Assembly (NCBI GenBank): GCA_028023455.1
Contig: JAQFVV010000004.1
Coordinates: 26,226,001-26,290,000 of the forward strand
Origin: Epiperipatus broadwayi
Lineage: Eukaryota; Animalia; Onychophora
Length of the DNA: 64,000 nucleotides
Reading direction: 5' to 3'
The position numbers were made by a program, and so were the translations under genes. Under the pieces are notes generated by a model. It had not been told where the DNA came from, made no database searches, and worked only from the letters and a program-made list of their open reading frames with translations. Positions 1-64,000 of this stretch are shown here, piece after piece. Within the stretch, counting starts at the first letter, position 1; every line of letters begins with the position of its first letter.

Positions 1-1894
1 TTCATTGCATGAATTCCATCATGCTGATATATATATATATTATTTACCTATGTTTTTAAAATAAAATGTAAACTCTCCTTTTTTTTAATACAGAAAAAAT
101 ATATATGTTTAGAAATCACACTACCTAAGTGAAAGTCTTCCCATTTTTATTCACTATCCACAGATTGATTGCAGCTTCTGGTTCTTTATTTCTGATTCTA
201 TGGCTTAGAGATGATTTTCCTTTAAGTAGAAAAGATAAGCATGGATAATAACTTTTATGAATTTAAATCCAATTATTTTCACATTTAAATTCTGATGTTT
301 TTTTAAAACATATAAATGAATCCAAGCATTTAAAATGATAGGGATTTATTCAATGCCAAATCATATATCACTGGTTTTAATTTTCCTTTTTCACTGACAA
401 TAATGTACAAAAAATTTCTTTAATGACACAATCCAATTATAATCAAGTAAATAATGAATACTAGCATTTTATTTCTGAATTATGATAGTGATGTTTAAAT
501 TGCTTAATATCAAGTTGAGTTAATCAATTGTGTAATATTTCTTGCTCTGAAATATGACATTCATAGACATATAATGAGATTTATATCCATCACAAATAAA
601 TAAATGAAATTCAAGATTTTTAACCATAGAATATCTTTATATACCTGACCTGAAATACAAAGCATTTTGAAGGAGTTTTCTTTCTTTCACATTCTTGCTA
701 CATGGAATATCATCAAAAAACTGCCCCAATTGAATGGAAAGATAGTTAAAATTTTATTCTTCCATAGTTTTATAGATTAATCACTTAAATAATAAAATTC
801 AATAAATTTTTAAAGACTGATCTCAACACATCTGGTCTGGCAATAATAAAATTACACGAACTCAAATTACATTGTCTCTCTTCTATATATATATATAAGA
901 TACTCTTGATGATGCTACTGTTGTCACAACAACTGTTGGAAATTGCTCAAATTTTACTCGATGAGGAAAAATTGTTGAAGAAAATTTTGCCTCCAATTAA
1001 TAAGTGAAATGGAGATTTTAAAATAAAATTGGATACAGTGAAAATGAATTCCTGTTTTACAAATTTAATAATATTTTTCAATTTTAAAACAAAATAAAAA
1101 ATTATATTATAATTCCAATACATTTTAATGGATATAAATATTTTTACATATATTTTTTTAATAATTTTTTTTATATAACATATTTATGAACAACATATAT
1201 GAAACATAAAACATTTAATTTTATAATAGGTGTTGATATGGTGATTGTAATAACAGAAAATTAAATGTGTAATACTTAATAATAATATTGATTTTCTTCA
1301 AGTGATTTTTTTGATCCACTTAACAATTTCCAAAATCTATTTATTTATTCACTTGTTTATATTTTTTTCTGAGATTGAACACAACAGATTTATAAATTGA
1401 TGCTAAATGTTAATAATAAGTAAGAATATTGTTTGTATAGTATAGTTGCCATAGTTACCTGGTAATATTAATACTATAACACCTCCATTATCCATAGATC
1501 AAATGAAATAAAAATTAAACAAGACCAACAAACTTCTTCATTTTTTTAAATACTGTGACATACACCAATCTGGTTACTTACAATATATATATATTGTAAC
1601 AAGAATTAAATAGGTTAAATAAATAATTTATAATATATAGCGTTTTATTAAAATAGATTCCAAAATAGCTTGTATGGAAAAGATGGCAACAGATATTTGG
1701 CCTATTTTGAGCCCTATCTGGGCAGTCATTGTAATCTCAATAAACAAGTAGTAACACATTGTAACTTATAAAATAATATCAAGTGGGTGAGTACATTTAA
1801 TCAAAATATTTCAAAATAAATCCAACATTTTACCCACTTTTTATTTTTATATTAAATGAATATCTAAGTGAATAGTAAGTGAATATAGAGTGAA

Positions 1895-2400
1895 TATGGT
1901 CTATCAGGACACCACTAGATTATCTGAACCTAGACAGTTATATTCTATACCAATTTCAAATGTACTGGGTTTGAACCCATTTGGTACCTTATTTATAACA
2001 AAATGTAGGATTTATGGATTTTAGAACCATATCACATTTACTCTAACATTAAGGAAAACACAAAACATCTTTATGCTTTTGTTGTGCATATAAAATTCAT
2101 CAGACAAAAATTATAACTTAGAGTTTAATCTTATGAATAGATTTTAACATTTTCATAAGTTTTGCTATCTCCTATCAAACACTGTCAATTTATGGTGGTA
2201 ATTCACTCATCCTTGAATGATGTGGATGATGGAATCGAGTTTATTATCTTGTAATGACTCACAAATGATAACCAAATACAGTGAAAATCACTATTTATCT
2301 ATGGCTATTAAACATATTTATCTAGATCATGAATTTAAAAATACAACAATGATGATGATGATGGTATTTCCAGCCACATCTTTAGAACCAAGTCTAACAT
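1895..2400 (+). repeat. Unclassified old interspersed repeat, with a diverged inverted copy at ~7420-7940
   Basis: 1900-2010 (ccactagattatctgaacctaga...gggtttgaaccc...ggtacc...tgtaggattt) matches the reverse complement of 7820-7930. 2350-2385 (gatgatgatggtatttccagccaca) matches the reverse complement of ~7435-7465. Spacing between the two motifs is similar in both copies. Confidence 0.5.
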
Positions 2401-4669
2401 AAAATTTAGCTTTTAGAAATACATAATTATTTGGCTAACTTTAGTATATCTAAATTAGAATTTAACCATTAATATTCAACAGTAATGATGAATGATTATA
2501 ACTAATAAAGAATAATTTTAATAAAAATATACACCTCTTTTAATAAAACAAATTAACATTTATTACTGGACTACTAAAATATACATACTATTTAAAGATA
2601 GAAATGAAAATTTATATGACTAACTATTATAAGTTCTTTATATTGAAATTATAATGTTAATATTGAATTCTTCTCCCTTTCCCATTAATTACAGTATCCA
2701 ATGTTTATCATAGGATAATGTACACCAATTTGGACAATTAATAACTAAAATTTTATATCCACAAGAAAAATATTTCATTAAAAATAATAAACACACTTTG
2801 CACACACATACTTTTATAACCTTATAAATCTAAACTTCACATATAAAGTAAAATGATTAATTAGAAAAGGTTAGTTAGATTGAGAAGTAAAAGATTTACA
2901 GAAACAAGTTTTAAATTAATTATCTCCCCTCTCTAAGCTATTGAGGTCACTAATCATTATTTTAAAAACCATGATCTAACCTCCTCAATGCTCCATCTAT
3001 ATAACTTTCAACATTTACAGACAATTATACATGTGGCAAGTATTATTATATTATTGTGTATGTGTGTGTTGATCTCCATTATGAATAAAATATTATTTTA
3101 AAAATAATAATAATAATAATTATAATAATAATAAACCTTTTCACATATTAACAACATTTAATAAATTTAAATTGATATAGAGTAATACTCTTTATAAAAT
3201 AAAATTAATCAATAAGTGGGTATAATAATTTTAGAATTCATAAAATCATTAATAAACCTTATAGCTATTATTACTAAAACTCTTTGTTTTAATTGATTTG
3301 GGGTTTTAAATTCAGAGATAAGAAGAGATAAAAATTTTGTTATTAAAAAATTTGCTAATAGTCCTTGATATCATAAAAAGGAAAATATATAATTAAAATT
3401 CATATTACCAGTCCTTTTATCTTGTTGAGGCTTCCAAGAATTCAAATTCAGCTAGGAGAATGTCTATAAATTTTGCAGCAAATATATACACCAATCTGTA
3501 ACACTCGTATATTGCCAATGTCCATGCTTTACTGGAACAGTCTTTTCTTTTCTTGACATGAGGCTTATAATTCTGTTTACAGTGATATATGATGATGAAG
3601 TTACTTGCTTCTGTGGGGACCATTTGGAACTGGAATTGTTTCTGCCTTTTCTGTTCAGCATAATGGCTTTCATATATTAAGGATATCTGTTGGTTTTTAT
3701 ATATATAATTTTTGCTGGGGTTCAAACTCAGTCCCTGGCATAACTGTACTAGCATGGTTTAATACTTTTCAGTAGATTATTTTCATTTAGCTTTCAAATC
3801 CAAGTGAATCAAAACATGGATGAGCAGTCAATCACTTCCCTCTTATTTTTACCAATCAGTCACAAGATGTGGAATACTTTTGATTCAGACAGTTTCAGAC
3901 GTGCATTGATGAAATGGATGGCCAGATGAAACATATGTGTACTTAGCCTGTCATCATGTTATATGCTTTCCAATCAAAATTATATATAAAAAATAACTAC
4001 AATTCAGTAGATTTCTGTTCACAATTCAACTTGTTCTCTCTTCACAGTTTCAATATTGTTAAAGACCACACAGATAGAAATTCTGATTTTTATTAGCCAA
4101 ATCATTTGATTAAAACTGATCATCTGCTTCCAATTTACTGTTGGTAAAAAAAAATTCAGACTAATAACTTTTTTGACAATCCGTTGGTCTGGAAAATCCA
4201 TTACCTTAATGTTTTTTACACCTTGGTCCCAAATCTAGTTTTATAAAACTTAATTACTCCTTTCTCTAATTATCTCTGATTTACAGACTTTCAACTGTAA
4301 AGGTTAGCTGAAATTATAACCTTGTGAATTTAATTAACACAATATAATTCTTAACAGATATAGCTTTTCAAAAAAAAAGAGCTTAACAGAATTTTTCTCT
4401 TAACATATATGTCACTGTAAATTTATTTATGCAACACCCAAGCACACACACTTAGATATCCAAATCATTCAGAATACTTGTCTATTAAAAATAATCTGAA
4501 TGCTTTTTACAAATTATAATTTAATATTCAAAATTAACTTTATTAAACCTCTTAGACCTAATTATTGCTATAGAAAAAAATAGAAATAGAGAGCAGAATT
4601 TAGCAAGTATAGATTAATTTTGAAAAAAAAGTTAATACTCAAAAATATGAAAATAACAAACTAAATAGT

Positions 4670-5650
4670 TTGTGTCCACAGACAACTGTCTCTATGTGTT
4701 CTAATCCTAACTTTTTAAAAAAAAAAACTATTAAATAATTCAAGGTATGCACTATTCTTTTTGGGTTTTGTTAATACACACAAACAAAGAGCATAAACAC
4801 TTCCTCCACTCTCTTTCTATCTTAGGCTTTTGGGACTTGATCTTGTAGGGTTTGAACTTAGATGCCCTACAACTTCCTTTCCTGTATAAAATGTAATGAT
4901 GATTTTTTTTTCTGTATTTCTATTCTATGCACATAACTACAAATTTGAACACAGGCTAAATTGAAATGGGAACTATATATATATATATCAGAAATTAATC
5001 ACAAACCTGATTTTGATAATGCCAAAATATTTGCTAATTTTGAAAAGCAGGAATTGAGAATTGTGAGGGAGTCAATTGAAATATTAAAAAGACCAACTGA
5101 TTTACATAGAATGATGAAACAATGTATTTCAGCCTTATAGAGACCACTTATTTTACCTCTTCATTGTAATATAAAGTTGAAAACAATTAACGGTGAAACT
5201 GAAGAAAATAAACATTTTGTTAATTCACATATTCTGAATACTCAACTACTTCACACTCAATTTCTTTCTTTACCTCACACTCAATCCTGTTACTATTTGA
5301 GATCCAGCAGTTTTTCTTTGAAAAGTTAATCTTAACAATGGCAAATATTATTTCATCAAAACAATAAAAATTAATCAAACCTAACAGATAGTTTAACCCA
5401 AAGTATTTTATTTACATCATATAACTGTGAAAACATTAAATATAATATATATTGTAGGGTGTTAAGTTCAAACTCTACATTACAAATTCCAAAGATTTCA
5501 GAGAGTGGGAGAAATATTTTTTTCTCTATTCAGCTGATTTTATTAGTTAAAAAGAACTATATATATATATATCTTGAATAATTTAATGGTTATATTTAAA
5601 AGTTAAAAATTTTAAGCACATATAAATAGTTGTCTGTAGACAAACATTCT
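4670..5650. repeat. Diverged inverted repeat pair (~4670-4870 vs ~5450-5650) flanking a PLE relic
   Basis: tgtccacagacaact...ccactctct...tgtagggtttgaacttagatgccctaca is mirrored by the reverse complement of 5450-5650 (tgtctacagacaact...ccactctct...tgtagagtttgaacttaacaccctaca). By eye roughly two-thirds identical. Confidence 0.45.
4991..5160 (+). pseudogene. Relic of a Penelope-like GIY-YIG endonuclease C-terminus
   Basis: Translates EINHKPDFDNAKIFANFEKQELRIVRESIEILKRPTDL...ISAL*RPLI, resembling the H-x-FD-x-x-N-x-KI...R-x-x-RE-x-IEI...W-x-PLI end of PLE endonucleases. TAG stands at the expected Trp. Confidence 0.55.
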
Positions 5651-8600
5651 ATACAGTATTAGTTTTCTAAGTCTAATTGGTAACTTTTTATAGTTAACTT
5701 ATGTCTAACAATTTATAGTTTTGTTCTTTCCTAATAATATATTTTTATATATTTGTCATTGCTTATTTATTCTATGACTTTGATACTAATAGTGTTAATT
5801 AATCTGTAGCTTTCCAAATATTAAAAAGGTTTTTAAATAATTTCATAATTTCTGTGTAAAAAGTTTTTTATATTATTTAAATCCAGTCTTTTTATTTAAA
5901 AAGTGTTAAAACTGAGAGAAAAAGATTGCCACTTCTAAAAAATTTCAAACTAGTGTTAAAAAAGATTTGAGAGAGATAAAATCAATTTTAACTTAACTTT
6001 AGTGTCAGAAAATTGGAATTGAAGAAAAATAACTCATTAGTAAGCACTTTCAAAATTAAAAACTGTTGATTACTTTAGACCATCCAAAGAATAAGATAAA
6101 GATCAAAGAAACCACTGATCATTGTGGATCACACCAAATAAAAAATTTTCAAAAAAATATAAGGATTAAAGATATTTGTATCGCAGCTGTTCTGATAAAG
6201 TATATTTTATAGATAACCAAGTGTTTCAATAACTAAATGTCCTGTGATGTCATCAAAGAGCCAGCACATATATGGTCTGAAAAATAAGACAGTTTAGATT
6301 AATAAGTCTTATTTCCTCTTGGAATCAACCTTCATTATTTTTTTTAATAATTTTGAAGGATTCTATAGCAGTGTGGGGGGGTAGAAAAATATTTTGTTGA
6401 ACGGTCCCAATGACTGATTCAAAAAACTCTATGCACATTGAAAGAGTTAAATCTGAAAAAGAAGTTAACAAAAAGCATCTTATGGCTGATCTCCAAAGTC
6501 CAAAGAAGGCTTTGAATCCTGCTATTGCTTCACCTATGCCATTGCTGAACTCTAAGTAAACACCAAGTAAAATGCTAGTAAATTACAACAAGAGCAGAAT
6601 ACCCATTTATCTATTGGCATGCCTTCAAACAGAAAAAAAGGAAGGAATCAAGAACTCATTGCAATGCTAAATAGTATCTCTACAGAAATGCATTCTGTCC
6701 AGTGAGATCATCATCATCGCAGTAAATCAGAAAGAATTACAAACTTACATCTAAAATGGAACTTTTTATTACATGTAACTATTTATATATGCAGTTTTTT
6801 TTTGTTTTTTTTAATAAAATGTCTTTTTATTATGTATTAATTCAGGTATCAAAAGAAATGTATTATTCTTATCATATATAAAGGTTGAATGCAAGATTTA
6901 TTAATGAGAAGTAATATATATTTACACACACACCTAGTGGTATGAATATACCTACATGAATATGTGTTGAGTATGGATGTACAAATCGATGAGAGTAGAT
7001 AGTATAATGAGAGATGGATTTTAAGATAATTAGCAATCAGAGTTTAATGGAAATTGAGATAAATAGTTTGAAACCGATTTATTTAGATATTCTTATCTTT
7101 GTACTTTAACTAACTTTCTCTATCTATTACTCAATTATTATTTTTTAAGATTGTAGGCACAAAATGTATGTTATATGTAATATGCGAGAGTATGTGCATG
7201 TATCAGATGTTTATTTAGAAAATTAAAATATTTCTTGATATGAAACTTCTATTCACCCACTAGAAATATATTAACATGCACATATCTTGCTACATGATAT
7301 TAATGATTGAGTTTAAATTACATTAAAGGAGGGGGGGACGACTTTTGAATATTTTTGTTGTTTGAATGCAACTAATTTTATTATTAATTATAGATTAATA
7401 AAAGATATGATTTGTGTTGTGAGTTAGATGTACAGTTGTGGCTGGAAGTATCATTGCCATCATTATCATAATCATTTTATTATTTAATAAATGGTCTAAA
7501 TAAATTTACTTAATGGCCATATAAATAATGGTTCTCACTTTGTTTGTTATTAGTGAGCCATCATAAGAGATAATGACTACCATCAAAGATCTCTGAAGAT
7601 TTGGTGAATTACCATAGATGATCTATAGTATTAAATATGAGCTAGTAAAACTTATAATATTATTAAATATGAATTTGAAAGAGTTATAATGTTGAATTAT
7701 GAAATATGAGCTCTTAAAAGGTTTTATGATATTAAACTCTTAAACGTGATATATAATATAATTTGTCATGAGGTTGTTTTACTATTAATACAGATACAAA
7801 TGATATTATGAAATGGGAAATCCTACATACTATTATATAAATGTACCAACTGAGGTTCAAACCAGGTATGAGTATCAGTAGGTATGCAATGTAACTTTAT
7901 CTAGGTTTAGATAGCCTAGTGGCACTCAGATATATAGATATGAGAAAGAAAGGATTAGAGTGTAAAATGGTTAATTGCAAAGTAGTTTGTCCAATTGGGG
8001 TATAAAACTGTTTACATGGTTATTGGCAATTGATCTAAAATAATTGATCCATTGTGAATAGCTATCACAATGAGGAGTGCTAAGAAAATGGATTTTATCT
8101 AGATTAATTTCATATTCTGTTACAAATGCCACCAAAACCTGCACACTATTGAATAAGGACATAGCATGCAAATGGTCTAGATATTTTTATTCTTTTACAA
8201 TATATATTGTAATAGACACATTTAAGTAATCTATTCACTGATTTCTTTTGTACAGATTGTTTAAGAATAAATCATTATCTTTAGTGAATAATTTTTAATG
8301 AAGAATTTATTTTTATATAAAAAAATTAAATAGAAACAAAAAAGTAATTGCTAATGAATATTTATGAAACAAAAAATTGCACAGCTTTTATAAGAGTTAA
8401 AATTAATATCTATTTTAATAATAGAACATACAATTTTTATGGTTAATGACTCCTTCAACATTGAAATGCTTAATGCACTAAATTGATTGCTTCTATCCCA
8501 GGAAGAGCAAGTGATATTAGTACTTTGTACAAGCTCTTTTAATCTGTTTACACAGATATTACTGTCATTTTTATAATTTTATATTAATTTTTATGCATAA

Positions 8601-10536
8601 ATTGAACATTTCCTCAGTTTTAATTAGAAAAATTACTAATTATATTTAAAATGTTATGTCAATGTTGTTGTTATGTTTTCTTTTAATTAATTAAATTGGC
8701 TTGCTTAATAAATTTATTATTAATTTGCTTTATTAACTTTTTAAAAAATAGTTCCTCATAATTTTAAAAGTATTTTTCTTCAGACGTTTTACTTTTTTAA
8801 TTTTTTTTGTAATAAAACTTTTAAAACTAAATATTTATATTCCTTATGCGCATGCATATGAGCACAGCATCATCATTAGCAACTTCTCATAGTAGCCCTT
8901 CTAATACCAAAAATAAAAACAATATACATACATTGTGTAAATGAATGTATGTAAATAGCTGAACACAATATCACTTATTAATAGATTATATACATATTAA
9001 AATTTTTTTGTTCACATATATATACCAATAAGAAACTTATTCTAATGATAAGAATACATCACTCTAAAGGCATATTGACTGATTCCTGACTAAAGAAATT
9101 TAATCAAAATAATAAAAAAAAAATGAAGAAAGAAAATGATAGTTTGGTCAATGAAGCAAAAAGTCTTTGATTTATTTGCGAATTTAAAACTTGAACCTTC
9201 ATTCAACTGACTGTATAATAAATAAATCAATGTAACATATATATTTGTAAGTCTGACCAACTACTATAGAACATTTACCTAATATAAATTAAATTGTTTA
9301 AGTTTTTTTCTTTCTATATATATATATTCATTATGTATACTTTTTCAATTACGTCATTCTTGTTACAATAATTATTTAATGATTTTGTGTTTTTTTCTGA
9401 TTAAATTTCCATGTAATTTCTTAGCAATTTTATTAATGTGTATTATATATGCAGATATATTTTTATATAATTTTGATTTGTTTGTTATTTTGCAACACCT
9501 CTCATTTTTTTATTATCGTTATATCAATATTAGTTATTTTTCAAAAAGCAATTCCAACTTCATAACCTTCTTTTAACATTTAGCCTATTTTGATAACCTT
9601 CAAACTTTTTTTTATTTAGGACATCAATCAACAATTATTTTCTTCACTTATCTCTCTATCTCTTAATTTTCACAGACTCTTCCAACATATCTTTCATAAC
9701 TTCTTTGTCTCTAAGAATATATTCAATCTAATTCTTTTTCAATTCACACTTTTTTAAATAAATAAAATGTTTCTATTTGTTTTTTTTTGTTTTTTTTTTT
9801 AGCATTTTAACTTTATTAATCTTATCATTGCAACTTATCTCTAAATTTACAACATAAAAACCATCATTTTTTCTTCAAATATATCATTAACGATCCTGCA
9901 TTACATACACATATATATATATTATTTGCCGAGTATCAAGAAAGATGCTATTCTTTAACATTTTCAAAATTATATAAAATAGATTTTGGGGTTAAATCCA
10001 TTTAGCAACTTGATTTATACTTCAATAATAAATCCCAACAAAATAGTTATTATAGATTAATGAAGAAAGTTTATTTAGACTCAAAGAAATTATCAATTTG
10101 TAGTAATTGATAGTTTCATAGCAACATCAAAGACAAAGATTATCTCTGTTTACATGGATAACTCTTCATATTTCTGTTCTTTATTAGAGTAGCAATCCAC
10201 AAAAATATTTAATTCAACATTTATATATATTCCAACAGTATAAAATTATCCACAGTTTATTTGGGCAAGACAAATATAACAGTATAAATTAAATATAGTC
10301 AAACATATTAGAATAATGATTTAAAAGAATGTAAAAGACTATCACAGTTTTAAAATATTATTAAACTATGTGGATACATAAATACAAATTTATTAACACA
10401 TAGTTATCTAACAAAAGGCATTTAAAATATTGTATCCAATAATATCATTTTATAACTAACTACTTATGTAGTTTTAAGATATATATTTAATAATGAAACA
10501 TATGTAAATAAATTTATCTTTGTAATTTTTATGCAT

Positions 10537-10956
10537 AGGCAAAACTCTCCATAAAGTAGTGCCACCCTGTGCTAACCAGAGTAATCAATAGATTCCAGAA
10601 GGCTTGTGCAAAAAATCCCTATCTAGTGCCTACTCATTCAATATCCCCAGACTAGTTTCTGGCTTGTGGCCATCATCAGTGAGGAGCATTGGATCTGAGA
10701 GCACTGCACCTAGATTTTAGGATCCAATGCAACCCTCCAGCAGCCACCTTTTATCTCTACTTTACTACAAAACTATGAGAATGAAATTGAAAACACAAAA
10801 ATATTTTCAGTCTAAGCTCAATAGCTTATATAGTCATAGGGCATCTATTGATTACTCTGGTTAGCACAGGGTGGCACTACTGTATGGAGAGTTTTGCCTT
10901 TGTTTACAACAATTATGTGCTAGTATGAGATGGTGATCATGTGATGTTTAGTGATT
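10537..10956. mobile_element. Small non-coding HHR-bearing PLE-type insertion, family A copy 1
   Basis: Flanked by a 14-bp TSD with one mismatch (taatttttatgcat 10523-10536 / taatatttatgcat 10957-10970). Internal ~56-bp inverted repeat (10538-10593 vs 10843-10898). Related copies at 50777 and 56396. The paralogous site at ~32915-32930 is empty. Confidence 0.85.
10644..10685 (-). ncRNA. Minimal type I hammerhead ribozyme (family A)
   Basis: Minus strand: TCCTCA CTGATGA TGGC-CACAA-GCCA GAAA CTAG TC^ TGGGGA. Full CUGAUGA/GAAA core, 4-bp stem II, palindromic stem III (ACTAGT), GUC site, 6-bp stem I. Confidence 0.88.
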
Positions 10957-12519
10957 TAATATTTATGCATGTTTACCTAACTACATTGTAGATAATAAAA
11001 TATAACAACTAAATAATTACTCTTCTTCATGGTTCTTTAATTATCCTTTAATACTCTCAATAATAATAATAACTAAACAATAGTTTTCAAAAATTATATA
11101 AAAGTAGAAAATATATTAAAATACTATGTGACCATAGATTTATCCAAATCTGTGATGATATGAATAAAAGTGAAAATAATTTAAATAACAAAAAACTTGT
11201 TTTATTTGCATCAAGATAATAAATAATATACAATACATAAATAGTAATAATAAATAAATGAATATATAATAGGATACTTTCTTGCAAAATTTAGTTGTAA
11301 ATAAAATAAGATTTTAAACTTGGATACCATTTTAAAATCTTAAATGTGTATATAACTGTTTCACTATGTGATGTTAAATGATCTAAATATATTAAGGCAC
11401 CTCTTTAAAAAAACATAATATGTGCTATAATAAAATAATTATAAGTATAATAATTTATTATGTTTTATTTAATCTTTATTTCCACAATATAATGGCATTG
11501 GTCTTATATCCATATGCATTTGTTTAAGACAAACATTATCTTATTATATCTATTATTTCCTTACATATTATAAACATGCATATTCAAACACCTCCAAATT
11601 AGTTAATATATAATTCTATAAAAATAAATGTGGCTTTACAACAGTGCATGCAAAGGCAAATACATAAATCTTAAGTGTTTTGCTCTGCTATATAGTAATA
11701 CAACTTTAAATATATAAGAAAAACCCATTGTCACGAAGACTGGAAAATAATCTAAATATAAAGAAAACATAGTATTATATAGGAAATAATTCTAAATATT
11801 AATCTTAAATAGAGAATTTTAAAAAAACTTTACTTTAAAATAACAAATATTCAAATAACTAAATAACATTACAGCCACAAATATAAACTTAAACTTTAAT
11901 TTATAAAACAACTCTTCATCCAAGATCATTCCCTTCAAAATGCATCTATATAGTAACAATAAATTATGAAGATTGTATATTTTGTTTAATAGTAAACAAT
12001 AATAAGAAAAAATATATATTAATAAGTAAAAAAAAGTTCTTTAAACAATCTATAATTTCTGTTGAAGCAATGATGTTGCTTTCAAAAAATTTTAAAATGA
12101 TACACTTTCCAAGAAATGATGTGATTTTGATAATAAGTTGTTTACCAATTGTAGCTTTTGTTTTCTGCTTTATATATAAAAATCTTTAAAGATAATGTTT
12201 AAAAATGTTTTCCTTTTCAGCATTTTGATCAATTAATTTTAAACATTCTACATTCCAAGCCATTGCCCTCAAGAATGAACTACTTTTTGGTTTTCTAGCC
12301 CAATATTCCTGGCATAAAAATTTTTGTATAATTTGTCAAATACAAGTACAGGATATATCAAGAATGATATATCTAAAACATGAAGATAAGTAGTCTGAGT
12401 AGGAAGCACCTTCCTGAGCTCCCAAAAGTTTTTTTTTATTAAAGATTCCCTAAATTTATAACCATCGGAAAAAAGGCCTTGAAATCGTTTAAGGTAAGTG
12501 GTTCTTATATTTTATCTAA

Positions 12520-15500
12520 ATGGATGTGAGTTCGGTTACTCACAATCCGAATTATAATGTAAAATTTGGTCCATGCATAAAAGCGGCTAACATAGACCAA
12601 ATTACAAAGCAAAATCATTCTAGTTATGGGAAAATTAAAATACAAAATAAATCTAACAAAGGTTCTTGGAGTATTCTAACAAGATCCAAAAAAAAGGATC
12701 CGTTTCTTTTTCATAAAAAAAAAAAAAAAATAAAACTATAAAATATGTCGTACAGAAAAAACCTCTTGAAGGCGTTATCGAAGGTCTAATGGGAGACATC
12801 AGCAATGGAGACTTCATTGGAAGTTCGCCTAATGCAGAAATACAAACAGCCAGCTGTAGCAATCTTACCGAAGCACCAAATCCATTGAATCAAAATCAAA
12901 ATATGTCTTTTGGACAATCCTTAAATATGTCTAATATAACTAATTTAGGAAAAATAAATAAAAGTAATGAGTTGCAAGATAACGTAAATATGAACGTAAC
13001 CACAAGCCCGCACTATAACATGAACCTAGGCTCTGCACAAAACGCTGAGCACTTTGATTGCGGTAAAACAGGGCCTGTTGCAGAAGAGCAAACAAATAGT
13101 CTCAATATACATTCGATGAGAAGCTCATGTAATATTAAGACTAACTATAACAAATGTCTGAAATTAATTAAAAGTTACAATTGTTCAAACTCCCCCAAAA
13201 TTAAAGAAATCAAAGATTTACTTACAGATAAATTAGTTCCTATCACGGCTGACGTTCCAGCGAAAGTCAGCGATGATACAGCCAGCAGCTCCAACGCATT
13301 TACCAAATATAAAAAAATGAATCATAAGAAGAAGAAACAACAGTCACTTAGATTATTTAAAAAATCTAATAAAAAAACCTGCTACAAAATTAATAATAAT
13401 GGTATTGATAAAAAAAAAAACACACTGATAAAAAACCTCTAGAAATGGACATCGGAAAGTCAAATGAAATGATTAATGACTGCATCACTTTAGATTACTG
13501 CTCGCCATGCTTTGATATAACTGGCGCTGCAGTCAAAGTGACAAAACATAGAAGCAATAGAATTAACAGTGCGAATAAAAATTCGAACATAAAGCTTAAG
13601 GCTCTTAATAAATGTAATAGCGATAGCGGAGACAAACAACATATCATAGAAATAATTGAAAACAGTGAGAGCAATTATGAAACAGCACCTAATATTTCAA
13701 AACAAAATAAAACTAAAGTTCTATCTGATGAGGCAACCCCCATTAATAGTAATGAACTCACAATAGAAGACCGAGTTGAAATAAATATAAATCTCAATTC
13801 CGATAATGCCGATATTTTGTGCTCTGGGACTAACATAATAGAGACCAACATAATTACGCCAACATTATATATCAATTACAAGACTCCCGATAAGCATAAC
13901 TGTCAGGATAATGATTGTAAATCGGACAATCTCAATAATTCAGGTCATAATAGGAATAATCCGGAATCTAATCAAAAGGAAAAAAAAAACATTCCATTCT
14001 TAATACATCAATATCTGAGAATATGTCAATTGTACACATGAAGGTGGATGGCACTGCCAATGGCTACAAAACCAAACTTAATAACCAGGAGTCGCACAAT
14101 ACACCTAAATCTAACCCCAGTTTGAGTCATCAAACATCCAAAATCCTGCCCCAAAATATACTAACATACCAGCTAACTCAAAATCAACCCATTTCTGGTG
14201 AACAGAGGGTGCTAGCCGATGATGCTGACTGTTTTTCTTCCACATCAGAAGACAGAATGAACATTATAAACTCATATAGGCCAAAAGCTAATAAAACTGT
14301 ATATACAAATCCCCTTGCATTAAGCCTGGATGATAAGCATCCAAGCACAAAATTACTATCTAATCATAGTCAAATAGATAGTGAATCATTTCCCAGTTTA
14401 ATTTTTCATAACAGCACTAGAAATAACGCAGGATCGCTCAAAGAAATACACTATCCAAATAGAAATAAAAATAATTTACAAACACAATCATTTGAATATC
14501 CATTAGAATCTCATTCCATAGCTGGTCATCCACCACTCAGCACTTGTCACAATAATGTCTCCCCTCCTGTCACTTCAAAACATACCTTATTGATGGGAAA
14601 ACAAGATGAACTTGATCATAATTTGTTAAATCTCACACAAGCAAATAATGCAAATTTTACTAAACTACAAACTAACCCTGCTGATGAAACTAAATGTTTC
14701 ACACTTCCTATGTCATATGCTAGTGCAGCTCAGGCTGGAATGACACAATCTGGGTTGGTTAACCACTCTAGCAATGGCCAACCCTTTCTTCCTGCAGGTC
14801 ACAATAATGATCACCAAGGCAGCAATACAAATCAAAAAACTGTGGGAATGGACATTCTTGAGTTGATAGAACAGCAATCACACTATGAAGATGATCTGGT
14901 TCAAGTGGATCCAATTGAAAGCAATATTACACTAAATCAACTTTCAGTGGAGCCAAATGGATACTATTGTCTCAAATTTTAACCTGACTATTCCAAACAT
15001 GCTTCTGAAATTGCTGGCTAACTATAGCAATGATAAGAGCATTATACTAGCGGTAATGGTCCTAAAGTGTGCTTTGTTTAAATTTCCAATGAATGCCTTA
15101 TTTGAGTTAATTAGAAGAGCAAATATTGCAAACGAAATTCATAGGATTTCTACCCATCCGAATGACCGCTATATAGCAGTCGAATTCAAGACCTGGGCTG
15201 GCAGGAATAACTTTAAAAGAAATTTAAAGTATTGGATGATAAGATCATAGTAACTGTAGATATAAACAGATCATCCACTCTAAATGGGTCAATAAAAGAT
15301 TGCATTACAGCAATAGATGAATCTTATTTACAAGAGATATTGGAACCCTTTGACAAGGTGACAAGTTTCACCTGCCTTCCAATTGACAAAACATTTAACA
15401 ACATTCTCTTGAACAAAGCAACATTTAGACTGCTCCTAAAAAAGGGAATAGTGCCAACAGATATTCCAACAGTGTTGTCGGATAGAGGCTGTCCCATGAT

Positions 15501-16433
15501 ATTATCTTTTTCAGGTGTTAGGCTACAGTGCTTCTACTGTGGACAAAGAACTCACCTGATTAAGGAGTGTTTGAATCGTATATGTATATCTTGTGGTCAA
15601 AAAAAAGGTCGCACTCATAGATGTAGGCAACAACAGACTTCACATTCAGTTCTGGAGGTACAACATGCTTTACAATAACCGAGTGCACAACACTACAATG
15701 TAGAACAGCAGGATGAACTCAACTTAAAGTATACAAATAAAAAAAGTATCCTAATACATGAAAGGAATCAGCCCTCCTTAATTAGCAATAATCAGGATTA
15801 CAAACATAACACATCGCATAACTATAGTCACCAAAACAGTAATCAAAGGCCATTGGAATCAAAACCAAAAGATTCACACAATTCTGGACCTAGGAGTTTG
15901 CATGAAGGCCTAGGCTTTAGCTCAGTTACAGCATCTAGTAATAGAGCTGGTGAAAACAATATAGACGATGATCAAACCAAACAAAAAAAAAGATGGAAAT
16001 ACCTAAACCTAACTCCATCCAAGGTAAATATAACATCTCACCAAGTCCTAGTGATACACTGATAGCTGTGGCTAATGAAAATATCAATCCTTGCCAAACA
16101 CCGGTAGATTCTGCCGCTTCCTGGTGTGCAGATGAGATGGAGAGATTCATCACTCCTAGCACCAGTCATAAAAGAAAACCATGGGTTGTATCTAGTCCTA
16201 GCTCAGAAGAAGAAGAGATGGCATTCCCAGTGAGGCAAAAGTCTAAACCCACAATATCAAATGCAACGAACAATAAGCACAAAGGAGCCACAGAAAAGAA
16301 ACGCAAGATTAATCTTCCATCTGATTTGTTAACTGGTTATCCTACCAATGGTTTGCCTGTGGACCTCCTCACTTCAGATTTAAACATCCCTCCAAACATC
16401 CGCAAGGAAATTAATAAAAAAAAAGTCTGCTGA
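12520..16433 (+). pseudogene. ORF1 (gag-like nucleic-acid-binding protein) of the L1/Tx1 element, ~1300 codons when rejoined
   Basis: The track ORFs 12520, 12789, 13445, 14023, 14957, 15232, 15853 and 15993 join via frameshifts, mostly in A/T runs, plus one TAA (15676). Contains an RRM-like segment (IHRISTHPNDRYIAVEFKT) and CFYCGQRTHLIKEC (CX2CX4HX4C). Confidence 0.75.
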
Positions 16434-16480
16434 TGCTTCATTGAAACCGCCTGCAGTGGAATCTAGCGGGCCACCTTGCA

Positions 16481-19400
16481 ATGGATAACAATAAATGTTT
16501 AATCTCTGCTGTCAATGTCTGAGGTATTAATTCCCTCGGTCGTATTAATGCCATCAGGCATTTCTTTAGGCAAAACTCACCACATATGTTGTTCATAGGT
16601 GAAACAAAATATCACCTAAACTCAAACTACTTCATAAAATCAGAACTTAGTAAAATAGGATTCACCCATTTATCTACAGGTCATGCGGCTAGGGAAGGAG
16701 TTGGGGTAATAATAAATAATCTTCTGGCTCCAACCTCCTTCAGAACAATTTATCTAGATCAGAACCTAATTGCCTTGGAGTTTACCTTCTCCTTGAATAC
16801 TTTCAATGTGATTTATGTATACAGCACCAATGTTCATGCAACACTGCTGAAAATAGTCCACACAATTAACCTAATTACTAATAATAATAATGCACCTACC
16901 ATTCTGCTCGGTGACTTTAACATCTCCTATGAATCCTTCACAAAAAAATATTTACCCCTACTCAACAAAGTATTTCTCAATGGGAGGGGATTCTTTCCAC
17001 CTGATGCATTTTCATTCTATACAAAAAACAGTCGCACACTCATTGATCTAATGTTCTACTCAGCCGAATTGCACTATGGGATAGAGGCTAGACTGCAACC
17101 GACAGCCTTTTCGGATCATTTTGCGATTATGGCATCCATAGAGCTGAACAACTTTCAACAAATTGAGGTCAACTGGAGTCTCAGAATGTTCACTAAAACC
17201 AACGCCACTGAGGCATTCTTCTCAGAGGCCTACATTCTTTTTCACAAGGTGAACCTCATATACCTACACCCGGTCGAGGCCTGGACTACATTTATAGGCA
17301 TTATTCAGTCGCTGATTACTCAATACACCTTCAAGCTTAAGGGAACAACCACACTGATGCGTGAATTGGACAGCCTGAATTGGAAAATTAAAAACTTCAA
17401 TGGTCAGGATCACAACATTGAATACTTACTTGAGCTAAAAGCTTCATACAGATCAAAACAATCAGCAGTAGCAGAGATAAAAGCTACAAAAAATGCAAAG
17501 AATTACCTGCCAGCTCAACATTGCTGGACCTGGGGATATCTCAGGTGGCCTCTGGGGGCCAGAAAGAAACAGGAGGTTCCTACTTCATTGCTAATCAATG
17601 GTGGCAGCCTTACTGGTGTGAATATGATTTTACACATAGAGAACCACTTTCAAAACCTTCTCTTAGGTCACCGCACAAACCCTGCCTTGGAGTGGGTGGG
17701 CACAATCGGAGAGGCAGATCATGGTATTACACTCCAAGACATCACCAGTAGGTTGCAGGGTCTCCCAGACTGTTCATCCTGGGATTCATGCTATCCTGAA
17801 GTTTGTGTTCACTCACTTAATTTTTTTTACTGCGAGGATTATATTAAACATGTTAACCTACCTCGCCATTGAAAGGAGAGTAATTCCTAACCTATATCCA
17901 ATCGCCATGGTTCCATTCATTAAAAAGAACCAGGATCCTACCTCTCTTAGCAGTATCAGACCAATATCGATGACTCCAATTTTGTTCAAAGTCATGGAGG
18001 GTATAATAAAAGAAAACATTCAGAATGCCATTCTACAGGATATATCGGCCTCTCAATATGCAAGGAAGGGATCATCGGTGCTGACTGCAATTGGTGAAGT
18101 GAAAATTCTGCTTGATCACATTAGATCTAACAGAAAATCCCGGCCTGTAGCAGTCCATCTGGATGTGTCCAATGCTTTTGATACAGTAGATGTCAACATT
18201 CTTCTTGAATTGCTATCTCAGTTGGACATATCAAAACAGATAATTCAGATATTGGACTAGGCATATTCATATTTCCATAAATGGACATTACACAGATGGA
18301 TTTGGCCCTTCAAGATCCATACCACAAGGTTCACCGTTGAGTGGTCTATTGTTCATAAAGTACATTGACCCTCTGATTAAAGAGCTAGATCAGCTTCCAG
18401 GTATATATGTGCCCCGGCTTAAGAAAAACATCAAGGTTTTTGCATACATGGATGACATACTTGTGATTCTTCCATCCCGTAAATATCTGAAGACACTTCA
18501 TTCCATAATTACCAATTATACTAAAGATTATAAATTATCCATCAATCCTCACAAGTCATCATCCTGGTGCATCAACACTGGTAGGAAAATACTATCCAAT
18601 TTTTTAGCGGAACCTCAGTGTTTTCTGGGGTTTCCTATCTTCAAGTCACAGACTGCTATGTCTGTCTGCCTACAAAAATCCATCATAAGCAATGCTACTA
18701 AGGTGGTTCAGTCGCTGTCAAGGACATACCTGTCCCTACAAGGGAAGATTGCTCTTATTAATATGAAGATTATGGCGAGCATAAATTACTACCTGCCAAT
18801 AATGACAGTTACCAAATCATTCACCTTACAGATTCAGAGGCTCTGTGGTCAGCTCTTATGGAGAGGTCGGATCACTGATATTAGCATCCGCAGACTTCAG
18901 TTTCACAGGAAACAGAACGGTATGGGTCTCCATTTCAATACAGACAATCAATTTCCAAAAAGGGCATTCACTTTTAGTAAACCTGGGGAAAAAATACCCT
19001 CTATCAAATATTATAGAGACTGTAATACCTACTGACAGACCTCCCCCCAGTAAACACACATGGCTTGACACCATTATTAAACAACAATCTCTATACATCG
19101 GGCACTCAATAACAGAGTTTAATAATAAAATCAACATCTGGCAGGCACATTGCCTGCTAAATCCTGTTAATACAGTTATTTATGCTTACCTAGGGTGCAG
19201 CAATCATAAAATCACCTCAATATTTAAATATCTGCTACTGAAGCCCAAACTTTTGGATTATCTGATCAAGGTGAATATGGATTCCATGCCAACTAATACA
19301 TTCTTATACTACAAGCGGTTTCTAAATAAAATAGACCCTATTTGTCATGCCTGTTCTAGAGGAGAGGAGTCCTTTAATCATCTGTTAAATATATGTCCAG

Positions 19401-19699
19401 GCTATAACAGTATTCGAAGAATTATCTCTCAACACTGCATTATAGCAGTGGATAAAATCCTGGACATCAGGGGTTGTCTCTTCTCTGGAGATTTTACAGT
19501 AATCAGGTTATCAATCTTCCTGACATATGCTTTTTGGTACACAAGGTGCAGGACAAAGTTCACACAACCAACACCAGATCCCAATGCTATATTTTGCGAT
19601 AAGCTCAAAGCTCTTCAAGACAAGGATAAGATAGTATCCTCTAGATTTTTGTTTAATAATACATGGAGCCTACTAGTATGGCCCACATACTCTACATGA
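16481..19699 (+). pseudogene. ORF2 (APE endonuclease / reverse transcriptase) of the L1/Tx1 element
   Basis: ATG at 16481 is in frame with 16586 through NV*GIN (TGA 16520, expected Arg). APE motifs: FIGETK, LGDFN, IDLMF, SDH. RT motifs: RPISM, LDVSNAFDTV, IPQGSPLSGLLF, YMDD, GMGL. C-terminal CHAC...ESFNHLLNIC. Frameshifts near 17775, 18260 and 18935. Confidence 0.92.
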
Positions 19700-21458
19700 A
19701 TTTTGGACCTGATATATCCACATTGTAGTGTAGAAGAAGTAGTCTGTGTTGCAACATGTCGGATTCTACTAGAGGGGCATTGATTTCACACTACATGTAT
19801 CCCAGCTGATAAGTTAGCATTATTGGGTCATTCTCTGTACTGGCAGGGGTGGGCAATACCAACTAAATAGTACGTATTTGCTCATATTATAACCTGCTAG
19901 TGCGGAGAATGGCTCTTGCATACTTTTTCCAGACCAACACCAGCAATAGATGAGCCAACATTAACAAAGTGTTTTTATTATGCATCTGTACAATTTCATA
20001 ATGTCAATAAATATATTTTTTAAAATAAACTTAGTTTTATTTATAAACTTTTTTACATCATATTTTAAGTTGCCATTGTTATAGCAATGTATTAAGATTC
20101 TATTTTTCACTCAAAATTTTAAACTATTCAGCCATGGGACAAATTCCTGTTGCTTCAAGATTTCCACAATCATCAATTTTCCATGTGAGAATATCTTTTT
20201 AAAAAGTTACAGCATGTTTTATCAATAAAAATATTTCAAGTTACATAATAATATCAAAACAATATTTGAAATTAAAATATTATATAGTTTTGATTAAATT
20301 CAAATATGTAAGTTATATATATATATTAAAAAATTAATTTAATTAGCATCATAATAGACAGATCTCTTTTTAAAAAAAAAAGAAATGAAATTCTATATTA
20401 AAGTCTTAAAATAATATTTCTTTAAATTTAAAACAAAAATAATAAATATACATCCACACACATACATTTCAAGCAATAAACTAATGATATACTAATTATT
20501 TTAAATTGCTTCAGTAATATACTGTAACTTTCGATAATATGAAAATAAAATAAAAATAAAAATATTACTATCTCAAAACTATCATGGTTCAACCTGAATG
20601 TGGACCAAAGAAGTACAACATGGCTAGCATGAATATGTAGGAAAGGTTACAAAGCATACATGAAGATAACAATCTCTAATATTAAACAGTGATTAAATTA
20701 ACTTTAAGATTTAGAGTAAAAATATTACAAGATAAATCGAATTTCTATACTACTAAATAGTTAATAATCAGATTTATGAAATGAATATGGAAAATTGAAT
20801 TATAAGTTGGGTGATAAATGGACCAAGTTGTAGATGAGTGAACGGGTGATGAAAGGCAAATAGTGATTAACTAATGAAAATGAATAAATTTAAGATTGAG
20901 GAAAAGAAAAAGAAAATATGTTAGAGTGATGAATAATTAAGATGGTAATAGAATAAGAGTTAATGATTGATGAATCAATTATGATAATGATTTAAGATAA
21001 AATGAGGCTGAAAAATAAAAGAAAGGAAATATATAGATGAGCCATATTAATGATGTTGATGATAAAGAATAAAATTCTGAATTACAAAACTCTTATTATG
21101 CCAAACAACAGCAAGACAATAATGATATAAAGCAAGGGTTCTAAGCTTGACTAAAACAAAATATCTATCCACTAAATTAAAATAGATTATAAGTTTTAAA
21201 CTAGAAAAGAAACTTACATCTTAAAATTACACTGAATCAATAAACAATAAGAATAAACATAAAAGATCAAGGCAAAGCATAATAAATAACTTAAGAAATG
21301 AAAAATTACACTGGATTCAATATTGAGACTATTAGGTAATAATTTACTTCTCTCATGGTTCAAGTAACTTAAAAATTACTATTCTAAAAAATATATTTGG
21401 ATCAGTGAGAGGTACTTTGCCACTACCCACATATAACAAGCAAAGACAGCTCATGAAG

Positions 21459-21524
21459 CAAAATGAGATTAGTATAGAACATGTGACAATTCAAAATGAG
21501 ATTAGTATAGAACATGTGACAATT
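21459..21524 (+). repeat. Perfect 33-bp tandem duplication
   Basis: caaaatgagattagtatagaacatgtgacaatt x2. The paralogous position at ~29280 has a single copy. Confidence 0.9.
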
Positions 21525-22129
21525 CAAATACTAGCAATAAAAATGAACTTTATGAAGCATTAATAATTTCTCAATAAAGCAAATATAATAATTTACAAAT
21601 TATCTTTATTTAACAACCATGGACAATATGAACAAGATCAAAGAATGATGTATCTAATGATTGAGATAAACAGGTTACTCTAAAGACTAAATATTTCATC
21701 TTTAAAATATTAATTAAAAATAATACCTATGTTTAAGATCAACTGTGTCTTGATCAAGAAACCATAAAGCTTTATATACTCTAAATCTAAGAACTTAATG
21801 CAACATATTTTGATATGCTACCACACAATAAAATTTATTATATTAACCAATGATGATTTTATGAAAACAGTAAAAATAATGTTGATAGCAATAGCAATAA
21901 CAGTATGGATGGAATTAGCAATAAGGCTGCAGTCAACTAAGTATATTTCCAAACAAAATTTATTTACATTATTTACAAGTTTTGTGAATATACTAATAAC
22001 AATAAAGACACATACATAATTTTGGAAAATTGTGACAGAAAATTACATAAAACAAGATTTTATTGTGCCATTTTATGATTAAGGGAAGATCTCTTAGGAT
22101 CTATTTAATACTTTAATAAATTATTAACT

Positions 22130-22370
22130 TTTAACTGATTATTACTCAAACTTATTACTCACAGGACTTTATTGGATTTACTATGCATTTTATATTAAAA
22201 ATTATTACCTATTAATTTGTTACTACTTAAATTTATTACTTGCATTGATTTTATTAGATTTATTATGCATTTTATATTTTAAATTATTACCTTTTAACTT
22301 ATTATTACTCAGATTTATTACTTACATTGCATTTACTTTTAACATATTGTACTTTTATATTTTACTATCT
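22130..22370. repeat. Degenerate AT-rich minisatellite
   Basis: Recurring ttattactc / atttattact / tatgcattttatatt..aaattattacct units. Confidence 0.55.
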
Positions 22371-23214
22371 TTTAATAGCATAATTTTAAAAACTTACTCA
22401 CTTTAAATAAACACAGGAAATATATTTCAAAATCTCTATTCAATGGTTAATAAACTACAAATATTATCACACAAGAAAACACAATAAATATACTTAGAAT
22501 ATAATAGTAGAGATTATTGACATCTTTCTTTAATCAATTTATTTAAGAATAAAAAAACTTATTAGCATTTTAAAACAACATGGATATAAATGATCTACAA
22601 AATAGCTTAATGGTATAGATGAGATCATCTTGAATGGATAGGCATTAAATAACAATCTACTATAAAATAACTTTTAAGTAATATTATCTTTTATCATCAT
22701 TTTGCTCAGTGCTAAGTACAATCTACATTTTCAAATAGCATATTTCAGAAATGATTGTACTGTTATTGACACCAGACTATTATAACTTAGGAATATTGAA
22801 CATAATAAAACATATGATACATCCAAATATATAGAGGAGTTGAGCTAAGGCAAAGTGAACCAGCTAATAACCTAAAATACAGTCATCTCGTGACTGCATA
22901 TGCTTCTGGAGGACCTTTGGGGATATAAAAGGGGCAATCACTCCCTTGTTTAACAACTATGCCAATGCTTGGTTTAAAATACTGGAGTCACTTCTGGATC
23001 ATGTGTAGGTATATGAGAAGAGGAAAGGGATAGTAAATCCCTTATTTAACATCTAGATCAATACACTGCAAAATTATGGCCTTAATCAGCTCAAAGTTTG
23101 ATGGGCATCATTCATGACTCACAATGGTCATTTATATCATCACTCAGAGAAAGAGAATAAATTCATCTGATGTGATACAACATGGACCTACCACCTATTC
23201 TAAAATATTGCACA

Positions 23215-25200
23215 CTTATCATTATAATTATTCAACATGATAACAGATAAATCTTATACTAATATTACTGACTATGAATATATAAAGTCACTAGCAAAAT
23301 GGAAAATATTACTATTTGACACATAAAGTTTATAATTACCATTATCAATTTGAGAAGGACCTATAACTATAGGTGTTATTAGGTAATAATCAATTAAGCA
23401 TTACATTTATTACACACCATGTTTAATGCACTTAAATTAACTAAAGTTATATACTACCCATTTATTATTATTGTTTAACAATTATAGCTTTTATTCTAGA
23501 AACAAAAATATCAAGAATAAACTGTAATCGTTTCTTACTTGTGTTCATATTTTTAAAAAATGAACGAAATTCACAACAAATAAGATTACTTTACCTTTTT
23601 TATATTTATATTTGATCAAATTTAACATTTATCATACTTTTTTTTACACAAACCGGTTTTTATAACTAATAATGCATACAATATATAAGACAAAACACAC
23701 ATAATATTTATGATAATAACAGATAATGACATAAATATGTTGTTTCAGCTTCCTTCTTGAGAAACTAAGAAAAACAGAATCTTGATTCCCAATCTTAAAA
23801 AAAAAAAATCTGCGACATTATGTGATTGATAAATATTCGTTTGCACTTGAAGTATAATTCATATTTTTTTATCATTAAACTGTAATTCTAGAACATTGCT
23901 GGATCTATAAACAATCATAGTTTCATCTGTTAACTTCAGCAGTTTGTTATTCCAGAAACTAAAAAGAAGTTGAAGATAAATATTGATTCTTATTTTCATT
24001 ACGTATATGTATATCATATACTTAATTGACTAATGACAATATTTAATAATTAACACCCCAGAAATGCTATCCACAATATAATTAACACAGCAATTAATAT
24101 ATCAAAATTTATGTTGATATTTGATTTACTTTTAATGAGATTCTAAAACTTTGGTTAATAAACATATCATTCCACTAGTTAAATTGCAATATGGAACATT
24201 TTAGCCTTGCCATAATGCAAGTGTTAAAAGCAATACTGAGAATACATCATACTAAACCTCTCAATAAATATTTTATAAACTTTATAATTTAATAACTTCA
24301 TTTATATTATTTTTTTTAAATTAAACTGAGAGAGTGCAAACCTCTCAAGTGCTTAGCCAATCAGATCACAAATACTGAGACAGAGAATTTATCAAGAAAA
24401 GAGTGGTTCCACTCTCTTCTTTACTTGTCTTTCTATATATCCAAGCCAGTCCAAAGTACTTACATCTGAAAACACAAATCTTAAATATCTTCACACTCAA
24501 CTCACTGAGTTCTAATTATAAACATACAGCGTGAAATCTTTCGATTTAATGTGCAGTAGTTTTTTCGATGTTATAACTTGCAGGAATATATGTAAATAAT
24601 ATTTATTTTTACAAAGCGCAGATGGTATTGAAATTAAACTGAGATTATGTAGATATAAGTTATTATTGTGCTTTATTTAATAACAATATAGTATTTTTTA
24701 TATATATTATTTTCTCCATGATTATAGCATAATAGAATCATGAAAGTTGAAGTTAGCTTTAATATAATATTTCACTTTAGTTTAAACAAGTCATGAGTGC
24801 CTTATAAATTCAAAAATAGCAATGGAAGATATTAAATAATTACTCTATTATTCTACTTATTCTTAAATTTATTTTGACTAAAGGTACAAAATAATTTTAT
24901 TTTCTTTCTTCTCACCATCCCGAATAAGTCATAATTATTTTTATAATGCACACAGTGAATATAATAATTAAAATAGTTACAAAATAAAAACAAAATTTCA
25001 AGCTTATGAACATTCACTATTTTGGTGGACTTTTCTTCTTTCTATATGTCTGCCAGTTTTAAATGTGAACCTTTACAATTATCAATTGACAGAAGTGATG
25101 TGTTTCATGTATGTCATTCAAATGGAGTTCCTAATCCATTATTTGCTAATTAAAATACAATTCATTTCCATTTTTAACTCAATCAAAATTCAATTTTACT
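23215..25200 (-). pseudogene. Ancient CR1/L2-like LINE ORF2 relic, internally deleted (copy 1)
   Basis: Degenerate minus-strand peptides: LNFD*VKN...ELHLNDIHET (APE-like), SNVLELQFNDKK...KLKQHIYVI (CR1-type post-RT), NTYSYRSFSN* (CR1-type C-terminus). Many stops and frameshifts. Confidence 0.45.
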
Positions 25201-26124
25201 TTTTGATAATTTCCAGTTGCATGATTTTCAGATGTTGTTATCATTTCCTCCATTTAATTCACTTTGTTCTCCCTTGTTGTTCTCATGTTCTCCCTATAAA
25301 AATCGGTGTTAGCCTATCTATAAATGTTGATCACAGAAAATTATTGTGAAAATTAACAAACCAATTTTGTTCATACATTAACATACAATTAACAATTCTC
25401 CATCTATAAACATCGTGATAATTAATTAAGCTGATCAACATTATTTTAAATTGCAATAAAAATATGTTTAATAATTAATTATAGAGATTAATTGAGAATA
25501 GTTATAATTTTAATTTTTTTTTGGCTATAATTTAATAATAATAAAATATCAAATAATTCTATACTTTTAATTTAATTATAACATTAATAAATTCTTATTT
25601 TTGATTCTATTGGAATCAATCCATCTGACAGACTGCAAATAAAATTCTCCTACACAACCTGACAGAAGGCTTAGCATATCTTGAACAGCTCAATTCTATA
25701 TCACTTTCAAGAGATTTGTTCACTAAAATTTATTTATTTTTAATTATTAACATAATTTAGCAAACACGATAACGCACTATTGGTATAATATACGTATTCA
25801 ATATTGAATAATTATTATTTAGTTATTATCAATTAAAGTTTAAATTTTTATATAATTGACCATTTAAATATCACTTGACAAGTATCGAGGTCAACCATAT
25901 TGTTACAACTTTCCCTTACTGGCAAAGGGAAAATTTAAAATTTTTATATCTATTGTCAAATAACATATGGTAATTACCTGATTAAAAAAAAAAACAGAAA
26001 AGTTTTTATCCAATAAGCATTTTTTTCTAAACAACTTATTGATATAATCAATAATAAGATTCATTGCCTAATATAACCAGTTTTTCTGCATGTTTACTCC
26101 TACATACATTTGCAATAAAATAGG

Positions 26125-26870
26125 GTGAAGCTCTCATTTTAGGAGGTAAGTAATTTTCTATTCTACATGGTCTCCTATCAGTTGTAAGATTGATTAATGT
26201 ATTACTACCCAATGTGTAATCAAATCACATTTATGATAAGATAAGGAAAGGGCCTCATCTTGGGAGGTAGGTAATATTATCTCACATGGTCTATCAAGGC
26301 AAAAATCCATGAAAATGTAAGGAGATGGCCTCATGCTTCTCAAGGGTTCTCTTATCACCTGAAATCAATTGGCAATCAACACACTTATCCACAGAGAGAT
26401 ATGGTGATAGCCTCATTTTTGGAGGTAAATAATCTATCTCATAATGCCTATTGAGGCACATATCAATGAAAAGATAAAAGAGATGGCCTCATCTTTAGAA
26501 AGAGATAACTCATCTCATATAGTCTATCAAGACATATGGCTATGAAGAAGTAAGGAGATGGTCTCATCTTGGGAGATAGGTAATCAACATCACATCGTGT
26601 ATCAAAAATGTATCAAGGAAGAGATAAGGAGATGACCCCATCTTGGGAGGTAGGTAATCCATCTCACAAGGTCTATAAAAAACCTATCTATAAAGAGATA
26701 AGGAAAGGGCCTCATCTTGGGAGGTAAGTAATCCTTCTTACATAGCCTCCTACAACAAGAAAGGTTGATCAATGTATTATCAACCAATGATAATTAATAC
26801 ACATATCAATAAAGAGGTAAATAGAGGGTCTAATCTTAGGAAACAAATAATCTATCTTACCATCAAAACT
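26125..26870 (-). repeat. Degenerate ~75-bp coding-type tandem repeat (about 8-9 units)
   Basis: Plus-strand gataagg.gatggcctcatcttgggaggtaggtaat recurs at ~26125, 26240, 26320, 26400, 26475, 26550, 26625, 26700 and 26815. Minus strand gives a 25-aa unit, approximately DRLYEMDYLPPKMRPSPYLFIDxCL. Confidence 0.8.
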
Positions 26871-27470
26871 TTTTCTACCTTCATCTAAAGACTTTGCTAT
26901 TTCTTCAATCTTTGGTTCCACTAATTCTTCTATCCCATCATCTGAATTTCTCTTATCTTCATCTAAAGATTCCATCAATTCTACCTTACCTTCTAAAATT
27001 TTTCTATCTTCATCTCTAGGTTCTACTAATTCTTTTATCTTACCATCTGACTCTTCTTTATCTTCATCTAAAGATTCTCACTACTTATCATCTAAAATTT
27101 TCCTATCTTCATCTAGATACTAAATCCTCTATCTTGAATTCTGAACTTCTCTTATTTTCATTTAAGAATTCTCATAATTCTTAAGTCGTATGACCTGGAT
27201 TTATCTTATTTTTATCTATAGGTTCTACTAACTCTTCTATCCCACCATCTAAACTTCCTTTATCTTCATCTAAAGATTCCACTAATTCTATCTTATAATC
27301 AAATTTTTTTCTGTCTTCATTTAGAGATTCTACTAATCCTTCAATTTTACCACTTGAACCTAATTTATCTTCATTTAAAGATTTCATTAGTTCTATCTTA
27401 TCATCTAAAATGTTTCTATCTTCATCTAATACTAATAATATTCTGAATTCTTTACTTGATTCTCTCATAT
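26870..27470 (-). repeat. Acidic peptide repeat array (ELVESLDEDRKxFDGKI-like)
   Basis: Repeated atcttcatctaaagattc on the plus strand. ORFs 26769-26978 and 27181-27468 show ESLDEDK / ESLNEDR / KSLDEGR units. Confidence 0.8.
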
Positions 27471-27652
27471 CTGCAATTAATTTTCATATTTCTTCTTTTG
27501 ATTCTTTTTTATTTTTCTCTATTTCTAACAATATTTATTCATTGAAACATCTGACTTATATCCCCTGGCCCAGGATTTGTAATATCTACAGAGATTCTCT
27601 CTTCAAATTTCTCCATTTATTGGTGTTCTAAAATGAAAACATTCAAATCACC

Positions 27653-27669
27653 TCTTATTGGTGCTTCCA
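27653..27669 (-). promoter_or_regulatory. Degenerate primer-binding site, best fit tRNA-Thr
   Basis: TGGAAGCACCAATAAGA, 1 nt after the LTR end. Differs from the TGGAGGCACCGCTGGGA complement of eukaryotic tRNA-Thr(AGT) mainly by G>A changes. Confidence 0.45.
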
Positions 27670-27670
27670 G

Positions 27671-27952
27671 TGTAAGAGGATTTGTTGGAATGAAGCTACT
27701 ACTAAAGTCACTTATTTTGTAAATATTCTTTTAAAATAACAACTTAATCTACAACATAACACTTAATTTAAATTAAATTGAATTGACCTACATAACCCAC
27801 AATACTAACATAAGTGCACACATATAAAAATGTATTTAATTAACTGCTAGACTACCTAGTTTATCTGATTTTATCTGCCTACATAAAAATGTATCTCAAA
27901 ACTTATGTCACTGCCTTATGCCAAAAACACCATCACTTAATGTATTGCTACA
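27671..27952 (-). repeat. Putative 5' LTR
   Basis: Minus strand runs TGTAGCAATAC...CCTCTTACA with canonical TG...CA ends and an adjacent PBS-like sequence. No second copy in the window. Confidence 0.5.
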
Positions 27953-29519
27953 TGAATATTTTATTAAATAACAATATTACATTTTAATTAATAAAGAGCA
28001 TATCACATAATTTATTGATGATAATTGATAAAACTTATTTATGTCAGGACCAGTCACTTAATTTTTAGAAAGGTAATATGATTTAATAAATTGGGGACCA
28101 TCATTCAGGACTTGATCACACTGATCAAATATTAATACCACTTTCTAAATGACTGAAAGATGTCAAAACAATAATGAATATTTTCATTAATTAGATCACT
28201 ACATTGCAATAGAATACCCACAACCATCAACATTAACAAATTGGCCCAAATATTGCAGGGCATCATACAATATCAACAATTGGCCAAAAATTCTTCAAAT
28301 AAAAATTTACAACCACCAATCATCAATCAATCAGCCCTCACATTGCCATAATATACCACACAACCACGAATAATCAACAAATCGGCCCACACATTGCTAG
28401 GTGCCAAAAATCCAAATAGTGTTTTTAGGCTTTTGTAACCACTGATAACATTAAAATAAGGTTAAAATTAAAATATTACTATCTCAAAACAATCATGGTT
28501 TAACTTGAACATGGACCAAAGAAGTATGACTTGGCTAGCCAGAGCATGAGTCTAAAGGAAAGTATACAAACAGAACATGCAGATAATAACCTGCAATATT
28601 AAACATTGATTAAATTGACTTTAAGATCTAGAGTAAAAATATTACAAGATTTGTCTAGTTTCTATACCATTAAATAGTTAATAATCGGTCTATGAAATGA
28701 GTGTAGAATTCAAATTATGGATTAGCTGATAAATAAATCAAGTTGCAGATAATTGAATGGATGATGAAAGACAAATAGTTCTTAAGTAATAAATATGAAT
28801 GAACTTAAGAGTGAGGAAAAGAAAAAGGAAATATAATACAGTAATGAATAATGACTTAAGATGAAATGAGGGTAAAAAATATAAAACAGAAATACATAGA
28901 TAAGCCATGATTAAAATGTTGGGGATGAATGATGAAATCCTGAACTACAAAACTATTATTATGTCAAACAACTGCAAGATAATGATATAAAGCAAGGATT
29001 CTAAGCTCGAATAAAACAAAATATTTAACCACTAAATTAAAATAGATTACAAGTTTTAAACTAGAAAAAAAATGTACGTCTTAAAATTACACAGAATCAA
29101 TTAAACAATAAGAATAAATGTAAGAGGTCATGGCAAAGCATAATAAGTAACTTAAGAAATGAAAAATTTCTCTCAGGGTTCAAAGAACTTAAATATTACT
29201 ATTTTAAAAGATACATATGGATCAACAAGAAGAATTTTGCCACTACCCAAATATAACAAGTAAAGATAGCTCATAAACCAAAATGAAATTAATAAATAAT
29301 ATTTGACAATTCCTATACTAACAAGAAAAATGAACTTTAAATTTTATGAAGTATTAAGAACTTCTTAATAAAGCAAATATAATAATTTACAAACTATCTT
29401 TATTTAACAACCATGGGCAATATGATCAAAATCAGTGAATGATGTATCTAATGATTTACCTAAATAGATTACTCTAAAGAATAAATATTTCACCTTTAAA
29501 ATATTAATTAAAAATACAC

Positions 29520-31200
29520 TTATTATAATTATTCAACATGATAACAGATAAATCTTATACTAATATTATTGACTATGAATATATAAAGTCACTAGCAAAA
29601 TGGAAAATATTACTATTTGACACATAAAGTTTATAATTACCATTATCAATTTGAGAAGGACCTATAACTATAGGTGTTATTAGGTAATAATCAATTAAGC
29701 ATTACATTTATTACACACCATGTTTAATGCTCTTAAGTTAACTAAAGTTATATACTACCCATTTATTATTATTATTTAACAATTATAGCTTTTATTCTAG
29801 AAAGAAAAATATCAAGAATAAACTGTAATCGTTTCTTATTTGTGTTCATATTTTTAAAAAAATGAACGAAATTCACAACAAATAAGATTACTTTACCTTT
29901 TTTATATTTATATTTGATCAAATTTACATTTATCATACTTTTTGTTTTACACAAACCAGTTTTTATATCTGTAATAATAATGCATACAATATTAAAAGAC
30001 AAACATATAATATTTATGATAATAATGATCATGATATAAATATGTTGTTTCATCTTTCTTTTTGTGAAAATAAGAAAAATAAAATTTTGATTCCCAACCT
30101 TTTAAAAAAAATCTGCAACATTATGTAACTGATAAATGTTCTTTCCCATGTGGAGTATATTTCATACTTTTTTAGTCAATTTAAACTGTAATTCTAGAAC
30201 ATTGCTGAATCTATAAAGAATCATAGTTTCATCTGTTAACTCAGTAATTTGTTATTCTGGAAACTAAAAAGAAGTTGAAGATAAACATTGATTCTTATTT
30301 TCATTATGCATATGCATTTCATATTCTTTAATGTCTAATAACAATATTTCATAATTAAGATATCAGAAATCCATTTCACAATATGATTAACACAATAATT
30401 AATATATCAAAATTGTTGACATTTGATTCACTTTCAATGAGATTCTACAATATAGTTTAATAAACATATTAATTCCACTTGTTAAGTTGCAAGATGGTGC
30501 ATTTCAGCCTTGCCATAATGCAAGTGTCAAAGGCAATACTGAGAATATCTCATATTAAAAGACAATAAATATTTTATAAACTTTATAATTTAGTATCTTC
30601 ATCTATATTGTACTATTAGGTAGATATAAGTTATTATTATGCTTTATTTAATAGCAATATAGCATTTTTTTTTTTTTTTTAAATTTATTTTCTCCATGAA
30701 ATAAAATTAATATAGGATAATAGAATTGTGATAGATGAAGTTAGCTTTAATATAACAGTTCACATTAGTTTAAACATGTTGAGAGTGCCTTATAAATTCA
30801 AAAACAGTAATGGAAGTTGTTAAATGTGCCCATTATAGTTCTGCTTATTCTAAAATTTATTTTGACTGAAAGTACGAAACAATTTCCTTTTCTTTCTTCT
30901 TACCAACCCAATTAAGTCATAATTATTTTTATAATACATACAGTGAATATAATAATTAAAATAGTTACAAAATAAAAACAAAATTTCAAACTTATGAACT
31001 TTCACCATTTTGGCTGGTTTTTATTCTTTCTATATGTCTGCCAGATTTAAGTATGAACCTTTACAATAGAAGTGATATGTTTCATGTATATCAATCAAAT
31101 GAAGTTCCTAATCCGTTAGTTGCTAATTAAAATGCAATTCAATTCCATTTTTAACTCGGTCCAAATTCAATTTTAGTTCTTGATCATTTCCAGTTACGTT
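29520..31200 (-). pseudogene. Ancient CR1/L2-like LINE ORF2 relic, internally deleted (copy 2)
   Basis: LNLDRVKN...ELHLIDIHET (APE-like), ILSIAFDT (RT motif A-like), NAYA** (YADD-like), LQFK...ILHMGKN...KMKQHIY, SFSN*. Confidence 0.5.
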
Positions 31201-31537
31201 ATTTTCTGATGTTGTTTATGCAACAAGTTCCTATAAGTTTGCAAGCATGAATTTTTCAGACATATAAATGTCTTCATAAATACAAGTGATAGCAAGTTTA
31301 CGTTTTTATAACCTGTTTTTCATAAATGTACCTTTGAAGTTTCTTGCAATGATATATATTGCAGAAGCTTTGACTATATGGTGAAACTGAACTGATATCA
31401 GACCTGTATAGTTATCTAGTTTGTTAGGCTGGGTTTGAAGACATTTACATGTCTGAAAAATTCATGCTTGCAAACTGATAGGAACTTGTTGCATAAACGC
31501 TTTGAGTTAGTGTTTAGGTCTAGTTTCTAACTCCTAT

Positions 31538-31584
31538 CCTTCACTGATGATAGCAGATCAGCTTGAAATCAGCTGATCTGAAGG
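31538..31584 (+). ncRNA. Type I hammerhead ribozyme (family C)
   Basis: CCTTCA CTGATGA TAGC-AGATCA-GCTT GAAA TCAGCTGA TC^ TGAAGG. Perfect 6-bp stem I, loop-less palindromic stem III ATCAGCTGAT, AUC site. The base of stem II is a U.U mismatch. Confidence 0.82.
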
Positions 31585-31948
31585 TAACCCACTGAAAGAG
31601 ACAGTGAATTCTGACTCTGATGTTAATGTAAACAAAAATATGCTTGTTTTGAGGTTTTGGTAAAGCTCCATCTATTGATCATAAATACAAGTGATAGCAA
31701 GTTTACGTTTTTATAACTTGTTTTTGTTTTTCATAAATGTACCTTTGAAGTGTCTTGCAATGATATATCTTGCAGAAGCTTTGACTATGTGGTGAAACTG
31801 AACTGATATCAGACCCATATAGCTATCTAGCTTGTTAGGCTGGGTTTGAAGACATTTACATGTCTGAAAAATTCATGCTTGCAAACTGATAGGAACTTGT
31901 TGCATAAATGCTTTGAGTTAGTGTTTAGGTCTAGTTTCTAACTCCTAT

Positions 31949-31990
31949 CCTTCACTGATGATAGCAAATCAGCTTGAAATCAGCTGAAGG
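31949..31990 (+). pseudogene. Inactivated HHR (family C, second unit)
   Basis: Same core, but a short deletion removes the cleavage site (GAAATCAGCTGAAGG). Confidence 0.75.
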
Positions 31991-33959
31991 TGGAGCCAAT
32001 GAAAGCGACAGTGAATTCTGACTCTGATGTTTATGTAAACAAAAATACGCTTGTTTGGAGGTTTTGGTAAAGCTCCATCTATTGATCATATATATATATT
32101 TAAATTCAGTGTCTGAATCAGTTTTTGATTTCAATCGGCTTTCAACATTTAAATCAGTTTTAAATTCTTTTAACATCTTCACCATGTGTCTCAATAAATT
32201 TAAACTTTCATTTTCAGATCCATCTGATAAATTCACTTTAGTATCATCCATTATTAACTATCTTAACTAAATAATAATAAATATTAATTAAAAACAAATA
32301 TAAAATCTAATATTATAATTACAAAGTATTTGCCTCAGGACATTGGAACTTCCATGATTGCCCTAAAATAAACATAAATTCCATAAGATATTCCTAAATA
32401 AATGTATCCACTAATATTATTTATCTACAAGAATGATTTATGTTTTAATAAATATTAAATTTTAATTATCTTATGTATTACAATCACTAAATTTCTTCAA
32501 ATATTGCATAAATCTAGAAATTGTTATTAATAAAGGGAATTATTAAATATATCATTATCACACATAAAGTCATATCAAAATAGATATCAAAGCTTTAAAA
32601 CTAATCAGATTATGTATTGTTACTTATACCAGACATCAACTTAATATTATCAAACCCCACACTAACATCAAATTGTAACAGTATAAAATTATCCAGAGTA
32701 TGTTTGGGCATGCCAAATATAACAGTATAAATTAAATATAGCCAAATGTAATGGAATCTCAGAGATTTAAAATATTATTAAACTATGTGAATGAATAAAT
32801 AAATACAAATCCTTTAATATATAGATGGATAACAAAGTAATCAGTAACTAAATACTTATATAGTTTTAGGATGTAGATTTGATAATAAAACTTGTGTAAA
32901 TAAATTTATTTTTATAAGATGTATGCATATATTTACCTCACTACATTGTACACAATAAAATATAATAATTAAATAACTATACTTTTCTTCATAGTTCTTT
33001 AATTATCTTTGAATATTTTTAATAATAATAACTATAATTTTTAAAAATTATATAAAAGTATAAATATATATTAAAATTTTCTGTGACCATAAATTTACCC
33101 AATTATGTGATGATATGAATAAAAAAACAAAAGTCAAATTAATTTAAATAATAGAAAACATGTTTATTTACATTAAGATAATAAATAATATAAAATAAAT
33201 AAATAGTAATAATAAATGAATAGGAAGCTTTCTTGGATACTTTCTTTGAATACAAAATAAGATTTTGATCTCATCTATAATTTTAATATCTTAAATGTAT
33301 ATAATATGTTGTTAAAAAATCTAAATATACTAAGAAATGCTATTTATGAAAGACATAAAATGCATTTTAATAAAATAACTATAAGTATTATAACTGAATA
33401 TGTTTTATTTAAATTTTATTTTCTACAATGCATCAGCACTGATCTGTTTTTTAAGGCAACATCATATTATTTTATTATATACATTTATTTACTATATCTA
33501 CTTCATTACATATTATAAACATGAGTATTTCTACATTTCAAATAATATATAATTTAATAAATATACATGGCTTTATAACAATGAATGCATAAGCAAATAT
33601 ATAGGTCATACAAACTTTTGTCTACTATATGACAATACAACATTAAATACCTAAGACAAATTCATCACCATAAAATTATAGTATTATATAGGTAATAATC
33701 ATAAATATTAATCTTTAATAAAAAAAATTAAAACAATCTTATTTCAAAACAACACACATTCACAAAAACATATAATATAACAATAGATCAATATAAATAT
33801 AAACTTTGAATTATATATAAATTACTGATTCATCTGATATTACTCCCTTTAAAATATGCCTATGTAGTAACAATTTATTATGAAGTTTATATATTTTATT
33901 TAACAAAACAATTATAAGAGAAAAATATATATTAAAATAAATATTCTTGAGTATCTCAG

Positions 33960-34300
33960 TTCTTTGGCAGTCTTAGTCAATGACAACCAGCATGTTATTA
34001 CACAAAGTTCTGATCTCAGTTTGAAACTTCCTCCTTTGGAATGAATTGAAAAATTAAACTATGTGATATCTCACATTGGGGTGCTTAGCAATTTTCAGAA
34101 TGGAGTCACATAGCTCATGTAGATTTAAAGCTCATATAACAGGTGTCTGGAAAATGTCTATTAAGTATATGTTTGCCATCTGTAGTGGATAATACTATTG
34201 AACATGGGGACAAAATGTTTAATAGATGTAAATAATCCCCTCATAATGCTATTGTTAAATTCATCATTGATGACTTCTAGTTCATTATCATTCTAGTGCA
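33960..34300 (-). pseudogene. Relic of an L1/Tx1-type ORF1 related to the 12.5-kb element
   Basis: HPNVRYHIV*FFNSFQRRKFQTEIRTLCNNMLVVID aligns by eye with HPNDRYIAVEFKTWAGRNNFKRN..LDDKIIVTVD. Confidence 0.6.
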
Positions 34301-34755
34301 TGTGGGAGAGTCTTGATTTTCATATATTCTTGGGTTTAATTCTCCTATCCTGTTGTGGTTAGATTTTCTGAAGTCGGGGTGTTCTATTGTTGAATATGGT
34401 TGCTTTAATTTTGAAATAGGTGGTGGGAAAGTTAGCTTTGGTAGCATTTGCATAGATTTTTCTGGGATTTGAAGCTTTGGTTGCTGTAAAAATTATGCTG
34501 GCCAATATATTTGGTCATCTGATTGTCATTCACCATGTTCTTCAGCTGAATTTGTAAAAATTATCTATTTATTAAAAGTGCTTCTTACTAATTTGAAATT
34601 GTCACAGAAAAATGTTTTAGGTTGTTGGATTTGGTTTTCTGTATCAATATATATATATACATTTTTTCCTAGTGTCTGGATTTTCCACTGTTTTATGAGG
34701 AAACAGAGATACTTGTAGAAGATTATGAAAGTATTACTAAGGTTTGCTGCATGAC

Positions 34756-34820
34756 TATTATTATTATCATCATCATTATCACCATCATTGTCATCATCAT
34801 CATTATCATTATTATTATTA
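34756..34820. repeat. (ATC/ATT)n microsatellite
   Basis: Direct inspection. Confidence 0.9.
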
Positions 34821-35223
34821 TGTTTCAAAAGGCCTTTCATTGACTCAAAATAATACGTTAATGGTTACATAGCAAATTCTCTGCTACAAATCGATTACAA
34901 ATTTTTACATTTAAATTGTCATTTTTTAGAGTTCTTTCTAGATTTACAGGAGCTTAAATCATAGTTCTTGTCTATCTATATTTGAATTTAATATCCCGGA
35001 TTGTCCATTCCATCTAGCTCAACAATCCAAATGTTATAACACAATTTTCATTTTATTTTATGTCTCAAATGGTTCATGATATAATTTATTATTTGAACCC
35101 CATTAGCAAATCAAACACTTATAGCAGAAGGAGAAAATTGTTGCTAAATTGTCCTTGTTACAAAGATCTTAATAGGTCTGACTCTCAAGTTTTGGTACTA
35201 TGTTCAAATGTGTCCTGTTTCCA

Positions 35224-35306
35224 TTGTTGTTGTTGTTGTTGTTATTATTATTATTATTATTATTATTGTTGTTGTTGTTGTTATTATTATTATTATTATT
35301 ATTATT
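35224..35306. repeat. Compound (TGT)n/(TAT)n microsatellite
   Basis: Direct inspection; explains the poly-C/poly-Y peptide in ORF 35060. Confidence 0.95.
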
Positions 35307-35699
35307 CAACAATATACTTTATAGCACAATAAGTGGATTTCATAAGTTTACAATAGTTTTTCCATTACATTTGGCATAGGTTTAACAAGCATGATATCAA
35401 TTAGAAAAATTTTCAGCATTGTTCAAATGTGTTTACAAGTGATTGGTTACTGAATACATTTTTGTTAACATAAATAATTACCATACAATTAAAGGAGATA
35501 AAATTTACATGGAAATGTTTCATGGTGTGTAGTTATTTACAATAGTAATAAATACATGATTTCCATTAATGATGATTTTTGTAACTTATATCATAGGGAA
35601 CAGACCAAAAATATATAAAATTAAAATTTTATATGGGGTTGATGAGTAATGAGGATTTAAGCTGTAGGGGAAAGGGAGTTGGAGATTTGAGAAGAAAAG

Positions 35700-36400
35700 G
35701 AGAGAAGGGAAATAAAATTCATGTGCTCAGAATAAAAGTTTATTCATTGTGAGTTTGACTGATGTGGTTGGGATACTTTCTTTGGGCCTGGTTTGTTATG
35801 GTGATATAGCTGAGGAACAAAAGAAAACCCTCATTATGGATTGTAGAGCTCTGGAATAGATGAGGATTGCTGGTAATTTATAAAGTTAAAGGTATGCTCA
35901 TTCTGAAGGTACATCTATTGACAATGTTGGTTTATAAGTTAGACTGCTCTTTAATGGGTGACTATATGGCCATAAAAGTGTTCAAGGGCTATGTTGTAAT
36001 CTCATTTTTAAAAGTAGTAATTTTTAGTAAATGTGGATGGATGCTTCCTGGAGTTGTTTCTCAAATCTGAAGATGCAATGGAATCACCAGAGCTCAAATA
36101 AGATAAAGGTGACTGCGCATCTTGTCAGGATGTGTGATCTTCTGAAAAACCGGTATATTTTGTATGGAATATGAGGGGGTCACTGGTATGTGTTGTGATG
36201 GGCCAGAATTTTACTACAAGAGAGGGGGAATGCATCTCACTATGGTCAAACCTAGGCTCTTCTGGTAAGATGCTGTGAATAATGCAATGAAGTATATAAC
36301 TTATGACTGCATCTACCTCCAATGGGCTAGCTCTATATTTACACATTAAATTTACTTCTGGCTCTGTTATGCCTCAGTATTTGAACTCAGAGAAAAATCT
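35700..36400 (-). pseudogene. Relic of an L1/Tx1-type ORF1 region
   Basis: Locally GC-richer sequence. NIVNRCTFRM resembles ILLNKATFRL of the 15.2-kb ORF1 segment. Heavily decayed. Confidence 0.4.
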
Positions 36401-38499
36401 GCTTTTGACTCTCTTTGGGATGAACTTATGTAGGATAGCAACTGCTCCACCTCTATACTGGTTACAGTTGATTTAATCCTTCATCCAAGCATATTTCTAC
36501 ACTATTATATAAGAGTAAGGTGTTATCGGTTGATAAGTGGATGCATAAATAACTTTGATAAACTAAAGACTAGTTTAATGTAAATTTGCCACTGTTTATT
36601 AAATATCAAAACAAATTTTAAAAAAAATTAAAACTTTTTAACAAGATGAAGTAGTATAACTGTATGTGTCAAAGATGGATTTCTACCATATCAACAATTA
36701 ACAATATTCAAGATTACAAACCCTTACCCAATGGTAAAAATATATTCAAGATTACAAACCCTTACCCAATGGTAGAAATATATGACATGGCACTAATTAT
36801 TTACAAAGCTAATAAAAAAAGTTATTTTTAAATTGACTGCAAAGTTCATTAGCTAATTTACAGTATTATGCAGGTATATCTGTTGTAGCCTCATTGTTCA
36901 ATTCAAATTAGCAATGTTCCATCTTCTTGGCAGTATCATTCCCTAAAGTTGACAGAAAAGAATATCCACACTAGAAGATTATCCATTTATACCGAAAAAA
37001 TAAACAAACAATTATAGTTAACAGCAAACAAAAAACATGAACTCTGTCCTGTAATAAGTATATATATACTTAATATGGAATAGTCTTAAAGATCTTACTT
37101 TATCTTATGTCATGATGATCAATATCAAGTCATTATGGAAGGAAAGCTGATCTAAATTTTATTTAACAAAAACAATTAATCTAACTTTATGATTTCCAAC
37201 CCTCATATTGCTGTTTTGACTTATAATGGACTTTTCCAAATTAAAGACACTTAAGCATCCAAGTGTGGAAAGAAAAAAAGAATTTTACAAATATATAAAT
37301 AATAAGTATATATAATAAAATCAGAACCTTAAATTATTTTGATTAATATTCATGAGATTGGCAATAATGTTCTTCATGGATACAGTCTATCTCTTTTTTG
37401 GATTGCTCTCCTTCCTATGCAATGCACTTGGAATAGTATTACATCCATTCTCTGCAGTTGCTTTTTTCTACCCATGTATACATTTAGTGTAGGACAATTG
37501 AGACTTCTTTAGGCATTACAAGAGTAAGTAGGTTAATTCATTGTGCTTTCAGGGTCAGGATAGCAACAGTCACTCCTATGACACTGTTGATTTAGCCAAA
37601 AATACATTGCACAACAATTTATAGCAGACTTAATTTTTCTTTATTTGTGATTTGGCATTTTAATGGCTTACAAAAAAAAAAATTACTTCATTATTTTGGT
37701 TAGATGCAGTGACATTCTATTCCTTCTTTGTTCCTGTTCAAATAATAGTGCAGTTTTTCCAATGTCAATTTAAAAACAGTTCACTAATTTTATTAAACTG
37801 CATGAAATTATCAAACTTCTTTTAATTCAAATGTAGGTTTAAATTTCTTATGATTTTGCACTAAAAAAATTATATGGATAATTCAGAGTATTCAAACAAA
37901 TCATCCATTTTCCTTTGCATTTAAACTTTTGGTCTCAAGTTGTTGGATTTCTATGGTTGATGCATTATTTTAAAAAATAATAAAAGATGACAGGAATAAA
38001 CAGAGTTTGCTTTTATACCAAGCTTAGAATCTGGTGTTTGGTATATTAGCTTTTCTATTTCCTTTGACATCGCCATAACTACCTATTGTTGCACAAGTTA
38101 TCTTGGTTGTAGTTAATAAAAAAAACATAATAAAATTACATAATAGAATTCTAATTTCATTTTCACAATTGGTTGCTTAGTGATTGGCTTGATATTGGGT
38201 CATCACTATATTTACTCAGTCTCTGTCTCAAATTGTGATATACAATACATTAATCAGTAGTCTATTGTTAGTATATATATATATATATTTAAATGATTTC
38301 TTTAAATGAGATTTTATTTTTCACTAAGTAATGAAAATTATTTCATTGTGAGATTTATTTAACTTCATATTTGACAAAGGCAAACATCCATCATGTATAT
38401 ATATATATATAGATGTATGCTTAAAAGAAAGGATAGTGCATATCTAATCATCTATTAGTTAAGCTTATGTTTTGAATGGGCTTGGTTTGATGGTGTGGA

Positions 38500-39800
38500 C
38501 AAATGTAGGCTGTTTTTTGATAGGATTGTAAGCTATCTTTACAGTGTTTAACATGATTTCTCATATGTAACTAAGTGCTTGAAAGTCATTAATGAGGTGT
38601 TGTGGAGTCTCTTCATTTGCCTGTCAGAACCACAAAATCAATCAACATTTTTGTAGACTTGATAGTAAAATAATGTAGAAAACCAGTTGTTAGGAGTGCT
38701 GAAAGGTTAAGATTAACCAGGAAGTCAAAAACTTTGACTCCAGGGACCATTTTTTAAACTGATGGAGAAAATAATGGTTATTAATACTGAATGTGGAAGG
38801 TGGGTGATCATTACTGAGGTATTAGTGAATTAGATTATAGATTTTCCAGTAGGGATACTTGGAATTGTTGAGAAGCTGATCTGTTTGCCTTTTGTTAGTA
38901 TTGAGGAAATAAAAGCTATGAGATATGGGGTTGAAGTTTGGTATCAGTAGAGCTGTCTTTGAGTGGGGACTGGAAGAATTGGAATTTGCTAGTGATTCCA
39001 CTTATTAGGTTGATAGTTTTGTGTGTGTGGAACACCTAGATACTGTGTACACATAGACCATTATGAATAAGCTATCAGTTGAGTTGTTTGATAAAGATCA
39101 ATACCATCTTCTGGTTCCAGAATAATTTATTGCAGATGGAATTGATGGTAAAAATAAATGCCTTTGTGAATTTGATAATTGGGGAGTAGTATATAATTTT
39201 GGTAATAATAAGAGTAATGGACACATTTTAGGATAGAGAGAGAGGTATGACTTTGATGATTTTGAATGAACTATTTTGCAGCCTAGTTTGTACTGCCTGT
39301 GAAATACCAAGTGAGTCTTTGTGGAATGGAAGCCTAGGAATATAGTGAGTTTTCCTTAGAACATTTAAGAGTGTGGCTTTTCAGTGAATGGAAACCATGC
39401 AGCTGTTTTATGAGATTTAATTGAAGCTTATAGGCAGATGTGCCACCACTGAGAATGCTATGAAATATGGTCAGTTGTTTTCAAGAGATCAGGAAAATTG
39501 TAACATCATCCATATAGCCTATGCAAGTCATGTACTGCTATGTGTATGGTATTTGGATTTCAGTGATTTTGCTCTGTATTTGCTATAAAAAAGTAGGTTT
39601 ATGTATAGCATAAAAAGTAACAAGCTGACTGGTGACCCCTATGGGCTAGACTGGGTGAAAATAGGGCTTACAACTTAGCTGCAGGTTTGTGATTAGCTAG
39701 AGGAGAGTGGGTGAAAGTGTGATAATAATGACCATCTGAAAGAGTATGTTGGTAAAGAAACAATCAAATCCTGCTTGTATGTCCAGGTGAACTACAATGG
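38500..39800 (-). pseudogene. 3' half of an L1/Tx1-type ORF2 (RT to C-terminal domain), decayed
   Basis: P*GSPVSLLLFMLYINLL (~39600-39645), IGYMDDVTIF (~39495-39522), and KVFDFLVNLN...EETPQHLIN matching KLLDYLIKVN...EESFNHLLN of the 16.5-kb ORF2. Confidence 0.75.
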
Positions 39801-40421
39801 GACCATTTTTTCTCTTGAACTGAGTTAAAGATTGTAGTAGAAATAAGTGTTGCCTGTGTAGTGCTGCCTGTATTAGTTAATTCCAAATATTTTTATTTTT
39901 TATTAACTTTAAATATTTTTACATTCCTTTTTTTATGAACTGTCTTACTTCCATTGAAATTTTAATGATGAATTGGTCACTTTTTATACCAACTATTATT
40001 ATCACAATTCTTAGTAGAGTATCAATTAATTCTTATTGATTTTAATCTAGACAGAACCATTTTCAAAATTTGTTAACTTTTTAAAATGATTAGCAATTTC
40101 TAATCATACAAAAAAATTATGAAGGTTGGAAATATTATACTGCCTTTCATAATCATTTTGATATTTTTGGTTTTGAATCAACAAGCATCTTAAATGATCA
40201 CTTCTTGGATTAAATCTATTATAAACATATCTTAAATTATATAGAGTAAAATACTCTTAATATATTTATCACAGGAAATATTCATTTAATTGTTTCCAGA
40301 TATGTGCACAATTACACCTAGTTCTATACTAATATTCAAAATATAATATTTAATATTTGTTTACATCGTCTATACTTATCATTACTAGTTTTTTTATGTT
40401 TTACATTAAAAGCAAAAACCA

Positions 40422-40493
40422 GCGCTGGTGATCTAATGGTTAGCATAGCTGCCTTCCAAGCAGCTGGCCCAGGTTCGCTTCCCAGTCAATGCA
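40422..40493 (+). tRNA. tRNA-Gly(TCC)-like sequence, probably a pseudogene or SINE head
   Basis: GCGCTGGTGATCTAATGGTTAGCATAGCTGCC-TTCCAA-GCAGCTGGCCCAGGTTCGCTTCCCAGTCAATGCA closely follows eukaryotic tRNA-Gly(TCC). It has a C.A mismatch in the acceptor stem, two T-stem mismatches, and C instead of A58. Confidence 0.75.
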
Positions 40494-41564
40494 TTTGACA
40501 TATGAAAATAATAATAATAAACTTTTTTTTTTTTAAAAAAAAAGAAAAAAAAATCTATAGTCAATTTATATATACCAATTAATTTTTAACGTATAAATTA
40601 AAAAAAAAAAAAGCATCTTAATAAAAATATGAACACTTTAGCAATAAATTTCTCTATATATAGAGGGAGTGTATATGTGAACATACTTTCCTTTTATATA
40701 TCTTTAAAAAAAAATGAACAAAAAAGCTAAGAAGTTATAAGTACTTACATTAAGAAATCCGTACCAGTTAAATATCTGTTAAAAAAAAAAGTCTTTAAAT
40801 AAAAATTACAATATATATATATCAAAAAATCAAATTAAATGCAATAGGGAAAAAAATTTCTCCATACAATAATATACTTTAAAATATTCGGAAAACTATA
40901 ACATTACATCTTTTTGTTGTCACAAACTTTTCTTTAATCAGTAACATTAAATAAGCAAGACATAAGTATAATAACAGCAATAATAATATATAAATAATCA
41001 CTTGCACACACACATATGTATAATATAACATTTATCCAGTTTATTAATATATGGGAATTCATAAACAAGATGATATAACAAAACTACATTTTATAATTTT
41101 ATATGCTATCTGAATTTTGTGCACCACTCTAAATGGACACACATATATAAATATAAAGGCTATTTTACTCCAGTATGACAATTTATTATATTATATCAAA
41201 GATCAATTCAAAAAACTGTCAACAATTACCAAAATGAAATATATTAAAAATTTTTTTTTCATCTATTTTTATTTTATTTTCGTAATACCGAGTGAACTAC
41301 ATTAATAACATTGGCATAAAATAAAAGATTACAATTATATAATACAAAAATAAATTTTAAATATATGAAACACATTCATATACACTACATTTATTTTACC
41401 TTCAACTAAAAGGATTAAAGTTTTTCCCATTTATAATGATAATTAATCCATTTAGCAAGGAGTCTCGTTTGTTTTCTTCTTAGCTGGAAGATATTTATAC
41501 AAATCTTTCTTTATAGGGATTGAAAGACAACTCACAAAGTAAGAGTTCAAGTTAGGAATTCCTT

Positions 41565-41677
41565 GTCTTGCGTTGTTAGCCGAGAGGTATCGCAGCCGTC
41601 ATGCAAGCAAGTAGTTGGTTGCAGACGGTTGTGGGTTCGCGTCCCGGCCGATGCTATGACATATGGAAAAAAAAAAA
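41565..41677 (+). mobile_element. tRNA-derived, poly(A)-tailed SINE-like insertion
   Basis: A-box TAGCCGAGAGG, B-box-like GGTTCGCGTCC, acceptor-like GCGTTG/CGATGC, A-run tail, and a 16-bp TSD with 2 mismatches (aagttaggaattcctt 41549-41564 / aagttagatattcctt 41678-41693). CpG-rich in an AT-rich context. Confidence 0.75.
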
Positions 41678-43983
41678 AAGTTAGATATTCCTTAAAATGT
41701 TATCTGCAGTACAATAACGTTGATTAAAGCAATGTGTTGGTGAAGCCAGGAGCAGATTCAACAATTAATGAATAATAAACAGGTCAGTTGTAAGTTTGAG
41801 CATTATTTAATTAATCTTTAATCATAAAATGAATTTGAACTGCTTCTTCTTTAATTAAGTGTCAAAATATTCCAGCAATTCATAAATAGACTAATTCTGG
41901 ATTCCTGGATTCTTAATCAATTTAATAATAATAAGTATTTTTTTATTGGCATTGACTGAAAGATAAAAAAATATCAATAAAGTCTTGCAAGAATAAATTT
42001 TACCAACTTTTTCCTCTGCTAAATTTATAAAAAGTATTTTGAAGGTATCAAATTTTGTATATCGTTTTTAAAGGTGGCTGAAACTTCAAAATAATTCATT
42101 TTCTATTTTCCTTTGTTTAAAATAAAAAATATATACTGCTGTAAATTTTATTTGTAACAAAAGAAAAACTGCAGCAGTCTTTTACTAATGATATTCTATG
42201 TAACTTGTTTCTTTTAAAGTGTAAATTAATTGCTTTTTAATTAATGTCAGTTCCAAAGTATATATGTGATAAATATTAGAATTAATTAATAATAACCAAA
42301 AAATTCAAATTAACTAACAATGATTATGATAAGATAAAAATGAATATCCTCTGCTGATACTTTATTGATTTCTGGTAGCTTTTCATCCTGATATCTCTAA
42401 TTAATTTTGAAACAGTATGGCAGTTTGCATTCTTTGAAGATAGCACAAATTAAGCATTTTCTTTAGCAATTATTATTTGATGCATAGCTGGGTATACACT
42501 GTAAGATCACAAACTCTAGCTTTTCATTTATTTAACTTATAAAGTGATAATCATAAAATTAAAGTGAAAACTGATTAACTTCATTGTTAAAAGCTATAAC
42601 ATTCCATTCTTTTTTCCTTTCTTTCTATAACTTTTACACATACCTCTGGATGCATATTTATGCTTTTACTGCATTTTTTATCCCTTCAAATTTAAAAAAT
42701 TGAAGGTGCAACATTTAACACTAGTATTACTTCAACCTTATAATTAATTCAACCGTAACCTTTCTAATTAAAGAAACTGCTTAAACACATGTTTGTCTAG
42801 ATAGTTGAAAAATTATTTAGCTTAATATATTTTTAAATCTACTTTTTTAATTTTATTTAAAACACTCATTAACTTTATTTTATTTAAGAATTTCTTCTTA
42901 ATGTTATTATAATCATTATTTTTCAATATTATTATAATACTTTTTAAAAATTAATTAATGCTTTTATTAATTTTCAGTCTTCCTTTCCATACATGCACCA
43001 AAATATTATACACTCACATGTATTTAAGGAAATAACCTACTTTTAAATATAATAATTAAACTCTTTAACACAATTTATTAAATCCAAAACTTCAATCGAT
43101 TAGTCTTAAGTTTAATATACTGAACTCTAAATTCATTCAAAGACTATCTAAATAATCACTATTCTATTTAAACATTGTTTTAAATGCACCTACTGTAAAA
43201 TAAACTAAAACAAACTATAACACATTTAATAAACTATAACTGGTAAACATCTACAGAAGTTAATTTAACATAACTCCTCTAGAACGGTATACTCTAATTT
43301 AAAAATTACTCAAGTTTTGACTGCTAAATTGAAATTCTAGACATCTATTAATAAACTAAGCAATATTTCTCAAATTATTATTAATAGAAAAGTATTTAAT
43401 AAAGTGTTTTATTGACAATTGAAAGCATTTAACTAATATTTAATATTTAATTGTTTGAAGTGTTTTAATTATAGAATTATATGTTAACTAATATTATGCA
43501 AGTTAATCACAATAAAAGTTCACTTGTGACAAGGATAGACTTATTTAAAATAAAATAAAAATTAAATTATTATAACTTATATTTAACTCTTACGGGCTTA
43601 AATATACAGTTACAATATGTATGTATATAAATTAAAAATGCATATAACTCTACATACAATATTAGCCAAAACTACAAAATTTTACAAAAATTCTTACACA
43701 ACCATGGTTCCATCTATTAATATTTTGTTGTTTTGATTAGTATTGTAATGTTATATGAATTTCTATTTTATTTTTAATTACTAGTACAGCATTACACAGT
43801 ATTAAATATATATATATAAAGGTTTATAATTTTTTTACACATAAATGTAAATATAAATATTATAACTTTATTTTTCTTATTGCATTGCCAAATCTATATA
43901 ATATTAATATCATTTATAATAATAAATCATGCTTTCACACTTCCAACATAAAGTTATAACAACAAATTGAAAACTAAATTAAA

Positions 43984-44028
43984 TGGCTAAGCGCTTTCAA
44001 GAAGATGTACTTCTCATATTCATAGCCA
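43984..44028 (-). ncRNA. Variant hammerhead-like motif (A3-U8 core) in a PLE 3' UTR
   Basis: TGGCT ATGAATAT GAGAAG-TACAT-CTTCTT GAAA GCGC TT AGCCA, about 70 nt after the PLE stop codon. Confidence 0.7.
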
Positions 44029-44096
44029 GTTATGATCCTTTCTTTGAAATCATTATATAAATAAATCTGATATGCAAATTATATGCAAATGAGTCA

Positions 44097-44925
44097 CTAA
44101 GACCATCTTTTAGATATCGCAAAACATGCATCTTTATGATTAATGGTGAAAGAGTCCTCTGCTATAAAGTATGCTTCTTTTACTTTTCGCCTAACATCAT
44201 GTCACTCAGTACAAACTAATTTTGCAGATGTGGGTTCGAACACATGTCCCGACAATTTTTGATGCTGAGCATTCGTATTGTATTTATACCTATGTTGTGA
44301 TATCCTAGTAGCTATGGTGGCTCTCGTTTCACCATAGTATGATGCCTTACATCCATTATGAGGGCATGCCACTCTGTACACAGCCTGTGGAGTCTGATCA
44401 GAAGCTATAGTGTCCTTAGTGTTGTTAATAAGCCTATTAGTTGAGTTAGGTGTATGGAAACTCAAACGAAATTCCTTAGAAAAAGTCTTATAAAATGTTT
44501 TATGTAAAGAGTGCATGTAGGGCAACAATATCCAAGGCCTGTTGTCTTCATCTCTGTGTTTTCCAATATTATTTACAAAACGTCTAATTTTGCTATATAC
44601 TATATTGCGCCTGTATCCTGATTTGATTAAGTTGTTAGTATAATTAGTTAAGTTAGACCTTCTATCTGCCTCAAACTTGCACAAATAGTAATTTCTGAAA
44701 AGAAATGAAGTCAATCCAGCAAACTTGTGAGTCATAGGTGTGTATGACTCATGGTGAATCTGTCCACGAACTTCTGGTGGCTTCATAATCATTGCATAAT
44801 TAAGCATATTTCCTTCTCTGTGTACCTTGATATCTAAATATTTTACCTCTTGCCCCATATCTTCCCATATAATATTTAAATTTAATGCTGTGTTCGCTTG
44901 TATCCGATCTTGCTTTTTTCAACCC
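44097..44925 (-). pseudogene. 5'-truncated Penelope-like element (RT thumb + GIY-YIG endonuclease)
   Basis: HSIKF..., KYLDIKVHR, AVYRVACPHNGCKASYYGETR...ISQH. Reads through an in-frame TGA (44202-44204) to RRKVKEAYFI...ISKRWS*. Collinear with the 51.5-53.8 kb ORF. Confidence 0.88.
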
Positions 44926-45356
44926 ACTAAACCAGTGGATTGTAAAAAAGCATTGTAAAAAGTAAAAAAGAACATTAAATACTATTAAATATAAATATAT
45001 TTATAAATGGTATATATTTATGAAAAAAAAACAGCATAATATTAAAATATAAAATTTTATAATATGAAATATGATTTCATAAAGAAAAAATATAATAGTT
45101 TAGCTATTTATTAACTAATAAAAAATCAACAATAATAAGAATATTATAAATAATATGGATTAGTAAATTAAAGAACATAAATACAGTATATATAAATAAA
45201 GAACAATGAGCTGTGCTAATTGCTCTAACAAGCATTATTGATAAATTCCAGCAAGACAAAGCATTTTAAAATCTCTACCTAGAAACCACACCCTAAACTC
45301 AGACCAATGGTTTTATGTTCTGGCACTCCTCAGTGAGACCTGAAAGTACTCTAGCG

Positions 45357-45398
45357 CCTCACTGAGGAGTGACAAATCACGAAACCATTGGTCTGAGG
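45357..45398 (+). ncRNA. Type I hammerhead ribozyme (family B), intact
   Basis: CCTCA CTGAGGA GTGA-CAAA-TCAC GAAA CCATTGG TC^ TGAGG. All core positions present, perfect stems I and II, quasi-palindromic stem III, GUC site. Confidence 0.9.
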
Positions 45399-45786
45399 TT
45401 AAAGTGTGGTTTCTAGATAAAGATTTTAAAATGTTTTCTCTTGCTGGCATTTATCAATAAATCTTATTAGAGCAATTAGCACAGCTCATTGTTTTTTATT
45501 TGCAAGTTTAAAAAGATTAGGTCATTTGATATATGACTTTAATTTTTATTGACTATTTATAGTCTTGTGCTTTAAAGTCTTAAGCAGTGATATATTGCTA
45601 AGACTATTAATATATGGTTTGGCTGAAGATCTCTTAGCCCCCATGTAGTTATTTGAGTTGGATAGCTGGGTTTGAAGACATGTAGGTGTCTGAAAATTTC
45701 AGATTTACCACTCAATAGATAACTTTTAGATAAATTCTGGCTTTGGGTTGGTATTTTTAGATCTTGTGTCTAAAACTATCCTAGCA

Positions 45787-45828
45787 GATCACTGAAGAGT
45801 GCCAAAGCATGAAATCATTGGTCTTAGG
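45787..45828 (+). ncRNA. Second family B hammerhead, stem I partly disrupted
   Basis: GATCA CTGAAGA GTGC-CAAA-GCAT GAAA TCATTGG TC TTAGG. Stem II covaries with the first copy. Confidence 0.65.
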
Positions 45829-47079
45829 TATAGATTTTAAATGCTTTGTCTTGCTGGCATTTATCAATAAAGCTTGTTAGAAAAATTAGCATAGCTCATT
45901 GCTTTTATTTACAAGCTTAAAAAGATTAGGTCATGTGATATAGGACTTTAATTTTTATTGACTATTTGCTTTAAAGTCTTAAGAAATCTTATATTGGCTA
46001 AAGCTATTAATATATTGTTAGGATGAAGATATCTCAGCCCCATATAAGTATTTGAGTTGGATAGCTGGGTTTGAAGACATGTAGGTGTCTGAAAATTTCA
46101 GATTTTCCACTCAATAGATAACTTTTAGATAAATGCTGGCTTTGGGTTGGTATTTTTAGATCTTGTGTCTAAAACTATCCTAGTGCCCACTGAGTTGGTC
46201 TGAGGTTAGGATGTGGTTTCTAGATAGAGATTTTAAAGTCCTTTCTCTTGCTGGCATTTATCAATAAAGCTTGTTACAGCAATTAGCACAGTTCATTGTT
46301 TTTTATTTATAAGCTTATAAAAATTAGGTCATGTGATATATGATTAATTTTTATTGACTATATAAATAAAAATTTGTAGTGATTATAGATATAGTTAGTT
46401 TAAATAATATATGATATAAAATAAATTAAAAAGATATGGTTTTTTTTTTTTTTGGAAATTTGTAAGAAATTGAAATAGTATTAGATAGATTAAAACATGT
46501 TTATAATATTTATAATTGTAGAATAAAAAGGTAAATATAAAAGAAAGTTATTAATAACAGAAGATTGAATAAAAGAATAGTAGATATTATATATAATTTA
46601 AAAATATATATATTTAGTAAATGGATCAATGTTGAATGAAGAAATATATAATGATAAAATCATAAGTATTTTAAAAAACTTTTATTTAAGTTACAATCTC
46701 TGATTGTTTGATGGTTTCATTTGCTTCTTAGTTTGCAAACACTTTCATTTAAGAATAAAATATTAAAATTAAGATTTAATATAATTATAGTCAAAAGAAT
46801 TTGTTAAAATTTGATACATTTCTTATAAATCATGGTTGATGCCATATGACACAAATTTTTTACAGAGGCTTCCTAAATTCTTAAATCCAAATAAATGGGT
46901 GGATGAAATTACAAATATTTTGATATCAAATTTAAAATACATTCACAAGATTTCAATAAGTTTTTAATAATGCATGGAAGAGGGTGGTATGTATATATAT
47001 AAAATTATTCAAAACAATACAATAATTAATACAGTAAAACAATATTTAAAAAAACAAACAAATATATATCACAATTTAA

Positions 47080-47119
47080 TAGAAGTACTTTCAACTATCT
47101 ATGTAGTCGTTATCAACTA
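47080..47119 (-). ncRNA. Variant hammerhead-like motif (U3-A8 core)
   Basis: TAG TTGATAAC GACTA-CATAGA-TAGTT GAAA GTAC TT CTA. Stem I is extendable (CAATTTGA/TTAAATTG). Confidence 0.65.
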
Positions 47120-48184
47120 GATTCAAATTGTATTAGAAAAAACTGTTACAAATGTAAACAAAAAGTAATACGTCATACATCAATTTTCCCACAATTCATT
47201 AATTTTTATATTGGCAGCCTGTCTATTTATCAAATGTTGCTTTTCACTTTTTATTAATGTAGCTTCTTTAATTTTGCGTTTATTATTATTTCTTTCAATA
47301 CACAAAATCTTAACTTTATTAAAATCAAAACCATAATTACATATTACATTATGATCAAAAAATACAGATGGTGATACATCATCATTTCTAACATTCTCTT
47401 GTCTTGATTTTTGTACTTGTTTATATAACAACAAATGCTCCTTTGATCTTTTCTCCAATGTACATCGAGATTCACCAATATATGCCTTTCCACAAACATG
47501 CAGCCATTTATATATTGCACAACTTTGATTTAAAATACTACATCTATTTTTGGAATTATTTATTAATCTATTTAAATTAGGAGTAGTATAAAATGCAACT
47601 CTACGTATATTTTTATATATCTGTTTTATAAATTTCACTTGTTCATTACAAATATAAAAATATAAATTTATAAAACATATATAAAAATATATGTCGAGTT
47701 GCATTTTATACTACTCCTAATTTAAATAGATTAATAAATAATTCCAAAAATAGATGTAGTATTTTAAATCAAAGTTGTGCAATACATAAATGGCTGTGTG
47801 TTTGTGGAAAGGCATATATTGGTGAATCTCGATGTACATTGGAGAAAAGATCAAAGGAGCATTTGTTGTTATATAAACAAGTACAAAAATCAAGACAAGA
47901 GAATGTTAGAAATGATGATGTATCACCATCTGTATTTTTTGATCATAATGTAACATGTAATTATGGTTTTGATTTTGATTTTAATAAAGTTAAGATTTTG
48001 TGTATTGAAAGAAATAATAATAAACGCAAAATTAAAGAAGCTATGTTAATAAAAAGTGAAAAACAACATTTGATAAATAGACAGGCCGCCAATATAAAAA
48101 TTAATGAATTGTGGGAAAATTGATGTATGACATATTACTTTTTTGTTTACATTTGTGACGTTTTTTTCTAATACAATTTGAATC

Positions 48185-48224
48185 TAGTTGATAATGACTA
48201 CATAGATAGTTGAAAGTACTTCTA
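48185..48224 (+). ncRNA. Variant hammerhead-like motif (U3-A8 core)
   Basis: TAG TTGATAAT GACTA-CATAGA-TAGTT GAAA GTAC TT CTA, about 60 nt after the TGA at 48123. Confidence 0.65.
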
Positions 48225-48357
48225 TTAAATTGTGGTATATATTTGTTTTTTTAAAATATTGTTTTACTGTACTAATTGTTGTATTGTTTTGAATAATTAT
48301 ATATATTTTATTATAATTGGAATACAGACATTGATTAATAATTTATATATATATATA

Positions 48358-48728
48358 TAATATACAAATCAATATATATATATATCAAAATACAGTACAA
48401 TTACATAAATTATATTATTTTAGAAGTACTTTCAACTATACATTTTGTAGTCTTTATCAACTATATAACATTGAATAATCAAAATGAGACAACCTTTAAC
48501 AATATCCATAGTTCAATTCAGATTTCCCACAATTCTGTTATCTTAACATTTGATGACTGTTGATTCATTAAAATTTGATGATTTCTTGAAATCAACATAG
48601 CCTTTTGATTATTCAATGTTATATAGTTGATAAAGACTACAAAATATATAGTCGAAAGTACTTCTAAAATAATATAATTTATGTAAATTGTACTGTATTT
48701 TGATATATATATTAATTTGTATATTACA
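48358..48728. mobile_element. Short PLE 3'-end insertion with inverted pseudo-LTR arms
   Basis: Arms ~48358-48487 and ~48603-48728. The spacer encodes MLISRNHQILMNQQSSNVKITELWEI* on the minus strand, homologous to MLIKSEKQHLINRQAANIKINELWEN*. Each arm carries a U3-A8 HHR-like motif (48421-48463 minus, 48624-48666 plus). Confidence 0.82.
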
Positions 48729-48872
48729 TATATTGTGAAACGAATACAGATATCAAACTTTATTATATATATTGTAACGATATCAAACTTTATTACAATA
48801 TATATAAGTTGAAACAAACACAAATCTTGATTATAAAAATTTTCTTTCTAAAAGAACTATAACATTCTTTAT

Positions 48873-49419
48873 AATATTAATATCATCTATGTTCTTTATT
48901 ATTTTTACAATGCTTTTTTCTACAACCTAAGATTCTTCAGAACTCCTACTTATATCTCCAAATCTTATACTACTTCATAAGAAGATAAAGAATACTAGAA
49001 ATAGAACTTCAATAAGAAGAAAGAAGAAACATAGAGTTAAGATTTGGAGATATAAGTAAAAGTTCTGAAGAAGATTGCTGGGGAATCAAAACTGTCATGT
49101 TAAGTTGTAAAAAAGCATTGTAAAAGTAATAAAGAACTTACATAATATTAGTATTATATGGATTTGGCAATGCAGTAGGAAAGATAAAGTGATAATATTT
49201 CATGAAGAAGATAAAGAATACTGGAAATAGAGCTTGGATAAGAAGAAAAAACAACAACATAAGGAGTTAAAATTTGGAGATATAAGTAAAAGTTCTGAAG
49301 AAGGTTGCTGGGACAATCGAAACTGTCATATTAGATTGTAAATACATTGTTAAAGTAATAAAGAACATACATGATATTAATATTATATGGATTTGGTAGT
49401 GCAATAGGAAAGATAAAGT
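48873..49419 (+). mobile_element. HHR-like tandem element, family D (inverted ~100 bp + two ~230-bp units)
   Basis: Perfect 15-bp TSD tataacattctttat (48858-48872 / 49420-49434). CTGAAGA cores at 49065 and 49295. The second reads CTGAAGA A GGTTG-CTGGGA-CAATC GAAA CTG TC, with stem I poorly paired. Confidence 0.75.
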
Positions 49420-50776
49420 TATAACATTCTTTATTTTGGTAATAAATTTTATCAAAAAATGTTTTTCAAATAAATATTATAATGTAAATGATTTTTAATC
49501 TATATGATAGTTACAATTTCAGTGATTGGTTGTGACTAACCAGTAGATATATATGCAAACTATTTTTTAAACAATAATACATTAACCTTTGGGATGCTTC
49601 TCATGAATTATTTCATTTTTTGACCAATTCGCCCCCTGGTGATTTTTTTCATAAGTATTATACGTTAAAATGTGTGTAAAACAGTATATTTTATTATATT
49701 TAATTTTCACTGAAGAATTTGTGCTAAAAAGTGAAAAATTCAAAATTCTCATTCTTACTATAGACACAAGCCCCACCCTGACATGTTTAGCCATTGTCTG
49801 TTGCCAAGGCTGTAAAATGTTCAACATTTTACAATATTGTTTAAAGAAAATAGTTCCAATGACCAAAAACATGTTTATTTGCAAATTTATTACTGTTTTG
49901 GATATTTGTTTTATAATAATTTACTATATTTATTAGATATCAAGAAATATAAATTATTAATAACTTATTTTGACTTGAAATAATTTATTTTCAAAAATGT
50001 AATGTTATATTAGCAGCAAATTTAAATATGGCCTGAAGTAATTTAAAAACTTAGCTTCTATGTAAGCAATCTACTTATGCTTACAAGTATGAAAATATCA
50101 CAGTTTTGCAATAAATATTCACATATTTTAAACTTTTAAAGCATAATTCATTAGATATAAAAAAATTAATAAATATTTCGTTGATTTTATAAACTGAAAA
50201 TAATCTTTCTAGAAACAGTGATGTGTAAATTCTTTGTTTTAATTACAATCTCATTTTTTTAATATTTACAGAAACAAAATGTGAACATTTAAAATTTATT
50301 TCAGTAGTAAACAAAAATATCAACTGAAATTAAATTTGTTATTTTTGGATAAATAATAATCATTTAATCATATATTTTACATTGATTTGTGAGTCAAAGA
50401 AAAATGTCAGAAAATGCTGAAATGTGAGAGTCTTAGACTGTATGTCAGAAGGGTTAAAAAGTATTTTCATGATAATTTAAAATTCAAACAAAAACAAATC
50501 TTTGTAAAAATTCATTTTTTTAAAAAATTGATATTTTTTCTATGATTCTAAAAACTGACTTATTAACTAGTTCATTATTATGCATGAATACAGCACTATA
50601 GAATTTTCAAATTTGCAATATCGAGTTTATGTTTAGAATTGTGGGAAACTATGCAGTTTACACATGCACATTTTACATTTTTGGATTAATCTTTTTCTTA
50701 TGTTTTAGAAAATGTAAGTTCTAATTTTCTATCGTAAAAGTTGACAATTTTCTGATAATTTTTGTGATCAAGTAAA

Positions 50777-50927
50777 AAACAGGCAAAACTCACTATACAT
50801 ATTGCCACACACAGAAAGCTAGAGTAATCAATGGATGCCAGAAGGCTTGTGCATAAAATCCCTATCTAGTGCCTATTCATCCAATATCCCAGACTAGTTT
50901 CTGGCTTGTGGCCTTCGTTGGTGATCA
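50777..50927. mobile_element. Family A copy 2 (short, degenerate HHR on minus strand)
   Basis: Shares aggcaaaactc...gaaggcttgtgcataaaatccctatctagtgcc...agactagtttctggcttgtggcc. 14-bp TSD tgtgatcaagtaaa (50763-50776 / 50928-50941). Confidence 0.82.
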
Positions 50928-51179
50928 TGTGATCAAGTAAATTGAATTTTTTGTCTTTCTCTCATTTTTTTCTAGTTAATGGAAGAATATTTGCCGTTAA
51001 AATTACAATGGAAAAAATACAATTTTTGACTGCTGTATTTAGAAAACAACGTTACAAGGGCTCGATGGTAAGTAATTATTTTTATATTTTTTTTTACTTA
51101 TTATTTTATTTTTATATATTTTTTACTTATTATTTCAATTTATATTTGATAAAAAATAACTTGTGATTGTGTAAATTTA

Positions 51180-51300
51180 TATCGTGAATTATTTGCATTT
51201 TTTGATATGATGTGGGTTTGGATCCGATATTTGAATTAGGTGATATGAGATAAAGATAAACATATTTTGCAAATATTATGACCCAATTTACATTTTTCTA
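51180..51300 (+). pseudogene. piggyBac-like transposase relic, 5' part
   Basis: ELFAFF... and ILQIL*-NLHFS resemble the E-x-x-x-F-x-G and RF-x-x-I-x-R-x-LHF-x-DN motifs of piggyBac/PGBD transposases. Confidence 0.55.
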
Positions 51301-51370
51301 TAATATACAAATTAAAAAAGTGTATGAAACACTTGAGTGAGAAGCTATACAGATTCCAAAAATTACTATA

Positions 51371-51411
51371 CGCTAAGCGCTTTTGAGGCCATTTGCCTCA
51401 TATTCATAGCG
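51371..51411 (-). ncRNA. Variant hammerhead-like motif (A3-U8 core), 3' pseudo-LTR
   Basis: CGCT ATGAATAT GAGGC-AAATG-GCCTC AAAA GCGC TT AGCG. G12>A in this copy at a CpG; the upstream copy has GAAA. Confidence 0.65.
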
Positions 51412-51481
51412 GTAATGTGAGATGCAGAATGAGGAAATAGGGCAAGGAAACAAAGCGGTATGCAAAGCGTATGCAAATGAG

Positions 51482-53764
51482 CTAGATAGTCCAACGTTTG
51501 GAGATGTCAAAGCAGGTATCCCGTCTATTGATAGCATTATTATTGCCATTAATGAAGTATGCTTCTCTGATTTTCCGCTTGATGTCGTTTTTCTCAATGC
51601 CGACTATTTTGGGGTTGGAGGGTTCAAACACATGTCCTGTCTTCTTGGAATGTTCTAAGAATGTTGATGAGTTATCGTTATTTTTCTTTGCTCTATTATA
51701 GGTGTATCTATGTTGTGCTGTCCTGTTGATTATGCCTGCTTTGGTTTCCCCAAAATAAATGGCCCGGCAACCGGGTTGTGGGCATGATATGCTGTAAACG
51801 ACATGGGGGGGGGTCTGAGAAGGTTCGGTTTTATCCTTAGAGTTATTGATTAGACGATTAGTGCATGGGGGTGTATGAAAACTAATTTTAAATTTATTGG
51901 ACAAAACCTTAATTAATTGGTAGGAGATTTTAGGTATGTGTGGAAGAGTGATATATGGAATTTTAGTATCGTTTTTATTGTCTACGATTTTCTTATAAAA
52001 TTGTTTAATTTTATTGTTAATAGTGTTGAGTTTGTAGCCTGCTTGTAGTAGGTCTTTGGTGTATAGATGTATATTATTCTTTCTATCCGCTTCAAACTTG
52101 CACAGTTGCATATTTCTGTATAAAAATGCTTGAAGGCCTGCAAATTTGTGAGAGCTTGGTGAATTGGAGTGTGGGTGTATAAAGCCTCTGATTTCAAAGG
52201 GCTTTATTATCATTGAGTAATTTATTGTTCTCTCATCCTGTGTTAGATGAAGGTTGAGGTAATTTAGACTTTGGAAAGCATCTTCTGTTGTGGAATTGAT
52301 AGTTAGATTAGTGTTTTGTGATAAATCTTGTATGATACTATTTGTAATGTGTTGGTTGGCTAAGATGAATATATCATCTACGTACCACATGTATATAGTG
52401 TGAGGGCAGTCAGCTTGATATTTGGATACAATTAGTTTTTCGTAGTGATTAAGAAAAATGCTGGTAACAATTCCACTGAGTGGGAGACACATAGGCCATC
52501 CACTTTTCATGTTGTACCAACTGTATTCAAATGTGGTATAGATGTGTTTGTCCATCCATGTCAAAAATGTAACGATAAAATTAATGCGTTCAGCTGAGAG
52601 CATGTTGGTCAGTTCTTGTAGGATGATTTGGATGGATTGTTTTCTGTCAACTGATCCATATAATTCTTTGACATCGAGGGTAGTCATGTGGAAGTTGTTC
52701 TCGATCTTGACTTTTTTGATTTTCTCCACAAATTGAAAAGACGAATTAATAAAATAATTTCCAAAGCCCAAGCTATCTATTAGTATTTGATTAACCATTT
52801 TCGCAGTTTGAAAATAATGGACTCCCCCAAAATCCATCATTAAACACAGTGGTTCTCCAGGCTTATGGAGTTTAATATTGGCAAATATTCTTGGAGCTTT
52901 AGTGGAGGAGGGATAAACTTGGTAGTATTCTGCAATTGAAATGCCTTTGTTTTTATGTGGACCGAGAATGGAAGAAACAAATTTATCATGGTTAAGGTTA
53001 TTGTTGAATTGTGCAACAGGAGTGAGTTGTAGATTTGCAATTTGTTCGTTTATTTTTGTCTTATAATCCTGAGAATGTAAAAGCACAAATCTGTTGCCCT
53101 TGTCTTCTTTAAGGCAGTTTAAATTATTATGATCTAGAAACTGTTTTGTAATTTTGATGTCACTATTCCAGCTATTATCTTTTATGTATAACTGTTTCTG
53201 TTTAATAGATTTAGATATATCTGTTATGATACTATCTCTATGCGAGTTATTAATTAGATTTGCTTCGACATCAGCAATAAGTTCTAGTTTGGGTTGTTTC
53301 CATTGGCCTCCTATGAATCTCAGTCCAAGGAATAGAATTTTTGTTATCCTATCGGGGAGGCCAGTCCTATTAACATACGAAGCTTTCTGTAAGTCAATAT
53401 TTATGTTTTGTTTATAAGCTAAAAATTTGATTTTAAGAGCAAAGTGTTTGCGGTGGTTTATTTCTGTAAAGTTGAGTTTATCGATAATCCATTGGGGGTG
53501 GGTACTATTTGCCGTTATTGTGAGCCATCTTTTTCTTTCTTTACGTAATGCATTACTGCATCCCCGTGTGATGAAAATCAAGAGGTGCTTTTGTAGTTTA
53601 TTAATGATTTTGTCACGGTTATATATAGAGCTGTCTATTTTTATTCTGCAACAGTTAGGAACAATATTAAATTTCTTGCATTCAGACAAAAATGTTAGTC
53701 ACTGTTTCAATGTTTTGACTGAAATGCCAAGGTGTAATGTAAGCCTTTGTTGATAAAAATTCAT
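51482..53764 (-). CDS. PLE reverse transcriptase / GIY-YIG endonuclease (760 codons; one in-frame TGA at 53699-53701, so probably disabled)
   Basis: The track start (53689) is a TTG. An in-frame ATG lies at 53764 (MNFYQQRLTLHLGISVKTLKQ*LTFLSECKKFNIVP). RT: LDVKELYGSV, GWPMCLPLS, YVDD. EN: VVYSISCPQPGCRAIYFGET...QH...H...KRKIREAYFI. Confidence 0.88.
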
Positions 53765-53879
53765 ATTTGTAAAATATTAAGGATTTTAAAACTTCTCCCT
53801 CGATAATTTAATATACAAATTAAAAAAGCGTATGAAACACTTGAGCGGGAAGCTATACAGATTCCAAAAATTACTATAT

Positions 53880-53920
53880 GCTAAGCGCTTTCGAGGCCAT
53901 TTGCCTCATATTCATAGTGG
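53880..53920 (-). ncRNA. Variant hammerhead-like motif (A3-U8 core), upstream pseudo-LTR
   Basis: CACT ATGAATAT GAGGC-AAATG-GCCTC GAAA GCGC TT AGC. Intact GAAA, one stem I mismatch. Confidence 0.68.
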
Positions 53921-54285
53921 TAATGCGAGATGCAGAATGAGGAAATAGGGCAAGGAAACAAAGCGGTATGCAAAGTGTATGCAAATGAGCTAGATAGTCC
54001 AACGTTTGGAAATGTCAAAGCAGGTATCACATCTATTGATGGCATTATTATTGCCATTAATGAAATATGCTTCTCTGATTTTCTGCTTGATGTTGTTTTT
54101 CTCAATGTCGACTATTTTGGGGTTGGAGGGTTCAAACACATGTCCTGTCTTCTTGGAATGTTCTAAGAAGGTTGATGAGTTATCGTTATTTTTCTTTGCT
54201 ATATTATAGGTGTATCTATGTAGTGCTGTCCTGTTGATTATGCCTGCTTTGGTTTCCCCAAAATAAATGGCCCAGCAACCGGGTT

Positions 54286-54490
54286 TTTAATAATAAAAAA
54301 TGCTAAAAGTAAAGATTTTGACAATATATATATATAAAGTGAGGTCGATTATAGACTACTACAATGTAAATTTCAAAGATACATACCAAATACAAAGAGA
54401 GGTGGCAATTGATGAAGCTACTACTAAATGTATGGCCATAGTAGCATGAAGCAATATGAGCCCTAAAACCTATAAAGATAAGATAAATAA
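54286..54490 (+). pseudogene. piggyBac-like transposase relic, 3' part
   Basis: NKNAKSKDFDN..KVRSIIDYYNVNFKDTYQIQREVAIDEATTK-GHSSMKQYE-PLKPIK matches the piggyBac K-x-RP...F...S-x-DE...KGR...KQY-x-P-x-KP-x-K block containing the first catalytic Asp. Confidence 0.75.
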
Positions 54491-55226
54491 TACTACATTG
54501 CACAGACTCTAAACTACTAACTTATGTACCCCAAGCTTAATTTTATAATGAATTTAGTATTTCATTCACTTTTTATTTAATTTAATTATTTTATATTTAA
54601 TGATGATTTTAGCAGCACTTATTAATAAATTACAAAGTGTATTGAAGTTCTTTATTATAATATTCAAATTATATTAATTATCGATCAATATTAACTACTT
54701 GTTATTAGGGATGACATATTCATTGCAACTCCCTGTTTGGAAATACATTTTGAAAGGCTATTAGGAAAAATGAAAGGTACTAAGAAGTTTTAAAGTGATG
54801 GATTACCTTAGGTAAATGTTATTATATACTATTTTTTTTATAAATTTTATGATGAATCCAACTAACCTACTAATAAAAATATAATTTTAAGCTGTATGCA
54901 TGATAATTTTGAATATATAAAATAATTATTAGAAATATTAATTTTTATTCTTGTTTTTATTACTTTAAATATCAATGATTATACTTTTTTCAACTTAATT
55001 ATATTATTTGGTATTCTGTGTATAAAACAATATATATTATGTCATTTTTAAATAATACAAATTTAAGTTATGATAAAATTTGTGGCTTAACATAAGTTTT
55101 TAAATATTCAATATGGCTGCTTCATCAGGCAAAAAGTTAAAACCATTTTTGAAATATATAAATCTTGATTGTAAATGATCTTTATTTAATATGCATGATT
55201 TTAATTTCAAACATAAAATATTTAAA

Positions 55227-55524
55227 AAAAATATTTATACTGAACAGTTTTATTTACTAAGGGAACTAAAAGCCAAGAAAATAATTGTTTCTTCAAGCAC
55301 AATTGTAGTTTTTATATTTAACTTGAAATAGAAATGTTGGGGATACAAAAATTAATTAAGTCAAAGTTGACTTTTTATGTTAAGTAACTGACTTAATTAA
55401 TTTCTGTACCTCTGATACATTTGTTTTAAGTTAAATACAGAAACTCCAATTGTGACTGAAGAAACAATTATTTTCTTAATTATTAATTCCCATAGTAAAT
55501 AAACTTGTTCATTATAAATATTTT
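55227..55524. repeat. ~300-bp foldback / MITE-like inverted repeat
   Basis: Arms ~55227-55363 and ~55389-55524, mostly complementary (e.g. gaaaataattgtttcttca vs tgaagaaacaattattttc), 25-bp spacer. Confidence 0.8.
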
Positions 55525-55806
55525 TATATCTATTATATTAATTTCAGAATAATAAAATTATAGTTTTATATGGATTTAATTCATTAGGAATAGTAATAAT
55601 TAGGAGATATTAAAAAATAATAAAAAAAGAGAATACATTTAAAAGTATAATTTAATATTGTGTATTTTATTTATATTATCTGGATTATTTTATTTTATTG
55701 GTTTTAATTTATCATATTTTGTGTTACTTATTTTTCTTTATTTTTTTTAAAATTTTATTAATGATACTTGTTTATTATATTATTATTTTATTTAGCATTA
55801 TATCAT

Positions 55807-55845
55807 AGCTCTGAGGAAGACTTCAGAACTGTCAAAATGTTCATG
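55807..55845 (+). pseudogene. Decayed canonical PLE-type hammerhead
   Basis: CTGAGGA A GAC-TTCAGAACT-GTC AAAATGTTC. Restoring two CpG transitions gives GTCGAAACGTTC. Confidence 0.45.
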
Positions 55846-56395
55846 TATATATTTATATATACTTTTTTGCAATAAAATGTTTGAAATAAGGTATATAAAT
55901 TGTATTTAAGCTTAATTGTATTGAGCTACTTGGGTTTTTATTTTATTTTAGCAGAATATGAATTTACAATGAAAGGTAAAGTATTTGTTCTTGAAATCAC
56001 AAAATTCCACATATCTAACAGAAGCTCGAAATTCTTGTATGACTAATTTTTTTTCTCTTATTTTTTTATTCAGACAAATTGAACATCAATTTGAAATCCA
56101 TTTTATACAAATTAATTTAAATAATAAATAATAACAATAGCATTAATTAATTTGAACATAAGAAAGTTGTTATATTTTGGTTTTTATAATCAGAATTATT
56201 GTAATCATAAGATGTATAAGTTTATTAATGTAAAAGTGATTATCATAGATATATAAATGTTCAGACATTTATGTCTAAGATTATAATTGTAAAGAAAAGA
56301 GATAATATATTGAATGAATTACATAAAAATTATTAATAATTTTTGAGAAATGTTTTGTACAATGTAAAGTGTTCATAGTAAGTATTCTGTACAAA

Positions 56396-56708
56396 AACAG
56401 GTAAAACTCTCCACACATATTGCCATTCAATGCAAGCCAGCATAATCAATGGATGCCAGAAGGCTTGTGCATAAAATTACCATCTAGTGCCTACTCATCC
56501 TATATCCGCAGACTAATTTCTTGCTTGCTGCCTTCATCAGTGAGGAGTCTGGGGATATTGGATGAGTAGGCACTAGATGGGGATTTTATGCACAAGCCTT
56601 CTGGCATCCATTGATTACGCTGGCTTGCATTGAGTGGCAATACATATGAAGAGTTTTTCCTGTTTTAATAACAGTTATAAGCAAGCATAATAAATGGTGA
56701 TCATGTGA
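56396..56708. mobile_element. Family A copy 3 (hairpin with ~110-bp arms around a minus-strand HHR at 56505-56546)
   Basis: Perfect 13-bp TSD tattctgtacaaa (56383-56395 / 56709-56721). Same termini as copies 1 and 2. Confidence 0.87.
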
Positions 56709-57016
56709 TATTCTGTACAAAGGCAGACAGATGAAAATAAGTAGTTAATAAGTTGCTATAAACAAATAATACATTATTAGCATTATCAATATTTTTTTAT
56801 TTCATACCATTCTTAACACTGTGAAATTTCAAGGATAATATCATCTTGAAAATATTAACTGTTATTTTAAATATTTAAGTATTTATATATACCCTCTTAA
56901 CCTTTAAGTTTACATTTTTATATGAATATGGACCACAGCAGTTTTTTTAAAAAAGTAATACCCATTATTTAAAATATATTCTATGTTTTCCTATAATAAT
57001 CATCATAATATCTTAT

Positions 57017-57093
57017 GCAGATTGACATGGTTGGTAGAGCATATAACTTGAGGTCAGGAGTTTCCAGGGTTGATTCTGGTGCTCACCAATCTG
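57017..57093 (+). other. Possible highly decayed tRNA-derived sequence
   Basis: GCAGATTG...CAATCTGGC terminal pairing, TTGGTAGAGCA (D-loop-like), GGGTTGATTC (B-box-like). No convincing anticodon arm. Confidence 0.3.
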
Positions 57094-60000
57094 GCACTGG
57101 AAGTTTTTATAAACTCCAGAGCAATAAAGCCATTTGTCTTTTTTTTATATATATTTAAAGTAATAGCTATTATATTTTAACAGTTAACATATATGAAATA
57201 TTATTATTTTGATATTAATTTTAAAAAAGCAATTAAAAATAACTAAATAATTATTTTATAGAATATTACTGTATTTACTTGTTCATATAATGATCAAATC
57301 AACATGAATGTAATTTGAAAAAGATAAACAATTTTACACCATTTCAACTATTCAATACTAGGAAATCTTTATTCAGTTTATTTGAAATATCCCTCACCAC
57401 ACAATATTATAAATTCTTAACAAATTTAAGATATACATTTTGATTAGAGAGGCAGATTTGAAGTTAATAATTATGTATTGAAAAAATAAATTTAATGAAA
57501 TATCTCTTGAAAAAATTATAAAATAAAAAAAGAATTATAAAAAAATATATTAAAAAACGAAATTGATTGTTCATTTCAACCAAGTTTATTGCTCTAAAAA
57601 TGAGTAATGAATAAAAAAGCAGATAATTAATGATGTTAACATTTTTTTTTCTACAAATTTTATATTACATTAATTAATTGAATATTTTCATTGTTAACTA
57701 ATATCAAAAATCACTTAATAAATATGAGTAAAAGTTATGTTTTTAATGATTCGTATATTTATGTAGTTAAAAAGTTTTCTTAGATGTTCTTTATTGTTAA
57801 AGTTGCTTCTTGTATATAATTTGAAATCAGCAATCTATATTTTATATGCATTTAAAAGTTTTCTATATATTCCAATTCTAAATATTTTTATAAAATTATT
57901 TTTAGTTTTCAAAAATTAACATTAATTCTTATATAATATTAATATTTTGTTTTCATTTCGATGTCAAAAGAATTTGCTCATATAATTTCATTAAGCATGT
58001 TTTTCAAATAATTTTATTTGATATTTAGCAAAAATAAAACTGAGATTTTAATTAAAGATATAAATATCATTGATAATGAAATAAAATTTCCAAATAAAAT
58101 AGAAATAATTAATAATATTAATTTTCTACATGGAAGTAATAAAAAATAATCACAATAATATTGACAGTGTAATTACACAGGTCTAATGAAATTGAAGCAT
58201 TTTAATCTATAAATAATTAAAATTTTACTGAAATTTGTATATAAAAGCTATTTAAATAAACGTAAAATTAAAGTATATTGTTTCATAAAGTTCAGAGGTA
58301 ATAAAAATAAAACTTTAATTAAATAATAATTTTAAAAAATGAACATATATATGTAAAGAATATGCACATAGATATACAATTATCATTCTATAAAAAGGCT
58401 TGAAATGACTCACTGTTAAAGTGAAATCTTTCCAAGAGTTTTTCATAGATAAACAGTGAAAATAAAAGTACTACTTATCAAGTCTACCAATCAGAGAATG
58501 GTAAGATTTGAATATTTTGTATCTTTGCTTTACTCTTTAGCAAAGAATAGCTAGATACCAATTTATTGATGAATGATTAATAGTTAGCTAAGTTGTCTAT
58601 TCACTCTCTCTATCCCCTCCCCCCAAACTAAATTTGTATCAAACCTAAAAAAGTATAATGTTTTAGCCACTCTAGATTTAATCCCATATCTTGAAAATGA
58701 TAGATGAATATGATATTACTGTATCAGGTGGCTCTTTGTGTATACATAGTGCATATCGTAAGAAAAAAAACCTATCCTATAATGTGAGAAAATGATTCAC
58801 AACAATATAAGTATTCTATTGACACTATAGACAAAATAAGATATATATTTATAAAGGGAAAAAATGTAAACAATATATATAATCTCTTTTGCAATTTTTT
58901 AACTTTTATTTATAATTTTAATAACCAATTATTTTTCATTTTTGAACGATAATTCGTTTTATTTATTTCTTTGTTTTTTAAATTTGTTGACTTTTAAAAA
59001 GATACTAAACAAAAATATATTTCAATAAATACATATCCAATTAATATAAATCGTAATAGCTTTTTATGATATAATAATTGTATTATAAAAATGTAGTAAG
59101 AAAATAAAGTGCTAATTATTATATGATCTATAACAAGATTACAAAATGAATTTATGCCTACAGAATTACTAATTTTATTTAACCTATTCCAATGTTAAGC
59201 CTATTTACTTTTTGATATTAGATTTCAAAGATATAACTTTCAGAGTTAAATTGTTTTATTTTTTTTTATTTTTTATTTTAAAAAGCTTATAGTATTCTAA
59301 AAACAATTTAAAGGATTTATTAGTCTCGAAAGCAATCATTTTAAAAATTAAATAAAATATTTGTATAATACAACATGATTTATTATTTTTAATTTTTATT
59401 ATATTATACACACAAAATTATAAAAGAATCCATCAGGATTTCTCCCTAATATATAAATTTAAAAACGATACTTTTTATTAATTAATAAATAATAATAATC
59501 TATCAATTAGTTGTTCACGAAGTCATGTGATCTTAAGTACTATAATAACAAATTGACTTTTACTATTACTCTTATAGATGGACTTTTTTTGCCATAATTT
59601 TTAGCATATTTATATTAAAAAGATTTCAAGTAAATTTTTCTCAAAGCTCTATAAAATTTAGTCATTGTAATCTAAAATTTCAAATATAAAAGATATTATT
59701 ACCATATGAGCTGATTAACAATGTTTTTTTGTAATAATAATAAAAGAACTAGGTTCATTTCATACTGAAAAAACGACAGTAGGGACCTCTGCAATCTTTA
59801 ACACAAAATTTATTTAAAAGACAAGAGCGGGCATGATTTGAGGCGTAAATTTTACAATCATATTAGATAATGAGTTAACTCATAAATTTTTTGTTTCAAT
59901 TTATTTATAAATGAATTTATATTTATTTATTCTAACATGCCAAAAATAAATATATCATAAGCAGTATTTCTTAAAGTTTGATTTAAATAGAATTGAAATA

Positions 60001-60689
60001 GATATTTCTTTAAACTACATTCTAATTTGTTTATAAATGAAAAAATATATAAAATTCTTGACACTCAGAGGATAACTTTTGATCAGTTAAAGGAGTTGGG
60101 CTTTAGTATGATAAAATATAAAAAAATAGTCAAAAATAATAAGATTGTAACAAAAATAAGAAAGAATACTTGATTGTGGATTATCATAAGAGCTAAAGAT
60201 TATAAAGTAATAATTCTATTTTAGGATCCATCCTAGACAATTTTATTTCATGGCAGTAAATGTTGTCTGCTTTAACTATAAGTATATATATTAAAATAAC
60301 AATCTATGTAAAAAACTACTGAAATGTGGTATACAGTTTTAAAATGTGCCTGGTAACAGAATATTTCAAACAATTATTAGTTATAAAAATGTTTCTCAGC
60401 ACATAACAAATTAACAATCATATATGTATAAGAGTGAACTGGTCAAACAATATTAAAACTTTCAGAAGAACTGTAATTAAAATCTATGAAATAATTAATC
60501 TAAAAAATAAATCATCTAGGCAGGTATATAGATCCAGCAACAAAATCTCATGGTAGACATAAATTAGATAGTAATGAAGCATATCTATTTAGAAATAGAA
60601 ATAATTTTTTTTAAAAAATGTTTTTATTTAAGTTGAAAAATCTGTTTATTTGATGGTGTGTTTGTTTGTTACTTTTACGTTAGAATGAA

Positions 60690-61420
60690 AATTTAAAATC
60701 AAGATATAACAGATTTAAATTCAATAGAATTGCTTTAAACTTGGTACATAAGCAATAAATACCAGGAACATCCATGGGGATACTAATATTAGGTCACCTA
60801 GTTTCTTATATATGGAAAAGAAGGTGGGAAAATGTGTATATTTGTATCAAAGTTAAAATTGTTTTTAGAACTTTAATATGTTTTAAGTAAAACTAACAAG
60901 AGGGTAATATAAAGATGTTGTTGTGCTTTTAATTTAAAAATATAATATTTTTAAATTAAGATTTAATAGACTTAAATAGAATATAATTATTTCAAATTTG
61001 GTATATAATTAATAAATACCAGGCAAATTCATGTTGGATATTAATCTTTTCAGTAGGTCATCTAGTTTCTTAGATATGAAACAGAGGGCAGGAAACTATT
61101 GAAAATTTTGATATTAAAATTAAAAACTATCCTAAGAACTTTAATATGTTCTAAGTCAGATTTATATAATGACAGAATAGAGACTTTTTTGGCTTTCAAC
61201 TTAATATTATAAAAACATTTTAAAATTGAAGTTTAATAGATTTAAGTTCAATATAATTTGTTGAAATTGTGTACATTTTTTAAAAACCTCTACAAAATTG
61301 ATTTAAAAAACAAATTTTAGATTGGTAGATGATTTAGTTTTTTAGATATGGAAAAATGGTGGGGGTAGAGATTAATATTTTGATCTTAGAAGTTCAATGT
61401 TTTAAGTAATGCTCAAGATT
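60690..61420. repeat. Three old, diverged tandem units of ~265-270 bp
   Basis: (c/t)tagttt(c/t)tta(t/g)atatg(g/a)aa...(g)gg at ~60798, ~61062 and ~61333; agaactttaatatgtt recurs at ~60868 and ~61136. Confidence 0.6.
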
Positions 61421-64000
61421 TTCTTGGATTCAATTATGAGCTTCATTTAGGTAATAGGAAAGTTAGTTTACAATATAGTTTTGTTAAGTTTTTTTTAAAA
61501 AAAAAACTTTGTTTCAAATAAAAAAATGAAACAACTTCAACAGCAAAGTTACTTATTTACTGATTTATTATACATATCTTATGTACATATACTAAATATG
61601 ATATATACATAAAGAGTGTATATATATAATCTTACTGCAGAAGTATATTGTGATATATATATATATACATTTTAAGGCTGAAATTAATTTAAAATAAAAT
61701 TATATGTATTAAGTGAAGTACATTTACAGTACAGTTTTGGTAAACATTTTTCTTTTTTAAAAACAAAAATTTCCAATCAAAAAAAAAATTACTTTGCAAG
61801 ATATAAGATTATTTCACCTTTTTAATCACTTATGTACACATATATTATTATTTACATGTACTAAATAGGATATTTTAACTGAAAAAAAAAATAAAAGGAA
61901 AAAGAGAGGCTTTGTAATGCTTCATAAATTGAGGCACCAAGTATCTTATGGTAGATATTGAACTAGAAAATTTATGTTAATAATGCCCTAAGTTTTTCAG
62001 CAAGCTAAATCTGTAACCATACAAAATAAGACAAATTTAATTGATCTAGTTATTTTAATAAAATATTAAAACTAATGAATACTAAAATTTGTAATGGAAT
62101 AAATCTATCAAATGTGAATGTTTACTTTTATATGACTTATAAATTAAGCAAAGCCAAAATCTGAAACAACATAATAGATACAATATCAAATCTATAATAA
62201 TGTAAATAGGCTAGCTAAAATCAATAGTTCTGTACAAATGAAGTAAAACAAATTGTAATGGAATAAATTTAAATAGTATTTTTATTTAAGCTTTAATAAA
62301 AAAAGAATTCAAAATCAATATTGGAATGATGTTAAAATTTATTAATAATATTTATATACTATACAAATGTCAATCCAACTGGAGGCCAATATTGTATACA
62401 CAATATAAAATAAGATATTTGAAAATTATGACACCTATATTAATTAATAATTGATATTGACATTCATTTACAAATAACCCATTTATTACTATGTGCTAAT
62501 TTATACCATATTTAAGAAATGAAAATAAAATTATTTAAGTTTGATGATTATATAAAATTTTGTTACTATAATTTATTGACTATGTTTTATGTTTGAATTA
62601 TACCAATTAATGTTCATAAAGCATTAGTTTCATTCTTAATAATTACTAAATTTTATTACAGTAATAAAATTTATATTAATTTATTAATTAAATTTTAGAT
62701 GTTTATGTTTGCAATGAGACTCTAAATTAAGATGAGTATACCATACATCTACTAATTTAAATAAGACACTTATCTCAAATTAATAAATAACAATAATTAT
62801 ATAAAATTTATGATAATATATGTCAATATGCTTTAATAATTTAAATCAATATACTGTAAAATATTACATCTGTTGGAACTGTAAAATGGTGTGACAACAT
62901 TATACATTCTTGTTTTAACCCGCAAAGGAAATATTCATTTACTGTCTCCAATAGACAATGCATATGCAAAAAAAAAAAATATAAGAGAAAATATTAATTT
63001 GTTTCAGTTTGTCTATTGATCATTTATCAACAAACAAAACAAATTATTAAATAAAATCTATTATAATTATTTAAATATAAGTTTAGAGTTATTAATATTT
63101 TCTTTTGGTTAGTTATATATTTTTATATGTTCACTCTCATACATATACACATTAAATGATCTTTTTAAATAAAAGCAATATCAAATGAAATATAATTACA
63201 TAAATAAAAGATACAACATACATGAATAGTGATCAATATTTATCATAGAGATTTCTTCAGTTTTCAAATCACTTTTATTAAGTTTACCTGGAGAAAATCC
63301 CAACAAAAATCCATAAAGTGATATTTTAATTCCCAAAACTCATTTTTTAAAAAAAAATATCCATAATTTATTCAACAAACTAATTATTAATAATTTCTGG
63401 CAAGATTTCGCACTGTAATTGATATTAATTAATAAGTATTATTTATTCTTTGAAAAGGATTAAAGATTATGCAAATTTTTGATTACTCTATTTGATATTA
63501 AAATCTTTAGCAAATTATTTATTTCTTTGTTGACATCAGATACATATCTATAATAATTCACATAATAAATTAATTTTTTTTCCCATTTTTTTTAAATATT
63601 TCCTTTGGTAAATTATTGATATTATTATTATTTTATCTTTAGTAAATTATTGATTTGTTAGCACACAATCGTTCAATACACAGAAGTACTTTTGTTTAAT
63701 TATTGAAGTTGAAGAGAGTTAAGTAATTAACCTAAGTATTTCAGCAGATTGAAAAATTGTATATAATAGTTAATTATTGTTGTATTTATTATTTTTATTG
63801 ATATTATTCAAGCATCATATACTATATGTTGCATCATTGTCAGCATCATTATTAGACATTAATTGATTAGAAGAAAAAGAAAAGTACTTTATGTTTAAAA
63901 AAATGTTGGCTATTGTAAGAAAAAAACTTATTTGTTTTTAAAAAAAGTCTTTTTTTTTTAGTTCTCAAATTATCAAAAATAGGATAAAGGTAATAATAAT

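Follow-up and report, generated by a model that had tools for sequence, protein, structure and literature searches.

Natural covariation of the hammerhead 3-8 pair from C3-G8 to U3-A8 was reported in 2011, with in vitro activity reported for covarying 3-8 pairs (Perreault et al. 2011, PMC3088659). In Schistosoma mansoni, U3-A8 min-HHRs with ~1,300 matches were described in Cercyon PLEs (Cervera & De la Pena 2014, PMC4209133). The same paper describes PLE min-HHRs as having an extra base and a palindromic loop, as cleaving poorly in vitro and as occurring also in the form of "dual min-HHRs in opposite strands 100-700 bp apart". For the hammerhead of Poseidon (PAc) from Anolis carolinensis, single mutation of C3 or G8 abolished cleavage and the double mutant C3G/G8C partly rescued it; the ribozyme needed protein, hammerhead mutants were unaffected in insertion in vitro, and RNA-seq showed no ends at the cleavage site (PMC11167929). 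An arrangement of 5'-truncated copies head to head has also been described for PLEs (PMC8557442). Here, we analysed a 64-kb stretch of DNA (the window), in which a first-pass annotation had proposed a hammerhead with a U3-A8 core in two PLE subfamilies.

Four U3-A8 motif copies in two palindromic insertions

In the window, the pattern TTGATAA-N-GACTA-N(4-12)-TAGTY-GAAAGTACTTCTA has exactly four matches, while no match was obtained in dinucleotide shuffles (n=100), giving an expectation of 0 by chance. Copy 1 (47080-47119, minus strand), found by exact pattern match and descriptor scans, reads UAG-UUGAUAA-C-GACUA-CAUAGA-UAGUU-GAAA-GUAC-UU-CUA, with a cleavage site predicted between 47083 and 47082. 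Copy 2 (48185-48224, plus strand; pattern match, descriptor scans and 95% arm identity) is the same as copy 1 apart from U as the extra base, a CpG to TpG change, and its cleavage site is predicted between 48221 and 48222. Copies 3 (48421-48463, minus strand) and 4 (48624-48666, plus strand) were likewise located by exact pattern match and descriptor scans, with predicted cleavage sites between 48424 and 48423 and between 48663 and 48664, respectively. Copy 3 has A as the extra base, a 9-nt loop II and G10.1-U11.1, and helix II of copy 4 is entirely Watson-Crick (GACUA/UAGUC). The common reading of copies 1-4 is TAG-TTGATAA-(C/T/A/A)-GACTA-loop-TAGT(T/T/T/C)-GAAA-GTAC-TT-CTA, and the four copies of the first-pass annotation, in both place and sequence, are thus borne out by exact pattern search. 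No further U3-A8 copy, intact or decayed, was found in the rest of the window.

The copies lie in two palindromic insertions situated 45 nt apart in (TA)n-rich DNA. The F1 insertion (46995-48306), delimited by its inverted repeats, consists of two 5'-truncated PLE 3' ends head to head, with arms 93-97% complementary and a 40-nt centre (47629-47668). The F2 insertion (48351-48733), delimited by inverted repeats and sequence, is a short PLE 3' tail with its inverted copy, the arms being 94-98% complementary. Because the four copies form two inverted-repeat pairs, they represent two insertion events rather than four independent samples.

In the left arm of F1, the ORF list contains a PLE protein fragment of 149 C-terminal codons, covering the GIY-YIG endonuclease region (47183-47629, minus strand) and including AYIGESRCTLEKRSKEH; its stop codon lies ~60 nt upstream of the hammerhead. 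The mirror fragment in the right arm (47677-48120, plus strand), recognized by tblastn and the inverted repeats, is 95% identical to it at the protein level. In F2, alignment and tblastn revealed, of a related PLE ORF, the final 28 codons, ending in ..MNQQSSNVKITELWEI (48524-48607, minus strand), which are present in one arm only and 50% identical to F1 (tblastn). The motif stands 60-100 nt behind a GIY-YIG C-terminus, inside head-to-head truncated insertions. Both remnants (149 aa and 28 aa) align with the C-terminus of the 735-aa PLE ORF of the window, which carries a YVDD motif and a GIY-YIG-like block. Pfam searches on the ORFs of the window returned no significant family, and its PLE proteins have only distant relatives among public proteins (~25-37% identity); the best public matches of the F1 remnant are 30-37% identical C-termini of proteins carrying RVT_1 / GIY-YIG, the GIY-YIG Pfam matches being weak.

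Both insertions are dead, that is, 5'-truncated with arms 2-7% diverged, so any selection acted on the active source elements and not on these loci.

Core and predicted fold of the motif

All four copies have U4 G5 A6 A9, G12 A13 A14, A15.1/U16.1 and U as H17. C3 and G8 of the hammerhead consensus are absent, and U3 and A8 are found instead; the letter of the consensus is departed from, whereas its structural requirement is retained, as U3-A8 is an isosteric Watson-Crick pair. Helix II (5 bp) and helix I (3 bp) both form in cis. A15.1-GUAC-U16.1 is a 6-nt palindrome, AGUACU, and helix III exists only intermolecularly, as 6 bp in a dimer. The extra base after A9 is C, U, A and A in copies 1-4, respectively, a feature listed for PLE min-HHRs in PMC4209133. 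At 10.1-11.1, copy 4 has the G-C that is normal in the PLE min-HHR family, while copies 1-3 have G-U.

Cofolding predicted the intermolecular palindromic helix, with the dimer favoured over two separate monomers by 4.4-7.2 kcal/mol, the full hammerhead dimer being a non-nested structure outside what folding tools evaluate. In the predicted monomer fold of copies 1-3, the 5' UAGUU pairs with GACUA, displacing the 3' strand of helix II. As to a longer helix I, F1 can add CAAUUU/AAAUUG past an internal loop; this extension is not conserved in F2 and its sequence is A/T-rich, and it was thus treated as chance pairing.

Rfam covariance models gave no hammerhead match in the whole window, either at gathering thresholds or at E<=10, and none in 47040-48720 at E<=10. 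The only matches at E<=10 were spurious miRNA-like ones on the palindromes. The Rfam hammerhead models also miss the canonical C3-G8 minimal motifs of the window (see below), and are thus generally blind to motifs of the dimer type.

Judged by their sequence, the four motifs are genuine copies of a small dimer-type PLE hammerhead motif in which C3-G8 is replaced by U3-A8. As the best explanation of the locus, F1 and F2 are, with high probability, remnants of two related PLE subfamilies whose 3' tails encode this minimal dimer-type hammerhead. The PLE 3' tail here is the pseudo-LTR region. The position of the motif and its head-to-head truncated context match the published PLE anatomy (PMC8557442 and PMC4209133), and the same architecture, with a different helix II and the palindrome GCGC, recurs in other PLE lineages of the window. 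Counting against a ribozyme are a helix I of only 3 bp, the A/U-richness of every helix and the cleavage triplet CUU instead of GUC; moreover, the independent evidence is thin, amounting to two insertion events from one lineage.

The 3-bp helix I and the CUU triplet, together with the G-U at 10.1-11.1, also fit another explanation, in which the motif derives from a hammerhead and is conserved as an RNA element of PLE 3' tails, but has lost cleavage. Such an element might be kept for recognition by the PLE reverse transcriptase/endonuclease, signalling template binding or initiation, or for palindrome-driven RNA dimerisation. The behaviour of Poseidon points the same way, with mutants inserting normally in vitro, a need for protein and no RNA-seq ends at the site (PMC11167929), as does the low in vitro activity of PLE min-HHRs (PMC4209133). 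However, U4 G5 A6 A9 G12 A13 A14 A15.1 U16.1 and an H17 other than G are intact in 4/4 copies, a set that a pure protein-binding site would not require in that exact form. The 3-8 pair is also still Watson-Crick in the four copies, and covarying 3-8 pairs have been reported as active (PMC3088659). A non-cleaving element is therefore considered unlikely, though it is the most serious of the alternatives.

At the RNA level, Logan contigs from two small runs of uncertain library type were compared with 43900-49500. The matching contigs were short, 90-99% similar and derived from repeat copies; no pile-up of ends was seen, and they are uninformative on cleavage. A loose contig end at 46024, "TTGATAAAGACTAC...", proved to be a variant of a family-B repeat and not a hammerhead.

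Conservation and covariation of positions 3 and 8

Between F1 and F2, 37/40 positions of the motif are identical, compared to 131/216 (~61%) of the flanks (Fisher p = 4e-5). All differences between the F1 and F2 motifs fall in loop II, at the extra base or in a change from G-U to G-C at 10.1-11.1. The motif is thus conserved well above its flanks.

A descriptor with positions 3 and 8 left free has six matches in the window, where shuffled sequences average 0.17, and 6/6 are Watson-Crick at 3-8; for U-A matches, four were observed against 0.03 per shuffle. No match with a non-Watson-Crick 3-8 combination was found by this descriptor in the window, and the states among good hammerhead-like matches are C-G, A-U and U-A. 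Within the window, the claim that positions 3 and 8 change together is thus supported, every good match being Watson-Crick although the descriptor does not require pairing. A scan of public metagenomes with a family-specific pattern with 3, 7 and 8 free found nothing.

The shuffle counts also bear on chance, namely that an AT-rich inverted repeat happens to fit a relaxed hammerhead descriptor. The window is 73% A+T (27% G+C), where relaxing C3-G8 to A/T pairs eases random matches, and relaxed scans do yield spurious non-palindromic matches. Nevertheless, four U-A matches where 0.03 would be expected per shuffle, the fixed position behind GIY-YIG ORFs and an architecture common to other PLE lineages of the window and to published PLE hammerheads (PMC4209133) make chance extremely improbable.

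Mutational decay deserves slightly more weight. In this explanation, U3-A8 arose from C3-G8 by mutation in dead copies and the covariation is accidental. Both changes are AT-ward transitions, of the types (C-to-T and G-to-A) that are most frequent in an AT-rich, CpG-depleted genome (27% G+C, CpG observed/expected 0.26 in the window); the reduction of the four copies to two insertions of one lineage also favours it. Decay has in fact probably left traces in the motif: two of the differences, T/C at 11.1 and C/T at the extra base, each fall in a CpG, which, given the CpG ratio, is most simply read as post-insertion CpG-to-TpG decay, and U11.1 in copies 1-3 may be decay of the CpG formed by C11.1-G12. 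Consequently, only part of the "free variation" reflects active elements. In contrast, neither position 3 nor position 8 lies in a CpG, and the same double change occurs in both subfamilies despite flanks of ~61% identity, with G5, G12, GAC and GUAC unchanged. It follows that the double change predates the split of F1 and F2 and lasted through a period in which the elements still transposed. Furthermore, the A3-U8 core of a sister lineage needs two transversions, and the window has no non-Watson-Crick 3-8 match. We therefore regard decay as very unlikely and retain the U3-A8 hammerhead of active source elements as the preferred reading.

Hammerhead motifs of other lineages

Descriptor scans detected two A3-U8 motifs of the ATGAATA-T / GCGC type on the minus strand of the window, at 43984-44028 and 53881-53917; a third GCGC-type copy on that strand (~51375-51411) has G12 changed to A. 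Like the U3-A8 motifs, they have an extra base after A9 and U16.1-U17, have G15.2..C16.2 within a 4-nt palindrome and occupy the same place behind a GIY-YIG ORF. They differ in the inverted A-U pair, in A rather than U at N7 and in the palindrome GCGC rather than GUAC. Their helix II sequences, GAGAAG/CUUCUU and GAGGC/GCCUC, are unrelated to those of the U3-A8 motifs, and the proteins of the two groups are 27-32% identical in the C-terminal domain. No paper on A3-U8 in hammerheads was found in a literature search for this pair.

Canonical C3-G8 motifs were found in non-coding families of the window (10644-10685 and 45356-45399), and three different canonical minimal motifs occur on public contigs of distant PLE relatives (L003/L004, L005 and L002). 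One of these three is on two near-identical contigs and one is cut by a contig end. The motifs of the relatives share the extra base after A9 with the U3-A8 copies, whereas the two motifs of the window lack it. A short palindromic loop III is present in the canonical motifs compared, except that at 45356-45399. With a helix I of 3-6 bp, the canonical motifs adjoin PLE ORFs or lie in retrozyme-like repeats; they differ from the U3-A8 copies in their C3-G8 core and in a mostly GUC-type or other cleavage triplet. A weak U3-A8-like match in an NCBI genome assembly (L001:1393-1434, GCA_001594075.2) was not trusted, having a 3-bp helix II and a loop that is not palindromic.

The first-pass annotation had further assigned variant cores to coding PLEs and the C3-G8 core to small non-coding families. 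Within the window, the coding remnants indeed have A-U or U-A and the non-coding families C-G, but the split is drawn from just two deep lineages of PLEs and three small families, all in one 64-kb window.

Proposed mechanism and wider meaning

Following the published hammerhead mechanism, two motif copies in PLE RNA would pair through AGUACU to form a shared helix III. Each core would then fold with the U3-A8 pair holding residue 8 in place; the 2'-OH of this residue would serve as general acid, and the general base would be G12. The RNA would be cut after U17 (..GUACUU/CUA.., the slash marking the cut), probably with help from the PLE protein, and such cleavage would trim transcripts of tandem or pLTR-flanked elements. 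A simple route of change would lead from C-G through a U-G wobble to U-A by two transitions.

More tentatively, with a probability that we place somewhat below even, at least three of the four possible Watson-Crick 3-8 states, all of them catalytically competent, have been adopted by different lineages of PLE hammerheads in this genome, and the A/U core is the main ribozyme of autonomous PLEs. The states in question are C-G, seen in non-coding families and in the distant relatives; U-A, seen in F1 and F2; and A-U, seen in the sister lineage. If true, this would provide a natural isosteric series for a catalytic tertiary pair, and CUGANGA-based descriptors would miss most PLE ribozymes in such genomes. 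The finding itself lends natural support to a structural role for the 3-8 pair in hammerheads. Rfam models and, by definition, CUGANGA descriptors miss the ribozyme motifs of entire PLE lineages; with such standard tools, PLEs and retrozymes would be under-counted when AT-rich animal genomes are annotated.

Comparison with known hammerheads

The first-pass annotation had proposed a variant ribozyme class. A hammerhead-type fold with a Watson-Crick U3-A8 pair is upheld, but it is not new, having been published (PMC3088659 and PMC4209133). Descriptions from 2011-2014 already cover U3-A8, the additional nucleotide, the palindrome in the loop and the occurrence of motif pairs on opposite strands, and no new mechanism is involved.

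The examples of Perreault et al. (2011) are full hammerheads with a stable helix III from a general survey, different from the dimer-type PLE motif. Poseidon (PAc), like the window copies, has a PLE-borne hammerhead, and its 3-8 Watson-Crick pair was tested; it differs in being canonical C3-G8, overlapping the ORF start, and being protein-assisted and dispensable for insertion in vitro (PMC11167929).

The host genome of the window copies appears to differ from that of the S. mansoni U3-A8 motifs, as the PLE proteins of the window are only ~25-37% identical to any public protein. Compared to the description in PMC4209133, the window copies have a helix II of 5 bp instead of 7-8 bp and a helix I of 3 bp instead of 4-5 bp, and copies 1-3 have G-U at 10.1-11.1 where that min-HHR has a conserved G10.1-C11.1. 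By the same description, the Cercyon min-HHR resembles the window copies in having U3-A8, a nucleotide left unpaired between A9 and 10.1, a helix I that is short and a helix III that is minimal or palindromic, which implies action as a dimer, and in its location in the PLE pseudo-LTR. The min-HHRs of S. mansoni are likewise described there as including many single motifs from truncated PLEs and opposite-strand pairs 100-700 bp apart, as in the case of the window copies.

Four U3-A8 hammerhead motifs and their predicted fold

The first-pass annotation had reported four hammerhead motifs with a U-A pair at core positions 3 and 8 (U3-A8). An exact search for TTGATAA-N-GACTA-N(4-12)-TAGTY-GAAAGTACTTCTA, combined with direct reading of the stretch 46900-48900, recovered all four in the window, at 47080-47116 (-), 48188-48224 (+), 48421-48460 (-) and 48627-48666 (+), and addition of the leading TAG gave exactly the annotated copies 1 to 4 (47080-47119, 48185-48224, 48421-48463 and 48624-48666). 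No match occurred in 100 dinucleotide-preserving shuffles, and no extra copy, intact or decayed, was found in the window when each motif half was searched with 2-3 mismatches. A descriptor that left the 3-8 pair free gave six hits in the window versus 0.17 per shuffle; it required NUGANNA, at most one extra base, ≥4 bp in helix II, GAAA, a 2-6 nt palindromic loop, U-H and ≥3 bp in helix I. The 3-8 pair was Watson-Crick in 6/6 (U-A four times, C-G and A-U once each). Set beside these counts, a mere chance resemblance to hammerheads is barely credible.

Rfam models found no hammerhead in the window, and the canonical minimal motifs there were also missed. The sole Rfam hit above the gathering score was a tRNA-like sequence at 40422-40493 (+) (34.7 bits) with several non-canonical pairs in its acceptor and T stems; possible identities are a tRNA pseudogene and the head of a tRNA-derived SINE.

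Descriptor scans parsed the U3-A8 motif, in hammerhead numbering, into the helix I 5' strand UAG, the core U3 U4 G5 A6 U7 A8 A9, an extra nucleotide (C, U, A and A in copies 1 to 4), helix II GACUA/UAGUU (UAGUC in copy 4) with a loop of 6 or 9 nt, G12 A13 A14, the helix III region A15.1-GUAC-U16.1, the cleavage-site nucleotide U17 and the helix I 3' strand CUA. The structural reading in the first-pass annotation was correct and the feature is real. Because AGUACU is a 6-nt palindrome, helix III is possible only between two copies. Cofolding predicted this intermolecular helix and favoured the dimer over two monomers by 4.4-7.2 kcal/mol; the scores apply to nested structures, which the full dimer with each helix I paired is not. 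Predicted cleavage sites fall between 47083 and 47082 (copy 1), 48221 and 48222 (copy 2), 48424 and 48423 (copy 3), and 48663 and 48664 (copy 4).

Several features weaken the fold, namely a helix I of just 3 bp, a G-U at 10.1-11.1 in 3/4 copies, the cleavage triplet CUU, and a competing hairpin, UAGUU/GACUA, that forms at the expense of helix II and is predicted as the monomer structure of copies 1-3. Within 47104-47119, 48185-48200, 48448-48463 and 48624-48639, the 5' UAGUU, made up of the helix I strand and U3 U4, is identical to the helix II 3' strand, so GACUA can pair with either. This hairpin could be an inactive conformer resolved by dimerisation, or a coincidence. In two sequencing runs covering the region, short contigs of uncertain library type showed no pile-up of ends and are uninformative on transcription and cleavage.

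Two palindromic insertions of Penelope-like elements

The four copies form two inverted-repeat pairs. Copies 1 and 2 lie in F1, a 1.3-kb palindrome with a 40-nt centre; its arms, at 46995-47628 and 47669-48306, show 93-97% complementarity. Copies 3 and 4 lie in F2, a second palindrome in (TA)n-rich DNA, 45 nt from F1, and here complementarity between the arms (48351-48484, 48603-48733) is 94-98%. Each F1 arm contains the ~149 C-terminal codons of an ORF (..AYIGESRCTLEKRSKEH..INRQAANIKINELWEN) that ends ~60 nt ahead of the motif. In F2 the final 28 codons survive in just one arm (..MNQQSSNVKITELWEI). The F1 and F2 fragments align to the C-terminus of a 735-aa ORF (51482-53689, (-)) with YVDD and a GIY-YIG-like block, in the full-length Penelope-like element (PLE) of the window, and also to public proteins with RVT_1 and weak GIY-YIG Pfam matches. 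Since public relatives of the window's PLE proteins are just 25-37% identical and a Pfam search of the window's own ORFs gave no significant hit, the PLE assignment rests on alignment and architecture.

Published PLE anatomy includes 5'-truncated copies placed head to head, and pseudo-LTRs that carry hammerhead motifs (PMC8557442), and in S. mansoni minimal hammerheads occur as opposite-strand pairs 100-700 bp apart (PMC4209133). Given this arrangement and the inverted-repeat pairing, copies 1-4 go back to just two insertions, from two related subfamilies. Both loci are dead remnants.

Motif conservation and CpG decay

The fold is conserved between the subfamilies: F1 and F2 are identical at 37/40 motif positions versus 131/216 flanking positions (about 61%; Fisher p = 4e-5), and the motif differences are confined to loop II, the extra base and position 11.1. 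The arms of the same insertion differ at the extra base in F1 (C/U) and at 11.1 in F2 (U/C), both in CpG. With a CpG observed/expected ratio of 0.26, TpG/CpA enriched 1.2 and a G+C content of 27%, the window has the dinucleotide bias that marks methylation and deamination of CpG in the germline, which explains several differences between the PLE-palindrome arms. The differences at the extra base and at 11.1 look like post-insertion CpG decay, in which case the extra base of the source element was probably C in F1 and A in F2, and the F2 source probably had G10.1-C11.1. Both F1 arms have U11.1. AT-ward mutational decay as the origin of U3-A8 itself is very improbable: subfamilies with only about 61% flank identity have the double change in common, and all other G and C residues of the motif are intact.

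Core types across PLE families

All coding PLE remnants of the window were mapped by tblastn. The F1 arms and the F2 fragment carry U3-A8 motifs, and a remnant at 44100-44903 has an A3-U8 motif at 43984-44028. The full-length PLE, its ORF mapped at 51485-53689, has an intact A3-U8 motif in its upstream repeat (53881-53917, (-)), beyond which lies an upstream partial tandem copy (53993-54286, tblastn). Its downstream motif copy (about 51375-51411, (-)) reads AAAA for GAAA and, with the general base G12 mutated to A, should be catalytically dead. Both motif types have the extra base, G15.2..C16.2 in a 4-nt palindrome (GCGC or GUAC) and U16.1-U17, whereas their helix II sequences are unrelated. 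C-terminal domain identity is 50% between the two A3-U8 elements and 27-32% between A3-U8 and U3-A8 elements; in this very small sample, core type tracks protein lineage.

Canonical C3-G8 motifs occur in a non-coding repeat (10644-10685; truncated relatives at about 50860-50925 and 56481-56579) and in non-coding family B (45356-45399). The proposed split between variant cores in coding PLEs and canonical cores in small non-coding families holds within the window, for a sample of two deep PLE lineages and three small families. The 5'-truncated copy at 50860-50925 (-) starts inside hammerhead helix II (GGCCACAAGCCA-GAAA-CTAG-TC-TGGGA); it lies downstream of the 3' motif of the full-length PLE, at a distance of ~450 nt. 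The near-perfect hairpin at 56481-56579, a weak Rfam call for mir-3923 (45 bits versus a gathering score of 94), is in fact two head-to-head copies of the non-coding family at 10644-10685, with the flank GAGTAGGCACTAGAT also seen at 10616-10640; one arm begins 3 nt upstream of the predicted cleavage site (between GTC and TGGGGA) and the other at the first base of helix I.

Contigs of the nearest public PLE-protein relatives contain canonical C3-G8 minimal motifs in which the extra base is present and the palindromic loop is short (L003/L004 and L005; a partial motif in L002), which weakly suggests that C-G is ancestral and the A/U cores derived. The family-specific pattern with positions 3, 7 and 8 free had no match in metagenome contigs. 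A weak candidate for a U3-A8-like minimal hammerhead (AACA-TTGAGAA-T-GAC..GTC-GAAA-CGCCG-TT-TGTT) was seen at L001:1393-1434 (-) (GCA_001594075.2, KQ979128.1). A GIY-YIG fragment that is a distant relative of the F1 protein lies 1.6 kb from this candidate; with a helix II of just 3 bp and a non-palindromic loop, the candidate may be chance. On the metagenome PLE-like contig L006, a hammerhead-like stretch with an irregular core (1685-1735; CACACC-ACUGACG-GGGUG..CAUCCC-GAAGAUCU-AGUGUG) overlaps the ORF stop and keeps the palindrome AGAUCU and a 5-bp helix I.

Comparison with known hammerheads

We consider it likely that the four motifs belong to a lineage of minimal, dimer-type PLE hammerheads whose isosteric U3-A8 core was maintained while the source PLEs were active, and whose dimerised RNA would be cut after U17, probably helped by protein. 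The sequences here show the fold and its conservation, and the literature suggests dimerisation, catalysis and a biological role by analogy. PLE minimal hammerheads have low activity in vitro (PMC4209133), and in Anolis Poseidon the ribozyme needs the PLE protein and insertion in vitro is independent of cleavage (PMC11167929). An unlikely alternative is that the motif is a conserved part of the PLE tail, descended from a hammerhead, that has lost cleavage.

In natural hammerheads, Perreault et al. (2011) described C3-G8 exchanged for U3-A8 and reported in vitro activity for covarying pairs (PMC3088659). In Anolis Poseidon, cleavage is lost with C3G or G8C alone and partly regained when the two are combined (PMC11167929). 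A literature search for 'A3-U8' with hammerhead returned nothing, so A3-U8 may be the less-described state. The class features of PLE minimal hammerheads are a nucleotide between 9 and 10.1, a palindromic 15.2-16.2/loop 3 and action as dimers (PMC4209133), and Cervera & De la Pena (2014) described 'U3-A8 instead of C3-G8' in those of S. mansoni Cercyon PLEs, with about 1,300 hits (PMC4209133). The motifs are not a new ribozyme class, but instead a new member of this published PLE minimal hammerhead variant.
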